Source: Escherichia coli
Lineage (GTDB): Bacteria; Pseudomonadota; Gammaproteobacteria; Enterobacterales; Enterobacteriaceae
Assembly (NCBI RefSeq): GCF_022846255.1
Contig: NZ_AP025682.1
Reading direction: 5' to 3' (one strand)
DNA: 64,000 nt
The notes beneath the pieces were generated by a model. That model searched no databases, was not told where the DNA came from, and worked only from the letters and a program-made list of their open reading frames with translations. Both the position numbers and the translations under genes were made by a program. Numbering within the stretch: position 1 is the stretch's first letter; every line of letters begins with the position of its first letter. This document shows positions 1 to 64,000 of the stretch, one piece after another.

Positions 1-574
1 CCAGAAGATGACCGTCAATTTTCCCATGCTCGCTGTGAATTAATTGCCGATCGCCACCATTTTGCTGCCACCAGCGCTGTAGCGCTTGCTCACTTTCGGG
101 CGTCGCACGGTCGGATTTATTGGCGACAATAATGTCTGCGGCAGCCAGCTGGTCACGGAAGTTTTCATTGCTGGCGCTTTTTTCGTCCAGCAGCAGGCGT
201 GGATCGAGAATGCACAACGTGGCGCGCAGATCTATCCACGGTTCATACACGGGCGCGGTTAAGAGATCTAGGATCTGTTTCGGATGACCCAGACCGGTCG
301 GCTCTATCAACAAGCGGTCTGGTTTTCCCTGACGCAGTAAGGTATTCAACCCTACCTGCATGGGTAAACCATTAACGCAGCACATACAGCCGCCGGGGAT
401 CTCTTTCAACAATGCGCCGCTATCGGCGAGCAAAGCACCATCAATTCCGACTTCCCCAAATTCATTAACCAGTACCGCCCATTTTTCGTTGGGATCTTTA
501 TGGGCTAACAGATGAAGAATCGACGTAGTTTTCCCGCTGCCGAGAAAACCGGTGATGAGGTTGGTTCTGGTCAC
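1..574 (-). CDS. yeiR: G3E-family (CobW/HypB/UreG-like) putative zinc-associated GTPase; only the N-terminal ~191 codons are in the window, the 3' end runs off the edge
   Basis: Minus frame open from GTG at 572-574 to the window edge; translation begins VTRTNLITGFLGSGKTTSILH with a P-loop GSGKTT; GGAG RBS just upstream. Absent from the ORF track because it is truncated by the edge. Confidence 0.8.
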   Translation of the reverse strand, partial: MTRTNLITGFLGSGKTTSILHLLAHKDPNEKWAVLVNEFGEVGIDGALLADSGALLKEIPGGCMCCVNGLPMQVGLNTLLRQGKPDRLLIEPTGLGHPKQILDLLTAPVYEPWIDLRATLCILDPRLLLDEKSASNENFRDQLAAADIIVANKSDRATPESEQALQRWWQQNGGDRQLIHSEHGKIDGHLL

Positions 575-691
575 AACGGCTCCGCAATACTCTTAAAAGT
601 TAACTGAGCGTTAATCCTGGCTAAAAAAGGCAGAAAAGAGAAGGGGAGAGCGGACGAAGGCGAGCTTCATCCGCTTTAACCGCAGAAATCG

Positions 692-2167
692 TTAAATTTT
701 GAGGGTGTTTAATAGCGCCTGATGCGCGCCGAATTGTGCGATTTGTTGCCAGGCTTGTTCGATAGCCTGCACAAAATGCGGGTTATCTGGCAGATCATCA
801 CCGAAAACTTCACGCAGAGAAAGCAGGGCGGTGACGCGTTGTTCACTGCTGCTGCCCGCAACAAGTTCACGAATTTTATCGCTAAGCGGATCGCGAACAT
901 CAATGGCATTTCCGGCATCATCAACGCCGCTGACGTAACGCATCCAGCCTGCAACGCCTAATGCCAGCAACGACCAGTCTGTTTCGCGCGCCAGATGTAT
1001 GCGAATACCTGCCAGCATACGTTGCGGTAATTTCTGGCTGCCATCCATCGCGATTTGCCAGGTCTTATGTTTCAGCGCCGGGTTAGCAAAACGTGCAATT
1101 AACTTATCCGCATATTGTGTTAAATCGACATCTTTAATTCGCAGTGTTGGCGCTTGCTCATCCAGCATTAATGTTCTGGCGGCATGGCGAAATGCGCGAT
1201 CCTGCATGCAATCACTGATGTGCGCGAATCCTGAGAGGTAACCCAGATAAGCGAGAAAAGAGTGGCTGCCATTAAGCATACGCAGTTTCATCTCTTCCCA
1301 TGGCAGGACATCATTCACCATTTGTACACCTGCGACTTCCCAGGCAGGACGCCCAGCGACGAAGTTATCTTCCACCACCCACTGGATAAACGGTTCGCAG
1401 CTAATCGCACAGGGATCATTCACCCCCAGATGCTGGCTGATTTCTGCCAGTGATTCGTCGGTTGCTGCCGGAACAATACGGTCGACCATGGTTCCCGGAA
1501 AACTGACGTGTTCTTTTATCCACCCGGCGAGTTCTGGTGAACGTTTTTCCGCCATCCCCAGCACCGCGTTTTTCACCACATGGCCATTGTCGGGAATATT
1601 GTCGCAGGAGAGTACGGTAAACGGTGCAAGGCCGCGTTCACGGCGTCGTTTCAGTGCTTCGACGAGAATACCCGGCGCGGAGTGAGGTTCTTCAGGATTT
1701 TGAAGATCGTGAATAATCCGCGGATTGCTGGTGTCGAGTGCACCGGTGGCCGGGTCAATACAATAGCCTTTTTCGGTAATCGTCAGGGAAACAATTGCCA
1801 CCTGTGGCTCGCAAAATTTCTCAATAATTGCCGCTAAGGAATCCAGTTTTGCATTCAGGCAGTCGTGAACGGCACCGACAATTATCGCCTGATTGCCGTC
1901 CGCACCTTTCTCCAGCACGGTATATAAATGGTTCTGTGCGCGGAGCTGGCTCATCAGTTGATCGCCGCTGAACAAGCTGATCTCACAGATCCCCCAGTCG
2001 CCGCCCTGGGCATTCAGCACACGATCGGTCAGTAACGCCTGATGAGCGCGGTGAAAGGCTCCAAAGCCAAAATGAACGATACGTGATTGCAACTGCTGGC
2101 GATCGTAGCGTGGAGCGTATACATGATGCGGGAGCGTAGCGGAGGCGATTGTATTCATAGGAGTCAC
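692..2167 (-). CDS. yeiQ: Mannitol-dehydrogenase-family oxidoreductase (fructuronate/mannonate reductase-like)
   Basis: 491-aa ORF, N-terminal Rossmann-like GFGAFHRAH motif; true start may be a few codons downstream of the first Met. Confidence 0.88.
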   Translation of the reverse strand: MTPMNTIASATLPHHVYAPRYDRQQLQSRIVHFGFGAFHRAHQALLTDRVLNAQGGDWGICEISLFSGDQLMSQLRAQNHLYTVLEKGADGNQAIIVGAVHDCLNAKLDSLAAIIEKFCEPQVAIVSLTITEKGYCIDPATGALDTSNPRIIHDLQNPEEPHSAPGILVEALKRRRERGLAPFTVLSCDNIPDNGHVVKNAVLGMAEKRSPELAGWIKEHVSFPGTMVDRIVPAATDESLAEISQHLGVNDPCAISCEPFIQWVVEDNFVAGRPAWEVAGVQMVNDVLPWEEMKLRMLNGSHSFLAYLGYLSGFAHISDCMQDRAFRHAARTLMLDEQAPTLRIKDVDLTQYADKLIARFANPALKHKTWQIAMDGSQKLPQRMLAGIRIHLARETDWSLLALGVAGWMRYVSGVDDAGNAIDVRDPLSDKIRELVAGSSSEQRVTALLSLREVFGDDLPDNPHFVQAIEQAWQQIAQFGAHQALLNTLKI

Positions 2168-2334
2168 GTCTTAGTAACGATTGATTAACAATGACAGTGT
2201 AAAGTTATATGACAACAATTGAAATTGGTCTGGATTGTTAATGCGATGAAGTGTGAGGGCGATCAATGAACTGGTGAATATTACGGGAGAACTATATTCA
2301 GGAAGCGCAAAATAGAAGATTGGTATAATAAATT

Positions 2335-2366
2335 AAAAAAGGGACAGCCTGAGCTATCCCTTTTCT
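2335..2366 (-). terminator. Rho-independent terminator downstream of yeiP (hairpin flanked by A-run/T-run, potentially bidirectional)
   Basis: aaaaaa-GGGACAGC-ctga-GCTATCCC-ttttct immediately 3' of the yeiP stop codon (2381-2383 on the minus strand). Confidence 0.6.
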
Positions 2367-2380
2367 GCATGCGGCTGAAG

Positions 2381-2953
2381 TTAGTCAGCACGCCCCATAT
2401 AACGGCGTTCTTCGATATGGATACGAATTTTTTCGCCCGGGCTTAAGTATTCTGGTACCTGAATCACCAGACCAGTGCTCAATGTCGCCGGTTTGTTACG
2501 GGCGCTGGCAGATGCCCCTTTGATGCCTGGTGCGGTTTCAACGATTTCCAGATCAACGGTCTGCGGCAGCTCAAGCGCCAGCAGTTGACCATCCCAGGTC
2601 AGCACCTGCATGTCCGGCATGCCGCCCTCTGGCATAAACAGCAACTCTTCTTCAATCTGATCTTTGGTGAAGGTATACGGGGTATAGTCTTCTTTATCCA
2701 TAAAGACATATTCGTTGCCATCGACATAGGAGAAGTCAACGTAACGGCGGGTCAGCGTCACGGTGTCAACGATATCATCACCTTTGAAACGCTCTTCTAC
2801 TTTCAGCCCGGTACGGACATCAGAAAAACGCATTTTGTACAGCGTAGCGGCACCGCGGGCAGTGGGCGACTGAATATCAATGTCCTTAACCAGCAGCAGT
2901 TTGCCGTTGTAATTCAGTACCATACCTTTTTTAATTTCGTTCGCTCTTGGCAT
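2381..2953 (-). CDS. yeiP: Elongation factor P-like protein
   Basis: Track ORF 2381..3208 trimmed to the internal ATG giving a 190-aa protein [22 protein letters not shown]..., typical EF-P-family length and sequence. Confidence 0.9.
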
Positions 2954-3107
2954 CGAAAAATTCCTGTAGTCGAAAATGTCAAAAATATCGCGACAAAGTA
3001 CTCGCGACGGGCCTTTCGGGCAAGTGGTATTCGCACTTTTGCTGGTGCAAAAAAGGTGGTACTGTGCGCGCTCATCAATCCGGTGGTTAACCTTAAGAGA
3101 ACAACGT

Positions 3108-3362
3108 ATGGAATGCCGTCCGGGTTGCGGGGCGTGTTGCACTGCCCCTTCAATTTCCAGCCCTATTCCCGGTATGCCAGATGGCAAGCCCGCCAATACG
3201 CCCTGCATTCAGCTTGATGAACAGCAACGCTGTAAAATTTTCACCTCGCCACTGCGACCGAAAGTCTGTGCAGGCTTACAAGCCAGCGCTGAAATGTGCG
3301 GTAACTCGCGTCAGCAGGCAATGACCTGGCTTATCGATCTGGAAATGCTGACCGCGCCTTAA
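3108..3362 (+). CDS. yeiW: Small cysteine-rich protein (UPF0153 / YkgJ-like putative Fe-S or Zn cluster protein)
   Basis: 84-aa product [16 protein letters not shown]... (CxxCxxCC motif) inside track ORF 2976..3362; its 3' end overlaps the setB 3' end by 4 nt (convergent). Confidence 0.8.
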
Positions 3363-4540
3363 ACATCTTTAATTCGCAGTAAGCAAAACAGAGTAGCGAT
3401 AATCATCACCATCGCAAACCAGAACACAGCGTGATAATTCCAGATCTCGGCGACGATGCCCGCCACTGATCCTGCGATGATCCAGCCCACGCGCGACGTG
3501 TTGGTATAGAGCGTGGTGGCTGAACCTGCCTGACCGGGCATCAAATCCTGAAAATAGAGCATCCCGATGCCGCCCAGAATGCCAATAAAAATAGCATTTA
3601 GCAGCTGCAAGCCCAACAGAATGACAGGTGAATGCGCCATCAGCATTCCTGCGTAAAAACAGACGCCACCCACGGCAGCAACGCGCATTAAGAAGCGCTT
3701 ACCCAGACGTTTGGCAAAATATCCGGCGATCAACATGGTCGGGATTTCCAGCCCTGCGGCGGTCCCCATCATCACACCGGCCAGTTTCTCGGGAAGATGC
3801 AGTTCGTTGATAATAAATAGCGGCATGTTGATGATGTACAGGCTGTTCGAGCCCCACATCAATGTACAAATGACAAACAGCAGCAACGTATCGCGACGGT
3901 TACGGCGCGGCGCTTCAACCGTGCCGGTCGCCAGCGGAAGCTCTTTTTGCATCGACGGCAAAAACAGCCACACCATCACGCCGCAAACAATAAACGCTAC
4001 CGCTGCGCTCAGATACATTACCGTAAAGCTGAAACCCATCGCTAAGGCATAAGCCAGCGGTGGGCCAATGACCCATGCCAGTGAAACCTGAGCGCGTAAA
4101 AAAGAGCTGAACATCACCGCCTCACGTCCGGTTTTGTCAGCATGTTCACGGGCAAGGGCAAACATTTGCGGGTTAGCGGTTGAGCCAAAGCTGCTAAGAA
4201 AGACGCCAACGAATAGCAAAACAAAGTAGTTGCGATTCCAGGCAAAAAGGGTGCAGGCCAGCACGCCTAACAGGCAGCAAAAGACAATCAGCGATTTGCG
4301 ATCGCCGCGCTTATCAGAGCGCCCGGCGAGAAACTGACTCACCAGAATCCCAATGACTGCGCTGCCGGTAAAGAAGAATCCCACCATCGCCGGACGGGCA
4401 TGTACTTCATCAGTAAGAAAAATACTGAGTGTCGGGGTTTGCAGAGCGCCCGCAATACCGGTGAGAAAGGCAACGATTAAAAACGCCATCGAGGTCAGGT
4501 CAAACGATTTCGCGCTGGTGACTGCGGGGGAGTTATGCAT
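3359..4540 (-). CDS. setB: MFS sugar efflux transporter SetB
   Basis: 393-aa polytopic membrane protein, MFS architecture, recognised sequence. Confidence 0.9.
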
Positions 4541-4806
4541 GCTGGTCGATCACTGGAAGAGGAAGACGCGGAGTTTACGCTGCTTGTCAGAAAATAAACA
4601 GACAGCGAAATCAAAAGCGCCACGAATAATCAAAATGCCATTTCACTGTTGCTGATTGGCTGCTGACGCTGCTGAAATGAAATTGCTGATAACGGATTTT
4701 CCCATCAGCAATTAGGAAAAATGACAAAAAATTGTGCAGCACATCAAACTTTTGCTCATAACTTTACGGCTTTCCTTGCGTGCTGAAACAAAAGTATTAT
4801 GCTTTC

Positions 4807-4822
4807 TTGAAACGTTTCAGCG
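4807..4822. promoter_or_regulatory. Cra (FruR) operator-like palindrome in the fruB promoter region
   Basis: TTGAAACGTTTCAGCG, near-perfect TGAAAC.GTTTCA palindrome about 90 nt upstream of the fruB ATG. Confidence 0.6.
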
Positions 4823-4871
4823 CGATCCTGTCTTTAACCCTAAGCCAGGTTGGCGCTTTTTTCTCATAGAA

Positions 4872-4892
4872 GCTGAATCGTTTCAATTCAGC
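4872..4892. promoter_or_regulatory. Cra (FruR) operator-like palindrome proximal to the fruB start
   Basis: GCTGAATCGTTTCAATTCAGC, palindromic, ending 15 nt before the fruB ATG at 4907. Confidence 0.65.
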
Positions 4893-4906
4893 AAGAGAGG
4901 AGAACT

Positions 4907-6037
4907 ATGTTCCAGTTATCCGTACAGGACATCCATCCGGGCGAAAAGGCCGGAGACAAAGAAGAGGCGATTCGCCAGGTCGCTGCGGCGCTGGTGCAGG
5001 CCGGTAATGTAGCTGAAGGCTACGTCAATGGCATGCTGGCGCGCGAACAGCAAACCTCAACGTTCCTCGGCAATGGTATTGCTATTCCACACGGCACTAC
5101 CGACACCCGCGATCAGGTGCTGAAAACCGGCGTTCAGGTATTTCAGTTCCCGGAAGGCGTCACCTGGGGTGACGGCCAGGTAGCGTACGTGGCGATCGGT
5201 ATTGCTGCCAGCTCGGATGAACATCTGGGCCTGCTACGCCAGCTGACCCACGTACTGAGCGATGATTCCGTTGCTGAACAACTGAAGTCAGCAACAACAG
5301 CAGAAGAACTTCGCGCATTGCTGATGGGCGAAAAGCAGAGTGAGCAGCTGAAGCTCGACAACGAAATGCTGACGTTGGATATCGTCGCCAGCGATCTGCT
5401 GACTCTTCAGGCGCTGAACGCTGCGCGTCTGAAAGAGGCGGGGGCAGTTGACGCCACTTTCGTCACCAAAGCCATCAATGAACAACCGCTGAACCTCGGG
5501 CAGGGTATCTGGCTGAGCGATAGCGCCGAAGGCAATCTGCGTAGCGCGATTGCGGTAAGCCGTGCGGCAAATGCTTTTGATGTGGACGGCGAAACGGCAG
5601 CCATGCTGGTGAGTGTGGCGATGAATGACGATCAGCCCATCGCGGTTCTTAAGCGTCTCGCTGATTTGTTGCTCGATAATAAAGCTGACCGCTTGCTGAA
5701 AGCGGATGCGGCAACGTTGCTGGCGCTGCTGACCAGCGATGATGCGCCGACCGACGACGTGTTAAGCGCGGAGTTTGTGGTGCGCAATGAACACGGCCTG
5801 CATGCTCGTCCAGGTACCATGCTAGTCAATACCATTAAACAATTTAACAGTGATATTACCGTGACAAACCTTGATGGCACCGGCAAACCGGCAAACGGAC
5901 GTAGTCTGATGAAAGTTGTGGCACTTGGCGTTAAGAAAGGTCATCGCCTACGCTTTACCGCCCAGGGTGCAGATGCTGAACAGGCGCTGAAAGCCATTGG
6001 CGACGCTATCGCTGCTGGTCTTGGGGAGGGCGCATAA
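4907..6037 (+). CDS. fruB: Fructose PTS diphosphoryl transfer protein (IIA-FPr fusion)
   Basis: 376-aa ORF with N-terminal EIIA and C-terminal HPr-like domain (GLHARPG motif); first gene of a coupled fruB-fruK-fruA set. Confidence 0.93.
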
Positions 6038-6975
6038 TGAGCAGACGTGTTGCTACGATCACCCTTAATCCGGCTTATGACCTTGTTGGTTTCTGCCCGG
6101 AAATTGAACGCGGCGAAGTGAACCTGGTGAAAACCACCGGTCTGCATGCGGCGGGTAAAGGCATCAACGTGGCCAAAGTATTAAAAGACCTGGGAATTGA
6201 TGTCACCGTTGGCGGCTTCCTGGGTAAAGACAATCAGGATGGTTTTCAGCAACTGTTCAGCGAGCTGGGCATTGCCAACCGTTTCCAGGTTGTACAGGGG
6301 CGCACCCGAATTAACGTTAAGCTGACGGAAAAAGACGGCGAAGTGACCGACTTCAACTTCTCGGGTTTTGAAGTCACCCCCGCCGACTGGGAACGCTTTG
6401 TGACTGATTCTCTGAGCTGGCTCGGTCAGTTCGATATGGTCTGTGTCAGCGGAAGCTTACCGTCAGGCGTCAGCCCGGAAGCGTTCACCGACTGGATGAC
6501 TCGCCTGCGTAGTCAGTGTCCTTGCATTATCTTTGATAGTAGCCGTGAAGCGTTAGTAGCAGGTTTGAAAGCGGCACCGTGGCTGGTGAAACCTAACCGC
6601 CGCGAGCTGGAAATCTGGGCAGGCCGTAAACTGCCTGAAATGAAAGATGTGATTGAAGCTGCGCATGCGCTGCGTGAACAAGGCATCGCGCATGTTGTTA
6701 TTTCACTGGGTGCCGAAGGCGCGCTTTGGGTTAATGCCTCCGGCGAATGGATCGCCAAACCACCGTCAGTCGATGTCGTAAGCACCGTTGGCGCAGGGGA
6801 TTCTATGGTTGGTGGCCTGATTTATGGCTTGCTGATGCGTGAATCCAGTGAACACACACTGCGTCTGGCGACAGCTGTTGCAGCCCTGGCGGTAAGTCAA
6901 AGCAATGTGGGTATTACCGATCGTCCGCAGTTGGCCGCAATGATGGCGCGCGTCGACTTACAACCTTTTAACTGA
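6037..6975 (+). CDS. fruK: 1-phosphofructokinase (PfkB family)
   Basis: 312-aa ORF; start overlaps the fruB stop (ATGA-type coupling); PfkB signature GAGDSMVGG. Confidence 0.93.
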   Translation: MSRRVATITLNPAYDLVGFCPEIERGEVNLVKTTGLHAAGKGINVAKVLKDLGIDVTVGGFLGKDNQDGFQQLFSELGIANRFQVVQGRTRINVKLTEKDGEVTDFNFSGFEVTPADWERFVTDSLSWLGQFDMVCVSGSLPSGVSPEAFTDWMTRLRSQCPCIIFDSSREALVAGLKAAPWLVKPNRRELEIWAGRKLPEMKDVIEAAHALREQGIAHVVISLGAEGALWVNASGEWIAKPPSVDVVSTVGAGDSMVGGLIYGLLMRESSEHTLRLATAVAALAVSQSNVGITDRPQLAAMMARVDLQPFN

Positions 6976-6991
6976 CAGCAGGAGAGGCATA

Positions 6992-8683
6992 ATGAAAACG
7001 CTGCTGATTATTGACGCTAATCTCGGTCAGGCACGCGCCTATATGGCGAAGACCCTGCTGGGCGCGGCGGCGCGAAAAGCAAAACTGGAAATCATCGACA
7101 ATCCGAACGACGCAGAAATGGCGATTGTTCTCGGTGATTCCATCCCGAATGACAGCGCGCTGAACGGTAAAAATGTCTGGCTGGGTGATATTTCCCGGGC
7201 AGTTGCGCACCCTGAGCTGTTCCTGAGTGAAGCCAAAGGCCATGCGAAACCTTACACTGCGCCGGTCGCTGCGACAGCACCGGTTGCTGCCAGCGGTCCG
7301 AAACGCGTAGTTGCGGTGACTGCTTGCCCGACTGGCGTAGCACACACCTTTATGGCGGCTGAAGCCATTGAAACCGAAGCGAAAAAACGTGGCTGGTGGG
7401 TGAAAGTTGAAACCCGTGGTTCTGTTGGCGCGGGTAATGCAATCACCCCTGAAGAAGTCGCAGCAGCGGATCTGGTGATTGTGGCGGCAGATATCGAAGT
7501 GGATCTGGCGAAATTTGCTGGTAAACCGATGTATCGCACCTCTACCGGTCTGGCGCTGAAGAAAACTGCGCAGGAACTGGATAAAGCGGTTGCTGAAGCA
7601 ACGCCGTATGAACCGGCGGGCAAAACTCAAACAGCGACCACTGAAGGTAAGAAAGAGAGTGCAGGCGCTTACCGTCACTTGCTGACGGGCGTCTCTTACA
7701 TGCTGCCGATGGTTGTTGCAGGTGGTCTGTGTATCGCGCTTTCTTTTGCTTTTGGTATCGAAGCGTTTAAAGAGCCGGGTACGTTGGCAGCGGCGCTGAT
7801 GCAGATTGGTGGTGGTTCAGCCTTTGCGCTGATGGTGCCGGTACTGGCAGGTTATATTGCCTTCTCCATTGCCGATCGTCCGGGTCTCACGCCGGGTCTG
7901 ATTGGCGGTATGCTGGCGGTTAGCACCGGTTCTGGCTTCATTGGTGGTATTATTGCGGGCTTCCTGGCGGGTTACATTGCGAAGTTAATCAGTACGCAAC
8001 TGAAACTGCCACAGAGTATGGAGGCACTGAAACCGATCCTGATCATTCCGCTAATTTCCAGTCTGGTGGTCGGTCTGGCGATGATCTACCTAATCGGTAA
8101 ACCGGTTGCTGGCATTCTCGATGGGTTGACTCACTGGCTGCAGACCATGGGGACTGCGAATGCGGTTCTGCTGGGGGCGATCCTCGGTGGCATGATGTGT
8201 ACTGACATGGGCGGTCCGGTAAACAAAGCAGCGTACGCATTCGGTGTGGGTCTGCTGAGTACTCAAACCTATGGCCCGATGGCGGCGATTATGGCGGCAG
8301 GTATGGTGCCACCGCTGGCAATGGGTCTGGCAACAATGGTGGCGCGTCGCAAATTCGACAAAGCGCAGCAGGAAGGTGGCAAAGCCGCTCTGGTACTTGG
8401 TCTGTGCTTTATTTCGGAAGGTGCAATTCCGTTTGCTGCTCGTGATCCGATGCGTGTGCTACCGTGCTGTATCGTTGGTGGGGCGCTGACTGGCGCAATC
8501 TCAATGGCGATTGGTGCGAAACTGATGGCACCACACGGTGGTCTGTTTGTTCTGCTGATCCCTGGCGCTATTACGCCGGTATTGGGTTACCTGGTAGCAA
8601 TTATTGCCGGTACGCTGGTGGCGGGTTTGGCCTATGCCTTCCTCAAACGCCCGGAAACACAAATAGTAGAAAAAAACGCATAA
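6992..8683 (+). CDS. fruA: Fructose PTS EIIB'BC component
   Basis: 563-aa ORF, duplicated IIB-like N-terminus plus polytopic IIC membrane domain. Confidence 0.93.
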   Translation: MKTLLIIDANLGQARAYMAKTLLGAAARKAKLEIIDNPNDAEMAIVLGDSIPNDSALNGKNVWLGDISRAVAHPELFLSEAKGHAKPYTAPVAATAPVAASGPKRVVAVTACPTGVAHTFMAAEAIETEAKKRGWWVKVETRGSVGAGNAITPEEVAAADLVIVAADIEVDLAKFAGKPMYRTSTGLALKKTAQELDKAVAEATPYEPAGKTQTATTEGKKESAGAYRHLLTGVSYMLPMVVAGGLCIALSFAFGIEAFKEPGTLAAALMQIGGGSAFALMVPVLAGYIAFSIADRPGLTPGLIGGMLAVSTGSGFIGGIIAGFLAGYIAKLISTQLKLPQSMEALKPILIIPLISSLVVGLAMIYLIGKPVAGILDGLTHWLQTMGTANAVLLGAILGGMMCTDMGGPVNKAAYAFGVGLLSTQTYGPMAAIMAAGMVPPLAMGLATMVARRKFDKAQQEGGKAALVLGLCFISEGAIPFAARDPMRVLPCCIVGGALTGAISMAIGAKLMAPHGGLFVLLIPGAITPVLGYLVAIIAGTLVAGLAYAFLKRPETQIVEKNA

Positions 8684-8740
8684 TTTCTCTTCATCATCGG
8701 GGCTGAGACATCTCTGCCCCGATGATGACAAACGCAAAAT

Positions 8741-8840
8741 TGCCTGATGCGCTATGCTTATCAGACCTACATGAACCCTGCAATATATTGAATTTTTGCG
8801 CTTTTGTAGGTCGGATAAGGCGTTTACGCCACATCCAGCA
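8741..8840. repeat. BIME: two REP (palindromic unit) copies in opposite orientation
   Basis: TGCCTGATGCGCTATGCTTATCAGACCTACA ... TGTAGGTCGGATAAGGCGTTTACGCCACATCCAGCA, matching the E. coli REP consensus. Confidence 0.8.
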
Positions 8841-8867
8841 TGAACAAAGCGCGCGTTGTCAACAATC

Positions 8868-8897
8868 TGAGGGCAGAAACATCTCTGCCCTTTTTCT
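8868..8897 (+). terminator. Rho-independent terminator of the fruBKA transcript
   Basis: GGGCAGA-aacatc-TCTGCCC followed by TTTTT. Confidence 0.75.
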
Positions 8898-8911
8898 TGC
8901 CTGCCATATTG

Positions 8912-8927
8912 TGTGTTACACATCACA
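8912..8927. promoter_or_regulatory. CRP-like binding site upstream of psuK
   Basis: TGTGTtacacaTCACA, matching TGTGA-N6-TCACA in 9 of 10 half-site positions, about 210 nt upstream of the psuK ATG. Confidence 0.45.
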
Positions 8928-9138
8928 ACTTTCTCTTTTGTTGCTGCATAAATAGACAAATTTTGTGACCGCCTTCATATCTGGCCGATTTCGTTTTTTC
9001 TGATCGATTTACATTACGTTAAACATGCTTATTATGAACATGTGTTTAAATCTGAACACGTGCTCTAATAGTCTTATTGACTGTAATGACTATTTTACCC
9101 AATTTCTTCGTTGGCAATTTATTGCCAGGGGGCGTGCT

Positions 9139-10080
9139 ATGCGCGAAAAGGACTACATAGTAATTATTGGCTCGGCGAATATTGATGTGGCTGGGTATTC
9201 ACATCATCCATTGAATTATGCGGATTCGAATCCCGGAAAAATTAAATTTACCCCAGGTGGCGTGGGAAGGAATATCGCTCATAATCTGGCGTTACTGGGG
9301 AAAAATGCCTGGCTTTTAAGTGCAGTAGGTGGTGATTTTTATGGGCAATCATTACTGGCGCAAACTAATCAATCCGGTGTTTATGTCGATAAATGCTTAA
9401 TTGTTCCGGGTGAGAATACATCCAGCTATTTATCACTGCTCGATAATACAGGAGAAATGCTTGTCGCGATAAATGATATGAGTATTAGTGACTGTATTTC
9501 TGCAGAATTTCTTGCCCAGCATCAGGAGTTTATTCGCGGTGCAAAGGTTATTGTCGCGGATTGCAACCTTAGTGAAGAGGCGCTGGTCTGGGTTCTGGAA
9601 AATAGCGGGGAAACGCCTGTATTTATTGATCCGGTATCGGCATGGAAATGCGTCAAAATCCGCGATCATCTGAGCAAAATCCATACGTTAAAACCTAACC
9701 GTCTTGAAGCCGAAACGTTGAGCGGAATTGCACTTTCCGGACGTGAAGATGTCGCAAAGGTCGCCGCCTGGTTTCATCAACACGGCCTGAACCGCCTGGT
9801 GCTGAGCATGGGAGGGGATGGCGTTTACTACAGTGATATCAACGGTGAAAGTGGGTGGTCGGCCCCTATTAAAACGAATGTCATCAATGTTACTGGGGCA
9901 GGCGACGCCATGATGGCGGGGCTGGCCTCCTGTTGGGTAGACGGTATGCCGTTTATCGATTCTGTTCGATTTGCGCAGGGATGTTCGTCAATGGCACTTG
10001 CCTGTGAATATACCAACAACCCTGAATTATCAATTGCCAATGTTACATCGTTAGTGGAGAACACAGAATGTCTGAATTAA
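9139..10080 (+). CDS. psuK: Pseudouridine kinase (PfkB family)
   Basis: Track ORF 9025..10080 trimmed to ATG 9139 (MREKDYIVIIGSANIDV..., 313 aa); ribokinase-like GGVGRNIAHNLALLG and C-terminal GAGDAMMAG motifs. Confidence 0.88.
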   Translation: MREKDYIVIIGSANIDVAGYSHHPLNYADSNPGKIKFTPGGVGRNIAHNLALLGKNAWLLSAVGGDFYGQSLLAQTNQSGVYVDKCLIVPGENTSSYLSLLDNTGEMLVAINDMSISDCISAEFLAQHQEFIRGAKVIVADCNLSEEALVWVLENSGETPVFIDPVSAWKCVKIRDHLSKIHTLKPNRLEAETLSGIALSGREDVAKVAAWFHQHGLNRLVLSMGGDGVYYSDINGESGWSAPIKTNVINVTGAGDAMMAGLASCWVDGMPFIDSVRFAQGCSSMALACEYTNNPELSIANVTSLVENTECLN

Positions 10081-11006
10081 CTCTGTCCCCTGAATTATTA
10101 CAAATATCCGCTGAAGTACAGGATGCTTTAAAAAATAAAAAACCGGTTATTGCGCTGGAATCGACCATAATTTCTCACGGAATGCCATTCCCACAAAATG
10201 CCCAAACCGCAATTGAAGTAGAAGAAACAATTCGTAAACAGGGCGCAGTACCAGCCACTATCGCCATTATTGGCGGCGTGATGAAAGTGGGCTTAAGTAA
10301 AGAAGAAATTGAATTGCTGGGCCGTGAAGGACATAACGTGACGAAAGTTAGTCGTCGTGATTTACCTTTTGTCGTTGCAGCAGGGAAAAATGGCGCAACC
10401 ACCGTTGCATCAACCATGATTATTGCAGCACTGGCTGGGATTAAAGTTTTTGCAACCGGAGGTATTGGTGGTGTGCATCGCGGAGCGGAACATACCTTCG
10501 ATATTTCTGCCGATTTACAGGAACTGGCAAATACCAATGTCACTGTTGTTTGTGCGGGGGCAAAATCTATTCTCGATTTAGGATTAACAACAGAATATTT
10601 AGAAACCTTCGGTGTACCGTTAATTGGTTATCAGACAAAAGCGCTGCCTGCGTTTTTCTGCCGAACCAGCCCATTTGAAGTCAGCATTCGTCTTGACAGT
10701 GCCCGCGAAATTGCTCGCGCGATGGCAGTGAAGTGGCAAACCGGTTTGAACGGCGGCCTGGTGGTAGCGAACCCGATCCCGGAACAGTTTGCGATGCCAG
10801 AAGAAACCATCAATGCAGCAATTGATCAAGCCGTTGCTGAAGCCGAAGAACAGGGTGTTATTGGGAAAGAGAGTACACCGTTCCTGCTGGCGCGTGTTGC
10901 GGAGCTAACCGGCGGTGATAGCCTGAAATCCAATATTCAACTGGTCTTTAATAACGCCATTCTGGCGAGTGAAATAGCCAAAGAATACCAGCGTCTCGCG
11001 GGTTAA
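10068..11006 (+). CDS. psuG: Pseudouridine-5'-phosphate glycosidase
   Basis: 312-aa ORF overlapping the psuK 3' end by 13 nt; recognised sequence. Confidence 0.9.
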   Translation: MSELTLSPELLQISAEVQDALKNKKPVIALESTIISHGMPFPQNAQTAIEVEETIRKQGAVPATIAIIGGVMKVGLSKEEIELLGREGHNVTKVSRRDLPFVVAAGKNGATTVASTMIIAALAGIKVFATGGIGGVHRGAEHTFDISADLQELANTNVTVVCAGAKSILDLGLTTEYLETFGVPLIGYQTKALPAFFCRTSPFEVSIRLDSAREIARAMAVKWQTGLNGGLVVANPIPEQFAMPEETINAAIDQAVAEAEEQGVIGKESTPFLLARVAELTGGDSLKSNIQLVFNNAILASEIAKEYQRLAG

Positions 11007-11099
11007 TTTCTGACGGGCAGAAAGCCGTCGCCCGTACTCATCAAGCATACCAAAACCTGGCGCTGACGCCGGGTTTACTGGCATGAAGGGAAAATCATT

Positions 11100-12350
11100 A
11101 TGGATATAATGAGAAGTGTTGTGGGGATGGTGGTGTTACTGGCAATAGCATTTCTGTTGTCAGTGAATAAAAAGAGCATCAGTTTGCGCACGGTTGGAGC
11201 CGCACTGCTGCTGCAAATCGCTATTGGTGGCATCATGCTCTACTTCCCACCGGGAAAATGGGCAGTAGAACAGGCGGCATTAGGCGTTCATAAAGTGATG
11301 TCTTACAGTGATGCCGGTAGCGCCTTCATTTTTGGTTCGCTGGTTGGGCCGAAAATGGATGTCCTGTTTGACGGTGCGGGTTTTATCTTCGCCTTTCGCG
11401 TACTTCCGGCGATTATTTTCGTTACTGCGCTCATCAGTCTGCTGTACTACATTGGCGTGATGGGGCTGCTGATTCGCATCCTTGGCAGCATTTTCCAGAA
11501 AGCCCTCAACATCAGCAAAATCGAATCTTTTGTTGCGGTTACCACTATTTTCCTCGGGCAAAATGAGATCCCGGCGATCGTTAAACCGTTTATCGATCGC
11601 ATGAATCGCAACGAGTTGTTTACCGCAATTTGTAGCGGGATGGCGTCCATTGCTGGTTCGATGATGATTGGTTATGCCGGAATGGGCGTACCAATTGATT
11701 ACCTGTTAGCGGCATCGCTAATGGCGATCCCTGGTGGTATTTTGTTTGCACGTATTCTTAGCCCAGCCACCGAGCCTTCGCAGGTGACATTTGAAAATCT
11801 GTCGTTCAGCGAAACGCCGCCAAAAAGCTTTATCGAAGCGGCGGCGAGCGGTGCGATGACCGGGCTCAAAATCGCCGCTGGTGTGGCGACGGTGGTAATG
11901 GCATTTGTGGCGATCATTGCGCTGATCAACGGCATTATTGGTGGAGTTGGCGGCTGGTTTGGTTTTGCCAATGTCTCTCTGGAAAGCATTTTCGGCTATG
12001 TGCTGGCCCCGTTGGCATGGATTATGGGGGTGGACTGGAGTGATGCAAATCTTGCCGGAAGTTTGATTGGGCAGAAACTGGCGATTAACGAATTTGTCGC
12101 TTACCTGAGTTTTTCGCCATATCTGCAAACGGGCGGCACGCTGGAAGTGAAAACCGTGGCGATCATCTCCTTTGCGCTGTGTGGTTTTGCTAACTTTGGT
12201 TCTATCGGTGTTGTCGTTGGAGCGTTTTCGGCTATTTCGCCAAAACGCGCACCGGAAATCGCCCAGCTTGGTTTACGGGCGCTGGCAGCAGCAACGCTTT
12301 CCAACCTGATGAGCGCGACCATTGCCGGGTTCTTTATTGGTTTAGCTTGA
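11100..12350 (+). CDS. psuT: NupC-family (CNT) nucleoside permease
   Basis: 416-aa polytopic membrane protein; near-identical paralog of the 14286..15536 ORF. Confidence 0.9.
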   Translation: MDIMRSVVGMVVLLAIAFLLSVNKKSISLRTVGAALLLQIAIGGIMLYFPPGKWAVEQAALGVHKVMSYSDAGSAFIFGSLVGPKMDVLFDGAGFIFAFRVLPAIIFVTALISLLYYIGVMGLLIRILGSIFQKALNISKIESFVAVTTIFLGQNEIPAIVKPFIDRMNRNELFTAICSGMASIAGSMMIGYAGMGVPIDYLLAASLMAIPGGILFARILSPATEPSQVTFENLSFSETPPKSFIEAAASGAMTGLKIAAGVATVVMAFVAIIALINGIIGGVGGWFGFANVSLESIFGYVLAPLAWIMGVDWSDANLAGSLIGQKLAINEFVAYLSFSPYLQTGGTLEVKTVAIISFALCGFANFGSIGVVVGAFSAISPKRAPEIAQLGLRALAAATLSNLMSATIAGFFIGLA

Positions 12351-12356
12351 GTTTCA

Positions 12357-12395
12357 TTGCCGGATGTACGCCTTATTAAGCGTTGCATCCGGCAA
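12357..12395. repeat. REP-like palindromic unit between convergent psuT and yeiL
   Basis: TTGCCGGATGTACGCCTTATTAAGCGTTGCATCCGGCAA. Confidence 0.7.
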
Positions 12396-12416
12396 TCGCA
12401 CTATTGCCAATAATTT

Positions 12417-13076
12417 TTACTGCATCATCCCGGAGAATTTATTCTCCGGGTCCATCTCCAGCGCCAGTCCTGACAACTGCTTTCTGTTTTTAATGAGATA
12501 CCCTTTCTTGCTTTTAATTAATAAACCGTCATTAATGAATTGCGCAAGAACATATAAAAGATGTCGATAAGAAACGCCTAAATACTCTGCCGCTTGCGTA
12601 TGCTTTTCGTGATAAAGATCACCTTCCTGCGAGAGTAATATAAAAGCTGCCAGGCGATTCACTAACGGAAATGATTGATTCTGAGTTAAAGAAACAATAT
12701 TACGATAATTTTTATGACTTAAGGTGACGCAGAGTTTTCGTAAAAATAGCGTGTCGTTTAATAACAACGGGCGGTAATGCTTCATAGGGAGCGCAAGACA
12801 CCAACACTCTTCAATAGCCTGCACTGCACGCGGTTCATGGTCTTTGTCGATTAACTCAATCTCGCCAATAAAACAGGGCGCGGCAAAGAAATCGATCAGC
12901 GACACGCGACCATTAGCAAGCGTGACGTAAAGCCTGGCGCGGCCTCGCGTCAGGTAAAACAGCCAGGACGGCTGTTGCCCTTCCTGCACAATGTAGTCAC
13001 GCGCTAAAAAATGAAACAGCCGCGTATCGGCTGAAACATCCGTTGAAAAGCAATCCTTAAACGCAGATTCACTCAT
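12417..13076 (-). CDS. yeiL: Crp/Fnr-family transcriptional regulator
   Basis: Track ORF trimmed to [14 protein letters not shown]... (219 aa); cNMP-binding-like fold region and C-terminal HTH ([16 protein letters not shown]). Confidence 0.85.
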
Positions 13077-13244
13077 CAATTGCTGCTTAAGATCATTATT
13101 GTGGATTTCTTTCACGATGTTTATCCGCTATGAGATTTCTCATATTTAGCATACGTACGCTGTTGTTAAGATTCAATCATCGGCCAGGTCGAATTTTCTT
13201 TGCTGTAGAAACAATAACGCAACTGGAAACAGAGGAAATAAACA

Positions 13245-14186
13245 ATGGAAAAGAGAAAAATTATTCTGGATTGTGATCCGGGTCATGATGATGCTATTGC
13301 TATAATGATGGCGGCGAAACATCCGGCGATTGATTTATTAGGTATCACCATTGTAGCGGGTAATCAAACCCTCGATAAAACATTAATTAATGGCCTGAAT
13401 GTTTGCCAGAAACTGGAGATTAATGTTCCGGTTTATGCGGGGATGCCGCAGCCCATTATGCGTCAACAAATCGTTGCCGATAATATTCACGGTGAAACCG
13501 GACTGGATGGCCCGGTATTCGAGCCGCTGACCCGCCAGGCAGAAAGTACCCATGCGGTGAAATACATCATTGATACCCTGATGGCAAGCGATGGCGATAT
13601 CACTCTGGTGCCGGTTGGTCCACTTTCAAACATCGCGGTGGCAATGCGTATGCAACCCGCAATCCTGCCCAAAATCCGTGAAATTGTGCTAATGGGCGGC
13701 GCTTACGGTACAGGCAACTTCACGCCATCTGCCGAGTTCAACATCTTTGCCGACCCGGAAGCAGCCCACGTAGTGTTCACCTCTGGCGTTCCATTAGTGA
13801 TGATGGGCCTCGATCTCACCAACCAGACCGTTTGCACCCCGGACGTGATTGCCCGGATGGAAAGGGCAGGCGGCCCTGCCGGAGAGCTGTTCAGCGACAT
13901 CATGAACTTCACTCTCAAAACCCAGTTCGAAAACTACGGTCTGGCTGGCGGCCCGGTACATGACGCCACCTGTATCGGTTATCTGATTAACCCCGATGGC
14001 ATTAAAACCCAGGAGATGTACGTCGAAGTGGACGTCAACAGTGGCCCTTGTTACGGGCGTACCGTCTGCGACGAGCTGGGCGTTCTTGGCAAGCCCGCCA
14101 ATACAAAAGTCGGCATCACTATTGATACCGACTGGTTCTGGGGATTAGTCGAAGAGTGCGTGCGCGGCTACATCAAAACCCACTAA
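13245..14186 (+). CDS. rihB: Pyrimidine-specific ribonucleoside hydrolase
   Basis: 313-aa ORF with the N-terminal DCDPGHDDA nucleoside-hydrolase signature. Confidence 0.92.
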
Positions 14187-14198
14187 GTGGTGATATCA

Positions 14199-14232
14199 AG
14201 CCGGGTCTGTATCGCAAGATGCAGGCCCGGCT
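14199..14232 (+). terminator. Imperfect hairpin downstream of rihB (possible attenuator/terminator)
   Basis: AGCCGGGTCTG...CAGGCCCGGCT stem with one mismatch, followed by ATTTCT. Confidence 0.4.
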
Positions 14233-14285
14233 ATTTCTGATGGGCAGAAAGCCGTCGCCCAAAATGACATGAAGAGATAATAACT

Positions 14286-15536
14286 ATGGATGTCATGAGA
14301 AGTGTTCTGGGAATGGTGGTACTGCTGGCAATTGCGTTTTTGCTGTCAGTAAACAAGAAGAAGATCAGCCTGCGTACCGTTGGCGCGGCGTTAGTGTTAC
14401 AGGTCGTGATTGGCGGCATTATGCTTTGGTTACCGCCAGGGCGTTGGGTCGCAGAAAAAGTCGCTTTTGGCGTGCATAAAGTGATGGCGTACAGCGACGC
14501 GGGTAGCGCATTTATCTTTGGTTCTCTGGTCGGACCGAAAATGGACACCTTATTTGATGGCGCAGGATTTATCTTTGGTTTCAGGGTATTACCGGCAATT
14601 ATCTTCGTTACAGCACTGGTGAGTATTCTCTACTACATCGGTGTGATGGGGATCTTAATTCGCATTCTCGGCGGTATATTCCAGAAAGCATTGAATATCA
14701 GCAAGATTGAGTCATTCGTCGCGGTCACTACCATTTTCCTCGGGCAAAACGAAATTCCGGCAATCGTCAAACCCTTTATCAATCGTCTGAATCGCAATGA
14801 ATTATTTACAGCGATTTGTAGCGGGATGGCCTCGATTGCTGGTTCGACAATGATTGGTTACGCCGCACTGGGCGTGCCTGTGGAATATCTGCTGGCGGCA
14901 TCGTTAATGGCGATCCCCGGCGGGATCTTGTTTGCCCGCCTGTTAAGCCCGGCAACAGAATCTTCGCAGGTTTCCTTTAATAACCTCTCTTTCACCGAAA
15001 CACCGCCAAAAAGCATTATTGAAGCCGCTGCGACAGGGGCAATGACCGGGCTGAAAATCGCCGCAGGTGTGGCGACAGTAGTGATGGCATTTGTCGCCAT
15101 CATTGCGTTAATTAACGGTATTATCGGCGGCGTTGGCGGCTGGTTTGGCTTTGAACATGCCTCGCTGGAGTCCATTTTAGGTTACCTGCTGGCCCCACTG
15201 GCGTGGGTAATGGGTGTTGACTGGAGTGATGCGAATCTTGCCGGGAGTTTGATTGGACAGAAACTGGCAATAAATGAATTTGTCGCTTACCTCAATTTCT
15301 CACCTTATCTGCAAACAGCTGGCACTCTGGATGCTAAAACCGTGGCGATTATTTCCTTCGCGTTGTGCGGTTTCGCTAACTTTGGTTCTATCGGGGTGGT
15401 GGTGGGGGCGTTTTCTGCGGTTGCGCCACACCGTGCACCGGAAATCGCCCAGCTTGGTTTACGCGCGCTGGCGGCGGCGACACTTTCTAACCTGATGAGT
15501 GCAACCATTGCAGGATTCTTTATTGGCTTAGCGTAG
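14286..15536 (+). CDS. nupX: NupC-family (CNT) nucleoside permease, paralog of psuT
   Basis: 416-aa ORF, about 85-90% identical to the psuT product along the full length by eye (last ~40 residues identical). Confidence 0.9.
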   Translation: MDVMRSVLGMVVLLAIAFLLSVNKKKISLRTVGAALVLQVVIGGIMLWLPPGRWVAEKVAFGVHKVMAYSDAGSAFIFGSLVGPKMDTLFDGAGFIFGFRVLPAIIFVTALVSILYYIGVMGILIRILGGIFQKALNISKIESFVAVTTIFLGQNEIPAIVKPFINRLNRNELFTAICSGMASIAGSTMIGYAALGVPVEYLLAASLMAIPGGILFARLLSPATESSQVSFNNLSFTETPPKSIIEAAATGAMTGLKIAAGVATVVMAFVAIIALINGIIGGVGGWFGFEHASLESILGYLLAPLAWVMGVDWSDANLAGSLIGQKLAINEFVAYLNFSPYLQTAGTLDAKTVAIISFALCGFANFGSIGVVVGAFSAVAPHRAPEIAQLGLRALAAATLSNLMSATIAGFFIGLA

Positions 15537-15550
15537 TGCGCGAGTTATGA

Positions 15551-15584
15551 GCCGGATAAGATGTAGTCAAGCGTCGAATCCGGC
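15551..15584. repeat. REP-like palindromic unit between nupX and yeiI
   Basis: GCCGGATAAGATGTAGTCAAGCGTCGAATCCGGC. Confidence 0.7.
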
Positions 15585-15591
15585 AACATTG

Positions 15592-16680
15592 TTACACCAT
15601 CGGCACTAATGAAAGCGCGTTATCGGCAGACAGGGTAGGGTTGTTTAAGCTGCCGCTGGCGCGTGAAATTGCCGCGCAGGCCATCGCAAAACGGGCGCTG
15701 TCACGGAAATTGTTTCCCTCCAGAAAGCTATATACCAGGCCCGCCATAAAACCATCGTCAGCACCAAAACTGTCTACTGTCGTATGCGCTGGCGCTGTCA
15801 GCAAAAATTGCTCTCCATCCTTTTCGCTGCAATAAACTGACTCATCGGGCAAATAAACAAACAGTTGCTGAACGCCTTGCTGATGCAACGCATTCACTGC
15901 GGCATTACGGTCAGCATCGCTGGTGATCGCCTGTCCCCATAAAATTTCCAGCTCCGGTAAAGTGGGTTTCAGGGTGTGAATATGCGCCAGCCAGTGTTTG
16001 ATTTTGCCCGCTTTGAATTCTGAAACGGTATCGACAAACACCGGGATTTCATCAGCGAGGGTAAAGACCCATTCCAGCGCCTCGGCTGTCAGGTTACAAT
16101 CAGCAAGTACCACGCCCGCATGACGAAGTAAATCGCGCGACCCGTTCAGTAGTTGCGGTGTCAACTGATCCAGCAGATGGGTATCGTTAATCGCCAGCAC
16201 GGTTTGATCGTCTCGATTGGCAATTGCCAGATACGTCGATGTGCTTTGGCCATGTAAACGAACGCAGCCGGAGACATTCACGCCGGCGCGGCGCGTTTCT
16301 TCCAGGAGCATTTCGCCATAAAAGTCATCGCCAATCACTGAAAGCAAATGGACGTCGCGGCCTAACAGCGCCAGATTGTGGGCGATATTGCGTCCAACGC
16401 CGCCTGCCGAGCAATGAATGGTACCGGGATGAGAAGCCGCTTGCGGGTAACGGATATCCGCCATCCCGCGAATATCCATATTGATTGTCCCCACCACTAC
16501 GCAGTATTCCTGCTCGGTGAGAATGTAACCTTTGCCTTTAATCCGGCCTTTGCGCATTAAATCCATAATATGCGCCGCAACGCGCGAACGGCTGATTTGC
16601 AGCATATCCGCAATTTCGTTCTGTTGAATCAGCGGGTTACGCCGTAAAATTTTAAGAATCTGCTTTTCCCTGTCGTTCAT
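15592..16680 (-). CDS. yeiI: Putative kinase: N-terminal winged-helix HTH fused to a PfkB-family (pseudouridine-kinase-like) carbohydrate kinase
   Basis: 362-aa ORF; N-terminus QNEIADMLQISRSRVAAHIMDLMRKGRI (HTH-like), then GGVGRNIAHNLALLG as in PsuK; start lies 3 nt after the nfo stop. Confidence 0.88.
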   Translation of the reverse strand: MNDREKQILKILRRNPLIQQNEIADMLQISRSRVAAHIMDLMRKGRIKGKGYILTEQEYCVVVGTINMDIRGMADIRYPQAASHPGTIHCSAGGVGRNIAHNLALLGRDVHLLSVIGDDFYGEMLLEETRRAGVNVSGCVRLHGQSTSTYLAIANRDDQTVLAINDTHLLDQLTPQLLNGSRDLLRHAGVVLADCNLTAEALEWVFTLADEIPVFVDTVSEFKAGKIKHWLAHIHTLKPTLPELEILWGQAITSDADRNAAVNALHQQGVQQLFVYLPDESVYCSEKDGEQFLLTAPAHTTVDSFGADDGFMAGLVYSFLEGNNFRDSARFAMACAAISRASGSLNNPTLSADNALSLVPMV

Positions 16681-16683
16681 CGA

Positions 16684-17541
16684 TCAGGCCACCGCTTTTT
16701 CAGTTTGTTGCGCTTTCAGCCAGGCGATCTCTTCTGCCCAGATATCCGGGTTGATGGTTTCAAGGATCAGCGGAATGCCGTCGAAACGGTCGTCCTGCAT
16801 GATCCAGCGGAACGCATCATGACCGATATTGCCTTCACCGAGGCTATGATGGCGGTCAACGCGGCTGCCAAAGGTGCTTTTCGCATCGTTAAGGTGCATC
16901 CCGCGCAGATACTTAAAGCCGACAATACGGGCAAAATCCGCGAACGTTTTCTCGCATTCGGCAGAAGTACGCAAATCATACCCGGCAGCGAAAGCATGGC
17001 AGGTATCAATGCAGACGCCGACGCGGGATTTATCTTCCACGCCGTCGATAATCGCCGCGAGATGTTCGAATTTAAACCCTAAGTTACTGCCCTGACCGGC
17101 GGTGTTTTCAATCACCGCTGTCACACCTTGAGTTTTATCCAGCGCAATGTTGATGGATTCGGCAATACGCGCAAGGCAATCCTCTTCTGAAATCTGCATC
17201 AGATGGCTGCCAGGGTGGAAGTTGAGCAAAGAAAGCCCCAGCTGTTCGCAACGCTGCATTTCATCTATAAACGCATCGCGCGATTTTTCCAGAGCTTCAG
17301 CGACCGGATGTCCGAGGTTAATCAGATAACTGTCGTGGGGAAGAATTTGCGCCGATGTGTAGTGATATTTTTCACAGGCGGCTTTGAATTCATCGATGGT
17401 TTGCGTCGTGAGCGGTGCGGCACGCCACTGACGTTGGTTTTTGGTGAACAAGGCAAACGCGGTTGCGTCGATTTCGGCGGCGCGAATTGCGGCATTTGCC
17501 AGACCGCCAGCAGCACTAACGTGCGCTCCAATGTATTTCAT
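16684..17541 (-). CDS. nfo: Endonuclease IV (AP endonuclease)
   Basis: 285-aa [16 protein letters not shown]... TIM-barrel AP endonuclease, recognised sequence. Confidence 0.95.
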
Positions 17542-17614
17542 GCGAGGACTCCTGTTAAACCCGCTGGAGGAAAACGATAATGATAGCGGGTTAACAGGAG
17601 CAAGATGTAGTGGT

Positions 17615-18664
17615 TTATGCGATGACGCTTTGAATCACATAGTTAATCGCACCACCACCAACAATCAGCCAGGCAAACAGTACCAGTGCCATCAGCAGAG
17701 GTTTCGCCCCGGCTTTTTTCAGCGCGCTGACGTGAGTGGTCAGACCCAGCGCCGCCATCGCCATTGCCAGCAGGAAGGTATCCAGCGTTACCAGCATGTT
17801 CACCACGCTCTGCGGTAACAGGTGGAACGAGTTAAAGATGGCAACTACGATGAACAAGATGGCAAACCACGGAATAGTGATTTTGCTTTTCTCGCCGCTG
17901 TTCGCCCCAGACAGCTGTTTAACACGCGCCGCCAGCAGGATGAGGAACGGAGCCAGCATCATCACGCGCAGCATTTTGGAAATAACTGCTGCGTTTTCTG
18001 CATCCGGGCTGATGGCATGACCTGCCGCCACCACCTGCGCCACTTCGTGCACAGTAGAACCAATGTAGATACCGAAAGTTTCCGGACTAAACCATTGAGA
18101 CATCAGCGGATATATCGCCGGGTAGAGGAAAATCGCCACGGTCCCGAAGATAACAACGGTTGCAACAGCCACGGTTACTTTACTGGCTTCCGCTTTCACT
18201 ACCGGCTCAGTCGCCAGTACCGCGGCAGCACCACAGATACTGCTACCGGCACCGATCAACCAGCTGGTGTGCTTATCCAGACCAAACACTTTCTGCCCCA
18301 GGAAGCAAGCCAGCAGGAAGGTACTGGACAGCGTCAACACGTCAATGATGATCCCACTGATACCGACATCGGCAATTTGCGAGAACGTCAGACGGAAGCC
18401 ATAAAGAATGATACCCAGACGTAATAAATATTGCTTGGCAAACAGCACACCACCGTCACAGCTTTTCCAGATGTGCGGATAGATGGTGTTGCCTAAAACC
18501 ATCCCCAACAAGATTGCGAGGGTGAGGGCACTAAACCCGGCACCCGCAACCGCGGGAATGGAACCACCCCACAGGGCGACCCCGGTGATAACTGCACTCA
18601 GGGCTAACCCCGGAATAAAATGCCACAGTGTACGATGTTGTTTCTGTAAGGTGATATTCGTCAT
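17615..18664 (-). CDS. yeiH: UPF0324-family inner membrane protein
   Basis: 349-aa polytopic membrane protein; divergent from the LysR gene yeiE. Confidence 0.88.
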
Positions 18665-18762
18665 AACCCTCTCCTTTAACCGGGCATAAGGTTACGACTA
18701 ACTGGTTTAAAAATAAAATTGATTATATATTTATAATTAATCTTTATAAGTGGTAAGCGACT

Positions 18763-19644
18763 ATGCACATCACCCTCCGGCAGTTGGAAGTTTTTGCAGA
18801 AGTATTGAAAAGTGGATCAACCACCCAGGCGTCGGTGATGCTGGCGTTGTCGCAATCAGCAGTGAGCGCAGCCTTGACCGACCTGGAAGGGCAGCTTGGC
18901 GTGCAACTGTTTGATCGCGTGGGGAAAAGACTGGTTGTTAATGAACACGGGCGGCTGCTCTATCCGCGCGCGTTGGCACTGCTTGAACAGGCGGTTGAAA
19001 TCGAACAACTGTTTCGCGAAGACAACGGCGCGATTCGTATCTATGCCAGTAGTACTATCGGTAACTACATTCTGCCTGCAGTCATTGCCCGTTATCGCCA
19101 TGATTATCCGCAGTTGCCGATTGAACTTAGCGTTGGGAACAGCCAGGACGTGATGCAAGCGGTGCTGGATTTCCGCGTTGATATTGGCTTTATTGAAGGA
19201 CCGTGCCACAGCACTGAAATCATTTCTGAACCGTGGCTGGAAGACGAGCTGGTGGTTTTCGCCGCGCCGACTTCGCCATTGGCTCGTGGTCCGGTCACCT
19301 TAGAACAGCTGGCCGCTGCGCCGTGGATCCTGCGTGAACGCGGCTCCGGCACGCGGGAGATTGTCGATTATCTGTTGCTGTCACATTTACCGAAGTTTGA
19401 GATGGCGATGGAATTAGGTAACTCCGAGGCAATCAAACATGCGGTGCGTCATGGGTTGGGAATTAGTTGCCTGTCGCGACGGGTGATTGAAGATCAATTG
19501 CAGGCAGGCACATTAAGTGAAGTTGCGGTCCCTCTGCCGCGCCTGATGCGTACGTTGTGGCGTATACATCATCGGCAAAAACACCTTTCCAACGCGCTAC
19601 GGCGCTTTCTGGACTATTGCGATCCCGCGAATGTACCGCGTTAA
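18763..19644 (+). CDS. yeiE: LysR-family transcriptional regulator
   Basis: 293-aa ORF with N-terminal HTH ([24 protein letters not shown]) and a LysR substrate-binding domain. Confidence 0.9.
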
Positions 19645-19848
19645 GTTGCTGTACAAGAACATGCTGGTGCTGTGTCGATTTCGTGACGCAGCGCCCTCAG
19701 CATGCATTCGCCAGAAAAGAGATTGGCTGCTTTACTTATAATCCCTGGGCGATCATGAAGGTGTCTTATAACCGTGTATTTCTGCCGGAAGGATTGCCAA
19801 TCGTCTGCTACAATCGCGCCTCATTTTTAAGATGGATAGCATTTTTGT

Positions 19849-21318
19849 ATGGGTTCCGAAACTAAAACTACAGAAGCGCCGGGCTTACGCCGTGAATTAA
19901 AGGCGCGTCACCTGACGATGATTGCCATTGGCGGTTCCATCGGTACAGGTCTTTTTGTTGCCTCTGGCGCAACGATTTCTCAGGCAGGTCCGGGCGGGGC
20001 ATTGCTCTCGTATATGTTGATTGGCCTGATGGTTTACTTCCTGATGACCAGTCTCGGTGAACTGGCTGCATATATGCCGGTTTCCGGTTCGTTTGCCACT
20101 TACGGTCAGAACTATGTTGAAGAAGGCTTTGGCTTCGCGCTGGGCTGGAACTACTGGTACAACTGGGCGGTGACTATCGCCGTTGACCTGGTTGCAGCTC
20201 AGCTGGTCATGAGCTGGTGGTTCCCGGATACACCGGGCTGGATCTGGAGTGCGCTGTTCCTCGGCGTTATCTTCCTGCTGAACTACATCTCAGTTCGCGG
20301 CTTTGGTGAAGCGGAATACTGGTTCTCACTGATCAAAGTCACGACAGTTATTGTCTTTATCATCGTTGGCGTGCTGATGATTATCGGTATCTTCAAAGGC
20401 GCGCAGCCTGCGGGCTGGAGCAACTGGACAATCGGCGAAGCGCCGTTTGCTGGTGGTTTTGCGGCGATGATCGGCGTAGCTATGATTGTCGGCTTCTCTT
20501 TCCAGGGAACCGAGCTGATCGGTATTGCTGCAGGCGAGTCCGAAGATCCGGCGAAAAACATTCCACGCGCGGTACGTCAGGTGTTCTGGCGAATCCTGTT
20601 GTTCTATGTGTTCGCGATCCTGATTATCAGCCTGATTATTCCGTACACCGATCCGAGCCTGCTGCGTAACGATGTTAAAGACATCAGCGTTAGTCCGTTC
20701 ACCCTGGTGTTCCAGCACGCGGGTCTGCTCTCTGCGGCGGCGGTGATGAATGCAGTTATTCTGACGGCGGTGCTGTCAGCGGGTAACTCCGGTATGTATG
20801 CGTCTACTCGTATGCTGTACACCCTGGCGTGTGACGGTAAAGCGCCGCGCATTTTCGCTAAACTGTCGCGTGGTGGCGTGCCGCGTAATGCGCTGTATGC
20901 GACGACGGTGATTGCCGGTCTGTGCTTCCTGACCTCCATGTTTGGCAACCAGACGGTATACCTGTGGCTGCTGAACACCTCCGGGATGACCGGTTTTATC
21001 GCCTGGCTGGGGATTGCCATTAGCCACTATCGCTTCCGTCGCGGTTACGTATTGCAGGGACACGACATTAACGATCTGCCGTACCGTTCAGGTTTCTTCC
21101 CACTGGGGCCGATCTTCGCATTCATTCTGTGTCTGATTATCACTTTAGGCCAGAACTACGAAGCGTTCCTGAAAGATACCATTGACTGGGGCGGCGTAGC
21201 GGCAACGTATATTGGTATCCCGCTGTTCCTGATTATTTGGTTCGGCTACAAGCTGATTAAAGGAACACACTTCGTACGTTACAGCGAAATGAAGTTCCCG
21301 CAGAACGATAAGAAATAA
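19849..21318 (+). CDS. lysP: Lysine-specific permease (APC family)
   Basis: 489-aa ORF, 12-TM amino-acid permease, recognised sequence. Confidence 0.93.
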   Translation: MGSETKTTEAPGLRRELKARHLTMIAIGGSIGTGLFVASGATISQAGPGGALLSYMLIGLMVYFLMTSLGELAAYMPVSGSFATYGQNYVEEGFGFALGWNYWYNWAVTIAVDLVAAQLVMSWWFPDTPGWIWSALFLGVIFLLNYISVRGFGEAEYWFSLIKVTTVIVFIIVGVLMIIGIFKGAQPAGWSNWTIGEAPFAGGFAAMIGVAMIVGFSFQGTELIGIAAGESEDPAKNIPRAVRQVFWRILLFYVFAILIISLIIPYTDPSLLRNDVKDISVSPFTLVFQHAGLLSAAAVMNAVILTAVLSAGNSGMYASTRMLYTLACDGKAPRIFAKLSRGGVPRNALYATTVIAGLCFLTSMFGNQTVYLWLLNTSGMTGFIAWLGIAISHYRFRRGYVLQGHDINDLPYRSGFFPLGPIFAFILCLIITLGQNYEAFLKDTIDWGGVAATYIGIPLFLIIWFGYKLIKGTHFVRYSEMKFPQNDKK

Positions 21319-21339
21319 GTTTCCTCCCTTCCTTGCTAA

Positions 21340-21366
21340 GCCCTCTCAACCGAGAGGGCTTTTTCA
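21340..21366 (+). terminator. Rho-independent terminator of lysP
   Basis: GCCCTCTC-aacc-GAGAGGGC followed by TTTTTCAATT. Confidence 0.8.
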
Positions 21367-21394
21367 ATTCCATTTCCCTGACAAATCATGCGGA

Positions 21395-21445
21395 TATAAA
21401 ATTTATCATTTGGATTGATAATTGTTATCGTTTGCATTATCGTTA
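21395..21445. promoter_or_regulatory. Fur box cluster in the cirA promoter
   Basis: GATAATTGTTATC at 21417-21429 plus adjacent ATTTATCATT and GCATTATCG hexamer arrays matching the Fur consensus GATAATGATAATCATTATC. Confidence 0.7.
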
Positions 21446-21610
21446 CGCCGCAATCAAAAAAGGCTGACAAATCAGAGGCTGTGCCGGCTTTCTGGGATGA
21501 TCACCTGCATACAAATAAGTCCACCGCGATGCTGCCGTACGCAAGGGGACGTGAAGAAGATGTGAGCGATAACCCATTTTATTTTCGTAGTTACCTCATG
21601 GAGATATGGA

Positions 21611-23602
21611 ATGTTTAGGTTGAACCCTTTCGTACGGGTCGGGCTGTGTTTGTCCGCTATTTCTTGTGCATGGCCTGTGTTAGCGGTCGATGATGATGGC
21701 GAAACGATGGTTGTCACTGCATCTTCCGTTGAACAAAACCTTAAAGATGCTCCCGCCAGTATTAGCGTCATTACCCAGGAAGACCTGCAGCGAAAACCGG
21801 TACAGAATCTGAAGGATGTCCTCAAAGAAGTGCCTGGCGTACAACTGACGAACGAAGGGGATAACCGTAAGGGCGTTAGTATTCGTGGTCTGGACAGCAG
21901 CTACACCCTGATTCTCGTCGACGGTAAACGCGTTAACTCCCGCAATGCCGTCTTCCGCCACAATGATTTCGATCTGAACTGGATCCCGGTCGATTCCATC
22001 GAACGTATTGAAGTGGTCCGTGGCCCGATGTCGTCGCTGTACGGTTCCGATGCGCTCGGCGGTGTAGTGAATATCATCACCAAAAAAATCGGTCAGAAAT
22101 GGTCGGGCACCGTTACCGTCGATACCACCGTTCAGGAACATCGCGATCGCGGTGATACCTATAACGGTCAATTCTTTACCAGCGGACCATTAATTGACGG
22201 CGTGCTGGGAATGAAAGCTTACGGCAGCCTGGCAAAACGTGAAAAGGATGACCCGCAAAACTCAACGACCACCGATACCGGAGAAACGCCGCGTATTGAA
22301 GGATTCTCCAGCCGCGACGGCAATGTCGAATTTGCCTGGACACCGAATCAAAATCACGATTTTACTGCCGGATACGGTTTCGACCGTCAGGATCGTGATT
22401 CCGACTCGCTGGACAAAAACCGCCTGGAACGCCAGAACTACTCCGTCAGCCATAATGGGCGTTGGGATTACGGCACCAGCGAACTGAAATACTACGGTGA
22501 GAAAGTCGAGAACAAAAACCCTGGCAACAGCAGCCCGATAACTTCCGAAAGCAATACGGTCGACGGCAAATACACGTTGCCGCTGACGGCGATTAATCAG
22601 TTTCTCACGGTTGGCGGTGAATGGCGTCACGACAAACTTAGCGATGCGGTGAACCTGACCGGGGGAACCAGCTCCAAAACGTCTGCCAGCCAGTACGCGC
22701 TGTTTGTGGAAGATGAATGGCGGATCTTCGAGCCGCTGGCGCTGACGACCGGCGTGCGTATGGACGATCACGAAACCTACGGTGAACACTGGAGTCCGCG
22801 TGCCTACCTGGTTTATAACGCCACCGACACCGTAACGGTGAAAGGGGGCTGGGCGACGGCATTTAAAGCCCCTTCTCTGTTGCAACTTAGCCCTGACTGG
22901 ACGAGCAATTCCTGCCGTGGCGCATGTAAGATTGTGGGTAGCCCGGATCTGAAACCAGAAACCAGCGAAAGTTGGGAGCTGGGGCTTTACTACATGGGTG
23001 AAGAAGGCTGGCTGGAAGGGGTTGAATCCAGCGTTACCGTTTTCCGTAACGATGTGAAAGATCGTATCAGCATTAGCCGTACGTCTGACGTCAATGCTGC
23101 ACCGGGCTACCAAAACTTTGTCGGTTTTGAGACGGGCGCTAACGGACGGCGCATACCGGTATTTAGCTACTACAACGTTAACAAAGCTCGTATTCAGGGC
23201 GTGGAAACCGAACTGAAAATTCCGTTCAACGATGAATGGAAACTGTCGATCAACTACACCTACAACGATGGTCGTGATGTCAGCAACGGCGAAAACAAAC
23301 CGCTATCCGATCTGCCGTTCCATACTGCTAACGGTACGCTGGACTGGAAACCGCTGGCGCTGGAAGACTGGTCATTCTATGTTTCTGGTCACTATACCGG
23401 GCAGAAACGCGCCGACAGCGCGACGGCTAAAACACCGGGCGGTTATACCATCTGGAATACCGGCGCGGCCTGGCAGGTGACTAAAGACGTCAAACTGCGC
23501 GCAGGCGTGCTGAACCTTGGCGACAAGGATCTCAGTCGTGACGACTACAGCTATAACGAAGACGGACGTCGTTACTTTATGGCAGTGGATTATCGCTTCT
23601 GA
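21611..23602 (+). CDS. cirA: TonB-dependent outer-membrane receptor for catecholate siderophores / colicin Ia-Ib receptor
   Basis: 663-aa ORF with signal peptide, TonB box (ETMVVTAS), and a C-terminal beta-barrel ending in aromatic F. Confidence 0.93.
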
Positions 23603-23611
23603 TGAGAAGAT

Positions 23612-23627
23612 GCCCGGCGAACCGGGC
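23612..23627. terminator. Short GC hairpin between convergent cirA and yeiG
   Basis: GCCCGG-cgaa-CCGGGC; no strong U-tract on either side, so termination function is uncertain. Confidence 0.4.
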
Positions 23628-23633
23628 GGACTT

Positions 23634-24503
<870 letters not shown>

Positions 24504-24727
24504 TCATCATACCGTTTATTCAATGTGCTGTGAGTAACTTTCACTTCCGTATTTGCATAACGATGTTTTAACATCTGCTGATGAAAGGCAGCGGCAATTA
24601 CAATAATTATCGCTGTGAATACTGGATTATGTGCGCCGCCTCACGCACAATAATCAGACTGTAAATCAGCTTAATAACTTTGCCCCCACGCAGGGCGGAG
24701 GCGTCACACCTGCAGGAGAAATCATAA

Positions 24728-25396
24728 ATGCCATCACTCAGTAAAGAAGCGGCCCTGGTTCATGAAGCGTTAGTTGCGCGAGGACTGGAAACACCGCTGC
24801 GCCCGCCCGTGCATGAAATGGATAACGAAACGCGCAAAAGCCTTATTGCTGGTCATATGACCGAAATCATGCAGCTGCTGAATCTCGACCTGGCTGATGA
24901 CAGTTTGATGGAAACGCCGCATCGCATCGCTAAAATGTATGTCGATGAAATTTTCTCCGGTCTGGATTACGCCAATTTCCCGAAAATCACCCTCATTGAA
25001 AACAAAATGAAGGTCGATGAAATGGTCACCGTGCGCGATATCACTCTGACCAGCACCTGTGAACACCATTTTGTTACCATCGATGGCAAAGCGACGGTGG
25101 CCTATATCCCGAAAGATTCGGTCATCGGTCTGTCAAAAATTAACCGTATTGTGCAGTTCTTTGCCCAGCGTCCGCAGGTACAAGAACGTCTGACGCAGCA
25201 AATTCTCATTGCGCTACAAACGCTGCTGGGCACCAATAACGTGGCTGTCTCTATCGACGCGGTGCATTACTGCGTGAAGGCGCGTGGCATCCGCGATGCA
25301 ACCAGTGCCACGACAACGACCTCTCTTGGTGGATTGTTCAAATCCAGTCAGAATACGCGCCACGAGTTTCTGCGCGCTGTGCGTCATCACAACTGA
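24728..25396 (+). CDS. folE: GTP cyclohydrolase I
   Basis: 222-aa ORF, recognised sequence (…[15 protein letters not shown]…). Confidence 0.95.
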
Positions 25397-25412
25397 TAAA
25401 AAGGCAGGAACC

Positions 25413-26570
25413 GTGGAGCGCAACGTCACGCTCGATTTTGTTCGCGGCGTCGCCATTCTGGGGATCCTGCTATTAAACATCAGCGCCTTTGGGTTACCAA
25501 AGGCGGCTTATCTCAATCCCGCCTGGTACGGCGCTATTACGCCACAGGATGCATGGACCTGGGCATTTCTCGATCTCATCGGCCAGGTGAAATTCCTCAC
25601 GCTTTTTGCGCTGTTGTTTGGTGCGGGGCTGCAAATGTTGCTGCCCCGTGGCAGACGATGGATCCAGTCGCGGTTAACGCTGTTAGTCTTGCTGGGCTTT
25701 ATTCACGGTTTATTGTTCTGGGACGGCGATATTCTGCTGGCTTACGGGCTGGTGGGCTTAATCTGCTGGCGGCTGGTGCGCGATGCGCCATCGGTAAAAA
25801 GCCTGTTTAATACCGGCGTCATGCTTTATCTGGTGGGGCTTGGCGTTTTGCTGTTATTGGGGTTGATTTCCGATAGCCAGACCAGCCGCGCCTGGACACC
25901 TGATGCATCGTCTATTTTGTATGAAAAACACTGGAAACTTCACGGTGGTGTTGACGCGATCAGTAATCGTGCCGATGGTGTTGGCAACAGTTTACTGGCA
26001 CTGGGCGCACAGTATGGCTGGCAACTGGCAGGGATGATGCTCATTGGTGCCGCATTGATGCGCAGTGGCTGGCTGAAAGGGCAGTTCAGCTTTCGTCACT
26101 ATCGTCGTACTGGTTTTGTGCTGGTGGCGATTGGAGTGATCATTAACCTTCCTGCCATCGCCCTGCAATGGCGACTGGACTGGGCGTATCGTTGGTGCGC
26201 CTTCTTACTTCAGATGCCGCGGGAACTGAGTGCGCCGTTTCAGGCGATTGGCTATGCGTCGCTGTTTTATGGCTTCTGGCCGCAATTAAGCCGCTTTAAG
26301 CTGGTGCTGGCAATCGCCTGTGTCGGACGGATGGCACTGACCAACTATCTATTGCAAACGCTGATTTGTACTACGCTTTTTTACCACCTCGGTTTGTTTA
26401 TGCAGTTTGACCGTCTGGAGCTGCTGGCGTTTGTTATTCCGGTATGGTTGGCGAATATCTTCTTCTCTGTTATCTGGCTGCGTTACTTCCGCCAGGGGCC
26501 GGTGGAATGGCTCTGGCGTCAGTTAACTTTGCGTGCTGCCGGACCGACAATATCTAAAACATCAAGATAA
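25413..26570 (+). CDS. yeiB: DUF418-family inner membrane protein
   Basis: Track ORF 25284..26570 overlaps the folE 3' end; trimmed to GTG 25413 (preceded by AGGAA) giving 385 aa. Confidence 0.8.
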   Translation: MERNVTLDFVRGVAILGILLLNISAFGLPKAAYLNPAWYGAITPQDAWTWAFLDLIGQVKFLTLFALLFGAGLQMLLPRGRRWIQSRLTLLVLLGFIHGLLFWDGDILLAYGLVGLICWRLVRDAPSVKSLFNTGVMLYLVGLGVLLLLGLISDSQTSRAWTPDASSILYEKHWKLHGGVDAISNRADGVGNSLLALGAQYGWQLAGMMLIGAALMRSGWLKGQFSFRHYRRTGFVLVAIGVIINLPAIALQWRLDWAYRWCAFLLQMPRELSAPFQAIGYASLFYGFWPQLSRFKLVLAIACVGRMALTNYLLQTLICTTLFYHLGLFMQFDRLELLAFVIPVWLANIFFSVIWLRYFRQGPVEWLWRQLTLRAAGPTISKTSR

Positions 26571-26600
26571 CGATCTGGATCACATTCGTTAACAAAACGG

Positions 26601-26635
26601 CTGTAACCGTTTCCATTGCTGTGACTCGATTCACG
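26601..26635. promoter_or_regulatory. galS promoter elements: GalR/GalS operator-like site plus CRP-like site
   Basis: CTGTAACCGTTTCCAT (operator-like, 26601-26616) and TGTGActcgatTCACG (CRP-like, 26620-26635) about 80-110 nt upstream of galS. Confidence 0.55.
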
Positions 26636-26711
26636 AAGTCCTGTATTCAGTGCTGACAAAATAGCCGCCAGCAAGCAGTCATTTACTGCAATCTCATAAC
26701 AGGTAGTGAAT

Positions 26712-27752
26712 ATGATCACCATTCGTGATGTAGCGCGTCAGGCTGGCGTCTCTGTGGCAACGGTTTCCCGGGTGCTCAATAACAGCACGCTGGTCAGTGC
26801 CGATACGCGTGAAGCAGTAATGAAAGCCGTGAGTGAGCTGGATTATCGGCCAAACGCCAATGCCCAGGCGCTGGCAACTCAGGTTAGCGATACCATTGGC
26901 GTGGTGGTGATGGACGTTTCTGATGCGTTTTTCGGCGCGCTGGTAAAAGCGGTGGATCTGGTCGCCCAGCAGCATCAGAAATACGTGCTAATCGGCAATA
27001 GCTATCATGAAGCGGAAAAAGAGCGTCACGCCATTGAGGTGTTAATTCGCCAGCGTTGTAATGCGTTGATTGTTCACTCAAAAGCATTGAGTGACGATGA
27101 ACTGGCACAATTTATGGATAACATTCCCGGTATGGTGTTAATCAACCGCGTTGTGCCGGGGTACGCCCATCGTTGCGTTTGCCTGGATAATCTCAGCGGT
27201 GCCCGAATGGCGACGCGCATGTTGCTGAATAACGGTCATCAACGTATTGGTTATCTTTCTTCCAGCCACGGCATTGAAGATGACGCCATGCGTAAAGCAG
27301 GCTGGATGAGTGCGTTGAAAGAGCAGGATATTATTCCGCCGGAAAGCTGGATTGGCACTGGTACGCCGGACATGCCGGGCGGTGAGGCGGCGATGGTTGA
27401 ACTGCTGGGGCGCAATCTACAACTAACCGCTGTATTTGCTTATAACGACAATATGGCCGCTGGCGCACTGACAGCATTAAAAGATAATGGCATTGCGATT
27501 CCGTTACATCTCTCAATCATTGGTTTCGATGATATTCCCATCGCCCGTTACACCGACCCGCAATTAACGACTGTGCGTTATCCCATTGCTTCAATGGCTA
27601 AATTAGCTACCGAACTGGCCTTGCAGGGGGCAGCAGACAATATTGATCCTCGTGCCAGCCACTGTTTTATGCCGACGTTAGTGCGTCGCCATTCTGTCGC
27701 AACACGCCAGAATGCGGCGGCGATCACTAACTCAACAAATCAGGCGATGTAA
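26712..27752 (+). CDS. galS: LacI/GalR-family repressor GalS (mgl repressor)
   Basis: [24 protein letters not shown]... HTH plus periplasmic-binding-protein-like fold; 346 aa from ATG 26712. Confidence 0.92.
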
Positions 27753-27780
27753 CCGCTTTCAATCTGTGAGTGATTTCACA
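27747..27780. promoter_or_regulatory. mglBAC regulatory region: GalR/GalS operator-like site adjacent to a perfect CRP site
   Basis: ATGTAACCGCTTTCAAT (27747-27763) followed by TGTGAgtgattTCACA (27765-27780). Confidence 0.6.
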
Positions 27781-28031
27781 GTATCTTAACAATGTGATGG
27801 CTATGATTGCACCGTTTTAACGTTGTAACCCGTATGTAACAGTGAATAATCACTTTCACCGAGGTAATAGCGTCATAACAACAATTAAAGCCGTTTTCTG
27901 GAGCGTTACCGGGCATGGAAGAACGAATTTTAAAAAGTGAGCTTCGGCGTTCAGTAACACTTCATTAACTCTACTGCCCCGCCGAGCATTTATCTCAAGC
28001 ACTACCCTGCATAAGAAAAACCGGAGATACC

Positions 28032-29030
28032 ATGAATAAGAAGGTGTTAACCCTGTCTGCTGTGATGGCCAGCATGTTATTCGGTGCCGCTGCACACGCT
28101 GCTGATACTCGCATTGGTGTAACAATCTATAAGTACGACGATAACTTTATGTCTGTAGTGCGCAAGGCTATTGAGCAAGATGCGAAAGCCGCGCCAGATG
28201 TTCAGCTGCTGATGAATGATTCTCAGAATGACCAGTCCAAGCAGAACGATCAGATCGACGTATTGCTGGCGAAAGGGGTGAAGGCACTGGCAATCAACCT
28301 GGTTGACCCGGCAGCTGCGGGTACGGTGATTGAGAAAGCGCGTGGGCAAAACGTGCCGGTGGTTTTCTTCAACAAAGAACCGTCTCGTAAGGCGCTGGAT
28401 AGCTACGACAAAGCCTACTACGTTGGCACTGACTCCAAAGAGTCCGGCATTATTCAGGGCGATTTGATTGCTAAACACTGGGCGGCGAATCAGGGTTGGG
28501 ATCTGAACAAAGACGGTCAGATTCAATTCGTACTGCTGAAAGGTGAGCCGGGGCATCCGGATGCAGAAGCACGTACCACTTACGTGATTAAAGAATTGAA
28601 CGACAAAGGCATTAAAACTGAACAGTTACAGTTAGATACCGCTATGTGGGATACCGCTCAGGCGAAAGATAAGATGGACGCCTGGCTGTCTGGCCCGAAC
28701 GCCAACAAAATCGAGGTGGTTATCGCCAACAACGATGCGATGGCAATGGGGGCGGTAGAAGCGCTGAAAGCACACAACAAGTCCAGTATTCCGGTGTTTG
28801 GTGTTGATGCGTTGCCAGAAGCTTTGGCGCTGGTGAAATCCGGTGCGATGGCGGGAACCGTGCTGAACGATGCTAACAATCAGGCAAAAGCGACTTTTGA
28901 TCTGGCGAAAAATCTTGCTGAAGGCAAGGGGGCCGCTGACGATACCCACTGGAAAATAGACAATAAAATTGTCCGCGTACCTTATGTTGGCGTAGATAAA
29001 GACAACCTGGCTGAATTCAGCAAGAAATAA
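28032..29030 (+). CDS. mglB: Periplasmic D-galactose/D-glucose-binding protein
   Basis: 332-aa ORF with signal peptide (…AAAHA) and recognised sequence. Confidence 0.95.
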
Positions 29031-29038
29031 GACTGATT

Positions 29039-29061
29039 GGGCGCAGTCGTTTACTGCGCCC
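29039..29061 (+). other. Intercistronic stem-loop between mglB and mglA (likely mRNA-stability/attenuation element)
   Basis: GGGCGCAGT-cgttt-ACTGCGCCC with only a weak U-tract. Confidence 0.5.
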
Positions 29062-29090
29062 TTATTGTATGGCCAACAAGGTAAAATTAT

Positions 29091-30611
29091 ATGGTCAGCT
29101 CAACGACTCCGTCTTCCGGGGAATACTTGTTGGAAATGAGCGGTATCAACAAGTCTTTTCCTGGTGTTAAGGCACTTGATAACGTTAACTTAAAAGTCCG
29201 ACCACATTCTATCCATGCATTAATGGGGGAAAATGGTGCGGGAAAATCAACATTATTAAAATGCCTGTTTGGTATTTATCAAAAAGACTCCGGCACCATT
29301 TTATTCCAGGGTAAAGAGATCGATTTCCATTCCGCCAAAGAAGCACTGGAAAATGGTATTTCGATGGTACATCAGGAGTTAAACCTGGTATTACAACGTT
29401 CGGTGATGGACAACATGTGGCTGGGGCGATATCCCACCAAAGGCATGTTTGTCGATCAGGACAAAATGTACCGCGAAACCAAAGCGATTTTTGATGAACT
29501 GGATATTGATATCGATCCGCGTGCGCGCGTCGGTACATTATCTGTTTCGCAAATGCAGATGATCGAAATCGCCAAAGCGTTTTCCTATAACGCGAAAATT
29601 GTGATTATGGATGAACCGACTTCTTCGTTAACCGAAAAAGAGGTCAATCATCTGTTCACTATTATTCGTAAATTAAAAGAGCGCGGCTGCGGTATTGTTT
29701 ATATCTCGCATAAAATGGAAGAAATCTTCCAGTTATGTGATGAAGTTACCGTATTGCGCGACGGTCAGTGGATCGCTACCGAACCGCTGGCAGGGCTGAC
29801 GATGGACAAGATCATCGCCATGATGGTTGGGCGCTCTCTTAACCAGCGTTTCCCTGACAAAGAAAACAAGCTGGGCGAAGTGATTCTGGAAGTGCGTAAC
29901 CTGACGTCGCTGCGCCAGCCGTCGATTCGCGATGTCTCGTTTGATCTGCATAAAGGGGAGATCCTCGGTATTGCCGGTCTGGTGGGAGCGAAACGTACCG
30001 ATATTGTTGAGACGTTATTTGGTATTCGCGAGAAATCGGCTGGCACCATTACGTTGCACGGCAAAAAGATCAATAACCATAATGCCAACGAAGCCATAAA
30101 CCACGGATTTGCACTGGTAACTGAAGAGCGCCGTTCAACGGGAATTTATGCCTATCTGGATATTGGCTTTAACTCGTTAATTTCCAATATCCGCAACTAT
30201 AAAAATAAAGTTGGTTTACTGGATAACTCGCGGATGAAAAGCGATACCCAGTGGGTGATTGATTCGATGCGGGTAAAAACACCGGGGCATCGGACGCAAA
30301 TTGGTTCGCTCTCCGGTGGTAATCAGCAAAAAGTGATTATTGGTCGCTGGCTGTTAACGCAACCAGAAATATTAATGCTCGATGAACCGACGCGCGGTAT
30401 TGATGTTGGGGCTAAGTTTGAGATTTATCAGTTAATTGCCGAACTGGCGAAGAAAGGCAAGGGGATTATTATTATCTCCTCCGAAATGCCAGAGTTGTTA
30501 GGGATAACAGACCGTATTCTGGTTATGAGCAATGGTCTCGTTTCCGGAATTGTCGATACAAAAACAACAACGCAAAGCGAAATTCTGCGTCTTGCGTCTT
30601 TGCACCTTTAA
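29091..30611 (+). CDS. mglA: Galactose/methyl-galactoside ABC transporter ATP-binding protein (duplicated ABC domains)
   Basis: 506-aa ORF with Walker [10 protein letters not shown] and a second ABC domain. Confidence 0.95.
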
Positions 30612-30626
30612 GATTAGGGGCTTCCC

Positions 30627-31637
30627 ATGAGTGCGTTAAATAAGAAAAGTTTTCTTACTTACCTGAAAGAGGGCGGTATTTACGTCGTTCTTTTAGTTTT
30701 GCTGGCGATTATTATTTTCCAGGACCCAACATTTTTAAGTCTGTTGAACTTAAGTAATATTCTCACCCAGTCATCGGTGCGTATTATTATCGCGCTTGGT
30801 GTGGCAGGGTTAATTGTCACCCAGGGGACTGACCTTTCCGCAGGTCGCCAGGTGGGGCTGGCGGCAGTAGTAGCAGCGACGTTATTGCAGTCCATGGATA
30901 ACGCTAACAAAGTGTTCCCGGAAATGGCGACGATGCCGATTGCGCTGGTTATTCTGATTGTCTGTGCCATTGGTGCGGTGATCGGTTTGATCAACGGGCT
31001 GATTATCGCCTATCTCAACGTGACGCCGTTCATTACCACGCTCGGCACGATGATTATCGTCTACGGCATTAACTCGCTCTATTACGACTTTGTCGGGGCG
31101 TCGCCAATTTCCGGTTTTGACAGTGGCTTCTCTACCTTTGCTCAAGGCTTTGTCGCGCTGGGGAGTTTCCGTCTCTCTTACATCACCTTCTATGCGTTGA
31201 TTGCGGTGGTGTTTGTCTGGGTGTTATGGAACAAAACCCGCTTCGGTAAGAACATTTTTGCCATTGGCGGTAACCCGGAAGCGGCGAAAGTATCTGGTGT
31301 CAACGTCGGCCTGAACCTGCTGATGATCTACGCGTTGTCTGGTGTGTTCTATGCCTTCGGCGGGATGTTAGAAGCCGGACGTATCGGCTCAGCCACCAAC
31401 AACCTCGGCTTTATGTATGAGCTGGATGCTATCGCGGCGTGCGTGGTAGGCGGCGTATCGTTCAGCGGCGGTGTGGGGACGGTAATTGGTGTGGTGACCG
31501 GGGTGATTATTTTTACCGTCATTAACTATGGCCTGACGTATATCGGCGTAAACCCGTACTGGCAGTACATCATCAAAGGGGCGATTATTATCTTTGCCGT
31601 GGCGCTGGATTCACTGAAGTACGCGCGTAAGAAATGA
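30627..31637 (+). CDS. mglC: Galactose/methyl-galactoside ABC transporter permease
   Basis: 336-aa polytopic membrane protein. Confidence 0.93.
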   Translation: MSALNKKSFLTYLKEGGIYVVLLVLLAIIIFQDPTFLSLLNLSNILTQSSVRIIIALGVAGLIVTQGTDLSAGRQVGLAAVVAATLLQSMDNANKVFPEMATMPIALVILIVCAIGAVIGLINGLIIAYLNVTPFITTLGTMIIVYGINSLYYDFVGASPISGFDSGFSTFAQGFVALGSFRLSYITFYALIAVVFVWVLWNKTRFGKNIFAIGGNPEAAKVSGVNVGLNLLMIYALSGVFYAFGGMLEAGRIGSATNNLGFMYELDAIAACVVGGVSFSGGVGTVIGVVTGVIIFTVINYGLTYIGVNPYWQYIIKGAIIIFAVALDSLKYARKK

Positions 31638-31695
31638 TGTAAATGTGGTCCGCATTCGGTCATAAACGCACATAACATCATGGTCTGTGTGGTTT

Positions 31696-31877
31696 TGTAG
31701 GCCGGATAAGGCGTTCACGCCGCATCCGGCGACAGGAGCCAAATGCCGGATGCAACGCTGGCGCGTTTTATCCGGCCTACAATGAGCTCAACATACTGAT
31801 TTGTATGGTTTTGTAGGCCGGATAAGGCGTTCAAGCCGCATCCGGCGACAGGAACTAAATGCCGGATGCGTCGCTGG
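31696..31877. repeat. BIME cluster: about four REP units in alternating orientation (two tandem ~115-bp units)
   Basis: Repeated TGTAGGCCGGATAAGGCGTTCA(C/A)GCCGCATCCGGCGACAGGA and inverted GCCGGATGC...CCGGCCTACA copies. Confidence 0.85.
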
Positions 31878-31879
31878 TT

Positions 31880-33115
31880 TTACAACGTTACCGGGTGTTC
31901 TTTCTCGCCTTTCTTAAACTTCACTTCCCCAAGATCAATACAACCTACCGGGCAGACATGACCACAAAGCAGACAACCCACGCATTTCTCGGTATTACAA
32001 TGCGGTGTGCGGGTTTTCTCGCTCCATTCCATCGCCTGGTGACCGCCGTCGTAACAGGAAATATAACAGCGTCCACAGCCAACACATTTATCAAGATTGA
32101 TATGGGGATAGACAATATAACTGCGGTCTAAATCTTCCGCCGGGACAATATTGTGATTCGCCAGACCCACCATCTCCTGCAACGAATCAAACCCTTGATC
32201 GGCGAGATAATGCGACAACCCGCTTGCCATATCTTCCACTATCCGATACCCGTACTGCATAATGCCGGTGGTCACCTGCAACGTTGCTGCGCCGAGCAAT
32301 AAAAACTCCGCCGCATCTTCCCAGGTTTCAATGCCGCCGATACCGCTGATCGGGAAATCGTGCAGTTCTGGATGGGTGCGCATTTGCTGAATAAAGCGTA
32401 GGGCGATCGGTTTTACCGCTTTACCGGAATATCCGGAAATACTCGATTTACCGTTAACGATCGGCATACCAATTTTCTGATTAAGATCGATATTGGTGAT
32501 GGATTTAACGGTGTTAATCGCCGCAATGCCATCTGCGCCGCCGCGCTTCGCCGCCAGCGCCACTTCGCACATATCACCAATATTCGGCGTCATCTTCGCC
32601 AGCATTGGCAGCGTGGAACCACGTTTTACTGCCCGACAATATTTTTCTACCAGCTCCGGGCTTTGCCCGACATCGCTACCCATCGCATGAGAAGTCATTT
32701 GCGGACAGGAGAAGTTACACTCGATCATATCCGCGCCAGCTTCTTGCACCAGACGCGCCAGCTCTTCCCATTGCTGCTCATTTTCGCCCATGATTGAAGC
32801 GATCAATACTTTGTCCGGATAATCTTCTTTCAGCCGACGCAGGGCGGCCAGATTCTCTTCCAACGGATGTTCAGCAATCTGCTCCATATTTTTGAAGCCG
32901 ATAAAACCGGTATCTTCTTTCACCAGATGATCAAAACGCGGCGAGACTTCGTTGGCGATAAAAAAACCGATCGTTTTAAACACCACGCCGCCCCAACCTG
33001 TGTCGTAGGCTTTGGCACACATCTCATAGCAGTTGCCTACCGGTGAAGAAGAAAGGCAGAACGGGTTAGGAAACTTCACGCCGCAAAAGGTAATCGAAAG
33101 ATCTTTCGTTAACAT
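31880..33115 (-). CDS. preA: NAD-dependent dihydropyrimidine dehydrogenase subunit PreA (DHOD-like TIM barrel with C-terminal 4Fe-4S ferredoxin)
   Basis: 411 aa from ATG 33115; C-terminal CxxCxxCxxxCP motifs; overlaps the preT stop. Confidence 0.9.
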
Positions 33116-34347
33116 GAGCAAGCTCCCTCTAAATAGTGATGAATCGCCTCGGCGGCTTCTTTCCCGGTTTTCACTGCATAGACCACGGTTTTGTCACCCT
33201 CAACAATATCGCCAGCAGCAAAGACTTGCGGGTCGCGGGTCTGGTAATTTTGCGTTTCGATGGTGTTACGCTGCGGCTCTAACTCCGCAAAGGCATCCAG
33301 TCTGGCATGCTGACCGATGGCGAGAATAATTTTATCTGCCGCCATCGTCAGTTCGCCCGGTAACCGTACATGCTTAAACGTGACTTTATTGCCTTCCACG
33401 GCTACTGGTGTAAATCCATCGATGATCGAAACGCCCAGCTCTCTGGCGCTGGTAAACTCTTTTTCGCTTGCCGGAAACTCATCTAACTCTTCACGCGCTA
33501 CGCAGGTTACCGCCTGACAGCCGAGAACTTTCAGCGTGCTGGCTACGTCCATCGCGACATCACCGCCGCCGATAATTAATGCACTTTGTGGAATGCTGAT
33601 ATCGCCTTGCGCCTGTCGTGCACGTTGCAGGAAGTCTACGGCAATCTCAACGTCGCTATGCTCAAACAGCGATAACCCGGAACCGCTCGATAACCCTACG
33701 GTGACCAGTACCGCGCGGTTTTCCGCTTTCAGCTGCTCCAGGGTGAGTGTTTTACCGATTTCGTTATTGCACTTAATGGTCACGCCCATTTTTTCTATAC
33801 GGGCGATTTCTGCATCCAGCACCGATTGCGGTAACCGGAATTGCGGAATGCCGTTACGCAACCAGCCACCGGGTTGTGCTTCTTTCTCATAGATCGTGAC
33901 GTCATAACCCTGGTTTGTCAGCGTCACACTGGCCTGCAATCCGGCAGGACCTGCGCCAATAATGGCGACTTTGCCGAGCGTTTTAGTACCGGGCAGATAA
34001 ATTTCCATCCCAGTTTGTTGTTCAAAATCAGTAACAAAACGCTGTAAGCGACCGATATCAATGGGAGCATCAACACCGGCACGTGTACAACCGCTTTGGC
34101 ATAATTTCTCCGTCGGGCACACTCTGGCACAAACGGCACCGAGGGCATTATTTTCGCGAATTGTCTCGGCAGCGCCTTTAAAATTACGAAAGTAGATTGA
34201 GCGAATAAATTTCCCCGGATCGGTCTGTGCCGGGCAAGCCTGACTACAGGGAGCGTCATGACATAATAAACAGCGAGAGGCTTCTTTAATCGCCAGTAAA
34301 GGCGTAAAAGCCGGAGTGAGTTCATCCAGATAATTTTGTTGCGGCAT
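33109..34347 (-). CDS. preT: NAD-dependent dihydropyrimidine dehydrogenase subunit PreT (GltD-like)
   Basis: 412-aa ORF with N-terminal Fe-S cysteines and an FAD/NAD Rossmann motif GAGPAG. Confidence 0.9.
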
Positions 34348-34439
34348 GTGATCTTCCTTAATGCTATGAGTAATTAAGGCGAACGCTAAATAAATATTGC
34401 GTGCTGATATTAAGGCTATGCGCGTGGGGAAATTTAAAC

Positions 34440-34455
34440 TGTGAAAGGATTCACA
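34440..34455. promoter_or_regulatory. Consensus CRP site upstream of preT-preA
   Basis: TGTGAaaggatTCACA, perfect half-sites, centred about 100 nt upstream of the preT ATG. Confidence 0.55.
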
Positions 34456-34540
34456 AATAGCTGCGGTTCAGAATGTGATATCCGCAGCTTATTGAGTGAA
34501 GTAATAATTATTCTCAATAATTAACAGAAAAGGGAAAATA

Positions 34541-36536
<1,996 letters not shown>

Positions 36537-36595
36537 GGCGTTGCCTCATAATCATGTAATGGGATAACAGTTTACGAACCCGTTATGGCTTTATA

Positions 36596-36641
36596 TGTGA
36601 TCTGAATCTCATTAATTATGCAACGCGTGAAACTTACATCA
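36596..36641. promoter_or_regulatory. Tandem CRP-like sites in the cdd promoter (CRP/CytR-type architecture)
   Basis: TGTGAtctgaaTCTCA (36596-36611) and CGTGAaacttaCATCA (36626-36641), 60-105 nt upstream of cdd. Confidence 0.55.
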
Positions 36642-36665
36642 AAAATGCGCGACGCATCGCAAATT

Positions 36666-37792
<1,127 letters not shown>

Positions 37793-37994
37793 TTAATTCG
37801 TAAAACGTGCTACCGATCACATTAAGAAATCAGCGCTTATTTTTTCGCTCCCCGGTATTACGCAATGCGCAGCGAACTCAGGCATACATCAAGCATAGAG
37901 AGGGATTGCAGTTTGCAGCAATCCCTCTTTGCAGACCTTTAATCCGTTGACCGGAGGCGCTAACATAGCGCCTCATTTTTTTGCGGGTGATGAT

Positions 37995-38945
37995 ATGCGT
38001 GTGTTACTGGCTCCGATGGAGGGTGTACTTGACTCTCTGGTGCGGGAATTACTGACCGAAGTTAACGACTACGATCTGTGCATCACCGAGTTTGTCCGCG
38101 TGGTGGATCAACTGCTGCCAGTAAAAGTCTTTCATCGCATTTGCCCTGAGCTACAAAATGCCAGCCGGACACCATCCGGTACGCTGGTGCGCGTGCAGTT
38201 GTTAGGGCAGTTCCCACAGTGGCTGGCAGAGAATGCCGCCCGTGCGGTGGAGTTAGGTTCCTGGGGCGTGGATCTTAACTGCGGCTGCCCGTCGAAAACG
38301 GTTAACGGTAGCGGTGGTGGGGCAACGTTACTGAAAGATCCTGAACTCATCTACCAGGGTGCAAAAGCGATGCGCGAAGCTGTACCGGCGCATTTGCCTG
38401 TCAGCGTAAAAGTGCGTCTGGGCTGGGACAGCGGTGAGAAGAAATTTGAAATCGCCGATGCGGTGAAACAGGCTGGCGCTACGGAGCTGGTAGTACATGG
38501 GCGGACAAAAGAGCAGGGTTACCGCGCGGAACATATTGACTGGCAGGCGATTGGCGAGATTCGCCAGCGGCTTAATATTCCGGTGATTGCCAACGGTGAA
38601 ATCTGGGACAGGCAGAGTGCGCAACAATGCATGGCGATCAGCGGCTGCGACGCAGTGATGATTGGTCGCGGGGCGCTCAATATTCCCAACCTGAGCCGGG
38701 TAGTAAAATATAACGAACCGCGAATGCCGTGGCCGGAGGTGGTTGCTTTGCTGCAAAAATATACCCGTCTGGAAAAGCAGGGCGATACCGGGTTATATCA
38801 CGTTGCGCGGATTAAACAGTGGTTGAGTTATTTGCGTAAAGAATACGATGAAGCAACGGAATTATTTCAGCATGTTCGGGTGTTGAATAATTCCCCTGAT
38901 ATTGCAAGGGCTATTCAGGCAATTGATATCGATAAGCTGCGATAA
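37995..38945 (+). CDS. dusC: tRNA-dihydrouridine synthase C
   Basis: Track ORF 37929..38945 trimmed to [13 protein letters not shown]...; Dus TIM-barrel with catalytic Cys region (LNCGCP). Confidence 0.88.
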
Positions 38946-39002
38946 TAGTGGAATCGCAGTTTATCAGAGACAATGAATCGCTTATTCAGCTTCATCATCT
39001 TG

Positions 39003-39240
39003 TTGCGCTCCTTTCATGAGCTAAGCCACATATTGCCACTGGCGCAAGGAGCGCGCAGGGGGAGGACAATCGCCTCCTCCCCCTGCACCCCCGGGCTCTG
39101 GCGAACAAAATCGCCGCTGCGCGGTACCTTCAGCTTATCCCCTTCGTCTACCGGGTCGGGCGCGAGGTAACGTCCTTGTAAGACGCGCCCTCAGCCCACA
39201 TCCATGTGGGCTGCCCCGGCCTTCGGGGAACGCTTCAGCG
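39003..39240. other. GC-rich intergenic element with four successive hairpins (unclassified repeat or structured RNA)
   Basis: GCGCTCCTT…AAGGAGCGC; GGGGGAGGacaatcgcCTCCTCCCC; GCCCACATccATGTGGGC; CCCCGgccttCGGGG. No convincing ORF. Confidence 0.4.
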
Positions 39241-39332
39241 ATTTTGACGCCACCAACACCGGAGCTGTTTGCAAATCAAGTACACAAAATATCTAGTTCC
39301 TGACCTGACAACTTATATGCCATATCTGATTT

Positions 39333-39416
39333 TTAAAATATCATCTTAAATACGCCAGTCACCACCAGTAGCCCAATCAGGAAAATAATCAATACAGCCC
39401 AGAGTATAATTTTCAT
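39333..39416 (-). CDS. yohP: 27-aa single-TM small membrane protein
   Basis: ATG…TAA ORF translating to MKIILWAVLIIFLIGLLVVTGVFKMIF; below the ORF-track size cutoff. Confidence 0.7.
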   Translation of the reverse strand: MKIILWAVLIIFLIGLLVVTGVFKMIF

Positions 39417-39639
39417 TGGCGTTCCTTTATTTGTGAGTGCTGAATAAGTATAGGAAAAAACGAAGCCCTTTGCCGTTATCCATAAACGATTAAGATAAAT
39501 CGGAAGATATCATTCACTTAGTGTATATTTTTCTGGATATGTCGTTTTATTGCTACTGATGTATTGCCACGCGAAACTAAAAAATATATCGCAACACACG
39601 GTAATCTCCGCGCACCTTTTCTTACCTGATTATTCCCCC

Positions 39640-41076
39640 ATGAATCGTGATTCCTTTTATCCCGCCATCGCCTGTTTTCCGCTGTTACTGATGCTGGCCG
39701 GGTGTGCGCCTATGCATGAAACCCGCCAGGCGTTAAGCCAGCAAACGCCCGCTGCACAAGTTGACACCGCATTACCCACGGCGCTGAAAAATGGTTGGCC
39801 AGACAGCCAATGGTGGCTGGAGTATCACGATAATCAACTCACTTCCTTAATTAACAATGCACTACAGAACGCACCGGATATGCAGGTGGCTGAACAGCGC
39901 ATTCAGCTAGCTGAAGCCCAGGCGAAGGCAATTGCTACTCAGGATGGTCCGCAGATCGACTTTTCTGCGGATATGGAGCGGCAAAAAATGTCGGCAGAAG
40001 GCTTAATGGGGCCGTTTGCTCTGAACGATCCGGCCGCAGGTACGACCGGTCCGTGGTACACCAACGGAACTTTTGGCTTAACGGCGGGCTGGCATCTCGA
40101 TATCTGGGGAAAGAATCGGGCGGAGGTTACTGCCCGCCTGGGTACGGTTAAAGCACGGGCGGCGGAACGCGAGCAAACCCGCCAATTGCTGGCTGGCAGC
40201 GTAGCCCGCCTGTACTGGGAGTGGCAAACCCAGGCGGCGTTAAACACGGTCTTGCAGCAAATAGAAAAAGAGCAGAACACCATTATCGCGACCGATCGCC
40301 AGCTATATCAGAACGGGATTACTTCTTCAGTTGAAGGTGTGGAAACCGATATTAATGCCAGCAAAACCCGGCAGCAGCTCAACGATGTCGCGGGGAAAAT
40401 GAAAATTATTGAGGCACGGTTAAGCGCACTTACAAATAACCAGACAAAGTCATTGAAGCTTAAACCGGTCGCGTTGCCGAAAGTGGCAAGCCAGCTTCCT
40501 GATGAACTGGGGTACTCCTTACTGGCCCGGCGGGCAGATTTGCAGGCGGCGCACTGGTACGTTGAGTCATCGCTAAGCACCATTGATGCGGCAAAAGCGG
40601 CATTTTATCCTGACATCAACCTGATGGCCTTCCTGCAACAGGATGCGTTGCACTTAAGCGATCTGTTCCGTCATTCCGCGCAGCAAATGGGCGTTACGGC
40701 AGGCCTGACGCTACCCATTTTCGATAGTGGTCGTCTTAACGCCAATCTCGATATCGCAAAAGCCGAAAGCAACTTGTCTATCGCCAGCTACAACAAAGCG
40801 GTGGTTGAAGCGGTGAATGACGTGGCGCGGGCAGCCAGTCAGGTTCAGACACTTGCGGAGAAAAACCAGCATCAGGCGCAAATTGAGCGCGATGCCTTGC
40901 GTGTGGTAGGTCTTGCGCAGGCGCGCTTTAACGCGGGCATCATTGCTGGTTCCCGCGTCAGCGAAGCCAGAATCCCGGCGCTGCGTGAGCGGGCCAATGG
41001 CCTGTTATTGCAAGGGCAGTGGCTGGATGCTTCCATTCAACTCACTGGTGCGTTGGGCGGGGGTTACAAACGCTGA
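39640..41076 (+). CDS. mdtQ: Outer-membrane efflux lipoprotein (OMF/TolC-like, NodT family); appears intact here
   Basis: 478 aa from ATG 39640; lipobox LLMLAGC; no internal stop or frameshift in this sequence. Confidence 0.8.
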   Translation: MNRDSFYPAIACFPLLLMLAGCAPMHETRQALSQQTPAAQVDTALPTALKNGWPDSQWWLEYHDNQLTSLINNALQNAPDMQVAEQRIQLAEAQAKAIATQDGPQIDFSADMERQKMSAEGLMGPFALNDPAAGTTGPWYTNGTFGLTAGWHLDIWGKNRAEVTARLGTVKARAAEREQTRQLLAGSVARLYWEWQTQAALNTVLQQIEKEQNTIIATDRQLYQNGITSSVEGVETDINASKTRQQLNDVAGKMKIIEARLSALTNNQTKSLKLKPVALPKVASQLPDELGYSLLARRADLQAAHWYVESSLSTIDAAKAAFYPDINLMAFLQQDALHLSDLFRHSAQQMGVTAGLTLPIFDSGRLNANLDIAKAESNLSIASYNKAVVEAVNDVARAASQVQTLAEKNQHQAQIERDALRVVGLAQARFNAGIIAGSRVSEARIPALRERANGLLLQGQWLDASIQLTGALGGGYKR

Positions 41077-41128
41077 TGATATGCGCCTTCTATACTTAAC
41101 GTTTATTCAGCGTTAAGTGGAGAACTCG

Positions 41129-41890
41129 ATGGCACAGGTTGCGATTATTACCGCCTCCGATTCGGGGATCGGCAAAGAGTGCGCGTTATTACTGGCGCAG
41201 CAGGGGTTTGATATTGGCATTACCTGGCACTCAGATGAAGAAGGGGCAAAAGATACCGCGCGTGAGGTAGTTAGCCACGGCGTACGTGCGGAGATCGTGC
41301 AGCTGGATCTCGGTAAACTGCCAGAAGGTGCGCAGGCGCTGGAGAAACTCATTCAACGGCTGGGGCGTATTGATGTGCTGGTGAATAATGCGGGCGCAAT
41401 GACCAAAGCGCCGTTTCTTGATATGGCTTTCGATGAGTGGCGCAAGATTTTTACCGTTGATGTCGATGGTGCATTTTTATGCTCACAAATTGCGGCCCGC
41501 CAGATGGTGAAACAAGGGCAGGGCGGTCGCATCATCAACATTACGTCGGTACATGAACATACGCCGCTGCCGGATGCCAGCGCTTACACAGCCGCTAAAC
41601 ATGCGCTCGGCGGGTTAACCAAAACGATGGCGCTGGAGCTGGTCAGGCATAAGATTTTGGTGAACGCAGTCGCGCCTGGGGCGATCGCCACGCCAATGAA
41701 TGGCATGGATGACAGCGACGTGAAGCCCGACGCGGAGCCTTCGATTCCTCTGCGGCGTTTTGGCGCAACGCATGAGATTGCCAGCCTGGTAGCGTGGCTG
41801 TGCTCAGAGGGCGCAAATTACACCACCGGGCAGTCGTTGATAGTGGATGGCGGCTTTATGTTGGCGAATCCGCAGTTCAACCCAGAATAG
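41129..41890 (+). CDS. yohF: Short-chain dehydrogenase/reductase
   Basis: 253 aa, MAQVAIITASDSGIGKE…; SDR cofactor motif and YxxxK. Confidence 0.9.
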   Translation: MAQVAIITASDSGIGKECALLLAQQGFDIGITWHSDEEGAKDTAREVVSHGVRAEIVQLDLGKLPEGAQALEKLIQRLGRIDVLVNNAGAMTKAPFLDMAFDEWRKIFTVDVDGAFLCSQIAARQMVKQGQGGRIINITSVHEHTPLPDASAYTAAKHALGGLTKTMALELVRHKILVNAVAPGAIATPMNGMDDSDVKPDAEPSIPLRRFGATHEIASLVAWLCSEGANYTTGQSLIVDGGFMLANPQFNPE

Positions 41891-41930
41891 CGCAGTGAGG
41901 TGCGTGGTTATTTCAATGGGTAAAATTTTG

Positions 41931-42006
41931 GTAGGCATGATAAGACGCACAAGCGTCGCATCAGGCATGGTGCACCGGATGTCGGATGCGGCGCGAACGC
42001 CTTACC
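41931..42006. repeat. BIME: two REP units between yohF and yohD
   Basis: GTAGGCATGATAAGACGCACAAGCGTCGCATCAGGCA and CACCGGATGTCGGATGCGGCGCGAACGCCTTACC. Confidence 0.8.
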
Positions 42007-42019
42007 CAGGGCAATGGTT

Positions 42020-42598
42020 TTACGCCTGATGATCCGGCTTTTTCTTCCCGCGCCGTTTCAGCCACCAGCGCACGCCCACCACCAGAACCACGACCAGAAT
42101 CAACCAGACCCAGTGCTTCAAATGCTGGTCGAGATTGTGCAACCACGGCGCAATCACCTGACCACCAGCGTAACCAATAGTGGTAAAAATCAACGCCCAG
42201 GCAAATGCGCCGAGAATATTCAGCGGCAGAAAGATTTTCGGCGGCAGCTGGCTGGCACCAATCAGCGTCGGGCCAATCACCCGAAAGCCATACATAAAGC
42301 GCGTACCAATGACAAACAGATACGGATGGCGTTGGATAAGTTTCTGCGCCCGCTCAATTTTATCCTGATGTTTCGAGAAACGGCGTAACAGCTTGCCGCC
42401 AAAGCGCCGCCCGCACAGATAAAGCACCTGGTCGCCAATCATGCCGCCAAGCGCCACAGAAAGTACCACCAGCGGGAACTTTAATAGCCCCTGATGTGCC
42501 GCAACGCCTCCCAGCAAAGTCACGGTTTCACCTTCCGCCAGGCTACCGATCACCAGCGCGGCATAACCATATTGTGAGATGAGTGTATTGAGATCCAT
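42020..42598 (-). CDS. yohD: DedA-family inner membrane protein
   Basis: 192 aa from MDLNTLISQYGYAALVIGSLAEGE…. Confidence 0.88.
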   Translation of the reverse strand: MDLNTLISQYGYAALVIGSLAEGETVTLLGGVAAHQGLLKFPLVVLSVALGGMIGDQVLYLCGRRFGGKLLRRFSKHQDKIERAQKLIQRHPYLFVIGTRFMYGFRVIGPTLIGASQLPPKIFLPLNILGAFAWALIFTTIGYAGGQVIAPWLHNLDQHLKHWVWLILVVVLVVGVRWWLKRRGKKKPDHQA

Positions 42599-42767
42599 AG
42601 GACAGTCTGTCTCCCTTTGCTTGCCTGTAAGCATACACCCTGTGAATCATTCACGCTGAAAAAGGACGTACATCAGACGGTGCAAATTACATGAGTGAAC
42701 AAAAAATAATCACAAGCTGACTTATACTTGAACTGTCAGGTTCATGAACTCACAACAAGGGGGCGGT

Positions 42768-43355
42768 ATGAGCCATGTCTGGGGTCTGTTTTCCCATCCC
42801 GATCGTGAAATGCAGGTGATTAATCGTGAAAACGAAACGATTTCTCACCATTACACCCACCACGTTTTGCTGATGGCGGCGATTCCGGTGATTTGCGCCT
42901 TCATTGGCACTACACAGATTGGCTGGAATTTTGGCGATGGCACTATCCTGAAGTTATCCTGGTTTACCGGACTGGCGCTGGCTGTCTTGTTTTACGGCGT
43001 TATGCTCGCTGGGGTCGCGGTGATGGGGCGGGTCATCTGGTGGATGGCGCGCAATTACCCGCAGCGTCCGTCACTTGCGCACTGCATGGTCTTCGCGGGC
43101 TACGTTGCAACTCCGCTGTTTTTAAGCGGTCTGGTGGCGCTTTACCCGCTGGTCTGGTTGTGTGCGCTGGTCGGCACGGTGGCGCTGTTTTACACCGGCT
43201 ACCTGCTGTATCTCGGTATTCCGAGCTTCCTGAATATCAACAAAGAGGAAGGCCTTAGCTTCTCCAGTTCGACACTGGCGATAGGCGTGCTGGTGCTGGA
43301 AGTGCTGCTCGCCCTTACCGTTATACTATGGGGCTACGGTTATCGTTTGTTCTAG
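42768..43355 (+). CDS. yohC: Yip1-family inner membrane protein
   Basis: 195 aa from MSHVWGLFSHPDREMQ…, five predicted TM helices. Confidence 0.85.
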   Translation: MSHVWGLFSHPDREMQVINRENETISHHYTHHVLLMAAIPVICAFIGTTQIGWNFGDGTILKLSWFTGLALAVLFYGVMLAGVAVMGRVIWWMARNYPQRPSLAHCMVFAGYVATPLFLSGLVALYPLVWLCALVGTVALFYTGYLLYLGIPSFLNINKEEGLSFSSSTLAIGVLVLEVLLALTVILWGYGYRLF

Positions 43356-43528
43356 AAAGTTCTTTTGCGCTGCATTGCTGGCGTAAATGTCAGCAATGCA
43401 GCATTTCCTCACGATTCTTCTTTGACGATCGCACTTTTTGCTCGTTATGATGGCGTCGCTAGCCTCAGTAAATCCTTACTCCGGCGGTGCGCAACCCGTG
43501 CGCGTGAACCACTATCTGAATGCTCATC

Positions 43529-44461
43529 ATGCCGAAATTTCGAGTTTCTTTATTTAGCCTGGCCCTGATGCTGGCTGTGCCTTTTGCACCGCAGGCCGTT
43601 GCGAAAACGGCAGCCGCTACCACCGCGTCACAACCGGAAATTGCCTCCGGTAGCGCGATGATTGTTGATCTGAATACCAACAAAGTGATCTATTCGAACC
43701 ACCCGGATCTGGTGCGTCCGATTGCGTCTATCAGCAAATTAATGACCGCGATGGTTGTGCTGGATGCACGACTGCCGCTGGATGAAAAACTAAAAGTGGA
43801 TATCAGCCAGACGCCGGAGATGAAAGGGGTCTATTCGCGCGTACGACTGAACAGCGAAATCAGCCGTAAAGATATGCTGTTGCTGGCGCTGATGTCTTCA
43901 GAAAACCGCGCGGCGGCAAGCCTTGCGCACCATTATCCCGGTGGTTACAAAGCCTTTATTAAGGCGATGAATGCGAAAGCGAAATCGCTCGGAATGAACA
44001 ACACGCGCTTTGTTGAACCAACCGGATTGTCGGTGCATAACGTTTCAACCGCCCGTGACTTAACCAAACTACTTATTGCCAGCAAACAATATCCGTTGAT
44101 CGGGCAGTTAAGTACTACCCGGGAAGATATGGCAACCTTCTCTAACCCGACGTATACGCTGCCGTTTCGCAATACTAACCATCTGGTGTATCGTGATAAC
44201 TGGAATATTCAGTTAACCAAAACCGGTTTTACCAATGCGGCGGGCCATTGTCTGGTGATGCGCACGGTTATCAATAATAAACCGGTGGCGCTGGTAGTGA
44301 TGGACGCGTTTGGCAAATATACCCATTTTGCCGATGCCAGCCGCCTGCGTACCTGGATTGAAACCGGTAAAGTGATGCCTGTTCCGGCAGCAGCGTTGAG
44401 CTATAAAAAACAAAAAGCCGCCCAAATGGCGGCGGCGGGGCAGACGGCGCAGAACGATTAA
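43529..44461 (+). CDS. pbpG: D-alanyl-D-alanine endopeptidase (PBP7)
   Basis: 310 aa with signal peptide and SxxK active site (ASISKLMTA). Confidence 0.92.
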
Positions 44462-44468
44462 ATGAATG

Positions 44469-44494
44469 ACGGATGGCGATACTCTGCCATCCGT
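44469..44494. terminator. Hairpin terminator between convergent pbpG and dld
   Basis: ACGGATGGC-gatactct-GCCATCCGT. Confidence 0.6.
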
Positions 44495-44499
44495 AATTA

Positions 44500-46215
44500 T
44501 TACTCCACTTCCTGCCAGTTTTTCCGCTTACTGGTTTTACCGATCCCCGGATTCATACTGTTGGTCGGATCGTTCTCGCGATAAAACTTCTGCAACGTCT
44601 CCGGTGCTTTATACAAATGACCGACGTTATGTTCGGCAGGGTATTGCGCGCCGCGCTGCTGTAGCAGTTCCAGCATCTGTTCTTTCAACGCATGCACATC
44701 CACGCCTTTTTTAACGATGTAATCCTGATGGAAGACATAGCACATAAAATGGCCGTAATAGAGCTTGTGCACCAGCTGGCAGTCGATCTCCGGCGGTAAA
44801 TGCTCATACCACTCGGTGTCGTTACGCCGCAGAGCGATATCCAGTGCCAGAATGTCTTCGACTTCATCGGAATGCACCGCCTGATAACGAATTGCTGCGC
44901 CCGCAGCGGCGAAACGGTGTAAAAACGCTTTGCTGCCTTCCTCCGGCGTACAGACAAAGAAATCGCCTTCGGCCTGTTTGAAATAATCCACCAGCCACGA
45001 TTTGGCTTCACCGACGCCATCGCCCGCCATTTTTAACAGCAGATGATGTTCGTATTTATCGCGCCAGTTTTTCATGCGCGGCGGTAAATGGCTGGGGAAC
45101 AGGTGACCGAATTTTTGCATCGCACGGTCGGTAAAATGCGGACGGAAGAATTTCACTTTCTCCAGCATCGCATCGGTGCGCCCCTTGAGATTAAAGAAGA
45201 ACGGCATCTTGTCGGTGCCTAACTTATCAATCATCAGGAAGGTGTCTTTGCCGTATTTTTCCGCTATATCGTAGATATCCCGGTGCATATATTCCCCGGC
45301 AACCGGCAGATTTTCGAAATTAGCCAGAATATGACGGCGGATTTCGGTCAGTACTTCCGGCTGGTTGGTGCCGATATAAAACACCTGCTGATTTTTTTCC
45401 GCTTCGAAGGTATCAAGACGAACCGCAAAGACGGCCAGTTTTCCGGCGCAACCGGAGGATTCAAACAGGCGATCCGGGTCGGCGTTATAACGTGCGGGCG
45501 TGTCGGCTTCAATATCACGAACGCGGTGGACATAGTCATAATCGTGGGCGTGACGGCCATCGTGGCGCACATCGTCATCTTTGATGCGATCGTCATCCAG
45601 CTTGCTAAGGATCTGCTCCGGCGTTTCGCCCAGATCAATCCCCAGATGGTTCACCAGCGTCAGTTTGCCATCTTCATTTATACGCGCGAATAATGACATT
45701 TCGGTATACGCCGGGCCACGTTGCACCAGCGAGCCGCCCGAGTTGTTACAAATACCGCCGATGACCGATGCGCCTATACACGATGATCCAATCACTGAGT
45801 GCGGTTCGCGTCCCAGCGGTTTGAGGGCTTTTTCCAGTGAATAGAGCGTGGTGCCCGGATAGGCCAGCACTTGTTCGCCCTTGCCGAGAACGTGCAGCTT
45901 GTCGAGACGCAGGGTGCTGATGATCACGATATCGCGATCATAATCGTTACCGTTTGGCGTCGATCCTTCGGTCAGGCCTGTATTGGCAGCCTGCATCAGA
46001 ATAATTTTGTCAGCGGTGACGCAGGCTTTCAGCACCCGCCACAATTCCAGTAGTGAGCCAGGGAAAACGACAGCCAGCGCGTCGCCCTGACCAGAACGGA
46101 AGCCCTTGCGATAGCGGGCCGTTTTGGCGGGATCGGTGAGCAGGTGTGAATGACCGACCAGACGGGCAAGTTCATTCAAAAAGGCTTTATTATCAGTTGT
46201 TGTCATGGAAGACAT
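44500..46215 (-). CDS. dld: FAD-dependent D-lactate dehydrogenase (membrane-associated)
   Basis: 571 aa from MSSMTTTDNKAFLNELARLVG…. Confidence 0.93.
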   Translation of the reverse strand: MSSMTTTDNKAFLNELARLVGHSHLLTDPAKTARYRKGFRSGQGDALAVVFPGSLLELWRVLKACVTADKIILMQAANTGLTEGSTPNGNDYDRDIVIISTLRLDKLHVLGKGEQVLAYPGTTLYSLEKALKPLGREPHSVIGSSCIGASVIGGICNNSGGSLVQRGPAYTEMSLFARINEDGKLTLVNHLGIDLGETPEQILSKLDDDRIKDDDVRHDGRHAHDYDYVHRVRDIEADTPARYNADPDRLFESSGCAGKLAVFAVRLDTFEAEKNQQVFYIGTNQPEVLTEIRRHILANFENLPVAGEYMHRDIYDIAEKYGKDTFLMIDKLGTDKMPFFFNLKGRTDAMLEKVKFFRPHFTDRAMQKFGHLFPSHLPPRMKNWRDKYEHHLLLKMAGDGVGEAKSWLVDYFKQAEGDFFVCTPEEGSKAFLHRFAAAGAAIRYQAVHSDEVEDILALDIALRRNDTEWYEHLPPEIDCQLVHKLYYGHFMCYVFHQDYIVKKGVDVHALKEQMLELLQQRGAQYPAEHNVGHLYKAPETLQKFYRENDPTNSMNPGIGKTSKRKNWQEVE

Positions 46216-46410
46216 TTTCCACTCCTTGTGGTGGCGAAAAAATATCACAAACTAGAATAGCGCCTTGTATGACAATTCAGCGAGTGAATATTTTGAAAAT
46301 TCAGACAATAAACTGAGCATTCTTTTTCTCTCTCCATCATGCTTATGGCAAACTACGGTTTTTGCACCATTTTCGCTGCCACGTCGGGCAACAAAGGAAG
46401 AAAAATCCAT

Positions 46411-48708
46411 ATGAAATGGCTATGTTCAGTAGGAATCGCGGTGAGTCTGGCCCTGCAGCCAGCACTGGCGGATGATTTATTCGGCAACCATCCATTAACG
46501 CCCGAAGCGCGGGATGCGTTCGTCACCGAACTGCTTAAGAAAATGACAGTTGATGAGAAAATTGGTCAGCTGCGCTTAATCAGCGTCGGCCCGGATAACC
46601 CGAAAGAGGCGATCCGCGAGATGATCAAAGACGGTCAGGTTGGGGCGATTTTCAACACCGTAACCCGTCAGGATATCCGCGCCATGCAGGATCAGGTGAT
46701 GGAATTAAGCCGCCTGAAAATTCCTCTTTTCTTTGCTTACGACGTGCTGCACGGTCAGCGCACGGTGTTCCCGATTAGTCTCGGTCTGGCCTCGTCTTTT
46801 AACCTCGATGCGGTGAAAACAGTCGGGCGTGTCTCTGCTTATGAAGCGGCAGATGATGGCCTGAATATGACCTGGGCACCGATGGTCGATGTCTCGCGCG
46901 ATCCGCGCTGGGGACGTGCTTCCGAAGGTTTTGGCGAAGATACGTATCTCACCTCAATAATGGGCAAAACCATGGTGGAAGCGATGCAGGGTAAAAGCCC
47001 GGCAGAACGCTACTCAGTGATGACCAGCGTCAAACACTTTGCCGCTTATGGCGCGGTAGAAGGCGGTAAAGAGTACAACACCGTCGATATGAGTCCGCAG
47101 CGCCTGTTTAATGATTATATGCCGCCGTACAAAGCGGGGCTGGACGCAGGTAGCGGTGCGGTGATGGTGGCGCTGAACTCGCTGAACGGCACGCCAGCCA
47201 CCTCCGATTCCTGGCTGCTGAAAGATGTTCTGCGCGACCAGTGGGGCTTTAAAGGCATCACTGTTTCCGATCACGGTGCAATCAAAGAGCTGATTAAACA
47301 TGGCACGGCGGCAGACCCGGAAGATGCGGTGCGCGTGGCGCTGAAATCCGGAATCAACATGAGCATGAGCGACGAGTACTACTCGAAGTATCTGCCTGGG
47401 TTGATCAAATCCGGCAAAGTGACGATGGCAGAGCTGGACGATGCTGCCCGCCATGTACTGAACGTTAAATATGATATGGGATTGTTTAACGACCCATACA
47501 GCCATTTGGGGCCGAAAGAGTCTGACCCGGTGGATACCAATGCCGAAAGCCGCCTGCACCGTAAAGAAGCGCGTGAAGTGGCGCGCGAAAGCCTGGTGTT
47601 GCTGAAAAACCGTCTCGAAACGCTGCCGCTGAAAAAATCTGCAACCATTGCGGTGGTTGGCCCGCTGGCAGACAGCAAGCGTGACGTGATGGGAAGCTGG
47701 TCGGCAGCAGGTGTCGCCGATCAATCTGTTACTGTGCTAACAGGGATTAAAAACGCCGTCGGTGAGAACGGTAAAGTGCTGTATGCCAAAGGGGCGAACG
47801 TTACCAGTGACAAAGGCATTATCGATTTCCTGAATCAGTATGAAGAAGCGGTCAAAGTCGATCCGCGTTCGCCGCAAGAGATGATTGATGAAGCGGTGCA
47901 AACCGCGAAACAATCTGATGTGGTGGTGGCTGTAGTCGGTGAAGCACAGGGGATGGCGCACGAGGCTTCCAGCCGTACCGATATCACTATTCCGCAAAGC
48001 CAACGTGACTTGATTGCGGCGCTGAAAGCCACCGGTAAACCGCTGGTGCTGGTGCTGATGAATGGGCGTCCGCTGGCGCTGGTGAAAGAAGATCAGCAGG
48101 CTGATGCGATTCTGGAAACCTGGTTTGCGGGGACTGAAGGGGGGAATGCGATTGCCGATGTGTTGTTTGGCGATTATAACCCGTCCGGCAAGCTGCCGAT
48201 GTCCTTCCCGCGTTCTGTCGGGCAGATCCCTGTGTACTACAGCCATCTGAATACCGGGCGTCCGTATAATGCCGACAAGCCGAACAAATACACTTCGCGT
48301 TATTTTGATGAAGCTAACGGGGCGCTTTATCCGTTCGGCTATGGTCTGAGCTACACCACTTTCACCGTCTCTGATGTGAAACTTTCCGCGCCGACCATGA
48401 AGCGTGACGGCAAAGTGACCGCCAGTGTGCAGGTGACGAACACCGGTAAGCGCGAAGGGGCGACGGTAGTGCAGATGTACTTGCAGGATGTGACGGCTTC
48501 CATGAGTCGTCCGGTGAAGCAGCTGAAAGGCTTTGAGAAAATCACCCTGAAACCGGGCGAAACTCAGACCGTCAGCTTCCCGATTGATATCGAGGCGCTG
48601 AAGTTCTGGAATCAACAGATGAAATATGACGCCGAGCCTGGCAAGTTTAATGTCTTTATCGGCACTGATTCCGCACGCGTTAAGAAAGGCGAGTTTGAGT
48701 TGCTGTAA
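46411..48708 (+). CDS. bglX: Periplasmic beta-glucosidase (GH3)
   Basis: 765 aa from MKWLCSVGIAVSLALQPALA (signal peptide); GH3 domains. Confidence 0.93.
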   Translation: MKWLCSVGIAVSLALQPALADDLFGNHPLTPEARDAFVTELLKKMTVDEKIGQLRLISVGPDNPKEAIREMIKDGQVGAIFNTVTRQDIRAMQDQVMELSRLKIPLFFAYDVLHGQRTVFPISLGLASSFNLDAVKTVGRVSAYEAADDGLNMTWAPMVDVSRDPRWGRASEGFGEDTYLTSIMGKTMVEAMQGKSPAERYSVMTSVKHFAAYGAVEGGKEYNTVDMSPQRLFNDYMPPYKAGLDAGSGAVMVALNSLNGTPATSDSWLLKDVLRDQWGFKGITVSDHGAIKELIKHGTAADPEDAVRVALKSGINMSMSDEYYSKYLPGLIKSGKVTMAELDDAARHVLNVKYDMGLFNDPYSHLGPKESDPVDTNAESRLHRKEAREVARESLVLLKNRLETLPLKKSATIAVVGPLADSKRDVMGSWSAAGVADQSVTVLTGIKNAVGENGKVLYAKGANVTSDKGIIDFLNQYEEAVKVDPRSPQEMIDEAVQTAKQSDVVVAVVGEAQGMAHEASSRTDITIPQSQRDLIAALKATGKPLVLVLMNGRPLALVKEDQQADAILETWFAGTEGGNAIADVLFGDYNPSGKLPMSFPRSVGQIPVYYSHLNTGRPYNADKPNKYTSRYFDEANGALYPFGYGLSYTTFTVSDVKLSAPTMKRDGKVTASVQVTNTGKREGATVVQMYLQDVTASMSRPVKQLKGFEKITLKPGETQTVSFPIDIEALKFWNQQMKYDAEPGKFNVFIGTDSARVKKGEFELL

Positions 48709-48717
48709 TGCTTTAGT

Positions 48718-48745
48718 AAGGGCGCGACGTCTGCGCCCTTTAAGT
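48718..48745 (+). terminator. Hairpin terminator after bglX
   Basis: AAGGGCGC-gacgtct-GCGCCCTT followed by TAAGTATTTA. Confidence 0.6.
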
Positions 48746-48856
48746 ATTTATCTGATTCTGCAACTGAATCCTTCCGCTCAGGCTAACCCCGCCATTATCA
48801 ACTATGCTTTTCTCTTAATTCGCTGAAAACAACAGTAAAAGAATGAGGAAAGCATC

Positions 48857-49774
48857 ATGCCACTCTCAAAGGTCTGGGCAGGTTCACTGGTTTTGTTGGC
48901 AGCCGTGAGCCTGCCGCTACAGGCGGCTTCCCCCGTTAAGGTTGGTTCAAAAATCGATACGGAAGGCGCGCTGCTCGGCAATATCATTTTGCAGGTGCTG
49001 GAAAGTCACGGCGTTCCTACGGTAAATAAAGTGCAACTGGGAACGACTCCCGTAGTGCGCGGGGCGATCACTTCTGGCGAGCTGGATATCTATCCGGAAT
49101 ATACTGGCAATGGCGCGTTTTTCTTTAAAGATGAAAACGATACGGCATGGAAAAACGCGCAGCAAGGCTATGAGAAAGTCAAAAAACTCGATGCAGAGCA
49201 AAACAAGTTAATCTGGCTGACGCCCGCGCCTGCAAATAACACCTGGACCATCGCCGTGCGTCAGGATGTGGCAGAGAAAAACAAACTCACTTCGCTTGCC
49301 GAGCTGAGTCGTTATCTGAAAGAGGGCGGCAACTTCAAACTGGCAGCCTCGGCAGAGTTTATCGAACGTGCCGATGCCTTACCCGCGTTTGAAAAAGCCT
49401 ATGGCTTTAAGCTCGGTCAGGATCAGTTGCTGTCACTGGCCGGTGGTGACACGGCGGTGACGATCAAAGCCGCTGCCCAGCAAACTTCTGGTGTTAATGC
49501 CGCAATGGCTTACGGCACCGACGGCCCGGTTGCGGCGCTGGGGCTGCAAACCTTAAGCGATCCGCAAGGCGTGCAACCTATCTACGCGCCTGCGCCAGTG
49601 GTGCGTGAGTCGGTGCTGAAAGAGTATCCGCAAATAGCACAGTGGCTACAGCCAGTCTTCGCCAGCCTCGATGAAAAAACATTGCAGCAGCTGAATGCCA
49701 GCATTGCAGTGGAAGGACTGGATGCCAAAAAAGTGGCAGCCGACTACCTGAAACAAAAAGGGTGGACGAAGTAA
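48857..49774 (+). CDS. osmF: Periplasmic glycine-betaine/osmoprotectant-binding protein
   Basis: 305-aa ORF with signal peptide; first gene of a four-gene ABC operon. Confidence 0.9.
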   Translation: MPLSKVWAGSLVLLAAVSLPLQAASPVKVGSKIDTEGALLGNIILQVLESHGVPTVNKVQLGTTPVVRGAITSGELDIYPEYTGNGAFFFKDENDTAWKNAQQGYEKVKKLDAEQNKLIWLTPAPANNTWTIAVRQDVAEKNKLTSLAELSRYLKEGGNFKLAASAEFIERADALPAFEKAYGFKLGQDQLLSLAGGDTAVTIKAAAQQTSGVNAAMAYGTDGPVAALGLQTLSDPQGVQPIYAPAPVVRESVLKEYPQIAQWLQPVFASLDEKTLQQLNASIAVEGLDAKKVAADYLKQKGWTK

Positions 49775-49780
49775 TTTCCC

Positions 49781-50938
49781 GTGACTTATCTACGTATTAA
49801 TCCTGTTCTGGCGCTGCTGCTGTTGCTGACGGCAATCGCAGCGGCGCTGCCGTTTATCAGTTACGCACCTAATCGTTTAGTTTCGGGTGAGGGGCGTCAT
49901 CTCTGGCAGCTGTGGCCGCAAACTCTCTGGATGCTGGTGGGCGTTGGTTGCGCCTGGCTGACAGCCTGTTTTATTCCCGCTAAAAAAGGCAGCATTTTTG
50001 CACTCATTCTGGCGCAATTCGTCTTCGTATTGCTGGTGTGGGGAGCTGGAAAGGCGGCGACACAACTGGCGCAAAATGGCAGTGCGCTGGCGCGTACCAG
50101 CCTCGGCAGTGGTTTCTGGCTGGCTGCGGCGCTGGCACTGCTGGCCTGTAGCGATGCCATCCGCCGAATCTCCACGCATCCGCTGTGGCGCTGGTTGTTG
50201 CATATGCAGATTGCCATTATTCCGCTGTGGTTGCTGTACTCCGGCACGCTTAACGATCTCTCGTTAATGAAAGAATACGCCAACCGTCAGGATGTGTTTG
50301 ACGACGCGCTGGCACAACATCTGACGTTGCTGTTTGGTGCGGTGCTGCCTGCGTTAGTGATTGGTGTGCCGTTGGGCATCTGGTGCTACTTTTCCACCGC
50401 GCGGCAGGGGGCGATTTTTTCTCTGCTGAATGTCATTCAGACCGTGCCTTCGATAGCGCTCTTTGGCCTGTTGATTGCGCCGCTTGCCGCGCTGGTTACG
50501 GCCTTTCCGTGGCTGGGAACGCTCGGCATAGCAGGAACCGGAATGACACCCGCACTGATTGCACTGGTGCTCTATGCCCTGTTACCGCTGGTGCGCGGCG
50601 TAGTAGTCGGCTTGAACCAGATCCCGCGCGATGTGCTGGAGAGCGCCAGAGCGATGGGGATGAGCGGGACGCAGCGTTTCCTGCATGTTCAGTTACCGCT
50701 GGCGTTACCGGTATTTCTGCGCAGCCTGCGGGTGGTGATGGTGCAAACCGTTGGCATGGCGGTGATTGCGGCGTTAATCGGCGCAGGCGGTTTTGGTGCG
50801 CTGGTTTTTCAGGGGCTGTTAAGCAGTGCCATTGATTTAGTGTTGCTGGGGGTGATCCCGGTAATTGTTCTGGCGGTGCTTACCGACGCGCTGTTCGATT
50901 TGCTTATCGCACTGCTGAAGGTGAAACGTAATGATTGA
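49781..50938 (+). CDS. yehY: Osmoprotectant ABC transporter permease
   Basis: 385-aa polytopic ORF. Confidence 0.9.
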
Positions 50939-51857
50939 ATTTAGCCATGTCAGCAAACTGATCGGCGCACAAAAAGCCGTTAACGATCTCAATCTCAATT
51001 TTCAGGAAGGGAGTTTTTCGGTGCTGATTGGCACATCTGGCTCCGGCAAATCCACCACCCTGAAAATGATTAATCGCCTGGTGGAGCATGACAGCGGCGT
51101 GATCCGCTTTGCCGGAGAAGAAATTCGTTCGCTGCCAGTGCTGGAGCTGCGCCGCCGGATGGGCTATGCCATTCAATCTATTGGCCTGTTTCCCCACTGG
51201 AGCGTGGCGCAAAACATTGCCACCGTGCCGCAATTACAAAAATGGTCGCGGGCGCGGATCGACGATCGTATCGACGAATTAATGGCGCTGCTGGGGCTGG
51301 AGCCGGATTTGCGTGAGCGTTATCCGCATCAGCTTTCCGGCGGTCAGCAGCAACGTGTGGGAGTGGCCCGCGCGCTGGCTGCCGATCCGCAAGTCTTGCT
51401 GATGGATGAGCCATTCGGCGCACTGGACCCGGTAACGCGTGGCGCGTTGCAACAAGAGATGACGCGCATTCACCGTTTGCTGGGGCGCACTATTGTGCTG
51501 GTCACTCATGATATTGATGAGGCGCTACGGCTGGCAGAACATCTGGTATTGATGGATCACGGTGAAGTGGTGCAGCAGGGCAATCCGCTGACGATGCTGA
51601 CTCGTCCGGCGAATGATTTTGTTCGCCAGTTTTTTGGACGTAGTGAACTGGGTGTGCATCTGCTTTCGTTACGTAGCGTGGCGGATTACGTGCGCCGTGA
51701 AGAACGGGCTGAAGGTGAGGCACTGGAAGAAAGGATGACGCTACGCGATGCGCTCTCCCTGTTTGTTGTGCGGGGATGCGAAGTGCTGCCGGTGGTGAAC
51801 ACGCAGGGGCAGCCTTGCGGCACACTGCATTTTCAGGATCTACTGGTGGAGGCGTGA
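50931..51857 (+). CDS. yehX: Osmoprotectant ABC transporter ATP-binding protein
   Basis: 308-aa ORF with Walker [10 protein letters not shown] and LSGGQQQR signature; overlaps the yehY stop. Confidence 0.92.
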
Positions 51858-51861
51858 GTGT

Positions 51862-52593
51862 ATGAAGATGTTGCGCGATCCGCTCTTCTGGCTCATTGCT
51901 CTGTTTGTGGTGCTGATTTTCTGGCTACCCTATAGCCAGCCGCTGTTCGGTGCTTTATTTCCGCAGCTGCCACGGCCCGTTTATCAGCAAGAAAGTTTTG
52001 CAGCTCTGGCGCTGGCTCATTTCTGGCTGGTGGGGATCTCAAGTTTGTTTGCTGTAATTATCGGCGTTGGTGCCGGAGTTGCCGTCACTCGCCCGTGGGG
52101 AGCAGCGTTTCGCCCGATGGTAGAAACCATTGCCGCCGTTGGGCAGACTTTTCCACCTGTAGCGGTGCTGGCGATTGCCGTTCCGGTGATGGGGTTTGGT
52201 CTGCAACCGGCGATTATCGCGCTGATCCTTTACGGCGTGCTACCCATCTTGCAGGCGACACTTGCCGGGCTGGGAGCGATTGATGCCAGCGTGACAGAAG
52301 TTGCGAAAGGTATGGGAATGAGTCGTGGTCAGCGACTGCGTAAGGTCGAGCTACCGCTGGCGGCTCCGGTGATTCTGGCGGGCGTGCGAACTTCGGTGAT
52401 TATCAACATTGGTACGGCGACGATCGCCTCAACGGTAGGGGCCAGCACGCTGGGTACGCCGATCATCATCGGGCTTAGCGGATTTAATACCGCGTATGTG
52501 ATCCAGGGGGCGTTACTGGTGGCACTGGCGGCGATCATCGCAGACCGCCTGTTTGAAAGGCTGGTGCAGGCGTTCAGCCAGCACGCAAAATAA
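51862..52593 (+). CDS. yehW: Osmoprotectant ABC transporter permease
   Basis: 243-aa polytopic ORF. Confidence 0.9.
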
Positions 52594-52681
52594 AGGTATA
52601 ACCTGCGAGCATGACGCCACCAATTCCGCCTAACGCCATAAACAGGAACAGGGCGATGACCCCAATTTTAGCTATGCGCAT
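52574..52681 (-). CDS. yohO: 35-aa single-TM small membrane protein
   Basis: ATG…TGA ORF translating to [35 protein letters not shown]; 3' end overlaps the yehW 3' end by about 20 nt on the opposite strand. Confidence 0.65.
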
Positions 52682-52740
52682 AATGCACTCCTTATGTTAA
52701 CGAAAGGATTGTACAGTAAAGCGCATTTGTTAACGAATCA

Positions 52741-53472
52741 TTAAATGCCGAGTGGGAAAATATCATGGCCTTGTTCCTGCCAACTGGTGAGTTGCTGCTG
52801 TTGGGCAGAGGTTCGATTTTCACCGCACCACACCAGCAATGTACGGCCTTCGAACAGTTCAGGGCGTAGTTGATTGAGCGAGTGAGCGAGGACATCAATG
52901 CGCCATCCTTGTTGACTGGCAATCCAGCCCTCCAGCCACAGACGGGTGGTATCGTGAATATTCCAGCCAACCACCAGCGCATCTTTACCCTGTTTTTTAC
53001 GTGCCGAAGCCAGACAAATGGCGATGTAGTTGATCAGTACGCCGTCGAGGATCGCCAGCAGCGCCTGGAGAGTCGGTTGTTGGCACTGAAGCCGTCGGCG
53101 CAGAGGAATAAACAGATGTGTGGTGAGTGTCTGGGCGGGGTAATCCTGACCGCGCTCTTTGATCCACGTTCGCAGGCTATGCAGATTGCCGCTTTGCAGG
53201 TAAGTCAGTAATGTTTCTTGCTGATCGCGCCAGCCGTTCTGCACATCAACATTTTCATTACTGAGCAGCATTTTTACTTTGCTGACCTGCACGCCGTTGT
53301 CGATCCAGCGTTTGATCTCGCGGATCCGGTCAATATCGGCATCGTTGAACAGCCGATGACCGCCGTCTGTCCGTTGTGGTTTCAGCAATCCGTAACGCCT
53401 CTGCCACGCGCGTAACGTGACAGGGTTAATATCACAAAGCAACGCCACTTCACCAATTGTGTAAAGCGCCAT
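52741..53472 (-). CDS. mlrA: MerR-family transcriptional regulator MlrA (curli/csgD regulation)
   Basis: 243 aa with N-terminal MerR HTH (MALYTIGEVALLCDINPVTLRAWQRRYGL). Confidence 0.92.
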   Translation of the reverse strand: MALYTIGEVALLCDINPVTLRAWQRRYGLLKPQRTDGGHRLFNDADIDRIREIKRWIDNGVQVSKVKMLLSNENVDVQNGWRDQQETLLTYLQSGNLHSLRTWIKERGQDYPAQTLTTHLFIPLRRRLQCQQPTLQALLAILDGVLINYIAICLASARKKQGKDALVVGWNIHDTTRLWLEGWIASQQGWRIDVLAHSLNQLRPELFEGRTLLVWCGENRTSAQQQQLTSWQEQGHDIFPLGI

Positions 53473-53693
53473 CGTCTCACCCTTGCTCGCGAGGTCCCGG
53501 TTTAACTTTAGACGCAGTTTTGCGAACCAGGTAGTTTTGCCCGTTTTTTGTGCATCTATAGGGTGATTTTATTTTTGCCAGGCGATTTTGAGTGATCGTA
53601 CTCACGAATTCTCATTTTTCTGCAAGAGTTCAAAGAAAGTTAAACGCAAGCAATGTATGTTACGCGTTTTAAAGGGAAGTGTGGTTTGCGGGT

Positions 53694-55379
53694 ATGTACG
53701 ATTTTAATCTGGTGTTGCTGCTGCTTCAGCAGATGTGCGTTTTTTTAGTCATTGCGTGGTTAATGAGTAAAACGCCATTATTCATACCGTTAATGCAGGT
53801 CACGGTTCGTCTGCCGCATAAATTTCTCTGCTACATCGTCTTTTCCATCTTCTGCATCATGGGCACCTGGTTTGGGTTGCACATTGACGATTCTATTGCC
53901 AATACCCGTGCGATAGGTGCGGTAATGGGCGGCTTACTCGGCGGTCCGGTCGTCGGTGGGCTGGTTGGTCTGACCGGCGGGTTACATCGATATTCGATGG
54001 GGGGCATGACCGCGCTAAGTTGCATGATCTCGACCATCGTTGAAGGATTGCTCGGCGGCCTGGTACACAGCATCCTGATCCGTCGCGGGCGCACTGATAA
54101 AGTCTTTAACCCCATTACCGCCGGTGCCGTCACGTTCGTCGCTGAAATGGTGCAAATGTTGATCATCCTGGCGATCGCCCGACCTTATGAAGATGCGGTG
54201 CGTCTGGTGAGTAATATTGCTGCGCCAATGATGGTCACCAATACCGTCGGCGCGGCACTGTTTATGCGTATATTGCTCGATAAACGCGCGATGTTTGAAA
54301 AATACACTTCGGCTTTTTCTGCCACTGCGCTGAAAGTGGCGGCCTCGACGGAAGGCATTTTGCGCCAGGGGTTTAACGAAGTGAACAGCATGAAAGTGGC
54401 ACAGGTGCTGTATCAGGAGCTGGATATTGGTGCAGTCGCGATTACCGATCGAGAGAAATTGCTGGCCTTTACCGGAATTGGTGACGACCACCATTTACCC
54501 GGCAAACCAATTTCTTCGACTTATACCTTAAAAGCGATTGAAACCGGTGAAGTGGTCTACGCTGATGGCAACGAAGTGCCTTACCGTTGCTCTTTGCATC
54601 CGCAATGCAAACTGGGGTCGACGCTGGTCATTCCGTTGCGTGGTGAAAATCAGCGAGTGATGGGTACCATCAAATTGTATGAAGCCAAAAACCGTTTATT
54701 CAGTTCAATCAACCGCACGCTGGGCGAGGGGATTGCGCAACTGCTTTCGGCGCAGATCCTCGCCGGGCAATATGAGCGGCAAAAAGCGATGCTCACCCAG
54801 TCAGAGATCAAACTGCTTCACGCCCAGGTGAATCCCCATTTTTTGTTTAATGCGCTTAACACCATTAAAGCGGTGATCCGCCGCGACAGCGAACAGGCCA
54901 GCCAGCTGGTGCAGTATCTTTCTACTTTTTTCCGCAAAAACTTAAAGCGGCCTTCGGAGTTTGTTACTCTCGCCGACGAAATTGAACATGTGAACGCTTA
55001 TCTGCAAATTGAAAAGGCGCGCTTCCAGTCGCGGTTGCAGGTCAACATTGCTATTCCGCAAGAATTATCCCAGCAGCAATTGCCCGCGTTTACCCTGCAA
55101 CCGATAGTGGAAAACGCCATTAAACATGGGACATCACAACTGCTGGATACAGGGCGAGTGGCAATCAGCGCCCGACGTGAGGGGCAACATTTGATGCTGG
55201 AGATCGAAGACAATGCCGGTTTGTATCAACCGGTAACCAATGCCAGTGGGCTGGGGATGAATCTGGTGGATAAGCGTTTACGTGAACGGTTTGGCGATGA
55301 CTATGGGATAAGCGTCGCCTGTGAGCCTGATAGTTACACCCGAATAACGTTACGACTACCATGGAGGGACGAGGCATGA
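53694..55379 (+). CDS. btsS: LytS-type sensor histidine kinase (5TM-Lyt, GAF, HisKA_3/HATPase)
   Basis: 561 aa from [13 protein letters not shown]…. Confidence 0.92.
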
Positions 55380-56095
55380 TTAAAGTCTTAATTGTCGATG
55401 ATGAACCGTTAGCACGGGAGAACCTGCGCGTATTTTTGCAGGAGCAGAGCGATATTGAAATCGTTGGAGAGTGTTCAAACGCCGTAGAAGGGATCGGCGC
55501 GGTGCATAAACTGCGCCCGGATGTGCTGTTTCTCGATATCCAGATGCCGCGCATCAGTGGTCTGGAAATGGTGGGGATGCTCGACCCGGAACATCGCCCG
55601 TATATTGTTTTTCTCACCGCGTTTGACGAATACGCCATTAAAGCCTTTGAAGAACATGCCTTTGATTATCTGCTGAAGCCAATTGATGAAGCGCGACTGG
55701 AGAAAACGCTGGCGCGATTGCGTCAGGAGCGCAGCAAGCAGGATGTTTCGCTGTTACCGGAAAATCAACAGGCGCTGAAATTTATCCCTTGTACGGGGCA
55801 TAGTCGGATTTATTTGCTGCAAATGAAAGATGTGGCATTTGTCAGCAGTCGGATGAGCGGTGTCTACGTGACCAGTCACGAAGGGAAAGAGGGCTTTACC
55901 GAACTGACATTACGTACCCTGGAAAGTCGTACACCACTACTGCGCTGCCATCGTCAGTATCTGGTTAACCTCGCGCATTTACAGGAGATCCGTCTGGAAG
56001 ATAACGGCCAGGCCGAGTTGATTTTGCGTAATGGCTTAACCGTGCCGGTCAGCCGCCGTTATCTGAAAAGCTTAAAAGAGGCGATTGGCCTGTAA
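55376..56095 (+). CDS. btsR: LytTR-family response regulator
   Basis: 239 aa, [15 protein letters not shown]…; ATGA overlap with the btsS stop. Confidence 0.92.
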
Positions 56096-56141
56096 AAGAC
56101 TGCTAAAATGGCTTTTTGCCTCATCAACACCTGAAGGCCTC

Positions 56142-56612
56142 ATGCTAAGTAACGATATTCTGCGCAGCGTGCGCTACATTTTGAAAGCCAATAATAATGA
56201 CCTGGTGCGTATTCTGGCGCTGGGTAATGTCGAAGCCACCGCGGAACAGATCGCCGTCTGGCTACGTAAAGAAGACGAAGAGGGTTTTCAGCGTTGTCCG
56301 GACATTGTTTTGTCTTCATTCCTCAATGGCCTGATTTATGAAAAACGCGGCAAGGATGAGTCTGCTCCGGCACTGGAGCCGGAACGTCGCATTAATAACA
56401 ACATCGTGCTGAAAAAATTACGCATCGCGTTTTCGCTTAAAACCGATGACATTCTGGCAATCCTCACCGAACAGCAGTTCCGCGTTTCGATGCCGGAAAT
56501 TACGGCGATGATGCGTGCACCGGATCATAAAAACTTCCGCGAATGCGGCGATCAATTTTTACGGTATTTTCTGCGTGGACTGGCAGCGCGCCAGCATGTG
56601 AAGAAAAGCTAA
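56142..56612 (+). CDS. yehS: DUF1456-family protein
   Basis: 156 aa from MLSNDILRSVRYILK…. Confidence 0.82.
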   Translation: MLSNDILRSVRYILKANNNDLVRILALGNVEATAEQIAVWLRKEDEEGFQRCPDIVLSSFLNGLIYEKRGKDESAPALEPERRINNNIVLKKLRIAFSLKTDDILAILTEQQFRVSMPEITAMMRAPDHKNFRECGDQFLRYFLRGLAARQHVKKS

Positions 56613-56621
56613 GACGGGTAT

Positions 56622-56646
56622 GGCGGCCATGCGAAACATGGCCGCC
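56622..56646. terminator. Bidirectional hairpin terminator between convergent yehS and yehR
   Basis: GGCGGCCATG-cgaaa-CATGGCCGCC (10-bp perfect stem). Confidence 0.7.
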
Positions 56647-56652
56647 GACAGA

Positions 56653-57114
56653 TTATTTCACTTCTTTAAAACCAGCGGCTTTCATCACCAGTTCCATTTG
56701 CGCCATAGTGATACCTTTTTTGGCATCTTCAGCAGAAACGTTGATTCCTGAAATACCCTGCAGGGCTTTAAAATCCACTTTTTCCATATCAATAGTCACG
56801 TTTTCCTGCGCGTAGGTATCGGTATAGGTTAATTTTTCTTCAACACCTGCGATGTTTTTGTATTTGGCGCTTAACGGCTCAAGTGTCCTGGCGGCATCTT
56901 CTTTGGTGGTTGCACCAATGGAGGCAAATTGAATTTTGGTTTCAGAAGATTGCTTAAGCACCTTGTCACCTTTGTAGACATAGGTAATGGCAATTTCAGT
57001 GCCGTTCAGATTGGCGCTGAATTTCTTTGATTCTTCTTTGTCACCGCAGCCAGCAAGAGAGAAAACCAGAACAGATGCAACAACAAGGGAAAACAGCTTA
57101 TTGAAAGCCTTCAT
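56653..57114 (-). CDS. yehR: DUF1307 lipoprotein
   Basis: 153 aa with lipobox (VFSLAGC). Confidence 0.88.
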   Translation of the reverse strand: MKAFNKLFSLVVASVLVFSLAGCGDKEESKKFSANLNGTEIAITYVYKGDKVLKQSSETKIQFASIGATTKEDAARTLEPLSAKYKNIAGVEEKLTYTDTYAQENVTIDMEKVDFKALQGISGINVSAEDAKKGITMAQMELVMKAAGFKEVK

Positions 57115-57238
57115 GTAAAACTCCATTTTATTTAATCAAGGAACTGGTGACTCTCACCAGGGGCTATATAGGATATGCCTAATACTGTGGCGTGAGCAGT
57201 CCGGAACAGGAGTAGAACTCTTAATAAAAAGCACTATT

Positions 57239-59242
57239 TCATCCTTGTTGCTGAAGCATGGGGAATAATTGTTCGCAAAGCAAAACACCGTTATTCATTG
57301 CTTCTACCCGTGCCTCGCTTTCTGTATTACGAAATTGTCCCAACACATGTGCCAGCCGATAAAAACCCACCGCGGTGAGGTCATTCGCCAGCAACTCTGC
57401 CTGACCAATAGCACTCTGTTCCTGATAGCGCCAGCCGTTATGGAGCAGTTGAATAAGTAACGCCTGGCAGCGCATCAGCAACTGATGAGCGGTAGACGGC
57501 ACAGGCAGAACGCTGGCAGAAGGTAGCGGTGCCACAGGCGCAGTTTCTGCGTCCAGCGCCCAGGCGCGGGTTTTTGTCATCATCACCCGTGGTTCCAGTG
57601 TTAATTGCCCCTCTACAAAACTGACAAAGCCAGAAACCAGGCTCACGGGGTCGTCTGTTTGTTGCAAAAGCGCCGCCATGCGTTCAACGGCAAAAGGAGA
57701 ACAGGCAGATGCCGGAAGGGATAACGTCAGCACATTATCTTCCCCTTCGCCGCTGATTACCTGCGCATCCAGTGTCTGGCGGCTGCTATCCCAACCGAGC
57801 GAAATACACTCCGCTACCGGCAGAATAAATAAGTTATCGACCTGGTTGAGTGGTCGTATGCAGGCGGGGGGACGCTGGCGTAAATATTCCCGCAAAGCCA
57901 CAATGCCCGGCTGGCGCAACGGCGCGCTCAACATTAGCCAGGCGTCTGGCGACAGTGGAACAACGCCACTCAAGCGGTTACGGGTCGCGAACAGCAGCTC
58001 GCAATCGGCACTGCGTTTTGCAGCTTGTGAAACAATTTGCCCACCTGCCAGTGCGCCAGCCTGAAAACTAAACAGCCGACGCGTCGCTGCCGGTGAGTTT
58101 TCCTGTTCGCTTCTCTGCCAACTACGCGAAAGATGCAAAATACTTCCTGTGTCGGGATCGGTAAACCAGATGCGTAAACCATACTGCTCAATATCCTGCC
58201 AGCAACGCATACCTAAAGACACCAGCCGCAGATGATCAAGTTTTGCTTCTCCGGCAATACCAGCGCCAACGACCGTGCGCCACGGCATGGGAGGAACTTC
58301 ACCGATACTGTCGCGTCGCGCCATCTCTTGTACGCAATTTAATCGACTGTTTAATGCCGCAAGCTGACGTAAGCATTCTCCGGCATGGTAGTGGCTGGCA
58401 CGGGCGTGGAAGGCATCAACACTGGCGCGCAATTGCCGTAGCGATTCACTCACCCATCGCCAGTTGCAGCGTTCCGCCGCTTGCTGCGCGCGACTGAAAG
58501 CGGCCTCGTAATGGATTGGCGGTTGACTTATCCCGCCCAGCCATAATGCCTGGCTTAATTGCTGAACATATTGACGACACGTTTTGCCTTCTTCGCTGGC
58601 AAACGGATCATCAGATGATGTGGCGTGTTCACTGCGCATCTGCCAGATTAAATGAGTAAATTCCGCTTGCTGAGTTTTGGCCTCGACGAAGGCCTGCACA
58701 GCCAGTACGACATGTTCGCAAAGTGTGCCTTCAATGCAATCACAGCGTGCGAAGCGAATGCTGCTGCGGGAATAAAAACGCACATCGCTCATCGGTAATC
58801 GGGCAGAGGGAATTTCGCCAGGCGCACAGAACAACTCAATGGTGATGCCTTTAGCGACCAGCGCCTGCGCGCGTTTGCGGGTGGCATCGGGCAAGGTAGC
58901 CAGTTCTTTCAGCCAGATTGCCGGATCCCACTCTTCTTCTTTTTTTTCCGTAGGCTGGGCGGTGGCACAAAGTCGTTGATAACTTAACACCAGCATCACG
59001 CGATGACGGCACATGCCGCTGGCCCCGCAGGTGCACTGAGCCTCTTTCAGTGCCTGACTGTTCGCCAGCTGTGTACGGACACCGTCACTGAAAGTGGCGA
59101 TTAAAGCGCCGTTCTCATGGCTGATCTCCGGGACGTTGCCATTTTCCAGTTCCTTAAGGCTGCGCTTAACAAAACCGGCATTGCTTAACGCCGTCAGTGC
59201 CTGTGGTGTCAGTTCTAATAATTCCGGACGTAGTGAATTCAT
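57239..59242 (-). CDS. yehQ: SWIM zinc-finger-containing protein (last gene of the yehL cassette)
   Basis: Two CxC…CxH SWIM-like motifs (CTCGASGMCRH, CDCIEGTLCEH); chosen ATG overlaps the yehP stop as ATGA; exact start uncertain (track ORF extends to 59266). Confidence 0.8.
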   Translation of the reverse strand: MNSLRPELLELTPQALTALSNAGFVKRSLKELENGNVPEISHENGALIATFSDGVRTQLANSQALKEAQCTCGASGMCRHRVMLVLSYQRLCATAQPTEKKEEEWDPAIWLKELATLPDATRKRAQALVAKGITIELFCAPGEIPSARLPMSDVRFYSRSSIRFARCDCIEGTLCEHVVLAVQAFVEAKTQQAEFTHLIWQMRSEHATSSDDPFASEEGKTCRQYVQQLSQALWLGGISQPPIHYEAAFSRAQQAAERCNWRWVSESLRQLRASVDAFHARASHYHAGECLRQLAALNSRLNCVQEMARRDSIGEVPPMPWRTVVGAGIAGEAKLDHLRLVSLGMRCWQDIEQYGLRIWFTDPDTGSILHLSRSWQRSEQENSPAATRRLFSFQAGALAGGQIVSQAAKRSADCELLFATRNRLSGVVPLSPDAWLMLSAPLRQPGIVALREYLRQRPPACIRPLNQVDNLFILPVAECISLGWDSSRQTLDAQVISGEGEDNVLTLSLPASACSPFAVERMAALLQQTDDPVSLVSGFVSFVEGQLTLEPRVMMTKTRAWALDAETAPVAPLPSASVLPVPSTAHQLLMRCQALLIQLLHNGWRYQEQSAIGQAELLANDLTAVGFYRLAHVLGQFRNTESEARVEAMNNGVLLCEQLFPMLQQQG

Positions 59243-60375
59243 GACTGAAGATTCTCCGCAAGCCATGATGCCAGCTCGCCCGGTGTCATGGCGGCTATTT
59301 GTGCGCCGACATTTACCAGCGCCTGGGCCGTATCGTGGTCATAGCAAGGTGTTGCGCTGCTATCGAGCGCCGCCAGTCCCAGCACTTTGATGCCGCTCTG
59401 GACACACTTTTTCACCTGATGCGTCAGCAATGATGATGACCCACCTTCATAAAAATCGCTCACGAGAATAATGACACTTTTTGCAGGTTGTTCAATAAGT
59501 TGCCGACCATACTCCACGGCACTGGCGATATTGGTCCCGCCGCCCAGTTGTACTTTCATTAATAACTCTACCGGATCGGCAACGTCTGCCGTGAGATCAA
59601 CCACGCTGGTGTCAAAAGCGACCAGATGGGTACGAATGCCGGGTAACTGCCATAAACAGGCCGCCATCACTGCGGAGTGGATCACCGAATCAACCATCGA
59701 TCCGCTTTGATCAACCAGTAGGACCAGTTGCCATTGTTCGCTATGGCGTTTAATGCGGCTGTTAAAGCGGGGGGATTCGATATACAACTTGCCGTGTTGC
59801 GGGTGCCAGTGTTGCAGGTTGGCGCGCAGAGTACTTTTGAAATCAAAGTTTCGCGCCAGTGAAATAAATGAGCGGCGACGGCGATCGCGTACTCCAGAAA
59901 AAGCCTGACGAACTTCCTTTGCCAGTCGCGCCATAATCTCTTCAACAACCTGGTGCACTATCCGGCGGGCGGCAGCCAGTACTTCGGGATTCATCAGATG
60001 TTTGGCGTGCAAAACGGCGCGTAGCAGGCTTTCAGAAGGCTGCATACGTTCCAGCACGTCGAGATTCGTCACCACATCTTCAATGCCGTAGCGCAGCACG
60101 GCATCGCTTTCCAGCCGCTCGATCACCCGTTGCGGAAACAGCGTGTGAATGCTGTTGATCCACTCAGGGGTGGTGAGATTTGAACGACCTAATCCACCGT
60201 AACGTTCACCACGCTGGAGCCGTTCAGGATCGCGCCCATACAGCCACTCCAGCGCGTGGTCTATCTGCCGGGCGTTGTCATCCAGCCCACAAAGCGTCGT
60301 TTCTGCCGCTTCGCCAAGAATTAATCGCCAGCGTTGTAGCTCACGGGTGGTCAGAAGATCGTTCAGTTCAGACAT
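59239..60375 (-). CDS. yehP: von Willebrand factor A (VWA) domain protein
   Basis: 378 aa from MSELNDLLTTREL…; MIDAS motif DQSGSM; start overlaps the yehM stop by 8 nt. Confidence 0.88.
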   Translation of the reverse strand: MSELNDLLTTRELQRWRLILGEAAETTLCGLDDNARQIDHALEWLYGRDPERLQRGERYGGLGRSNLTTPEWINSIHTLFPQRVIERLESDAVLRYGIEDVVTNLDVLERMQPSESLLRAVLHAKHLMNPEVLAAARRIVHQVVEEIMARLAKEVRQAFSGVRDRRRRSFISLARNFDFKSTLRANLQHWHPQHGKLYIESPRFNSRIKRHSEQWQLVLLVDQSGSMVDSVIHSAVMAACLWQLPGIRTHLVAFDTSVVDLTADVADPVELLMKVQLGGGTNIASAVEYGRQLIEQPAKSVIILVSDFYEGGSSSLLTHQVKKCVQSGIKVLGLAALDSSATPCYDHDTAQALVNVGAQIAAMTPGELASWLAENLQS

Positions 60376-62646
60376 GGAAAACTCCCCAGTGTTGCAGCGA
60401 TGCCAGTGCCTGCTGTTCGAGTTGTTGATGATGTGCAATGTCTTGTGGTGGACAATGCAACGGCATTTGCAGTGCCGAAACGGGAAGTTGCACCAGTTGA
60501 TAATGCTCAAGCACCTGATGTGCCAGCGTCCCGCGTTCTCGTGGTGGTAGCCAGGCCATCGCCGCGCGTAAATCGGGCAGGGCATTGATAAAATCGGCAT
60601 CACTCAGTTGATTTAAATGACTGCTGAAACCGGCGATAAATACCGGCTGACAGGCCAGTTGATGACGGGCTAATGCCAGCAAACCGTGCAGCGCCTCGCC
60701 GGATTGTGCCGGGGATAACTGCGCCAGCATCGTCAGCGCCGTTTCGGCACTGGCGTTGGGATGTTCCAGACGCATCAGTGCGCCAAGAGTCGCGCCGCGA
60801 TCCAGCGCCGGGGCATGAATCGCCTGACTGCGGCGCTCCAGTAAGGCTACTGCCGCAGAAAGCGAAACGCCGGGTAAATTAACGCCGCTATGTAGATCGC
60901 GCAGGATATGGCAAAGCGCCTGCCAGCTATGCAGGTGAGTGTGAAACTCCTTTTCATCCGGTCTGCCGTTGGATTCACATAGCCAGAGTGTGCGATCGAT
61001 AGCCGCGCATAACGTCGTCTGTAATATCTGCGCGCCTTGCATACCGCTAATTTCATCCAGCCGCCATAAGGCATATAGCACTTCCAGCGCCTGGCCCATT
61101 TCGGCGAATTGATTTTCCTGGGCGATTAATAATGTGAGTTGCTCCAGTAATTGTTGACTGAAGGACGCCAGACCCGCTAACGCCGCCTGGCTAAGACATG
61201 TGGTGATACTGCCGATTCCACCCGCGTCCAGCATATCGGCTTCTAATTTATTGCGTGCGGCTTCCTGGAGTGTGGCACCAAAGCAGGCGGCCTCAATTAA
61301 TGCCGCATGTTGCTAAGCGGGCGGGTTAATTTCCAGCGTTCTTCACCGTTGCCTGCAAGTGTCAGTGTGCTTCCCTGCTGGCGTACAATCCCTGGGATCT
61401 CCAGTATTGCCAGCCGATGTAACACCTGACTTTGCGCTAGTCCATTGGGGGTAAAGCGATTTAAGGTAAGCTCCGCCGGAAGAGAGATTGCGGTACGTTC
61501 CAGTTCGCAGGTGACATCTTTTGGCAGAGGCGGTTGTGGCGTAGAAGGGGCAAGTTTACCGAATCCGTCACCCGCTAATGTGTCTATCAACGTTAGCAGA
61601 ATCGGATCGGTATCGGGATGAATAACGCCGCGATAGCTCCACGGCAACGGCGCATTCAGGGCTTCTTTAATCAGCGATCCTGCTATGGCATCCAGCCAGT
61701 CAGTGCGTAACGGTAGTGTATGACCGCGCAACTGTGCCAGTGCCATCGCATGCAGATGAGCGGCAGCCATATCCGCGGTCGAAGCAGGCAACTTGTGCTG
61801 GCGCAAACGGGTGAGAACCGTTTTTAGCAATTGTTCTCCCGTCTGCTGTAAGCCCCACTGCCAGCACCAGTTTTGCCAGACCGGGGCAGGCATTCCTGAA
61901 AGGTATCCTGCCAGCACATCAAGGCGCTTTTCACTGTAGGGGGTGAGATAACAACCTGTAACGGCATCTGCCAGCGACGGCAATTCTGGCGTGTTAATTA
62001 CCTGCGGACATTCGCGCCACATTTTTGCCAGTGCCGGAGCGTGCCAGCCACCGCAGACAACTAACACGTCGCCATTATTTTGCTGCATCGCCCATGTAAT
62101 CCAGCGGGCCATAAAGGCTTCGCGCTGACGATTGAGAGCATCTCCGGGGGAGTCGCCCCGCAGTTGGGCAAAATAGTGCGCCAGTGCAGAGGGTAATGCA
62201 GTTTGCTGGCTTTCATCTTCGAACAAGTGATCCCACAGGGTGTCGCTGTTATCCATGCGGGTGGCACGCAGCAGCAAGGTCTGGCTTTCCTCTTGCGTAT
62301 CAGGCGAATCGTCCTCTTCTTCACTCTGCGCCCAGCAAGGCAAATCGATGAAGTAAGTTTGTGCCTGAATACGACGAGCGGCTTGTAGCGCCTGCCACTC
62401 CGGCGAAAATTCAGCATATGGCGTCCAGGCACCACGCCCGGGGGCTGCACCGTCCTGATACTGGCAATAACTGTAAATAGCTACCGGAAGCTGGTGGGCT
62501 AAAAACAGTTCGTCTACCCGGTCATTAAAATCAGCCGGGCCTTCAATCAACACGTATCGTGGCCGCTGGCTTTCGATTAACGATTTCACCAGCCGGGCGC
62601 AGGCCGGACTATGATGCCGGATGCCGACAATTAACGGCTCGCTCAT
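60368..62646 (-). pseudogene. yehM: Large uncharacterized protein of the yehL cassette, interrupted by a frameshift in this sequence
   Basis: Two abutting minus-strand ORFs in different frames (61297..62814 and 60368..61234); the upstream frame stops at 61297-61299, the downstream frame is open only below 61313. Confidence 0.6.
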
Positions 62647-62656
62647 GCATCTTTCC

Positions 62657-63745
62657 TCACGGCAGGCGGTGGCGGGCTTGATAATAAGCCTGCCAGTGAG
62701 CTTCTTTATGTGTGGCGACTCGCTGTTCGAAGTAACGGCGCAGACGAGCGCGATCTTCTTCGTTATCTTTGACGATGGTTCCGGCAATACAGTCCACCAG
62801 ATCGGCTGGCTCACCTGCGCGATTCGCTAAAAACCAGGCGCGGACGCCCACTGCGTGGGCCACGTTCACGGCTTCAGCGGTGGACATAATTGCCGTCAGG
62901 GTATCCATTGACGTTTTCTTTTCGCCGTTGGCACGCAGATCGCGGAAGGTGCGGACCAGTAACTCCAGTACCGCGTCAGGCACTTTATGCGGAATACCGC
63001 TATGGGCCAGCAAACGCGCCGAAGCACTGGCGACCAGTTCCAGCTCCTGGGCGAAATCCATAATCGGAAAGACGGTTTCAAAATCGAAGCGACGCTTTAG
63101 CGCGGCACTCATCTCATTGACGCCGCGATCGCGTGTATTGGCAGTGGCAATAATATTAAAGCCTTCCCGCGCATAGAGCTGACTGGCTTCACCGGTGAGT
63201 TCCGGCACCGTCATCACCCTGTCAGAAAGCATACCTAACAGACAGTCTTGTACTTCCAGCGGTGTACGCGTTATCTCTTCAAAACGGACGATTTTGCCGT
63301 CGCGCATTCCCTGGTAAAGCGGGGCAGGGACCAGTGCTTCCGTTGACGGACCATGGTTGATAAGCAGGGCGTAGTTCCAGCCGTACTTGATTTGATCTTC
63401 GGTGGTAGATGCGCCGCCCTGGATGGTTAACCCGGCATCGCCGCTAATAGCGGTTGCCAGTAATTCAGACAGGAGAGATTTTGCGGTGCCAGGTTCCCCC
63501 ACCAACATCAAACCGCGCCCGGTGGCAAGAGTGACTAACATACGTTCGACAGCGGAGGGACTAATCACCACTTTACGGCTAATATTTTGCGCGCTATCGC
63601 CAAGGATAAAAGCACGGGCCGCAGGCAAACTTAACTGCCAACCGGGCGGGCAAGGTGCGTGATCATTTTGTTTTAATTTTGCCAGTTCATCGGCGTATAA
63701 CACAGCGGCAGGCGGACGCTGCAGATGATTATTCTGCGGTGACAT
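62657..63745 (-). CDS. yehL: MoxR-family AAA+ ATPase
   Basis: 362 aa from MSPQNNHLQRPP…; Walker A LVGEPGTAKS, Walker B and sensor regions. Confidence 0.9.
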   Translation of the reverse strand: MSPQNNHLQRPPAAVLYADELAKLKQNDHAPCPPGWQLSLPAARAFILGDSAQNISRKVVISPSAVERMLVTLATGRGLMLVGEPGTAKSLLSELLATAISGDAGLTIQGGASTTEDQIKYGWNYALLINHGPSTEALVPAPLYQGMRDGKIVRFEEITRTPLEVQDCLLGMLSDRVMTVPELTGEASQLYAREGFNIIATANTRDRGVNEMSAALKRRFDFETVFPIMDFAQELELVASASARLLAHSGIPHKVPDAVLELLVRTFRDLRANGEKKTSMDTLTAIMSTAEAVNVAHAVGVRAWFLANRAGEPADLVDCIAGTIVKDNEEDRARLRRYFEQRVATHKEAHWQAYYQARHRLP

Positions 63746-63861
63746 ATATTCATCCCTGAAATGTATTAATGAAATAAACGATATTTTACGCGCAATAAAT
63801 GTTTGCCGCATTAGTTGTTTGAGCGAAAAATATCTGGAAAGCAGATCACAGTAAATAAAAA

Positions 63862-63892
63862 AACCTGCTGGTGAGGCAGGTTCTTTTATTTA
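63862..63892. terminator. Bidirectional rho-independent terminator upstream of yehL
   Basis: AACCTGC-tggtgag-GCAGGTT flanked by an A-run (5') and CTTTTATTT (3'). Confidence 0.7.
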
Positions 63893-64000
63893 CTATTTTC
63901 AGGCCTAACACCACAGCCTGTGCAACATCGTGTTCCAACGAACGAATTATAACCACGGCTGGACCCCGTTGCAATTAAGATAATGAGATTTATAATCCAG

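Follow-up and report, generated by a model that had tools for sequence, protein, structure and literature searches.

The dusC-yohP spacer carries a GC-rich multi-hairpin element

The element under study lies in a 64,000-nucleotide stretch of Escherichia coli DNA (hereafter, the window), within the 387-bp spacer between the dusC gene (plus strand, ending at position 38945) and the yohP gene (minus strand, 39333-39416; both according to the annotation of strain E2865, to which the region is 100% identical). A preliminary description had located four consecutive palindromes at 39003-39240, and all four were indeed present at these places, i.e., three with perfect arms of 9, 12, and 10 bp and a fourth that can be read directly (Table 1). 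While the place of the element was thus given correctly, its extent was somewhat underestimated, with homology to other copies running from 38985 to 39294. Moreover, a 16-nt pairing that is longer than any of the listed palindromes, and that closes the core of the element, had been overlooked.

Table 1. Position and composition of the features of the dusC-yohP element in the window.
Feature	Position	Strand	Remarks
Full repeat (TRIP1/RRS-dusC with lower-identity edges)	38985..39294	- (G-rich 'RRS-G4' strand)	blastn to K-12 copies
Probable counterpart of the published 222-bp RRS	39040..39262	-	judged from length and content
Terminal hairpin	39005..39054		covarying, conserved 7-9-bp stem GCGCTCCTT/AAGGAGCGC; 32-nt loop differs among copies
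Palindrome 1	39005-39013 / 39046-39054		GCGCTCCTT/AAGGAGCGC; 9/9 complementary
G-rich hairpin	39055..39086		perfect 12-bp arms; minus-strand arm is part of the G4 tract
Palindrome 2	39055-39066 / 39075-39086		GCAGGGGGAGGA/TCCTCCCCCTGC; 12/12 complementary
G4 tract	39073..39092	-	variant GGGGGTGCAGGGGGAGGAGG (K-12: GGGGGTGCAGGGGGCGGCGG); regex match
Direct repeat	39089..39106 and 39214..39231		CCCCGGGCTCTGGCGAAC, CCCCGGSCT; the 125 bp in between holds the core
Universal core, 139 bp	39107..39245	-	minimal block common to all family copies (blastn against 120 copies)
Closing stem P1 (arms)	39106..39121 and 39231..39246		inverted repeat; helix 1, compensatory changes in 5/8 pairs
Hairpin 2	39157..39190		GGGCGCG...CGCGCCC; minus-strand loop ACAAGGACG; helices 6-8
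Hairpin 1	39192..39213		perfect 10-bp arms; loop with closing pair is CAUGGAUG on the minus strand
Palindrome 3	39192-39201 / 39204-39213		CAGCCCACAT/ATGTGGGCTG; 10/10 complementary
Palindrome 4	39214-39228		CCCCG-gcctt-CGGGG; read straight from the letters

The core consists of the closing stem P1 around two hairpins, whose minus-strand loops (CAUGGAUG and CAAGGACG) resemble those of the TwoAYGGAY RNA motif. The two changes that distinguish the arms of the adjacent G-rich hairpin from those of E. coli K-12 compensate each other (i.e., GGAGGA/TCCTCC in the window vs. GGCGGC/GCCGCC in K-12), and homology to other copies stops just past the terminal hairpin (at 38985-38991 in per-genome alignments). 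The fourth palindrome is contained in the second copy of the direct repeat, and its pairing does not feature in the fold that the family consensus gives for the G-rich strand. The window itself holds a single copy of the repeat.

The stretch was confirmed to be non-coding, as its only open reading frames (65 and 37 aa) are of low complexity, and a small protein was rejected on this ground. An outward-facing AAGGAG-N9-ATGATG arrangement at the end of the element was likewise set aside, since the corresponding 27-aa frame (38915-38998, minus strand) enters dusC and is not kept in other copies. The statement that the element is not a REP sequence also held, in that the REP-derived naRNA4 model matches the window at 31700-31777, outside the element.

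Both strands were predicted to fold very stably. As RNA, the 286-nt stretch reached -146 kcal/mol for the minus strand (z of -6.25) and -129 kcal/mol for the plus strand (z of -5.18), with none of 200 dinucleotide-preserving shuffles folding as well in either case. As single-stranded DNA, the 39040-39262 segment was predicted to fold with -68.2 (z of -6.7) and -64.2 kcal/mol (z of -6.2) for the two strands. The predicted G-quadruplex (G4) propensity of the tract in the window (G4Hunter score of 1.92) was similar to that of K-12 (1.84), while a motif of four G3 runs was found on neither strand of the window element.

The element corresponds to RRS-dusC of E. coli K-12

E. coli K-12 carries two 222-bp GC-rich repeats, RRS-dusC and RRS-lysO, each located about 650 kb to one side of dif (PMC10592627) and the pair forming inverted repeats, and that paper equates them with TRIP1, as first listed by Rudd in 1999. 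When compared via blastn, the copy in the window was 88.6% identical to the K-12 dusC copy over 272 bp (38985-39256 of the window) and 90.8% identical to the K-12 lysO copy over 304 bp (38991-39294). Both K-12 copies contain the published G4 motif (GGGGGTGCAGGGGGCGGCGG) without any change, and the minus strand of the window copy contains a variant of it with two substitutions; the element is hence identified as RRS-dusC. The position agrees as well, with the copy occupying the dusC-yohP spacer between flanks that are collinear with K-12. The segment that probably corresponds to the published 222-bp unit (39040-39262) includes both the published G4 tract and the core, and the block conserved with Klebsiella copies measures 222-224 bp. 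We consider it highly probable (about 85%) that this stretch is RRS-dusC (TRIP1) and works as DNA, being neither a gene nor an RNA.

The element has therefore already been described and is not new. The preliminary description had itself named a match to a catalogued intergenic repeat family as an argument against its proposal, and TRIP1/RRS, as cited in PMC10592627, provides such a match. Its alternative suggestion of a less common repeat family, on the other hand, proved apt: the BLASTN search that it had called for showed the element to be multi-copy, with a median of three places per genome across 5425 E. coli genomes, and K-12 copies lie at aqpZ-lysO, at dusC-yohP, and (as a partial third copy) at yegH-asmA. 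This matches the TRIP1 family of K-12, for which Rudd (1999, as cited in PMC10592627) is credited with two full copies and a partial third. Other repeats that were considered as candidates (i.e., RSA, BEE95, or Box C) yielded no usable description in literature searches and were superseded by this identification.

The window copy shares with the RRS of K-12 (Pham et al. 2023, 2024; 2026 preprint) its locus, about 89-91% of its sequence, its hairpins, a G4 tract kept with two hairpin-compensated substitutions, and very stable single-stranded DNA folds on both strands. It differs in being reversed relative to the flanking genes and the replication fork, and in being about 11% diverged although its flanks are 99-100% identical, with the last dusC codons differing too. 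In addition, where the dusC allele is 100% identical to that of the window, the two RRS copies are direct rather than inverted repeats.

Compared with better known repeats, RRS resembles REP/BIME and ERIC (IRU) sequences in being dispersed, palindromic, mosaic, situated at gene 3′ ends in spacers, and present in both orientations, but its sequence is unrelated, its unit is longer, its fold is another one, and its copies in E. coli are far fewer. Moreover, BIME-2 binds gyrase, whereas RRS stalls polymerases. The pilE-associated G4 of Neisseria gonorrhoeae is, according to PMC10592627, the only other bacterial G4 reported to trigger gaps; it differs from RRS by its unrelated sequence, its role in pilin antigenic variation, and its not being a dispersed repeat.

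In K-12, the strand with GGGGGTGCAGGGGGCGGCGG is the lagging-strand template at both loci (PMC10592627). In vitro, this G4 strand blocks Pol I, II, and IV and hampers Pol III, and RecA- and SSB-coated lagging-strand gaps reaching up to 2 kb arise at any site at which the element is placed in that orientation (PMC10592627, PMC10287960, PMC13308219). Engineered inversion of the element in K-12 abolished the in vivo RecA/SSB peaks and altered global supercoiling (PMC10592627, PMC10287960, PMC13308219), while a purified system reported in 2026 produced a gap at nearly every encounter with the G strand on the lagging template and at about 66% of encounters with the C strand. A double RRS deletion in K-12 was obtained only together with a compensating 200-kb amplification (PMC10592627), and both sequence and position of RRS have been called highly conserved (PMC10592627, PMC10287960, PMC13308219).

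In the mechanism that emerges from these studies, all steps of which have been shown or proposed by others in K-12, unwinding by the replisome would allow the single strand to collapse into a multi-hairpin structure of great stability, the G-rich strand also containing a tract prone to G-quadruplex formation. The lagging-strand polymerase would be blocked by this structure and an Okazaki fragment left incomplete, so that a gap of up to about 2 kb would form and become coated by SSB and RecA. The RRS authors propose that such gaps relieve topological stress at the Ter domain edges.

The window copy is reversed relative to K-12

In comparison with K-12, the 272-bp element aligns plus/minus, between dusC and yohP flanks that are collinear and 99-100% identical. 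In the window, GC skew of the plus strand was positive in 13 of 15 8-kb windows, in agreement with K-12 synteny. This positive skew indicates that the fork moves toward higher coordinates and that the lagging-strand template is the plus strand. Given the inversion of the element and this fork direction, its G-rich strand is the leading-strand template and its C-rich strand the lagging-strand template. The orientation is hence the reverse of the native one of K-12, and the G4 strand of the window copy does not lie on the lagging-strand template.

The lower-identity edges appear to have turned together with the element, as read from the printed sequences and the alignment rather than scored. On that reading, the inversion appears to span nearly the whole spacer, with the final two or three dusC codons at one end and, at the other, a point a few bases away from the yohP stop codon. 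Apart from these last two or three dusC codons, the flanking genes are unchanged between both orientation alleles.

Because the C strand triggered a gap at only about 66% of encounters in vitro, and because engineered inversion abolished the peak in K-12, the reversed element would be expected to trigger gaps less often in the strain of the window. Native-orientation activity is probably supplied by the RRS-lysO partner in this lineage.

Orientation alleles are common in the E. coli population

Natural variation in orientation is not mentioned in the RRS publications (PMC10592627, PMC10287960, PMC13308219). Among 5426 complete E. coli genomes, blastn returned 18,856 places, with a range of 1-10 per genome. 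At dusC, the K-12-type junction was found in 3410 of these genomes (63%) and the reversed, window-type junction in 2001 (37%), with both alleles jointly covering nearly all genomes and the reversed one being present in O157:H7 and O26 strains. At lysO, 4121 genomes (76%) had the K-12-type junction with a full RRS, while 1294 (24%) had a short allele that is inverted relative to K-12 and lacks the 125 bp between the CCCCGGSCT direct repeats, i.e., the entire core. The orientation of the yegH-asmA copy also varies among strains, and all three E. coli loci are thus variable in orientation.

Natural E. coli hold all four combinations of the dusC (native or reversed) and lysO (full or short and reversed) alleles, and three of these were seen directly. 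Both copies are in native orientation in K-12. Genome NZ_OL790696.1 combines a reversed dusC copy, 100% identical to that of the window, with a full K-12-type lysO copy, so that its copies are direct repeats. Strain M-17, finally, pairs the short reversed lysO allele with a reversed dusC allele whose 700-bp alignment to the window is collinear at 99.4%.

A chimeric query, in which each variant allele was represented by an allele-specific 74-nt segment, had matches at 2943 places in 2361 genomes, which implies that about 580 genomes contain both variant alleles. These genomes (about 11%) thus carry a full-length RRS in K-12 orientation at neither dusC nor lysO, which would be unexpected if an orientation-specific block were under selection. 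The frequency of natural reversal thus counts against the RRS mechanism insofar as the latter takes an orientation-specific lagging-strand block to be the selected function.

RRS belongs to a modular repeat family of the Enterobacteriaceae

A pattern scan of one genome per species retrieved 113 loci, nearly all of them from Enterobacteriaceae and often several per genome, with members in Escherichia, Citrobacter, Enterobacter, Klebsiella, Raoultella, Leclercia, Silvania, Atlantibacter, Kluyvera, Pseudescherichia, and Pseudocitrobacter. On the G-rich strand, the modules follow each other in the order of core, GGAGCCCGGGGGT, G-rich hairpin, and terminal hairpin. Tandem copies occur in some genomes (e.g., of Klebsiella), one K. 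pneumoniae chromosome contained 13 places, and Enterobacter ENT03 carries seven copies of a unit of about 640 bp that is a composite of two family members in opposite orientation. Numbers such as these, together with those in E. coli, are more in line with a dispersed repeat than with a positioned element.

The stem of the terminal hairpin is conserved and covarying, while its loop varies even inside one genome. An analogy of this hypervariable loop to the guides of bridge RNA or omega RNA was considered and dropped, as no recombinase or nuclease gene is associated with it.

Where both neighbors could be called, 46 family copies lay in convergent and 5 in divergent spacers. Between tandem genes, the fold strand was sense in 13 and antisense in 15 of the 113 family copies. 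This avoidance of promoters in the absence of a bias toward the direction of transcription argues against a cis-acting mRNA element. A role as attenuator or 3′-end-processing signal, as entertained in the preliminary description, or as terminator for dusC or yohP is very improbable. The element does sit between two convergent genes, and its GC-rich hairpins could halt read-through or block exonucleases as REP elements do, but no T-run follows a hairpin, the same element occurs in unrelated spacers, and it is inverted between strains while its flanking genes remain essentially unchanged. No bias was found either when comparing the G-rich strand with the locally G-skewed strand (32 of 72 family loci), with local skew being a noisy proxy.

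The fold is conserved and covaries on the G-rich strand

Covariation analysis, as recommended in the preliminary description, strongly supported the fold across Enterobacteriaceae. From 54 non-redundant cores, RNAalifold derived a consensus of 35 pairs in 9 helices. Paired cells amounted to 98.0% (vs. 86.3% in shuffles), 21 pairs were changed on both sides (vs. 13.7), and the covariation score was 0.340 (vs. 0.126), with none of 500 shuffles reaching the observed value in any of the three measures. When pairing partners were slid by 1-3 columns as a control, pairing fell to 37-45%. The consensus comprises the long closing stem, a CYGARG/CYGARG helix in which covarying pairs border a tandem G·A, two hairpins with CAUGGAUG and CA(G/U/A)GGAYG as loops, and a small CCGC/GCGG hairpin. 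Hairpin 1 (helix 5) had compensatory changes in 4 of 6 pairs and 99.4% of its cells paired, and in most relatives hairpin 2 has ACAGGGAYG or ACAUGGAUG as its loop. As the search pattern itself prescribed loop 1 and two short flanking words, it is meaningless that these do not vary among the retrieved loci.

The wobble pairs differed between strands. Read on the G-rich strand, 31 G·T pairs (at 18 positions) were counted vs. 6 A·C pairs (at 4 positions; p = 4e-5), a bias indicating that selection for folding acts on the G-rich strand, in agreement with the G strand being the stronger block in published experiments.

Of 105 distinct copies, 98 retain the G-rich hairpin with 8 bp or more via compensatory changes, whereas high G4 propensity is retained in 47 and four G3+ tracts in 23. 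The hairpins thus look better conserved family-wide than the G4, and conservation may not concern the G4 as such.

An RNA function is improbable

The same fold could be that of a structured RNA, i.e., an enterobacterial relative of TwoAYGGAY in a 3′ UTR or a transcript of its own, whose CA-N-GGA-Y-G loops would bind a dimeric protein such as CsrA. The Rfam search, which had also been advised, lent some substance to this idea, in that TwoAYGGAY (RF01731) was the only match in the stretch and, with strand and register unchanged, the top match in four E. coli copies (27.7-33.1 bits). In the window, this match covers 39108-39247 on the minus strand with 27.7 bits, as compared to 30.6-33.1 bits in the three other copies, and its E-value is 0.054 when corrected for 4227 families (or about 1e-5 for a single family). 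None of these scores attains the gathering score of 43, and no match at E<1 was obtained for copies from Klebsiella and Citrobacter. No Rfam family reached its threshold, and matches to miRNA or snoRNA models were dismissed as noise from GC-rich hairpins.

For TwoAYGGAY, a pair of AYGGAY loops has been described together with an "often very large" closing stem (Weinberg et al. 2010); the element, too, has a long closing stem (P1). Its published Psychromonas members have the same loops (ACAUGGAUGU and ACAGGGACGU) and are also multi-copy. In the element, loop 1 is AUGGAU, while loop 2 is AAGGAC in the window, with most copies having AGGGAY and those of Leclercia and Silvania AUGGAU. Both groups have two hairpins with A-Y/R-GGA-Y loops within a long closing stem, are multi-copy, and occur in Gammaproteobacteria, and the match falls on the strand bearing the G·U wobbles. 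Apart from the sub-threshold scores, the enterobacterial core differs by its additional tandem G·A helix and small CCGC/GCGG hairpin, and the element by its extra G-rich and terminal hairpins. The resemblance to TwoAYGGAY is probably real, even though the element falls short of the threshold for curated membership.

In favor of an RNA, the fold covaries with G·U favored on the matching strand, and the loops resemble the CsrA SELEX consensus (RUACARGGAUGU). Folding of single-stranded DNA, however, would give identical covariation. Furthermore, promoter-like or terminator-like sites were found nowhere on the relevant strand, the fold strand lies sense and antisense to tandem genes about equally often, as counted above, and it is antisense to both genes at the K-12 aqpZ-lysO locus. 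The CsrA CLIP tables for K-12 list dusC, asmA, and ybjE as "No". Without a CLIP peak for these neighboring genes, a CsrA sponge was retained only as a rival of low probability, and the structured RNA reading as a whole is regarded as improbable. The protein-binding and sRNA roles that had been put forward for the stretch fared no better, the published experiments pointing to a role at the DNA level in replication, and no evidence for a function as sRNA or attenuator was found.

A selected fold or a selfish repeat

Returning to RRS-dusC as a DNA element, we tentatively propose, at somewhat less than even odds, that the K-12 RRS pair represents two members of a dispersed, modular, orientation-changing, TwoAYGGAY-like family in which the selected property is the fold of the G-rich strand rather than the G4 or a fixed orientation. 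In that case, the notion of RRS as a topological relief valve that is orientation-specific and conditionally essential would have to be revised: either strand might suffice, the function might differ, or the element might be largely selfish.

The last option amounts to a selfish or neutral dispersed repeat, akin to a MITE or BIME, that spreads, inverts, and decays in 3′-end spacers and whose replication effects in K-12 would be by-products of its stable fold rather than a selected function. It is consistent with the variable copy number (1-10 in E. coli, 13 in the K. pneumoniae chromosome, and the seven composite units of Enterobacter ENT03), the strong preference for convergent over divergent spacers, the strain-dependent orientation at all three E. 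coli loci, and the lack of orientation bias relative to local GC skew. Further points that fit are the mosaic, modular build, with ends of more than one kind, copies in tandem, and composite units, and the loss of internal sequence between direct repeats from the short lysO allele. Covariation and the strand-specific wobble bias, in contrast, speak of selection on the fold (although a mobile element could need its fold too), and the K-12 double deletion was recovered only with a compensating amplification (PMC10592627). Beyond the closing stem, terminal inverted repeats are absent, and a non-systematic inspection showed no target duplication; there was no recurrent transposase neighbor and no phage match. 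We deem a selfish repeat rather unlikely, though viable beside the published functional reading.

Three findings extend the published RRS work, i.e., the natural reversal, the way in which alleles combine among strains, and the fold that covaries across the family, and all of them bear directly on a mechanism that continues to be studied. The value of the already described element lies in offering a natural experiment on a recently proposed genome-maintenance element. Specifically, the natural alleles bear on the effect of orientation, on the sufficiency of the C-rich strand, and on whether the hairpins or the G4 form the active feature, while the family-wide covariation provides a structural model for the design of compensatory mutants.

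Several specific origins were rejected. For a MITE proper, homology ends at a hairpin instead of at matching termini, and no transposase-like family recurs beside the 113 copies. A transposon was discarded as well, the top neighboring "families" being spurious ORFs inside the repeat itself, and none of 50,697 phage records contained a match. All matches in "plasmid" records were typed as non-mobilizable, the largest such records being chromosome-sized and others carrying the chromosomal lysO-aqpZ genes, which disposed of a plasmid-borne element. These records also revealed the family in Klebsiella and Citrobacter.

Variant copies of the hairpin repeat in E. coli

Besides the copy in the dusC–yohP spacer, variant members of the family were found at other E. 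coli loci. In the aqpZ–lysO spacer of other E. coli strains, 1294 genomes carry a short, inverted allele (comparison locus L001, 3001–3140), from which the core has been lost between the CCCCGGSCT direct repeats, while the G-rich hairpin is retained behind a G8 run. The yegH–asmA spacer holds a third family copy (L122, 1501–1737; L123, 1501–2002), which is partial in K-12, full-length in only 41 genomes, and oppositely oriented between strains.

With regard to genes around the dusC–yohP spacer, the C-terminus of dusC (38931–38945) reads ...IDIDKLR* in the window vs. ...IDIEKL* in K-12 (L004, the K-12 dusC region). Since the final dusC codons thus differ between the two spacer alleles, the allele boundary is placed inside the 3′ end of dusC. 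Moreover, mdtQ is a pseudogene in K-12 MG1655, whereas it is intact in the window and annotated as encoding a 478-aa protein in E2865, a strain identical to the window in this region.

Tandem and composite copies in relatives

In K. pneumoniae, the family occupies 13 places on one chromosome, and one K. pneumoniae locus (L006) contains two tandem copies (1123–1276 and 1560–1713, spaced 437 bp), each followed by the same set of flanking modules. At six of six copies in K. pneumoniae ATCC 13883 (L113–L118), the GC skew of the flanks was negative on the G-rich strand, i.e., the reverse of the K-12 arrangement, with the flanks being short and the skew values noisy.

In Enterobacter sp. ENT03, a unit of ca. 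640 bp is repeated at least seven times with ca. 92% identity (L038, 1863–2500, and six other loci), and it appears to consist of two oppositely oriented family members separated by a second variable patch. Among copies within one genome, the terminal-hairpin loop (39014–39045 in the window, and its equivalents in L038–L044) was strongly variable; the stem of this hairpin was conserved and covarying.

Copies with 81–90% identity to the window element over 144–308 bp were also present in assemblies of unrelated organisms, i.e., a Bacillus sp. (L110, a 583-bp contig) and MAGs assigned to Sporobacter (L095), Desulfacinum (L014), and Proteobacteria (L023). As these contigs are either short or truncated inside the locus, such copies likely stem from contamination.

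RNA families elsewhere in the window

The OrzO-P match presumably marks a zor-orz type I toxin–antitoxin locus, which is not known from K-12. The naRNA4 (CssrE) family is derived from REP, so its match would bear out the preliminary description, which had reported REP elsewhere in the window. The Peptidase-S11 motif is also found in K-12, adjoining pbpG (L004, 876–956).

Other features located in the window
Feature	Position	Strand	Remark
naRNA4 (CssrE) match	31700–31777	+	85.8 bits
mdtQ	39550–41076	+	long ORF, intact
Peptidase-S11 RNA motif	43444–43524	+	72.8 bits
OrzO-P antitoxin sRNA	63857–63932	–	99.9 bits (gathering score 60)

Follow-up and report, generated by a model that had tools for sequence, protein, structure and literature searches.

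Studies of the Escherichia coli small protein YohP have found it with inner-membrane vesicles, resistant to carbonate extraction and oriented mostly N-out/C-in; its SDS-resistant dimers require Gly15 (PMC7549839). SRP binds YohP post-translationally, and insertion proceeds via SecYEG or YidC. The yohP mRNA reaches the membrane independently of translation, and insertion becomes SRP-independent when SRP is inhibited (PMC10066597). When produced, YohP mildly depolarizes the membrane, a sublethal effect that leads to 'metabolic silencing'; PspA/PspC and (p)ppGpp are induced, the nucleoid condenses and protein synthesis falls (PMC12719787; PMC12542507). Deletion of yohP raises sensitivity to ciprofloxacin and H2O2 and has only minor effects on the proteome and on growth (PMC12719787). 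The same authors caution that most of the effects they describe came from premature, plasmid-driven expression in exponential phase, so that native effects may differ, and they did not reproduce the earlier-reported induction of YohP by SDS/EDTA and H2O2 (PMC12719787). In Salmonella, where the yohP transcript was first catalogued as an sRNA (STnc1330), YohP-3xFlag reaches high levels in stationary phase, and a ΔrpoS strain has almost none (PMC5437024). The peptide has been detected both with and without a tag (PMC12719787, PMC7549839, PMC5437024).

Several other small proteins resemble YohP without any sequence relationship to it. YncL, YkgR, AcrZ, MgrB and MgtS all have fewer than 50 residues and one transmembrane helix, and are induced by stress or in stationary phase. 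YncL shares with YohP the depolarization and nucleoid condensation, and YkgR, like YohP, cross-links to SRP. AcrZ, MgrB and MgtS act through a defined partner protein, whereas none is known for YohP.

We analysed a stretch of 64,000 nucleotides from an E. coli chromosome (contig NZ_AP025682.1 of assembly GCF_022846255.1; hereafter the window), in which a first-pass annotation had proposed, from the letters of the DNA, a 27-residue hydrophobic protein gene on the minus strand at 39333–39416 and had named it yohP. From its sequence this open reading frame (ORF) is yohP, a gene that is already annotated in E. coli and whose product, a small inner-membrane protein, has already been studied experimentally. 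The features of the locus, with the basis of each assignment, are as follows.

37995–38945, plus strand: dusC, tRNA dihydrouridine(16) synthase, convergent with yohP (annotation from NZ_CP028112.1; ORF list)
38985–39256, no strand assigned: TRIP1c, also called RRS-dusC ('Replication Risk Sequence'), between the convergent dusC and yohP, 3' of yohP, whose 3' flank it makes up or borders
39073–39092, minus strand: G-quadruplex-type (G4) motif GGGGGTGCAGGGGGAGGAGG, differing from the K-12 motif at two positions (definition from PMC10592627)
39333–39416, minus strand: yohP coding sequence (sequence, RefSeq annotation, NCBIfam and Pfam matches above cut-off, orthologues, dN/dS, hydrophobicity rank 1 of 260)
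39423–39427, minus strand: Shine–Dalgarno sequence AAGGA, 6 nt before the yohP ATG (sequence)
39447–39454, minus strand: probable sigma-S-type extended -10 element, CCTATACT then TA (sequence and conservation)
39640–41076, plus strand: mdtQ, outer-membrane efflux protein, divergent from yohP (ORF list and annotation)

Many complete E. coli chromosomes, among them those of O26, O103 and O111 strains, match the 801 bp spanning the ORF at 100% identity, and we transferred the gene annotation from one of these, the O103 strain NZ_CP028112.1. RefSeq calls exactly this ORF yohP, 'small membrane protein YohP' (WP_000691708.1), and places it between dusC and mdtQ. The curated K-12 record lists yohP as b4679 (YP_002791249.1), and a K-12-like strain carries the same WP_000691708.1. 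Profile searches agreed: the NCBIfam equivalog NF011345 scored 67.3 bits against a cut-off of 58, with residues 1–27 falling on profile positions 1–27, and Pfam PF25659, 'YohP', scored 50.6 bits against a cut-off of 27. The gene name given in the first-pass annotation is thus confirmed by WP_000691708.1, NF011345 and PF25659. That annotation had also described the gene as missed by the ORF track. The track does omit yohP, because the gene is shorter than the usual ORF-length threshold; RefSeq, however, already annotates it. A second short hydrophobic ORF in the window, at 52574–52681 on the minus strand, encodes the 35-residue YohO (NCBIfam NF010225, 80.1 bits, cut-off 57), a small membrane protein that is likewise annotated and would likewise fall below the length threshold of such a track.

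Reading of the sequence and of the ORF list showed that the minus-strand ORF at 39333–39416 begins with ATG, runs for 27 codons and ends in TAA. Its translation, MKIILWAVLIIFLIGLLVVTGVFKMIF, is the hydrophobic 27-residue peptide that had been written out at first pass. Its stop-to-stop segment holds no in-frame ATG, GTG or TTG further upstream of the yohP ATG. The family traits of YohP are all present: 27 residues and one hydrophobic helix between Lys2 and Lys24, with Gly15 at mid-helix. The single transmembrane helix corresponds to a 21-residue uncharged stretch from Lys2 to Lys24, which contains Gly15 and Gly21. Short ORFs are plentiful by chance, with 38 of at least 20 residues overlapping the 2.2 kb around yohP. 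Among the 260 ATG-initiated ORFs of 20–40 residues in the 64-kb window, yohP ranked first in hydrophobicity, with a mean Kyte–Doolittle value of 2.47 against 1.88 for the runner-up; the T content of its coding DNA is 40.5%. The Shine–Dalgarno sequence has a GGA/GGAG core at the equivalent position in 20 of 20 orthologous loci. We found no solved structure of a relative.

The position of the gene is that of the family, convergent with dusC and divergent from mdtQ, and the dusC–yohP–mdtQ arrangement also occurs in Escherichia, most Citrobacter, Salmonella, one Enterobacter and Lelliottia. The start codons of yohP and mdtQ are separated by 223 nt. We considered whether yohP could be a leader peptide of mdtQ and rejected this, because the two genes are divergently transcribed. 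The initial description of the ORF as lying downstream of a GC-rich hairpin element and upstream of mdtQ is right in plus-strand coordinates only; in gene terms the element is 3' of yohP and mdtQ is divergent. In K-12 the YohP protein, its neighbours, the Shine–Dalgarno sequence and the 5' region are all the same as in the window, whereas the sequence past the stop codon is different, the TRIP1c/RRS-dusC element has the opposite orientation and mdtQ is a pseudogene. In the window mdtQ is intact, with 478 codons; in K-12 MG1655 and K-12-like strains it is frameshifted.

Since the protein is identical to the one studied in the literature, we take its translation, localization, insertion pathway, dimerization and physiology from that work. 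A single-helix membrane protein, as had been predicted at first pass, is what published fractionation, carbonate extraction and protease data describe (PMC7549839), and published results likewise exist for each of the checks suggested there, namely a tagged fusion, membrane fractionation and a stress phenotype. The ORF had also been called typical of 'small regulatory membrane proteins'. The membrane part of this holds, whereas a regulatory role is not established: YohP has no known protein partner, and the data favour direct, mild depolarization (PMC12719787).

Conservation of the gene is nearly complete within the species. Of 5,426 complete E. coli genomes, 5,421 carry yohP and its 5' region, and in 5,335 the identity is at least 99%. 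More distant relatives were sampled by using dusC as an anchor, which gave 80 loci from different species of Enterobacterales. Twenty of these loci had a YohP ORF no more than 3.5 kb from dusC, namely those of Escherichia, most Citrobacter, Salmonella enterica subsp. arizonae and diarizonae, Enterobacter quasihormaechei, Lelliottia, Franconibacter and two Yersinia. All 20 orthologues are exactly 27 codons long. Of the variable alignment columns, 14, 3 and 24 fell at codon positions 1, 2 and 3 (14/3/24), and dN/dS relative to E. coli was 0.01–0.11 for Citrobacter, Salmonella, Enterobacter and Lelliottia and 0.22 for Yersinia alsatica. The invariant residues follow the pattern MK..LW....IF..GLL..TGVFK.IF and include K2, G15, G21 and K24. 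Judged from these alignments, the substitutions are those expected of a peptide under selection. Salmonella YohP, also 27 residues long and convergent with dusC, differs from the E. coli protein by two substitutions (I4L and V8I).

The gene is also lost in places. No yohP was found within 3.5 kb of dusC in 59–60 of the 80 species loci, and a profile search of six-frame segments from the 60 dusC loci without a hit returned one marginal candidate only, in Yersinia similis (13.9 bits, E = 0.047). The type strain of E. albertii (NBRC 107761) carries a clean deletion equivalent to 39061–39474 of the window (positions 1208–1226 of its locus, L008), which has removed yohP, its promoter and most of TRIP1c. 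In four Citrobacter species (loci L012, L013, L016 and L022) the gap between dusC and mdtQ is about 110 nt and contains no yohP. In E. coli 720632 (NZ_CP025842.1; locus L003, 788–1485) an IS1A is inserted in yohP and leaves a 41-bp remnant, a natural knockout. Being deleted, missing or IS1-disrupted in some lineages, yohP is dispensable. Absence from close relatives, which the first-pass annotation had named as evidence against the gene, is therefore real for E. albertii and some Citrobacter, but it reads as lineage-specific loss rather than as a sign of a spurious ORF.

To the ORF, its Shine–Dalgarno sequence, family membership, synteny, conservation and purifying selection, our analysis adds a conserved -10 motif upstream of the gene. 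The sequence CCTATACTTA (39454–39445, minus strand) lies about 30 nt upstream of the yohP ATG, and CCTATACTTA/CTATACT is kept in Escherichia, Citrobacter and Salmonella loci, including that of Salmonella yohP itself, while adjacent bases vary. Within it, the -10 hexamer TATACT (39452–39447) is preceded by C at position -13. Extended -10 promoters of sigma-S follow the consensus C(-13)TATACTTAA and have a weak -35; this consensus reportedly comes from the work of Weber et al. in 2005. The sequence CCTATACTTAT at 39454–39444 (minus strand) fits it, and the -35 position, with 2 of 6 matches, holds no good -35 element. The CTATACT element is thus probably a sigma-S-type promoter of yohP; functionally, it is for the Salmonella gene only that dependence on sigma-S has been demonstrated (PMC5437024). 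This proposal came from conservation and not from a sigma-70 scan: such a scan of 38900–39750 called no yohP promoter, the candidate -10 included. We infer the exact transcription start, the use of the promoter in this strain and the transcript end; transcription would begin near 39441–39439 and give a leader of about 24 nt. In the same interval (38900–39750) we found no intrinsic terminator on either strand, neither for dusC nor for yohP.

Stem-loops have been proposed in the literature as part of the membrane targeting of yohP mRNA. The coding RNA folded no better than shuffled sequences (minimum free energy -9.8 versus -12.3 kcal/mol, z = +1.1), and the consensus structure over 15 orthologues was worth only -2.0 kcal/mol. 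The proposed targeting stem-loops are without thermodynamic or evolutionary support, and for that reason U-richness, an automatic consequence of hydrophobic codons, is the more plausible targeting feature.

Taken together, we put at about 95% the probability of an explanation in which the gene is yohP, is expressed under sigma-S and encodes a single-span membrane peptide. In this scheme, sigma-S RNA polymerase would make a short, U-rich yohP mRNA from the CTATACT -10 promoter in stationary phase or under nutrient limitation, and the mRNA would comprise a leader of about 24 nt, a canonical Shine–Dalgarno sequence and an 81-nt coding region. The 27-residue peptide would be complete before it leaves the ribosome tunnel, and recognition by SRP/FtsY would therefore follow translation, with SecYEG or YidC acting next. 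When SRP is inhibited, YohP would instead be made from membrane-bound mRNA. The peptide would span the inner membrane once, mainly N-out/C-in, and dimerize through Gly15; at its high stationary-phase level it would partly dissipate the membrane potential.

A different account would make YohP a type-I-toxin-like peptide, comparable to TisB, Hok or Ldr, whose synthesis is restrained by an antisense or overlapping sRNA; the locus would then be a toxin–antitoxin module and not the gene of a small membrane protein that protects against stress. YohP is indeed small, single-helix, lysine-flanked and hydrophobic, cells that over-produce it grow more slowly, with a depolarized membrane and a condensed nucleoid, and the authors of the YohP work themselves liken it to TisB and magainin-2. 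Both are, like YohP, short helices flanked by positive charges, and both reduce the membrane potential; as a difference, YohP actually interferes with magainin-2 oligomerization (PMC12542507). A sigma-70-like site, ATGCCA-16-TATCAT at 39317–39344 on the plus strand, points antisense into yohP and towards mdtQ, and the K-12-type flank has a similar ATGACA-16-TATCAT in an alignment read by eye. However, chance alone would produce 1.8 ± 1.4 promoter-like sites, more than the single opposite-strand one seen here, the -10 of this site is the reverse of yohP codons 25–26, and the flank that holds its -35 is unrelated outside Escherichia. A scan of 38000–41000 detected no Rfam antitoxin or other RNA family at yohP. 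Type I toxin mRNAs have long, translationally locked leaders, whereas the leader of yohP would be short (about 24 nt) with an exposed Shine–Dalgarno sequence; a long, structured, inactive leader of the toxin-mRNA kind was not found at yohP, given that length and the z-score of +1.1. Unlike the type I toxins, YohP has no known or detected antitoxin RNA and is sublethal at native levels, being abundant in stationary phase without killing cells. We regard this account as very improbable.

Slightly less probable still is that the locus is mainly a non-coding or dual-function sRNA in which the ORF is secondary. The short, abundant transcript depends on sigma-S, was once classed as non-coding (STnc1330), and localizes to the membrane as a translation-independent property. 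Against this, changes in yohP are overwhelmingly synonymous, the length of the ORF is invariant and dN/dS is 0.01–0.11; there is neither a thermodynamic nor a covariation signal of conserved RNA structure, nor an Rfam family; and both tagged and untagged YohP have been detected as protein. Finally, a chance ORF without a product in an AT-rich intergenic region, as might be suspected from the abundance of short ORFs here and from the hydrophobic residues that AT- and T-rich DNA favours, is excluded by the curated profile matches, the cross-genus pattern of orthologues (14/3/24) and the published detection of YohP.

A difference between this locus and that of K-12 lies beyond the stop codon. Strong homology between the window and K-12-type chromosomes stopped at 39331, 2 nt past the stop, and the 3' flank of yohP therefore differs between E. 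coli lineages. The segment at 39257–39332 is a lineage-specific 3' flank of yohP. Beyond it lies the GC-rich element, which we identified as TRIP1c, located in K-12 at 2229122–2229394 (PMC10888264), and as RRS-dusC, one of two 'Replication Risk Sequences' (PMC10592627). What identifies it is a GC-rich repeat of about 222–273 bp just downstream of dusC with a GGGGGTGCAGGGGGCGGCGG-type G4 motif. In the window the element is 272 bp long and 61% GC (0.614), with a predicted minimum free energy of -134 kcal/mol. It is a dispersed repeat, found at a median of three places per E. coli genome, with a second copy between aqpZ and lysO (TRIP1a), to which it is 93% identical over the 272-bp core and 90.8% identical over 304 bp (38991–39294). 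A REP/BIME-type repeat was considered for the GC-rich element and rejected, the unit being 272 bp long, present about three times per genome and identified as TRIP1/RRS. A match to the Rfam family TwoAYGGAY at 39108–39247 (minus strand), from a scan of 38000–41000, was rejected as a family assignment at its sub-threshold 27.7 bits against a gathering score of 43 (E = 0.2). A hairpin within TRIP1c, CAGCCCAC-ATGGAT-GTGGGCTG, does present an AYGGAY loop, which is probably coincidental.

BLAST comparison showed that TRIP1c in the window is 88.6% identical to the K-12-type dusC copy but reversed, with both flanking genes unchanged. The G4 motif lies on the yohP-sense strand here, whereas it lies on the dusC-sense strand in K-12 MG1655. 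Li et al. had found TRIP1c in both orientations (PMC10888264). Among the 5,426 complete E. coli genomes, 1,999 (37%) have the window-type arrangement and 3,318 have the K-12 type; the aqpZ–lysO copy is in the K-12 orientation in 4,027 genomes, including an O111:H8 strain. In the 80 species loci, an element beside dusC occurs only in Escherichia; E. whittamii, Escherichia sp. E1V33 and the remnant in E. albertii all have it in the window-type orientation, which suggests that this arrangement is the more ancient of the two. Neither of the two Salmonella loci inspected has a TRIP1/RRS element beside dusC, and the 3' flank of yohP is unrelated there.

The inversion may bear on both transcription and replication. 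As a speculation, the structured TRIP1c may serve as a bidirectional 3'-end element for dusC and yohP. With respect to replication, the G4-bearing strand of both K-12 RRS elements is the lagging-strand template (PMC10592627). The plus strand of the window has a net positive GC skew, which implies that the G4-bearing minus strand is the leading-strand template; with the direction of replication deduced from this skew and from synteny with K-12, the G4 strand of the inverted element is probably the leading-strand template here, and the placement on the lagging-strand template that was stated for both K-12 RRS would not hold. A G4 placed on the leading-strand template by engineering in K-12 abolished the formation of post-replication gaps. 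Strain EAW1841 of the Cox laboratory is one that has RRS-dusC inverted. We tentatively suggest, as an outcome that we consider unlikely on present evidence, that in lineages with the inverted TRIP1c the yohP transcript enters the G-rich rather than the C-rich strand of this very stable structure, which may alter the mRNA end, its stability and the level of YohP between lineages, and that, with the G4 on the leading-strand template, only the lysO RRS is in the gap-forming orientation. In the RRS papers, both the sequence and the position of the elements are said to be highly conserved. The TRIP1 paper makes no mention of RRS (PMC10888264), the RRS paper cites TRIP1 only as a name from a 1999 repeat screen (PMC10592627), and the orientation dimorphism and the function of the RRS are not connected in these two papers (PMC10888264, PMC10592627).

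The gene described here is therefore already known, annotated and experimentally characterized, and its recognition in the window is correct and ordinary. The case illustrates that a genuine gene of 27 codons can be recognized by a reader in raw sequence, and that length-thresholded ORF tracks drop real small membrane protein genes such as yohP and yohO. YohP is a current model for the insertion of very short membrane proteins, through post-translational SRP binding and mRNA targeting, and also for small peptides that drive cells into a low-energy, stress-tolerant state, a picture that the window leaves unchanged. The sole point that goes past the cited literature is the lineage dependence of the yohP 3' flank, which varies because the adjacent TRIP1c/RRS-dusC element is inverted. 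If the proposed consequences of this inversion were true, the lineages would provide a natural test of the 'topological relief valve' model of the RRS and of the claim that the RRS arrangement is highly conserved.

Follow-up and report, generated by a model that had tools for sequence, protein, structure and literature searches.

The closest described relative of MdtQ in Escherichia coli is its paralog MdtP (YjcP), the outer-membrane factor (OMF) of the ytcA-mdtNOP system, which matches it with 35% identity over 464 amino acids (E 4e-88). Both proteins are NodT-type lipoproteins, but MdtP is encoded together with the adaptor MdtN and the FUSC-family transporter MdtO, whereas MdtQ is an orphan. 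Among proteins of solved structure, VceC of Vibrio cholerae (PDB 1yc9) is the closest homolog by sequence and one of the best by fold (TMt 0.87), although the two are only 25% identical; we take VceC to be the partner of the MFS pump VceAB, with which it is encoded. TolC of E. coli (PDB 1ek9) differs from MdtQ in that identity is ~13% and TolC is not a lipoprotein. MdtQ is one of four TolC-like outer-membrane factors of E. coli. In the K-12 reference genome MG1655 (NC_000913.3), its gene is annotated as a pseudogene of 1436 nt (b2139, 2227323-2228758, minus strand).

The window analysed here, the whole of a 64,000-nucleotide stretch of E. coli DNA, carries mdtQ on the plus strand as a single reading frame that begins with ATG at 39640 and ends with TGA at 41074-41076, a length of 1437 nt that comprises 478 codons and the stop. 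The chance of 478 sense codons remaining open is ~(61/64)^478, roughly 1e-10, so that the frame would lie well past chance. Two antisense ORFs of 114 and 91 aa within mdtQ were taken as chance ORFs. The features of the locus, with the basis of each assignment, are as follows.

39333-39416, minus strand: yohP, a small membrane protein gene and divergent upstream neighbour, 100% identical to MG1655 yohP and annotated in all sampled genomes
39417-39639, plus strand: yohP-mdtQ intergenic region, the 5' region of mdtQ (sequence)
39640-41076, plus strand: mdtQ (yohG) coding sequence, intact, 478 aa and TGA, for a NodT-type outer-membrane-factor lipoprotein (ORF, NF008524, TIGR01845, Pfam OEP)
39640-39705, plus strand: lipoprotein signal peptide, residues 1-21, up to the lipobox L19-A20-G21-C22 (direct sequence reading)
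39787-39791, plus strand: A5 run in codons K50-N51 (CTG AAA AAT), which is A4 in K-12 and the site of its lesion (MG1655 alignment)
39952-40710, plus strand: four predicted beta-barrel strands (residues 105-116, 139-153, 325-336, 348-357) and predicted helices 158-224 and 230-265 (AlphaFold2)
up to 41052, plus strand: the remaining predicted tunnel helices, residues 365-431 and 437-471 (AlphaFold2 model)
41129-41890, plus strand: yohF, an SDR-family oxidoreductase gene, 52 nt 3' of mdtQ (mapping to MG1655 yohF)

The product of this frame has the N-terminus MNRDSFYPAIACFPLLLMLAGCAP, in which the lipobox L19-A20-G21-C22 can be read directly. Cys22, encoded by TGT at 39703-39705, is predicted to be lipidated and to start mature MdtQ, and at least 90% of the 134 family members aligned share it, as expected from sequence for a NodT-type lipoprotein. 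The protein scored 1023.9 bits against the NCBIfam MdtQ equivalog NF008524 (cutoff 650), with residues 1-478 of 478 covered, and 273.8 bits against TIGR01845, the NodT-type OMF lipoproteins (cutoff 210.05), over residues 16-475. Pfam OEP (PF02321) matched two stretches at 106.1 bits, in keeping with the tandem repeat of the outer membrane factor family. Scores for neighbouring families fell short: 356.1 bits against 597 for MdtP (NF007390), which marks MdtQ as a paralog and not a member, 53.5 bits against 225.15 for TolC (TIGR01844), and values under the cutoffs of the CusC-type and AdeK models. The gene order dusC-yohP-mdtQ-yohF-yohD is that of MG1655 and of 11 sampled E. coli genomes, which puts the gene in the orthologous position. 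Thus the original prediction, of an uninterrupted 478-codon ORF at 39640-41076 that encodes a full-length, TolC/NodT-like MdtQ with a lipoprotein signal, was correct in coordinates, length and identity.

Global alignment of the window ORF with MG1655 mdtQ (99.2% nucleotide identity at the orthologous locus) gave 10 substitutions, of which one is non-synonymous (I98V), and located the K-12 lesion as one A deleted in 39787-39791. With one A fewer in the A5 run, the K-12 frame reaches a stop after 69 aa and the downstream remainder is open in another frame, so that the K-12 product is a 69-aa stub with a signal peptide but without the channel. The earlier statement that MG1655 mdtQ is a frameshifted pseudogene therefore agrees with both the NC_000913.3 annotation and the alignment: it is the K-12 allele that is broken, and the window does not have its disruption. 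Two ways of rescuing the K-12 allele were rejected on inspection. CTG AAA ATG is not a slippery heptamer, transcriptional slippage needs a longer run than A4 to be efficient, and reinitiation would yield a product without the signal peptide, which is encoded upstream of the lesion.

Because the lesion site is a homopolymer run, a typical spot for sequencing indels, the intact frame could be a reading or assembly error in a window that truly has the K-12-type disruption; the nature of the site was the only support found. Against this, A5 is present in all nine sampled non-K-12 genomes, a 70-mer spanning A5 occurs exactly in 4554 of 5426 complete E. coli genomes, and the window protein is identical, with 0 amino acid differences, to RefSeq WP_001078114.1 from strain 504838, whose mdtQ has a single synonymous nucleotide difference from the window allele. 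The MG1655 alignment, the 70-mer counts and the allele comparison together refute a K-12-type disruption in the window, and we regard an error as vanishingly improbable.

The frequency of intact alleles was estimated from diagnostic 69- and 70-mers and from 11 loci taken as a rank-spread sample. The mdtQ locus is found in 5423 of the 5426 complete genomes and is at least 80% covered in 5407. The K-12 A4 69-mer occurs exactly in 355, and among 60 of these matches listed all are laboratory K-12 derivatives (MG1655, C600, DH5alpha, J53, NCM3722 and others) or genomes of K-12/J53 size. Genomes outside the 4554 with the exact A5 70-mer differ from it through nearby SNPs, as in EC444. All nine sampled non-K-12 alleles (97.4-99.9% identity; BL21, O157:H7, APEC O2-211 and others) are annotated and translated as intact proteins of 478 aa; the other two sampled loci, JME67 and TP6-1, are frameshifted, with an A4 lesion identical to that of K-12. 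The O157:H7 protein, exemplified by UniProt Q8X659, has the same locus (yohP-mdtQ-yohF) and length, and its sampled allele differs by 4 amino acids. These results show that E. coli normally carries mdtQ intact and that the K-12 lesion is a peculiarity of a laboratory lineage. The original prediction had implied that an intact gene was rare, and here it did not hold: with 4554 A5 matches against 355 A4 matches among 5426 genomes, the intact gene is the rule.

The window strain, like ~93% or more of sequenced E. coli, has a normal mdtQ, and it is the K-12 reference that deviates. As a corollary, pseudogene labels from K-12 are not transferable to other strains, and the K-12-based view of TolC as the sole relevant exit duct came from a strain without one of the four E. 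coli OMFs. The finding of an intact mdtQ is real and was correctly interpreted, but it is already known, since RefSeq annotates intact MdtQ in thousands of genomes and a 2025 review treats mdtQ as conserved in the core genome despite its pseudogene label (PMC11762307).

Variation among intact alleles is of the coding type. Across ten of them, mean dS was 0.061 and mean dN 0.0052 (dN/dS 0.086), and codon positions 1, 2 and 3 held 15, 6 and 55 polymorphic sites, respectively. These values point clearly to strong purifying selection on mdtQ. Full-length orthologs are found in E. albertii (94%, 479 aa), Salmonella (~82%, 478 aa) and Citrobacter (~80%, 479 aa). Losses of the gene also occur. In strain MRE162 substr. 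NOR (NZ_CP119400.1, 1652921-1653618) an IS1B element lies between yohP and yohD, and mdtQ and yohF are both absent, so that the whole pair has been deleted, in nature or in the laboratory. Some isolates of Salmonella Typhi and Paratyphi A have independent mdtQ truncations (PMC9241588).

An AlphaFold2 monomer model of MdtQ built on 134 diverse relatives (pLDDT 89.9, pTM 0.86) has four beta-strands and four very long helices of 36-67 residues, the fold of an OMF protomer. In Foldseek comparisons the model matched CmeC, VceC, CusC, OprN, OprJ, SilC and OprM at E ~1e-22 and TM 0.74-0.89, with TolC more distant (E 3e-14, TM ~0.66). By sequence, VceC was the best match among solved structures (E 1e-39; 140 bits, compared with 87 for OprM). 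Under the +2 rule of Lol sorting, the alanine that follows Cys22 leads us to expect sorting to the outer membrane. From what is known of the OMF family, the signal peptide would be cut at Cys22, Cys22 would be lipidated and the protein would be sorted to the outer membrane in a Lol-dependent manner. Three protomers would then assemble into an outer-membrane barrel of 12 strands that continues into the periplasm as a long helical tunnel, and this tunnel would dock a periplasmic adaptor, itself bound to an inner-membrane transporter, to complete a continuous export duct. Amino acid polymorphism among E. coli alleles is concentrated at residues 262-275 (~40423-40464; S262I/N, N267H, S271A, K273T, K275N), a stretch that takes in the last residues of helix 230-265 and the first of the unstructured linker joining the two repeats (266-291 in the model).

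The neighbours of mdtQ (dusC, yohP, yohF, yohD, yohC and pbpG) are the same in every E. coli genome examined, and no adaptor or transporter gene lies within ~10 kb of it. MdtQ must consequently have a partner that is encoded elsewhere, and a review likewise calls it an orphan (PMC11762307). Given a dN/dS of ~0.09, a complete predicted fold and the lack of pump genes nearby, the earlier suggestion of a possibly functional orphan outer-membrane channel in this strain is reasonable. Taken together, we hold it very probable that 39640-41076 encodes wild-type, intact MdtQ (formerly YohG), an outer-membrane factor whose partner pump is encoded at another locus.

Candidate partners were narrowed by surveying the genes around the ten cluster representatives that are nearest to MdtQ without being orthologs; these are 33-42% identical and equally close to MdtP and MdtQ. 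Five of the ten are the terminal gene of an operon with a FUSC-family transporter; three of these five operons are complete and run YtcA, AaeA-like adaptor, FUSC transporter, OMF, with the OMF start overlapping the FUSC stop. The ytcA-mdtNOP operon of E. coli has this same layout. Three further relatives are coupled to MFS transporters: two adjoin genes for an MFS transporter and an EmrA/HlyD-like adaptor, and one lies beside an EmrA-like adaptor gene with the MFS gene two genes on. Contigs of the remaining two were too short to assign a pump class. An RND transporter adjoined none of the ten, eight of which had informative neighbourhoods. Since the nearest relatives sit in FUSC- or MFS/EmrA-like operons and never with RND genes, we hypothesise that the likeliest partners of MdtQ are non-RND pumps with HlyD/AaeA/EmrA-type adaptors. 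The candidate RND and MFS partners named in the original prediction can be revised accordingly: MFS pumps are backed by three of ten neighbourhoods, RND pumps by none, and FUSC pumps, with five of ten, should be added.

MdtQ could still act as a further exit duct, beside TolC, for RND pumps (AcrAB, AcrEF, MdtEF or others) and be able to replace TolC, because its predicted fold fits the RND-associated OMFs OprM, OprN, OprJ, CmeC and MtrE about as well as it fits VceC. This is hard to reconcile with eight informative neighbourhoods that hold five FUSC-type and three MFS-type transporters but no RND gene, with the margin by which VceC exceeds OprM as a sequence match, and with the place of the closest E. 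coli paralog, MdtP, in a FUSC-type operon. We therefore consider an RND role very unlikely, and FUSC- and MFS-type pumps stand as the candidates to which the neighbourhood analysis narrows the search.

MG1655 has two FUSC-type pumps with an adaptor but without an OMF gene, aaeXAB and ydhIJK, and a Chem Rev review gives the OMF of AaeAB, which is functional in E. coli, as unknown (PMC8277102). By analogy with the operons of its relatives, MdtQ might in wild E. coli be the outer-membrane partner of AaeXAB and/or YdhIJK, a tentative proposal that we ourselves think improbable. If it were true, the role could have been overlooked because efflux genetics has relied almost entirely on K-12, with its frameshifted mdtQ. 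AaeAB was presumably also characterised in K-12, where MdtQ is absent; if it works there, MdtQ is not strictly required for its function.

Both flanks of mdtQ bear on how the gene is used. On the 5' side, the last 20 nt ahead of the ATG contain no Shine-Dalgarno-like GGAG, and a promoter/terminator consensus scan of 38900-41200 found 2 sites where 2.4 were expected from shuffled sequence, so nothing over chance. The 240 bp upstream of the gene nevertheless has 0-1 mismatches to strains 504838, BL21 and O157:H7. On the 3' side, the consensus scan detected no terminator-like site between mdtQ and yohF (41077-41128), and mdtQ and yohF may be co-transcribed. A metagenomic MdtQ homolog of 60% identity has an SDR fragment directly 3' of it (gap 2032-2079 on its contig), and this arrangement hints that mdtQ-yohF may be a conserved two-gene unit.

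The lack of a ribosome-binding or promoter-like match raises the alternative that mdtQ is intact but cryptic, being scarcely or never expressed under ordinary circumstances and having no measurable role in efflux, with TolC serving all relevant pumps. A review states that the mdtQ promoter has not been experimentally confirmed and its function not elucidated (PMC11762307), published knockout effects are slight, and loss of the gene is tolerated in K-12, in MRE162 and in some Typhi and Paratyphi A isolates. For an unused gene, however, neither a dN/dS of this order nor retention of the full length across E. coli, Salmonella and Citrobacter would be expected; the upstream region is near-invariant in the strains checked; and the Klebsiella pneumoniae ortholog, YohG (479 aa), has been detected in the outer-membrane proteome (PMC4404324). 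A cryptic gene keeps some weight because of the missing Shine-Dalgarno and promoter matches and the tolerated losses, but it fits the selection signal poorly and we judge it unlikely, less so than the other alternatives raised here. We thus continue to prefer an intact outer-membrane factor that works with a pump encoded elsewhere, a reading that sits alongside the fact that mdtQ is dispensable in the laboratory.

The knockout data themselves are difficult to place. Sulavik et al. 2001 reportedly found that a yohG knockout slightly raised susceptibility to puromycin, acriflavine and TPA. The strains used are said to have been K-12, in which case the deleted gene was already a pseudogene of 69 aa. 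If the knockout was made in K-12, the phenotype might come from polarity on yohF or from noise in the MIC values.

Beyond mdtQ, the whole window (64,000 nt) is collinear with MG1655 2268402-2204341 (64,062 nt) in reverse orientation, and no IS insertions were seen in it on alignment to MG1655. This collinearity and freedom from IS elements make Shigella an unlikely source of the window. Blocks are mostly 96-98% identical, one region is 92% identical and identity per gene ranges from 88% to 100%, in agreement with the earlier view that the window is not from MG1655. The frameshift reported in yehM was also borne out: relative to MG1655 the gene has a one-base gap and an ORF of 449 aa in place of 759. 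In yehM (60368-62646, minus strand) the 449-aa ORF runs from the conserved start and is followed by a 288-aa ORF that covers the remainder of the protein in other assemblies. The truncated YehM has exact matches in a few assemblies, including DRR322657, DRR322658 and DRR102846, and its recurrence in several assemblies argues for a lineage trait and against a sequencing error.

Other differences from MG1655 are scattered along the window. The gap between dusC and yohP contains a stretch (38985-39261) that is 88% identical to MG1655 2229106-2229383 and inverted relative to its flanks. It corresponds to the repeat TRIP1c; published work locates this repeat 43 bp downstream of yohI (dusC), at a distance of 363 bp upstream from yohG, and reports it in both orientations (PMC10888264). 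The yehQ gene (57395-59242, minus strand) encodes 667 aa, compared with 614 aa annotated in MG1655, at 92.7% nucleotide identity with 9 gap columns; the differences in length and gaps probably reflect an altered C-terminus in one of the two alleles. The region that spans psuK-psuG-psuT-yeiL-rihB-nupX (9007-15538) is unusually divergent, at 92.4% identity to MG1655 and 30 gap columns; identity falls to 88.5% in psuG, and for psuK megablast returned no match to MG1655. This pattern suggests that the region may be a recombined or replaced allele block. Finally, mdtQ alone is 99.9% identical to its counterparts in strains 504838 and TW10828, and over the 24 kb from 28000 to 52000 the best match among the 5426 complete genomes reaches no more than 98.4% identity, suggesting that the window comes from a mosaic or poorly represented lineage.

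Follow-up and report, generated by a model that had tools for sequence, protein, structure and literature searches.

The permease gene yehW, which closes the osmF-yehYXW operon, is overlapped tail to tail at its 3′-end by a 35-codon open reading frame (ORF) on the opposite strand, which raises the questions of whether so short an ORF is a real gene, what its product would look like, and whether the overlap couples it to the transporter, as the original prediction had proposed. These questions were addressed in a 64,000-nt stretch of Escherichia coli DNA, referred to here as the window, and coordinates are given on the window scale unless stated otherwise. The ORF reads from an ATG to a TGA on the minus strand at 52574..52681 and comprises 35 codons plus the TGA stop, whereas yehW occupies 51862..52593 on the plus strand according to the annotation, so that the two genes are convergent. 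Since ORFs of at least 20 aa are abundant, with 55 of them occurring in the 3.5 kb analysed here, a 35-codon ORF is not significant by itself. What raises this one above chance is the combination of a match to a curated family model, its presence in all of 80 loci sampled around the neighbouring gene mlrA, a coding signature, and a Shine-Dalgarno (SD) sequence at fixed spacing.

The ORF was identified as yohO. Its translation scored 80.1 bits with the NCBIfam equivalog model NF010225, “protein YohO”, whose curated cutoff is 57 (E = 8.8e-23), and the alignment extended over the full length, with residues 1–35 on model positions 1–35. The UniRef representative YOHO_ECOLI has the same sequence as the protein of the window, and the RefSeq annotation of E. 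coli at this ORF is yohO, including b4542 of K-12. In MG1655, yohO (b4542) lies at 2215657..2215764 and yehW at 2215745..2216476, with a 20-nt overlap as in the window. By megablast with the 186-nt yohO region, “yohO: protein YohO” was found annotated in 5423 of the 5426 complete E. coli genomes at 95–100% identity. Homologues carry the label PF27791 UPF0387_membrane in precomputed annotations, while a Pfam search, run with a copy of the database lacking a YohO model, returned a single match, to B12D, at the chance level (E = 0.36). The protein is thus the type member of the YohO/UPF0387 family (NF010225/PRK13681), with the same length, helix, position between mlrA and yehW and 20-nt overlap, and no difference from the family was found. 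The coding sequence at 52574..52681 was assigned from the ORF and its translation together with the NF010225 match, the RefSeq annotation, the identity to YOHO_ECOLI, the pairwise pN/pS ratio and the AlphaFold2 model, and both its identity as yohO and its status as a real protein-coding gene are firm. The gene name and the exact 35-aa translation had already been given by the original prediction, and both were confirmed.

Several observations on YohO have been published. Ribo-seq coverage was reported for yohO (bioRxiv 10.1101/2020.05.05.079178), and the same preprint cites Hemm 2008 for YohO being a membrane-bound small protein. In a 2025 proteomics study, YohO was detected by top-down mass spectrometry (MS) with a sequence coverage of <50% (PMC12529367). 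The ribosome occupancy and the MS detection together provide the translation signal that the original prediction had called for. At the transcript level, yohO showed a log2 change of −2.96 in an RNA-seq study of Shigella under anaerobiosis (PMC4229854), and in a screen for alanine export the ASKA yohO clone passed the first round only (PMC10299036). The gene, its family model, its detection by ribosome profiling and MS, and the catalogue entry of its overlap with yehW are therefore already known, and no function has been assigned to YohO in the searchable literature.

To examine conservation without selecting for YohO, we anchored the sample on the neighbour MlrA and took 80 loci, one per species, which span approximately 19 named genera of Enterobacteriaceae. 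A yohO homologue was found just downstream of mlrA in all 80 loci, in agreement with the expectation that the ORF would be conserved in related genomes, and its ATG is at the homologous position in 79 of them. The exception is Citrobacter amalonaticus AUH_CA_2023_1, in whose single-contig assembly a single-base frameshift falls in the N-terminal part of yohO (L008:3290-3400). A frameshift was also seen in yehW of Leclercia adecarboxylata NCTC13032 (L043:3398-4119), where the overlap with yohO is intact. As both assemblies have long contigs, the two frameshifts may be sequencing indels rather than marks of pseudogenes. Two further loci carry unexpected labels, “Chryseobacterium sp. 18061” and a metagenome-assembled genome of an “uncultured Raoultella sp.” (L055 and L009, respectively), and both show the typical Enterobacteriaceae synteny mlrA-yohO-yehW; for the first, at least, mislabelling or contamination of the assembly seems to be the cause.

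The coding signature was calculated from 80 yohO DNA sequences, all distinct, that is, 79 from the loci and the one of the window. In the yohO frame, the entropies at the three codon positions were 0.57/0.23/1.22, with the third positions free to vary, and the pairwise pN/pS was 0.29, compared with 0.45–2.7 in the other five frames. This shows that the yohO ORF is under purifying selection. In an exhaustive phmmer search against 1.84 billion representative proteins, no more than 17 clusters reached E<1e-3. Each of them is YohO, whether complete, truncated or fused, and Shimwellia and Mangrovibacter supply the most divergent ones. Based on the pN/pS ratio, the codon-position entropies and these 17 clusters, the YohO family is real, constrained and narrow, being confined to Enterobacteriaceae. 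Among the 120 matches listed for a search with the YehW protein, which was aimed at genes outside the family, none fell below 77% identity.

Next to the start codon, the signals for translation are conserved as well. The SD sequence AAGGAG lies at 52688..52693 on the minus strand, 6 nt upstream of the yohO ATG. Among the loci, it reads AAGGAG in 51 and CAGGAG in 20, its spacing to the ATG is identical in 74 of 80, and GGA within the motif does not vary across alignment A1, which comprises the 80 upstream regions. In the E. coli spacer (52682-52735, minus strand), UCCUU can pair with the SD and AUGCGC with the GCGCAU of the start codon, and a 281-nt fold had a z-score of −2.55; this anti-SD hairpin was rejected as an Escherichia-specific coincidence, because RNAalifold found zero conserved pairs in the 80 orthologous spacers and thus gave it no support in other genera. 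No Rfam family was detected in 52000-53800 at E≤1.

Further upstream, a −10-like hexamer, TACAAT, is located at 52708..52713 on the minus strand, 26 nt before the ATG. A counterpart was found in 79 of the 80 loci (TATAAT in 54, TACAAT in 17 and TATACT in 8), and in 77 of 80 it lies 25–27 nt from the ATG. The consensus of the 80 aligned upstream regions is TAATGGTTCATTAACAnnTGCGCTTCACCGTATAATCnTTnnGTTAACATAAGGAGCACATnATG. With the hexamer at this position, transcription of yohO would start near 52700, leaving a 5′-UTR of approximately 20 nt. Two TTAACA motifs, at 52728-52733 and 52695-52700 on the minus strand, bracket the −10 and are at least 90% conserved in the 80 sequences. Both motifs are retained in Klebsiella and Shimwellia, which have no mlrA upstream of yohO, and could form an operator or an element of promoter architecture. 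Loci of the Citrobacter freundii complex carry an 8-bp deletion between the first TTAACA motif and the −10. In E. coli, the −10 region also holds TGTACAAT, which we take to resemble half of a MlrA box; this reading was discarded, as the hexamer is TATAAT in most genera.

A scan with the sigma-70 consensus predicted no promoter on the yohO strand, because no −35 hexamer with sigma-70 spacing is present, and the −10 emerged from the comparative alignment only. The cassette made up of the −10, GTTAACA and the SD is, however, kept in Klebsiella, Shimwellia and Mangrovibacter, none of which has a close co-directional gene upstream, and a TTCATTAACA-like motif upstream is retained in Klebsiella and Shimwellia. 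From the survival of this cassette where no mlrA lies upstream, we infer that yohO is transcribed from its own promoter. It would then be an independent monocistronic unit, which in E. coli may also receive read-through from mlrA. This gene, at 52741..53472 on the same strand, ends 59 nt upstream of yohO and is followed divergently by btsS; read-through is possible because no terminator-like site was found by the scan in the 59-nt spacer. The original prediction had considered the expression of yohO with respect to the convergent overlap, and had missed both the conserved promoter-like cassette and the co-directional mlrA upstream. In the sample, mlrA precedes yohO in all 80 loci by construction, as the sampling was anchored on MlrA, and elsewhere the gene upstream of yohO is the divergent btsS in Klebsiella, a gene for a TonB-dependent receptor in Shimwellia, and an ArsR-type gene or metG in Mangrovibacter. 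In a genomic SELEX study, a peak of a minor-sigma RNA polymerase holoenzyme was recorded as “yohO > yehW < yehX” (class D, intensity 4.0) at MG1655 position 2214150, which is in older K-12 coordinates and not on the window scale (PMC5493296).

The protein itself is predicted to be a single hydrophobic helix, as originally proposed. AlphaFold2, supplied with 48 distinct homologues, modelled one continuous helix over residues 3–32 with a mean pLDDT of 93.4, and the GRAVY of residues 6–32 is 2.17. All sequences have Lys or Arg at position 5, and either Arg or His at position 33; with two basic residues on the N-terminal side against one on the C-terminal side, an N-in orientation is weakly favoured. 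Conservation along the helix is asymmetric. Residues 6–14 vary among hydrophobic residues, while the glycine-rich core M15-A-[ILV]-[GS]-G-I-[GS]-G-V-M-L-x-G-Y28, to which the YohO of the window conforms, is nearly invariant: G19, G22, V23, M24, L25, G27, Y28 and I31 are invariant in the 48 distinct sequences, and M15, A16 and I20 show little or no variation. The helix would thus have a generic hydrophobic anchor as its N-terminal half, and the glycine-rich C-terminal half may present a face that packs tightly on another transmembrane helix, either of further YohO copies or of a larger membrane protein. Judged by the conservation pattern, helix-helix packing in the inner membrane has about an even chance of being the way in which YohO acts. 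A profile search of the PDB found no YohO-like chain at E≤10.

The overlap between yohO and yehW covers 20 nt (52574..52593) and contains part of codon 30 to the stop of yohO as well as the last six codons and the stop of yehW, which bears out the antisense overlap of approximately 20 nt that had been read from the sequence initially. As residues 15–28 fall outside the shared segment, the constraint on them belongs to YohO itself, whereas some of the conservation at residues 30–35 could stem from the yehW frame and not from YohO. The 3′-end of the yehW orthologue overlaps yohO in 79 of the 80 MlrA-anchored loci, by 26 nt in 41 loci, 20 nt in 33, 23 nt in four and 17 nt in one, and the overlap is also kept in the contexts of Mangrovibacter, Shimwellia and Klebsiella that have no mlrA (20, 20 and 26 nt, respectively). 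Because it is kept in these three contexts, the yohO-yehW junction has outlived rearrangements of its flank, and the overlap is firmly considered ancient, dating to the common ancestor of Enterobacteriaceae. The 26-nt class comprises Enterobacter, Leclercia, Kosakonia and relatives as well as Klebsiella, and in this class YohO and YehW are each two residues longer, which is what is expected if a single in-frame 6-nt insertion in the shared segment lengthened both proteins in the Enterobacter/Klebsiella/Kosakonia group. The C-terminal tails are the most variable parts of both YohO and YehW, and pS, the measure of synonymous variation, is no lower for the overlapping codons than elsewhere (0.60 versus 0.57). 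Since the two coding sequences overlap and are not separated by any terminator-like site, full-length mRNAs of both genes must be complementary at their 3′-ends, and some transcriptional interference or duplex formation between them seems likely. As for the conserved overlap itself, a structural lock that holds two compact gene ends together is favoured over a switch that was selected for.

The one locus without the overlap, that of Escherichia sp. MOD1-EC7003, has lost osmF-yehYXW by a deletion of approximately 3.5 kb and encodes an identical YohO. At L002:3400-3770, the 5′-end of osmF (window ~48975) runs into the final ~90 nt of yehW (window ~52501), and a stretch of approximately 17 nt at the junction aligns to both sides. 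The yohO of this strain is intact and ends in a TAA stop, and the osmF promoter region still points at yohO. The DNA of the window in turn diverges from K-12 in a mosaic manner: the osmF-yehYXW block (48740-52340) is 89–98% identical to MG1655, with the lowest identity, 89–92%, over 51740-52339 inside yehW, and from about 52340 the identity jumps to approximately 99% through yohO, mlrA and btsS (compared to 56500). The whole operon block is at most 97.0% identical to any of the 5426 complete E. coli genomes and 90–95% identical to most of them, and the yohO region has 100% matches among complete E. coli genomes. This pattern suggests a recombination boundary inside yehW, approximately 250 nt before its stop.

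With the gene, its protein and its surroundings defined, the explanation that fits the whole best, and that we hold to be very probably correct, is that yohO, a gene already known and genuinely translated, encodes a 35-aa inner-membrane protein of one helix and is restricted to Enterobacteriaceae. The readings that go beyond this or against it differ in how well they withstand the evidence.

The best surviving of them takes YohO to be an accessory or regulatory subunit of OsmF-YehYXW that binds YehW or YehY, the overlap having been selected to tie their expression together. That small membrane proteins can modulate transporters is well established, with KdpF, AcrZ, MgtS, MntS and SgrT as examples, and the pairs in which such proteins modulate transporters or other complexes are KdpF of KdpFABC, AcrZ-AcrB, MgtS-MgtA, MntS-MntP, SgrT-PtsG and CydX-CydAB. 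YohO resembles these proteins in its size (they are ~30–50 aa), its one transmembrane helix, its narrow range and its position adjoining a transporter operon, and the invariant glycine-rich face of its helix suggests a specific partner. The junction with yehW is moreover the only invariant neighbourhood of yohO, while its upstream neighbour changes. However, YohO has no sequence similarity to KdpF, AcrZ, MgtS, MntS, SgrT, CydX or any PDB chain, no solved structure contains a YohO-like chain, and unlike kdpF or cydX, yohO is convergent to the transporter operon and does not lie inside it. It is not part of the transcription unit of the transporter, as it is on the opposite strand with its own promoter-like cassette, and the two convergent genes are not co-transcribed. 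OpuC/YehZYXW-type transporters are also far more widespread than YohO, which is limited to one family.

The same reading draws on the listing of the pair by ExcludonFinder, in which yohO-yehW is among the 165 convergent excludons that occur in half or more of 58 RNA-seq samples of MG1655; in that study the pair appears as a list entry only (PMC12288877). The transporter itself has been described as a low-affinity, non-osmoregulatory glycine betaine ABC transporter, in an EcoCyc paper that cites Lang et al. 2015. The coupling of yohO to the transporter, as originally proposed, is favoured by the persistence of the overlap in 79 of 80 loci and in genera without mlrA and by the excludon listing, but it is weakened by the unreduced pS of the overlap, where the synonymous sites show no extra constraint, and by the Escherichia lineage that lost osmF-yehYXW and kept an identical YohO. 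In addition, an overlap would prevent the two genes from separating whatever their functions are. On balance, a role of YohO as such an accessory subunit appears unlikely, suggestive as the unbroken linkage is, and the same low likelihood is given to the neighbouring OsmF-YehYXW being the partner of its helix. The fuller version, in which YohO would be a micro-subunit or regulator of OsmF-YehYXW specific to Enterobacteriaceae and the overlap would have been selected as a means of fixing how much small protein is made per transporter, is more doubtful still.

A second possibility, also doubtful, is that the locus acts mainly as RNA, with yohO transcription, driven by its own promoter and by read-through from mlrA, running antisense into yehW and controlling the 3′-end of the operon mRNA through interference or RNase III cleavage in the manner of an excludon, and with the peptide being secondary. 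In its favour, the two genes share coding sequence, and the scan found nothing terminator-like to separate the convergent units on either strand, including the plus-strand interval between the yehW stop and mlrA. The only terminator-like match near yohO, which falls inside its coding sequence in the sense orientation (52664..52649), was set aside as chance, since the number of such matches is not above that in shuffled sequence. The overlap is conserved, and the pair belongs to the MG1655 core excludome, being convergent with overlapping transcripts in at least half of the samples, like other convergent excludons (PMC12288877). Unlike excludons with regulated long UTRs, however, the coding sequences of yohO and yehW themselves overlap, and the overlap of their transcripts is unavoidable. 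Selection acts on the amino-acid sequence, as seen from the pN/pS of 0.29, the free third positions and the conserved SD, YohO was observed by MS (PMC12529367), and neither a conserved leader RNA structure nor an Rfam family was found. As regards mutual exclusivity, each side of the pair lies in a unit that depends on RpoS: in K-12, this holds for mlrA as well as for yehWXY (PMC10654073 and its supplement), and RpoS induces them together and not exclusively. The two convergent units therefore tend to be active at the same time, which fits poorly with a simple switch between mutually exclusive states.

The two remaining readings are essentially excluded. Like the peptides of type I toxin-antitoxin systems, such as Hok, Ldr, Ibs and TisB, YohO is a short, very hydrophobic single helix with an antisense RNA over part of its gene, here the 3′-end, and it could accordingly be imagined as the toxin of a module of this type that is checked by the antisense RNA. 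In contrast to these systems, the only antisense transcript of yohO is the yehW mRNA, an ordinary protein-coding mRNA, and no dedicated sRNA family was found (Rfam, 52000-53800). The gene is also single-copy with a strong, unoccluded SD, keeps a fixed synteny across approximately 22 genera and is under purifying selection, the native protein is detectable (PMC12529367), and the IPTG-induced ASKA yohO clone came out of the alanine-export screen alive (PMC10299036), all of which makes a toxin extremely improbable. Least probable of all is that the ORF is a chance antisense-strand frame near the end of yehW and no gene, which the abundance of short ORFs noted above might suggest and which conservation, coding signature, SD, family model and literature all contradict.

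YohO is one of many validated bacterial small membrane proteins without known function. The comparative details obtained here sharpen the picture of a gene that was already known and do not define a new kind of element, while the putative promoter of its own, the asymmetric conservation of the helix, the overlap that survived rearrangements of its flank and the natural deletion may be unpublished details. Taken together, the putative promoter, the glycine-rich half-helix, the unbroken junction with yehW and the natural loss of the transporter reduce the number of hypotheses on what YohO does in Enterobacteriaceae and offer concrete mutations with which these can be tested.

Follow-up and report, generated by a model that had tools for sequence, protein, structure and literature searches.

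The yehLMPQ cassette of Escherichia coli, part of a widely conserved five-protein MoxR-VWA machine, and its frameshifted yehM in one genome

Four consecutive minus-strand genes of Escherichia coli, yehL, yehM, yehP and yehQ, place a MoxR-type AAA+ ATPase and a VWA protein next to two further partners, and this raises the questions of what such an association is for, whether the four genes represent a full set, and whether the set is still intact in the genome considered here. The DNA analyzed, hereafter the window, is a stretch of 64,000 nt (GCF_022846255.1, NZ_AP025682.1), in which the cassette spans positions 57239-63745. A preliminary description of this DNA had listed the genes as having no assigned function, and none could be found in the searched literature.

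Organization of the locus and its protein components

The gene order, the limits and the junctions previously described match exactly (Table 1): the yehL stop codon is separated by 10 nt from the yehM ATG, yehM and yehP overlap by 8 nt (ATGTCTGA), and yehP and yehQ share the 4 nt ATGA. The motifs reported for the translations are also present, i.e., the GEPGTAKS Walker A of YehL, the DQSGS of the YehP MIDAS and the two CxCx5CxH fingers of YehQ. The cassette had further been considered to end at a strong bidirectional terminator upstream of yehL. In related genomes it does not, and yehK, yehI and molR are found further upstream, past base 64000; the presumed terminator is itself an sRNA gene, its stem (63862-63882) being the 3' end of an OrzO-P antitoxin sRNA. 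This OrzO-like sRNA, which in strain N47 is accompanied by a 29-aa ZorO-like ORF, is outside the cassette.

Table 1. Coordinates of the yeh genes, of their motifs and lesion, and of the upstream sRNA in the window
Feature	Position	Strand	Remarks
yehL	62657..63745	-	MoxR-type AAA+ ATPase, 362 aa; founding member of the YehL subfamily
yehL Walker A, GEPGTAKS	63476-63499	-	kept in 80 orthologues
yehL Walker-B-like, IVRFEE	63275-63292	-	conserved in 80 orthologues
yehM	60368-62646	-	2279 nt, not divisible by three
yehM N-terminal domain, residues 1-240	61927-62646	-	TIKI/TraB/ChaN/EreA fold
yehM GIRHHSP	62605-62625	-
yehM LIEGP	62536-62550	-
yehM CGGWHAP	62035-62055	-
yehM 5' part	61297..62646	-	449 codons and premature stop; TIKI/TraB/ChaN-fold and middle domain
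yehM 1-nt deletion	61311..61312	-	frameshift at codon 446; alignment with K-12 and N47
yehM 3' remnant	60368..61234	-	288-aa ORF in the original frame; C-terminal alpha-helical repeats
yehP	59239..60375	-	CoxE-type VWA protein, 378 aa
yehP MIDAS, D222-x-S-x-S	59698-59712	-	T281 and D307 also present; motif complete
yehP +1 frameshift-prone cassette, GTGGAGTATGGTCGGC	59502..59517	-	E. coli lineage-specific
yehQ	57239..59242	-	667 aa; two SWIM fingers, helical bundles, two OB-like beta-barrels
yehQ SWIM finger 1	59003-59035	-
yehQ SWIM finger 2	58712-58744	-
yehQ OB-like beta-barrels	57953-58249 and 57557-57832	-
orzO-like antitoxin sRNA	63857..63932	-	ZorO/OrzO type I toxin-antitoxin locus; Rfam RF02083, 99.9 bits

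YehL belongs to Pfam AAA_5 (2.6e-34) and has the Walker A, Walker B, sensor 1 and arginine finger of a MoxR module; GEPGTAKS, VRFEE, ATANTRD and AALKRRF are conserved among 80 orthologues, and Walker B contains E-E, not D-E. The YehL subfamily takes its name from PMC3893208, and the linked VWA/MIDAS partner that characterizes it is encoded by yehP, two genes downstream; YehP is adjacent in 74 or more of the 80 loci. In YehP, which Pfam assigns to VWA_CoxE (2.6e-71), D222, S224, S226, T281 and D307 are conserved among 78 orthologues; the protein consists of an N-terminal helical region and the VWA domain only, with no fused effector or VMAP domain. YehL and YehP, as judged from their sequences, retain all ATPase and MIDAS residues. 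The +1 frameshift-prone cassette in yehP has been the subject of an experimental report (PMC2790909). The only other MoxR system of E. coli K-12 is RavA-ViaA (PMC3893208), where a single operon likewise encodes a MoxR-family ATPase and a VWA/MIDAS cofactor; however, it belongs to the RavA and not to the YehL subfamily of MoxR, and it consists of two proteins that act on respiratory complexes, whereas the yeh system has a CoxE-type VWA protein and three more obligatory partners (DUF5682, SWIM and WGR-DUF4132).

YehM had been described as devoid of recognizable motifs, a statement that no longer holds, since a TIKI/TraB/ChaN fold is recognized. At the sequence level no similarity to the TIKI/TraB superfamily is detected, as the only Pfam match is DUF5682 (8.5e-97) and the PDB profile search is empty. 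The N-terminal domain is followed by helical repeats and displays the alpha/beta architecture, with a parallel beta-sheet core, common to ChaN, PMT, HopBA1, Ere-like proteins and RRSP, the best structural match being ChaN. H11, E35 and H202 are invariant among 52 sequences and retained in Lachnospiraceae; with respect to the 2His/2Glu motif of RRSP, the first Glu has no obvious counterpart, and a second Glu next to E35 is not evident. Differently from the TIKI/TraB/PrgY/EreA/ChaN superfamily, in YehM the domain is fused to a middle and helical-repeat region of ~500 residues, and the protein resides in the cytoplasm and is coupled to AAA+ and VWA partners. YehM is a probable hydrolase subunit. 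ChaN, its top match, is a haem binder and not an enzyme, which counts against the hydrolase reading.

YehQ gives weak Pfam SWIM matches (1.4e-3 and 0.21); nevertheless, C70, C72, C78 and H80 are invariant in 50 sequences, in the CxCxnCxH arrangement, and the Lachnospiraceae counterpart has the same SWIM motif at residue 71. The second finger is kept in most sequences only.

A fifth component is encoded beyond the end of the window, with one to three WGR-DUF4132 (MolR/YehI) proteins per locus, of 1,200-1,400 aa each. In 64 of 80 loci the DUF4132 protein carries an N-terminal WGR domain; YehF, which is the 5' fragment of K-12 molR, matches Pfam WGR with 1.9e-16, and the family profile also matches the WGR domain of PARP3 (2.3e-4), indicating a PARP-type WGR. 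A link to DNA damage comes from molR, which PMC6590174 includes in its list of LexA-regulated genes having a known SOS box; in both K-12 and Nissle 1917, the box CTGGATAAAATTACAG precedes the molR/yehF start by 10 nt. Furthermore, in D. radiodurans a WGR protein and a DUF4132 protein are part of the DdrO radiation/desiccation regulon. A search of 45 loci belonging to other Escherichia species, other Enterobacterales and Betaproteobacteria gave no LexA-type box ahead of the system, and SOS control is thus not conserved. Protein contacts can be mediated by WGR, SWIM and OB domains as well, an observation that counts against a nucleic-acid reading of these modules.

Co-conservation of the five families

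The genes had been proposed to form one co-inherited unit around the MoxR-VWA pair, a proposal that was to be abandoned if they were not co-conserved. Co-conservation is indeed observed: YehL, YehM, YehP, YehQ and WGR-DUF4132 occur together in 70/80 loci, from Gamma-, Beta- and Deltaproteobacteria/Myxococcota and from Actinobacteria. The four genes thus belong together, as proposed, but they are not the full set, which includes WGR-DUF4132 as fifth family; no further recurring family was found in the 10-kb flanks of the 80 loci. In nearly all cases the five families share one strand and follow the order I-L-M-P-Q, which becomes L-M-P-Q-I in Burkholderia, while Lachnospiraceae have a rearranged version with, in order, a SWIM protein, a helical protein, MoxR, DUF5682 and VWA. 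Overlaps of 4 nt are found for yehP/yehQ in 59/74 loci, for yehM/yehP in 35/77 and for yehL/yehM in 27/79.

Identity between E. coli and Actinobacteria decreases from YehL (65%) and YehP (58%) to YehM (38%), YehI (33%) and YehQ (29%), and dN/dS within Escherichia is 0.03-0.14. Of 5,426 complete E. coli genomes, 5,202 (96%) have the cassette, at one fixed locus; its flanks, inspected by eye in five genera, consist of chromosomal housekeeping genes that differ in every genus sampled. In K-12, yehL and yehM are silenced by H-NS. The cassette is part of a five-protein, ATP-driven machine that is conserved very widely.

Proposed function and competing explanations

The reading preferred here, with a probability of about 0.4, is that yehLMPQ encodes four-fifths of a conserved cytoplasmic MoxR-VWA remodelling or processing complex linked to nucleic acids. 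The WGR, SWIM and OB subunits would direct the complex to a nucleic-acid structure or to a protein attached to such a structure; the MIDAS site of YehP would grip the client at an acidic residue, as happens in midasin and in other MoxR-VWA pairs, and the YehL ring would exert ATP-driven pulling or remodelling, while the putative hydrolase domain of YehM may process the client or be switched on by the YehL-YehP pair. The role would be a conditionally useful cellular maintenance linked to DNA damage, and not mobile defence. The H-NS silencing of yehL and yehM in K-12 and the recurrent decay of the locus speak against this reading.

A more specific, and quite improbable, form of this proposal is a "split midasin", in which WGR, SWIM and OB modules would recognize a DNA or RNA structure or a protein trapped on nucleic acid, the MoxR ring and the MIDAS domain would extract it and the TIKI-type hydrolase would cleave it. 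Midasin AAA domains are the closest solved relatives of YehL (3e-10), its sequence being nearest to the AAA_5 modules of midasin/Rea1, and in both systems an AAA_5 ring is combined with a MIDAS domain gripping the client; however, midasin is one polypeptide of 4,700-4,900 residues with six fused AAA modules, whereas the yeh ATPase and MIDAS domain are separate small proteins. If true, this would represent a new pathway, linked to the SOS response, that removes DNA-protein adducts or stalled complexes and is common to Proteobacteria, Actinobacteria, Myxococcota and gut Clostridia.

Defence had been listed among the possible roles of the cassette, and an anti-phage or conflict system can be envisaged, in which the MoxR-VWA pair acts as a threshold switch, SWIM and WGR-DUF4132 proteins sense the invader and YehM is the toxic effector released upon infection; this is considered unlikely. 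MoxR-vWA ternary conflict systems (Kaur et al. 2020) provide a precedent; they reportedly arose from CoxD-CoxE-type pairs (PMC7159879), also add extra components to a MoxR-vWA core and include some vWA proteins with a CoxE-type N-terminal helical domain (PMC7159879); moreover, YehL has a weak match to Pfam bpMoxR (E = 0.002). RRSP, PMT and HopBA1, relatives of YehM by fold, are toxins, the ATPase evolves much more slowly than the "sensor-like" subunits, and the DUF4132 gene occurs as one to three tandem paralogues. H-NS silencing, recurrent gene lesions, a synonymous divergence of the yeh genes between E. coli strains 2- to 4-fold above that of the neighbouring btsSR and yehR, and a patchy phyletic spread suggestive of horizontal transfer, such as the Propionibacteriaceae copy near the proteobacterial ones, point in the same direction. 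Conversely, YehP carries no fused effector or VMAP domain and the system has no VMAP, iSTAND or beta-propeller partner, unlike the ternary systems; the terms SWIM, WGR, TraB and YehL, like DUF5682 and DUF4132, are not mentioned in PMC7159879. PADLOC, genomic context and population frequency all fail to support defence: no PADLOC-DB v2 model matches YehL, YehM, YehP, YehQ, YehI, MolR, YehF or YehK at E <= 0.01, no defence or mobile-element genes were seen in the 10-kb flanks in five genera, and a fixed locus that is near-universal in E. coli differs from typical accessory defence systems. The system is also nearly absent from plasmids (38 of 72,556 records, mainly megaplasmids or mislabelled chromosomes) and phages (one doubtful match in 50,697 records), and dN/dS indicates simple purifying selection, without any sign of diversifying selection over whole genes.

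A chaperone for metal or cofactor insertion, of the CoxD-CoxE, NorQ-NorD or BchI-BchD type, is a doubtful candidate; in such a system the metal or haem would be bound by YehM, with the remaining proteins serving as adaptors for an unlinked enzyme. YehP is indeed of the VWA_CoxE family, with a complete MIDAS, and is paired with a MoxR-type ATPase as in CoxD-CoxE, and characterized MoxR-VWA pairs mostly mature metalloenzymes (PMC3893208; PMC7159879). The haem-binding nature of ChaN, the metal dependence of TIKI enzymes, the housekeeping flanks, the strong purifying selection and the historical name of MolR, "molybdate metabolism regulator", are also compatible with this role. However, neither CO dehydrogenase nor CoxF is linked to the yeh loci, and no target enzyme or cofactor-biosynthesis gene is conserved nearby in the 80 loci; the added subunits contain nucleic-acid-type modules (WGR, SWIM, OB-like) that are absent from known maturation systems, and five dedicated proteins, including one to three of 1,200-1,400 aa, far exceed known insertases.

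Finally, an ordinary MoxR-VWA chaperone pair beside unrelated genes, the null hypothesis of the preliminary description, is scarcely credible and is ruled out by the co-conservation, since, although MoxR and VWA are much better conserved than the other genes and loci L049, L056, L065 and L071 have no YehQ and/or DUF4132 gene, the five families stay adjacent and co-oriented in 70 of the 80 loci, across four phyla, while their surroundings change, the 4-nt overlaps are conserved and the Lachnospiraceae version has the same five roles in another order.

The yehM frameshift in this genome

In the window, yehM carries a single-nucleotide deletion with respect to K-12 and strain N47, which reads AGCCAG -> AG-CAA between 61312 and 61311. 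The independent Logan assembly DRR322657 is identical across 12,762 nt, deletion included, and the deletion is therefore real; the allele was found in none of the 5,426 complete E. coli genomes. As the deletion splits yehM, the protein of ~760 aa previously described is not present, being replaced by ORFs of 449 and 288 aa, the second of which ends within the 8-nt overlap with yehP, and the coupling of yehM to yehP is broken, so that the proposed co-translation of the four genes as one unit is impossible here. Since the frameshift separates the presumed catalytic half of YehM from its scaffold half and also leaves yehP and yehQ translationally uncoupled, this genome very probably has an inactive machine. 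Repeated decay of the locus is also observed in E. coli and Shigella, which fits a dispensable or accessory role.

Cassette layout and the yehM deletion

The four minus-strand genes yehL, yehM, yehP and yehQ have the limits and strand assigned to them in the preliminary description, all coordinates being in agreement. The junctions, read directly, are also as described there: 10 nt separate the TGA of yehL from the ATG of yehM, yehM and yehP overlap in ATGTCTGA, common to both genes, and the overlap between yehP and yehQ is ATGA. A Shine-Dalgarno-like purine run precedes every one of the four starts. The expected motifs are found in the translations, namely GEPGTAKS in YehL, DQSGS in YehP, and CTCGASGMCRH and CDCIEGTLCEH in YehQ.

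Table. Features of the yeh region in the window
Feature	Position	Strand	Description
btsS, btsR, yehR	53694-57114		adjacent genes
yehQ	57239-59242	-	667 aa; two weak Pfam SWIM matches
YehQ residues ~255-330	58250-58480		in-frame length polymorphisms among E. coli/Shigella
yehP	59239-60375	-	378 aa; Pfam VWA_CoxE 2.6e-71
yehP frameshift cassette	59502-59517	-	exact 16-nt GTGGAGTATGGTCGGC
yehM	60368-62646	-	2279 nt, frameshifted; Pfam DUF5682 8.5e-97
yehM 3' ORF	60368-61234	-	288 codons; original C-terminus
yehM 5' ORF	stop at 61297	-	449 codons, premature end
yehL	62657-63745	-	362 aa; Pfam AAA_5 2.6e-34
OrzO-P antitoxin sRNA	63857-63932	-	Rfam RF02083, 99.9 bits (gathering score 60)
Stem	63862-63882		3' end of OrzO-P
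Promoter-like sites	63946-63996		beside OrzO-P

The YehM of about 760 residues that had been proposed is absent from this genome, since a 1-nt deletion between 61312 and 61311 (AGCCAG -> AG-CAA, compared with K-12 and the closest complete genome) splits the ORF. A sequencing or assembly error is ruled out as the cause of the break, because an independent Logan assembly (run DRR322657) matches without a single difference across 12,762 nt, has the deletion as well, and gives the same 449-aa and 288-aa gene calls. The allele is private, with 0 carriers among 5,426 complete E. coli genomes; from the best matches, e.g. Nissle 1917, it differs by the gap alone, and the closest alleles are of phylogroup-B2 type. 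No evidence for programmed frameshifting in yehM was obtained, the allele being private and the orthologues all single ORFs. Ribosomes stop about 930 nt upstream of the yehP start; therefore, the claimed co-translation of the whole unit fails in the window, where the copy of the cassette is damaged.

The strong bidirectional terminator described upstream of yehL turns out to be the 3' end of the OrzO-P antitoxin sRNA, which belongs to a ZorO/OrzO type I toxin-antitoxin locus and lies 112 nt upstream of yehL, with divergent sigma-70-like promoters on both sides. Strain N47 has the same sRNA with a 29-aa ZorO-like toxin ORF after it (L001 13080-13169), at a position past the window end; the ZorO/OrzO insertion is missing from K-12.

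A unit of five co-inherited families

The cassette is present at a single chromosomal locus in 5,202 of 5,426 complete E. coli genomes. Upstream of yehL, past the window end, are yehK, yehI and molR; YehI is a protein of 1210 aa with DUF4132 at residues 954-1138, and the 5' fragment of the K-12 molR pseudogene, YehF, is a WGR domain (Pfam 1.9e-16). A YehM alignment was scanned against one genome per species (about 100,000 species), and relatives were found in at least 566. The best 80 of these loci, from Gamma- and Betaproteobacteria, Myxococcota/Deltaproteobacteria and Actinobacteria, were kept and their ORFs were searched with the E. coli proteins. All five families, i.e. WGR-DUF4132 (MolR/YehI), the MoxR AAA+ YehL, the DUF5682 protein YehM, the CoxE-type VWA YehP and the SWIM protein YehQ, occur in 70 of the best 80 loci and are nearly always co-oriented and arranged as one to three DUF4132 proteins followed by YehL, YehM, YehP and YehQ; in Burkholderia the DUF4132 gene comes after yehQ. 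The exceptions are mostly contig ends. The DUF4132 protein starts with a WGR domain in 64/80 of these loci, and the WGR-DUF4132 profile also matches the WGR domain of PARP3. All-against-all clustering of the ORFs, muddied by spurious overlapping ORFs in high-GC DNA, revealed no widely shared sixth family in the flanks of the best 80 loci.

Stop/start overlaps of 4 nt recur across loci: the yehP/yehQ junction has one in 59 of 74, the yehM/yehP junction in 35 of 77 and the yehL/yehM junction in 27 of 79; thus, translational coupling characterises the system, despite being disrupted in the window.

Lachnospiraceae very commonly carry a distant branch, represented by more than 4,000 DUF5682 proteins at E <= 1e-10. 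Here the order is a SWIM protein, a helical protein of about 640 aa, MoxR, DUF5682 and VWA_CoxE; in the SWIM protein the location of CSCPSRQFPCKH, residue 71, coincides with that of the motif in YehQ, and the helical protein gives a faint match to the MolR/YehI profile. The five-protein set spans gut Clostridia to Streptomyces relatives, and such co-conservation, in the best loci and in the Lachnospiraceae branch, refutes the null hypothesis of a chaperone pair beside chance neighbours, to which we assign almost no credence.

The five-gene pattern is not kept at loci L049, L056, L065 and L071. In two betaproteobacterial isolates YehL is accompanied by a 289-aa ORF and YehM, with YehP, YehQ and the DUF4132 protein not detected, and two Myxococcota MAGs have nearby YehL, YehM and YehP alone. 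In one Lachnospiraceae locus, L092, a 758-aa protein is encoded between the MoxR and DUF5682 genes (6694-8970), and a toxin-antitoxin-like pair, made up of an 80-aa gene and a PIN-domain gene, separates the DUF5682 gene from the VWA gene (11274-11913); ClpS, ClpA and Leu/Phe-tRNA-protein transferase are encoded directly downstream.

Subunits, relation to known systems and variation

YehL gives its name to the YehL subfamily of MoxR ATPases (PMC3893208). Its Walker A, Walker-B-like VRFEE, sensor 1 and arginine finger are kept in 80/80 orthologues, and its closest solved relatives by sequence are midasin AAA_5 modules (3e-10). A C-terminal tail, ARHRLP, is also conserved in YehL. In YehP the full MIDAS set (D222, S224, S226, T281, D307) is kept. 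With a genuine MoxR AAA+ ATPase in YehL and a genuine CoxE-type VWA protein in YehP, the core of the yeh machine is of a known type. YehM probably contains a His-Glu-His hydrolase domain, while YehQ and MolR carry modules of nucleic-acid-binding type. Searches of NCBIfam gave only weak similarities to GvpN, MadB and cobaltochelatase, and PDB sequence and profile searches with YehM, YehQ and YehP gave no relatives.

CoxD-CoxE systems are defined by a linked target enzyme, and the yeh system lies outside them because none is linked to it. Similarly, the MoxR-vWA ternary conflict systems are defined by an effector-fused vWA and a VMAP or iSTAND partner, and the yeh system is set apart from them because it has neither. 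The paper on ternary conflict systems (Kaur et al. 2020, PMC7159879) mentions neither SWIM, WGR and TraB nor YehL. Literature searches on DUF5682, on DUF4132 with SWIM, and on WGR/SWIM/MoxR/vWA found no description of the system; many matches to the term 'yehL' are the author name Yehl. The cassette was annotated long ago as a feature of the E. coli sequence; for the partner set of DUF5682 (TIKI fold, i.e. the TIKI/TraB/ChaN/EreA fold assigned to the N-terminal domain of YehM), SWIM-OB and WGR-DUF4132 no published description was found.

The subunits diverge at different rates: when E. coli is compared with Actinobacteria, YehL has a median identity of 65%, YehP of 58%, YehM of 38%, YehI of 33% and YehQ of 29%. 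Within Escherichia, dN/dS is 0.03-0.05 for yehL, 0.04-0.09 for yehP, 0.09-0.14 for yehM and 0.07-0.10 for yehQ (0.21 in one very close pair), values that indicate ordinary purifying selection. At synonymous sites the window and K-12 diverge by 0.12-0.26 in the four yeh genes, more than in the adjacent btsS, btsR and yehR (0.05-0.07); this suggests that alleles have been exchanged at the yeh locus, through recombination or the import of divergent ones.

Despite purifying selection, lesions at the locus are frequent in E. coli and Shigella. The K-12 locus combines the molR pseudogene with a YehQ shortened by 53 residues at its C-terminus. In S. sonnei, among other strains, an in-frame deletion of 43 aa removes a helical segment of YehQ with short AGE repeats at its edges, and further strains have this segment in duplicate. 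The length polymorphisms of YehQ also include a 23-aa duplication. Truncated YehM makes up several large database clusters; yehM, yehL and zorO are deleted in S. sonnei lineages 2 and 3 (PMC12795559), and in the ST131 sublineage L1a a resistance transposon lies within the DUF4132 region (PMC9334617). For yehP, a cassette for +1 ribosomal frameshifting has been reported, with an expected product of 303 aa (PMC2790909). It is present in the window and confined to the E. coli-like loci L001, L002, L005 and L083, being found in neither other Escherichia species nor other genera; with this restriction to E. coli and its nearest relatives, the cassette does not characterise the system.

Together with molR and yehI, yehLMPQ spans about 14 kb, all paralogues included, and is among the largest function-unknown gene blocks of the E. 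coli core genome. K-12 is a poor model for it, because of the molR pseudogene and the shortened YehQ, as is the window lineage, because of the yehM frameshift; this may lie behind the lack of phenotypes. The set is intact in Nissle 1917, and Klebsiella grimontii likewise has an undamaged locus.

Possible function

The five families, with the probable hydrolase domain of YehM and the modules of YehQ and MolR, turn a vague chaperone assignment into testable hypotheses. Our leading reading, a tentative one (probability about 0.4), is a five-subunit MoxR-VWA remodelling machine, linked to nucleic acids and including a hydrolytic step; the WGR, SWIM and OB-like make-up of the extra subunits counts for the nucleic-acid-linked role. 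The analysis shows co-inheritance, the folds, catalytic motifs that are intact, and purifying selection; what the client is, how the steps follow one another and whether there is an enzymatic activity we infer. In this model the WGR-DUF4132 and SWIM/OB subunits would recognize a nucleic-acid structure or a protein sitting on one, the client would be gripped by the MIDAS site of YehP, YehL would provide the force, and the TIKI-fold domain of YehM would perform or receive the hydrolytic step.

A conflict or defence system is less likely, at about one chance in four. PADLOC models gave zero matches to any component, and the 10-kb flanks inspected in five genera are housekeeping (metG, topA, cytochrome bc1, recJ, urea carboxylase and RND efflux genes), with no defence or mobile-element genes. 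Near-universal presence in E. coli also argues against defence. The same holds for the scarcity of YehM relatives among plasmids (just 38 of 72,556 records, most of which are megaplasmids or mislabelled chromosomes) and among phages, where a single doubtful record has one. This record, L090 (MT835988.1, 'Bacteriophage sp.'), is an unverified 14.2-kb gut contig with a MoxR, DUF5682 and VWA_CoxE trio beside a polysaccharide deacetylase and a RarA-like ATPase; its genes are of Lachnospiraceae type, it resembles chromosomal DNA of that family, no phage genes were recognised, and it is probably not a phage. Less likely still is a maturation system acting as a CoxD/CoxE-like cofactor insertase, against which stand the missing linkage to a target enzyme and the extra subunits with WGR, SWIM and OB-like modules.

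A link to DNA damage also counts for the nucleic-acid-linked role. molR is among the listed LexA-regulated genes of E. coli, with a known SOS box (PMC6590174), and the LexA-box-like CTGGATAAAATTACAG, which precedes the molR/yehF start by 10 nt in both K-12 (L002 1450-1465) and Nissle 1917 (L093 142-157), is consistent with this listing. In D. radiodurans, the DdrO radiation/desiccation regulon includes a WGR protein and a DUF4132 operon. However, 0 of 45 loci examined in Betaproteobacteria, other Escherichia species and other Enterobacterales have a LexA-type box ahead of the system; this weakens the evidence for DNA-damage regulation, and conserved SOS control was therefore dropped as an argument. 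In K-12, yehL and yehM are repressed by H-NS (PMC3686432).

Follow-up and report, generated by a model that had tools for sequence, protein, structure and literature searches.

Does the window, the 64,000-nt stretch of Escherichia coli DNA analysed here, carry a working yehM gene? yehM is the largest member of the yehLMPQ operon, which lies on the minus strand, and its coding sequence is presented there as two overlapping reading frames. Such a layout could reflect a genuine mutation, a base dropped from the consensus, recoding during expression or a protein made in two pieces. The features of the locus, in operon order, are as follows.

62657..63745, minus strand: yehL, a MoxR-type AAA+ ATPase (PF07728, AAA_5), 362 aa, intact, the first gene of the operon
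61297..62646, minus strand: yehM N-terminal fragment, comprising 445 native codons (Met1-Ser445), 4 out-of-frame codons and TAA, placed by translation and alignment
61313..61315, minus strand: TAG (cTTAGc) marking the upstream limit of the C-terminal frame
61312..61313, minus strand: site of the 1-bp deletion, one C lost from CC, the sole gap in the yehM alignment
60368..61312, minus strand: yehM C-terminal remainder, codons 446-759 plus TGA, out of frame with the start
59239..60375, minus strand: yehP, a VWA-domain protein, 378 aa, intact
57239..59242, minus strand: yehQ, a SWIM zinc-finger family protein, 667 aa, intact

Gene starts and lengths were set by the RefSeq annotation of the orthologous region, which gives 362 aa for yehL, 2,280 nt and 759 aa for yehM, 378 aa for yehP, and 667 aa for yehQ. 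The four genes are closely spaced. The end of yehL is separated from the yehM ATG by 10 nt, the yehP ATG and yehM stop overlap by 8 nt (yehM stop at 60370-60368, yehP start at 60375), and the yehQ ATG and yehP stop overlap by 4 nt (ATGA). This order, with its overlaps, matches the RefSeq-annotated strains PT62, DL21, 09A19CPO009, and N3. By tblastn, the whole of reference YehL (residues 1-362) aligned to the window, 99.2% identical and free of gaps and stops.

Direct reading of the minus strand gave an upstream frame running ...ERWKLTRPLSNMRH, closed by the TAA at 61299-61297, and a downstream frame running QHAALIEAACFG..., which is bounded upstream by the TAG at 61315-61313 and stays open to the yehM stop at 60370-60368. 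Three-frame translation of the minus strand over 61100-61500 agreed, with the first frame (...GNGEERWKLTRPLSNMRH) ending at the same TAA and the downstream frame (QHAALIEAACFGATLQEAARNKLEADMLDAGG...) uninterrupted after the same TAG. This out-of-frame TAG is equally present in intact yehM genes. The ORF list for this strand holds 61297..62814, the longest ORF, which uses an upstream GTG start, and 60368..61234, a 288-aa ORF counted from the first ATG; by the RefSeq annotation of the orthologue, the real yehM start is the ATG at 62646.

Measured from that ATG, yehM spans 2,279 nt in the window, where intact references have 2,280 nt (759 codons and a stop). When window positions 60200-63000 were aligned with PT62 and DL21 in MAFFT, exactly one gap appeared, and BLAST against 09A19CPO009 and N3 returned the same lone gap within yehM. 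Where the references read CCG CTT AGC/AGT CAG/CAA CAT GCG GCA, the window has CCG CTT AG- CAA CAT. As strain N3 carries a locally identical allele with the extra C (CTTAGCCAACATG), the event can be defined: where codons 445 and 446 meet, between 61313 and 61312, a CC pair was reduced to a single C, which converted AGC-CAA (Ser445-Gln446) to AG-CAA. The product from the normal ATG is 449 aa long, made up of 445 native residues followed by NMRH, and 314 of the 759 residues (codons 446-759) are displaced from the frame. The first start codon in the remainder frame is the ATG at 61234 (Met472), which opens the hypothetical 288-aa ORF. When one base was added back, a 759-aa ORF was recovered that aligns full-length with intact YehM. 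Against all four references the indel length is not a multiple of three, and the premature stop follows four codons on. Since the TAA falls after 449 codons, where an intact gene would be a single ORF of about 759 codons, the locus is a pseudogene of the DUF5682 family and not a working member.

These results agree with most of what a sequence-only reading of this DNA had proposed. It had described an upstream frame ending at the TAA at 61297-61299, recovered here by direct reading of the minus strand, and a downstream frame open only below the TAG at 61313-61315, recovered by reading and translation alike. The intact length that it gave, roughly 759 aa, was right, and its explanation of the split, a 1-bp deletion, fits both the single gap against four intact genes and the full-length ORF obtained on restoring the base. 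The change had been placed within 61300-61312; a one-base change does lie at the upper edge of that range, with the exact spot now put at the 61313/61312 junction. The example it offered, a G lost from a CGGGCA run, gives way to a C of the CC pair at codons 445/446. It had also proposed alignment to reference yehM genes from several strains, and all four used here (PT62, DL21, 09A19CPO009, and N3) proved intact, leaving the one gap in the window.

The lesion is already visible in public records as two adjacent "hypothetical proteins". GenBank entry BDH32865.1 (hypothetical protein TRECRb50_16810, from the 4.94-Mb chromosome of E. coli TRECRb50) is exactly the 449-aa product, GDA47944.1 is a second GenBank record with an identical product, and BDH32864.1 is the entry for the 288-aa ORF. 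Among the 5,426 complete RefSeq E. coli genomes, 5,212 carry the yehM region at a coverage of at least 80%, and none has an exact match to the 121 nt surrounding the site; the best matches reached 121/122, with the gap as the sole difference. Deletion-junction probes (53 nt) were made for the two main allele backgrounds and built so that intact alleles cannot supply the 28-nt seed. Neither found a match in any of the 5,426 complete genomes, and the 54-nt intact control probe matched 5,017 of them. An exact 42-nt probe across the deletion had no match in GTDB representative genomes or in JGI metagenome contigs, and no identical intact allele was on record when the repaired 759-aa protein was searched for by exact match. 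The absence of the junction from complete genomes, GTDB representatives, and JGI contigs indicates that the deletion is private to the TRECRb50 clone. The lineage of the window is poorly represented among complete RefSeq genomes, whose identity to the window does not exceed 98.4% (over 25 kb). The lineage may belong to cryptic clade I, and the strain name hints at a Japanese collection; literature searches on the strain and run names returned no papers. Gene order matches that of complete genomes except for a nupX-like gene, and no IS elements interrupt the window.

Several other differences from the closest complete genome, 09A19CPO009, were observed along the window. The nupX-like gene, encoding a NupC-family transporter with 88.7% amino acid identity to PsuT, is the second of its kind in the window and is intact (14286-15533, plus strand); the closest genome has only a 66-nt remnant at this place. 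It adjoins a sugar-kinase gene (15595-16680, minus strand) with 86% protein identity and many compensating indels in the DNA, and judging by this divergence the segment 14286-16680 looks like a divergent or recombined one. The cirA gene (21611-23602) is intact at 663 aa. In 09A19CPO009, 7 bp (a GAAACCA repeat unit) are missing relative to the window at about 22951, and cirA is annotated as frameshifted, so this pseudogene is the reference's and not the window's. The yohF-yohD intergenic region (41922-41932) has 10 extra bases (4 + 6, AAAA and TTTGGT) compared with the closest genome. Finally, YehX and YehW, of an osmoprotectant ABC transporter (50931-52590), have about 95.8% protein identity to the closest genome, compared with 99-100% for most neighbours, and may possibly represent a recombined patch.

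To place the break within the protein, we considered the family, its conservation, and its predicted structure. Repaired 759-aa YehM matched PF18934 (DUF5682) with E = 1.7e-97 over residues 20-715 (model positions 1-695 of 727), so that one Pfam model spans the break, and both yehM fragments bear PF18934 in precomputed hits. Across 58 aligned homologues, Gln446 never varies and residues 448-453 hardly do; the lost part includes Gln446 and the conserved QxAALIEAA helix. In the AlphaFold model of YehM (mean pLDDT 85.3, pTM 0.79), residues up to about 440 form a mixed alpha/beta part and residues 445-753 are all helical; the break falls on the first residue of helix 445-456. Judged by alignment and model, the break is probably a damaging one, just ahead of the invariant Gln446 and the conserved helix. 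Below 90% identity, every homologue (Klebsiella, Erwinia, Serratia, Massilia, Burkholderia, and others) is a single protein, 758-859 aa long and with 99-100% query coverage, and all of the shorter YehM matches are E. coli fragments.

The sequence-only reading had left the choice between a strain-specific pseudogenisation and a sequencing or assembly error. Were it an error, yehM would be intact in the strain and one base would have been dropped from the consensus, and consensus errors typically take the form of single-base indels. Logan contigs from runs DRR322657, DRR322658, and DRR102846, assembled separately, nonetheless all encode the 449-aa product and carry the deletion, and the product stands under two GenBank accessions; these three runs and two accessions may represent one isolate or several, and they are evidence at the level of assembled contigs rather than raw reads. 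Over 5.4-5.7 kb, two of the three run contigs match the window at 100%. In the third (DRR322658, L006), two homopolymer lengths are the only differences: a C6 run in yehP (59769-59774) is C5, and an A8 run in yehQ (58940-58947) is A7, each splitting its gene there. These shortenings most likely arose as read errors in DRR322658, and they do show that at least one read set of the clone yields homopolymer errors; at the yehM site, however, this error-prone contig agrees with the others. (Strain N3 has A5 at the A8 run of yehQ, an in-frame 3-nt length polymorphism.) The deletion context, moreover, is a CC pair with no long homopolymer. The rest of the window also argues against an error: the other reference proteins are full length in 55 of 55 cases, with no gaps and no stops, and comparison with the closest complete genome (98.0-98.4% identical) reveals just one indel in the 64 kb that frameshifts a conserved gene, the one in yehM; the remainder are intergenic, mutually compensating in a divergent allele, or due to the reference's own cirA frameshift. 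We therefore regard an error as highly improbable and consider that yehM very probably lost its function through a genuine and recent mutation specific to this clone. One that became fixed in a single strain or laboratory stock is possible and would look alike; it would still be a real mutation.

A real deletion might still be compatible with a working YehM in two ways. In one, a -1 ribosome shift in the overlap, or polymerase slippage, would be programmed and would yield the full-length protein; formally this would succeed, as re-reading a single C after AGC restores the native Ser445-Gln446 exactly. The permissive overlap (61312-61300, C AAC ATG CGG CAT) nevertheless contains no X XXY YYZ slippery heptamer or homopolymer run, and the RNA of 61325-61200 folds no better than shuffles (MFE of -40.4 kcal/mol; the shuffles average -37.5; z = -0.76), with 48 of 200 shuffles folding equally well or better. 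More distant homologues are all single ORFs, and the two-frame layout occurs in 0 of 5,426 complete genomes, compared with a single frame in at least 5,017. The same survey answers the sequence-only reading, which had pointed to a two-ORF structure in strains with an intact protein as evidence that would overturn pseudogenisation; no complete genome has the deletion junction. Recoding is, in our estimation, extremely improbable. In the other, the 445-aa N-terminal module and the restarted 288-aa product (Met472-Val759) would assemble into a working two-piece YehM. In the AlphaFold model the break does lie near the place where the mixed alpha/beta part (1-440) gives way to the all-helical one (445-753), a weak Shine-Dalgarno-like AGAAG stands 5 nt upstream of the ATG at 61234, and the 288-aa ORF is called as a gene on Logan contigs as well as being a GenBank protein. 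The restart product would, however, be missing residues 446-471, that is, the invariant Gln446, Leu450, Ile451, Glu452, Gly457, Leu460, and Ala463 and two predicted helices. Also against it, a single Pfam model crosses the junction, homologues below 90% identity are never split (in every case 758-859 aa at 99-100% coverage), and the breaks of other lineages fall at different places (codons 9-11, 424, 438, and 461), as random decay gives. We judge such a functional split to be very unlikely, and we give marginally less credence to the statement that the two pieces (1-445 and restarted 472-759) work together or that the N-terminal module alone is partly functional with YehL and YehP. If true, either would mean that nature has dissected the domains of an uncharacterised protein.

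Returning to the genuine loss-of-function mutation, we asked how old it is and what it would do. Among intact yehM alleles dN/dS is 0.07-0.15, so yehM is under purifying selection in the species; compared with these strains, the window allele after repair has a ratio of 0.10-0.20, well short of 1. With yehL, yehP, and yehQ intact and repaired yehM without clear relaxation of selection, the lesion appears to be recent. In the TRECRb50 lineage, one C was lost from the CC spanning yehM codons 445/446; translation from the ATG at 62646 then proceeds to Ser445, adds NMRH, and stops at the TAA at 61297-61299, leaving a 449-aa product in which 314 of the 759 residues of the DUF5682 protein are missing, the entire all-helical part at the C-terminus. 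Such a truncated YehM would be non-functional and the operon would thereby be crippled. Because the genes are so tightly packed (a 10-nt gap and overlaps of 8 nt and 4 nt), the premature stop may also affect downstream genes: lying about 920 nt upstream of the yehP start, it probably removes translational coupling, and expression of yehP and yehQ may be lowered through polarity.

Searches on the operon proteins gave little indication of function. PADLOC returned no hits for the four proteins, NCBIfam only weak, sub-threshold AAA and VWA similarities, and a PDB sequence search no related solved structure; Foldseek against the PDB gave nothing below E = 0.02, with only weak resemblance to alpha-solenoid proteins. 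Our literature search on DUF5682 found nothing, and that on yehLMPQ and yehQ showed, among the papers listed, no functional study of the operon and no phenotype. In K-12, yehL and yehM are silenced by H-NS/StpA and derepressed in hns/stpA mutants (PMC3686432), and in Shigella sonnei lineages 2 and 3 a 7-kb deletion takes out yehM and yehL (PMC12795559). Other lesions of yehM were also collected from E. coli.

codon 424: nonsense mutation (L015)
codon 438: nonsense mutation (L013)
codon 461: nonsense mutation (L011)
codon 424: 1-bp deletion in a GGG run (L010, L014)
codons 9-11: 7-bp deletion (L012)

In-frame internal deletions of yehM were likewise seen in other E. coli, and truncated products are encoded on complete chromosomes (e.g., STM51329.1, QKN41247.1, and BDZ04502.1). 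Read errors probably account for some of the other-lineage lesions, namely ones whose contigs have many split genes. The clustering of other lineages' lesions at codons 416-461 was set aside as an ascertainment effect, since these alleles were chosen for the same 288-aa ORF call. Different yehM lesions in other E. coli lineages mark the case as routine decay of an accessory operon, and the window's yehM is an ordinary strain-specific pseudogene, in keeping with a deletion that was found in the contigs of three read sets and in 0 of 5,426 complete RefSeq E. coli genomes. Together, the many independent lesions and the purifying selection on intact alleles suggest that the benefit of the operon depends on the niche, some niches favouring it and others allowing its loss.

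The relevance beyond the strain is small, this being a further case in which an accessory operon, H-NS-silenced in K-12, decays by a single-base change. For annotation, 60368-62646 is best marked as one frameshifted yehM pseudogene in place of GenBank's two hypothetical proteins. The strain also offers a natural yehM-null background, possibly a polar one, for studies of YehLMPQ (MoxR ATPase, DUF5682, VWA, and SWIM proteins).

Compared with known systems, the window's yehM is closest to intact E. coli yehM (DUF5682, PF18934; e.g., WP_001294384.1 of DL21), with which it shares its place in the operon, its length once the base is restored, and 96-97.5% protein identity. It differs from the intact gene in the missing C, which leaves a 449-aa product and an out-of-frame remainder instead of 759 aa. 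Programmed -1 frameshift sites such as dnaX and IS1 insAB' resemble it in that overlapping frames fuse upon a one-base back-slip; unlike those sites, the window's yehM has no slippery heptamer, no stimulatory RNA structure, and no conserved two-frame layout, and it was rejected as a site of this type. The other disrupted yehM alleles of E. coli and Shigella resemble the window in that yehM is lost and its neighbours are mostly kept, but they arose independently and at different positions, and none carries the codon 445/446 C deletion.
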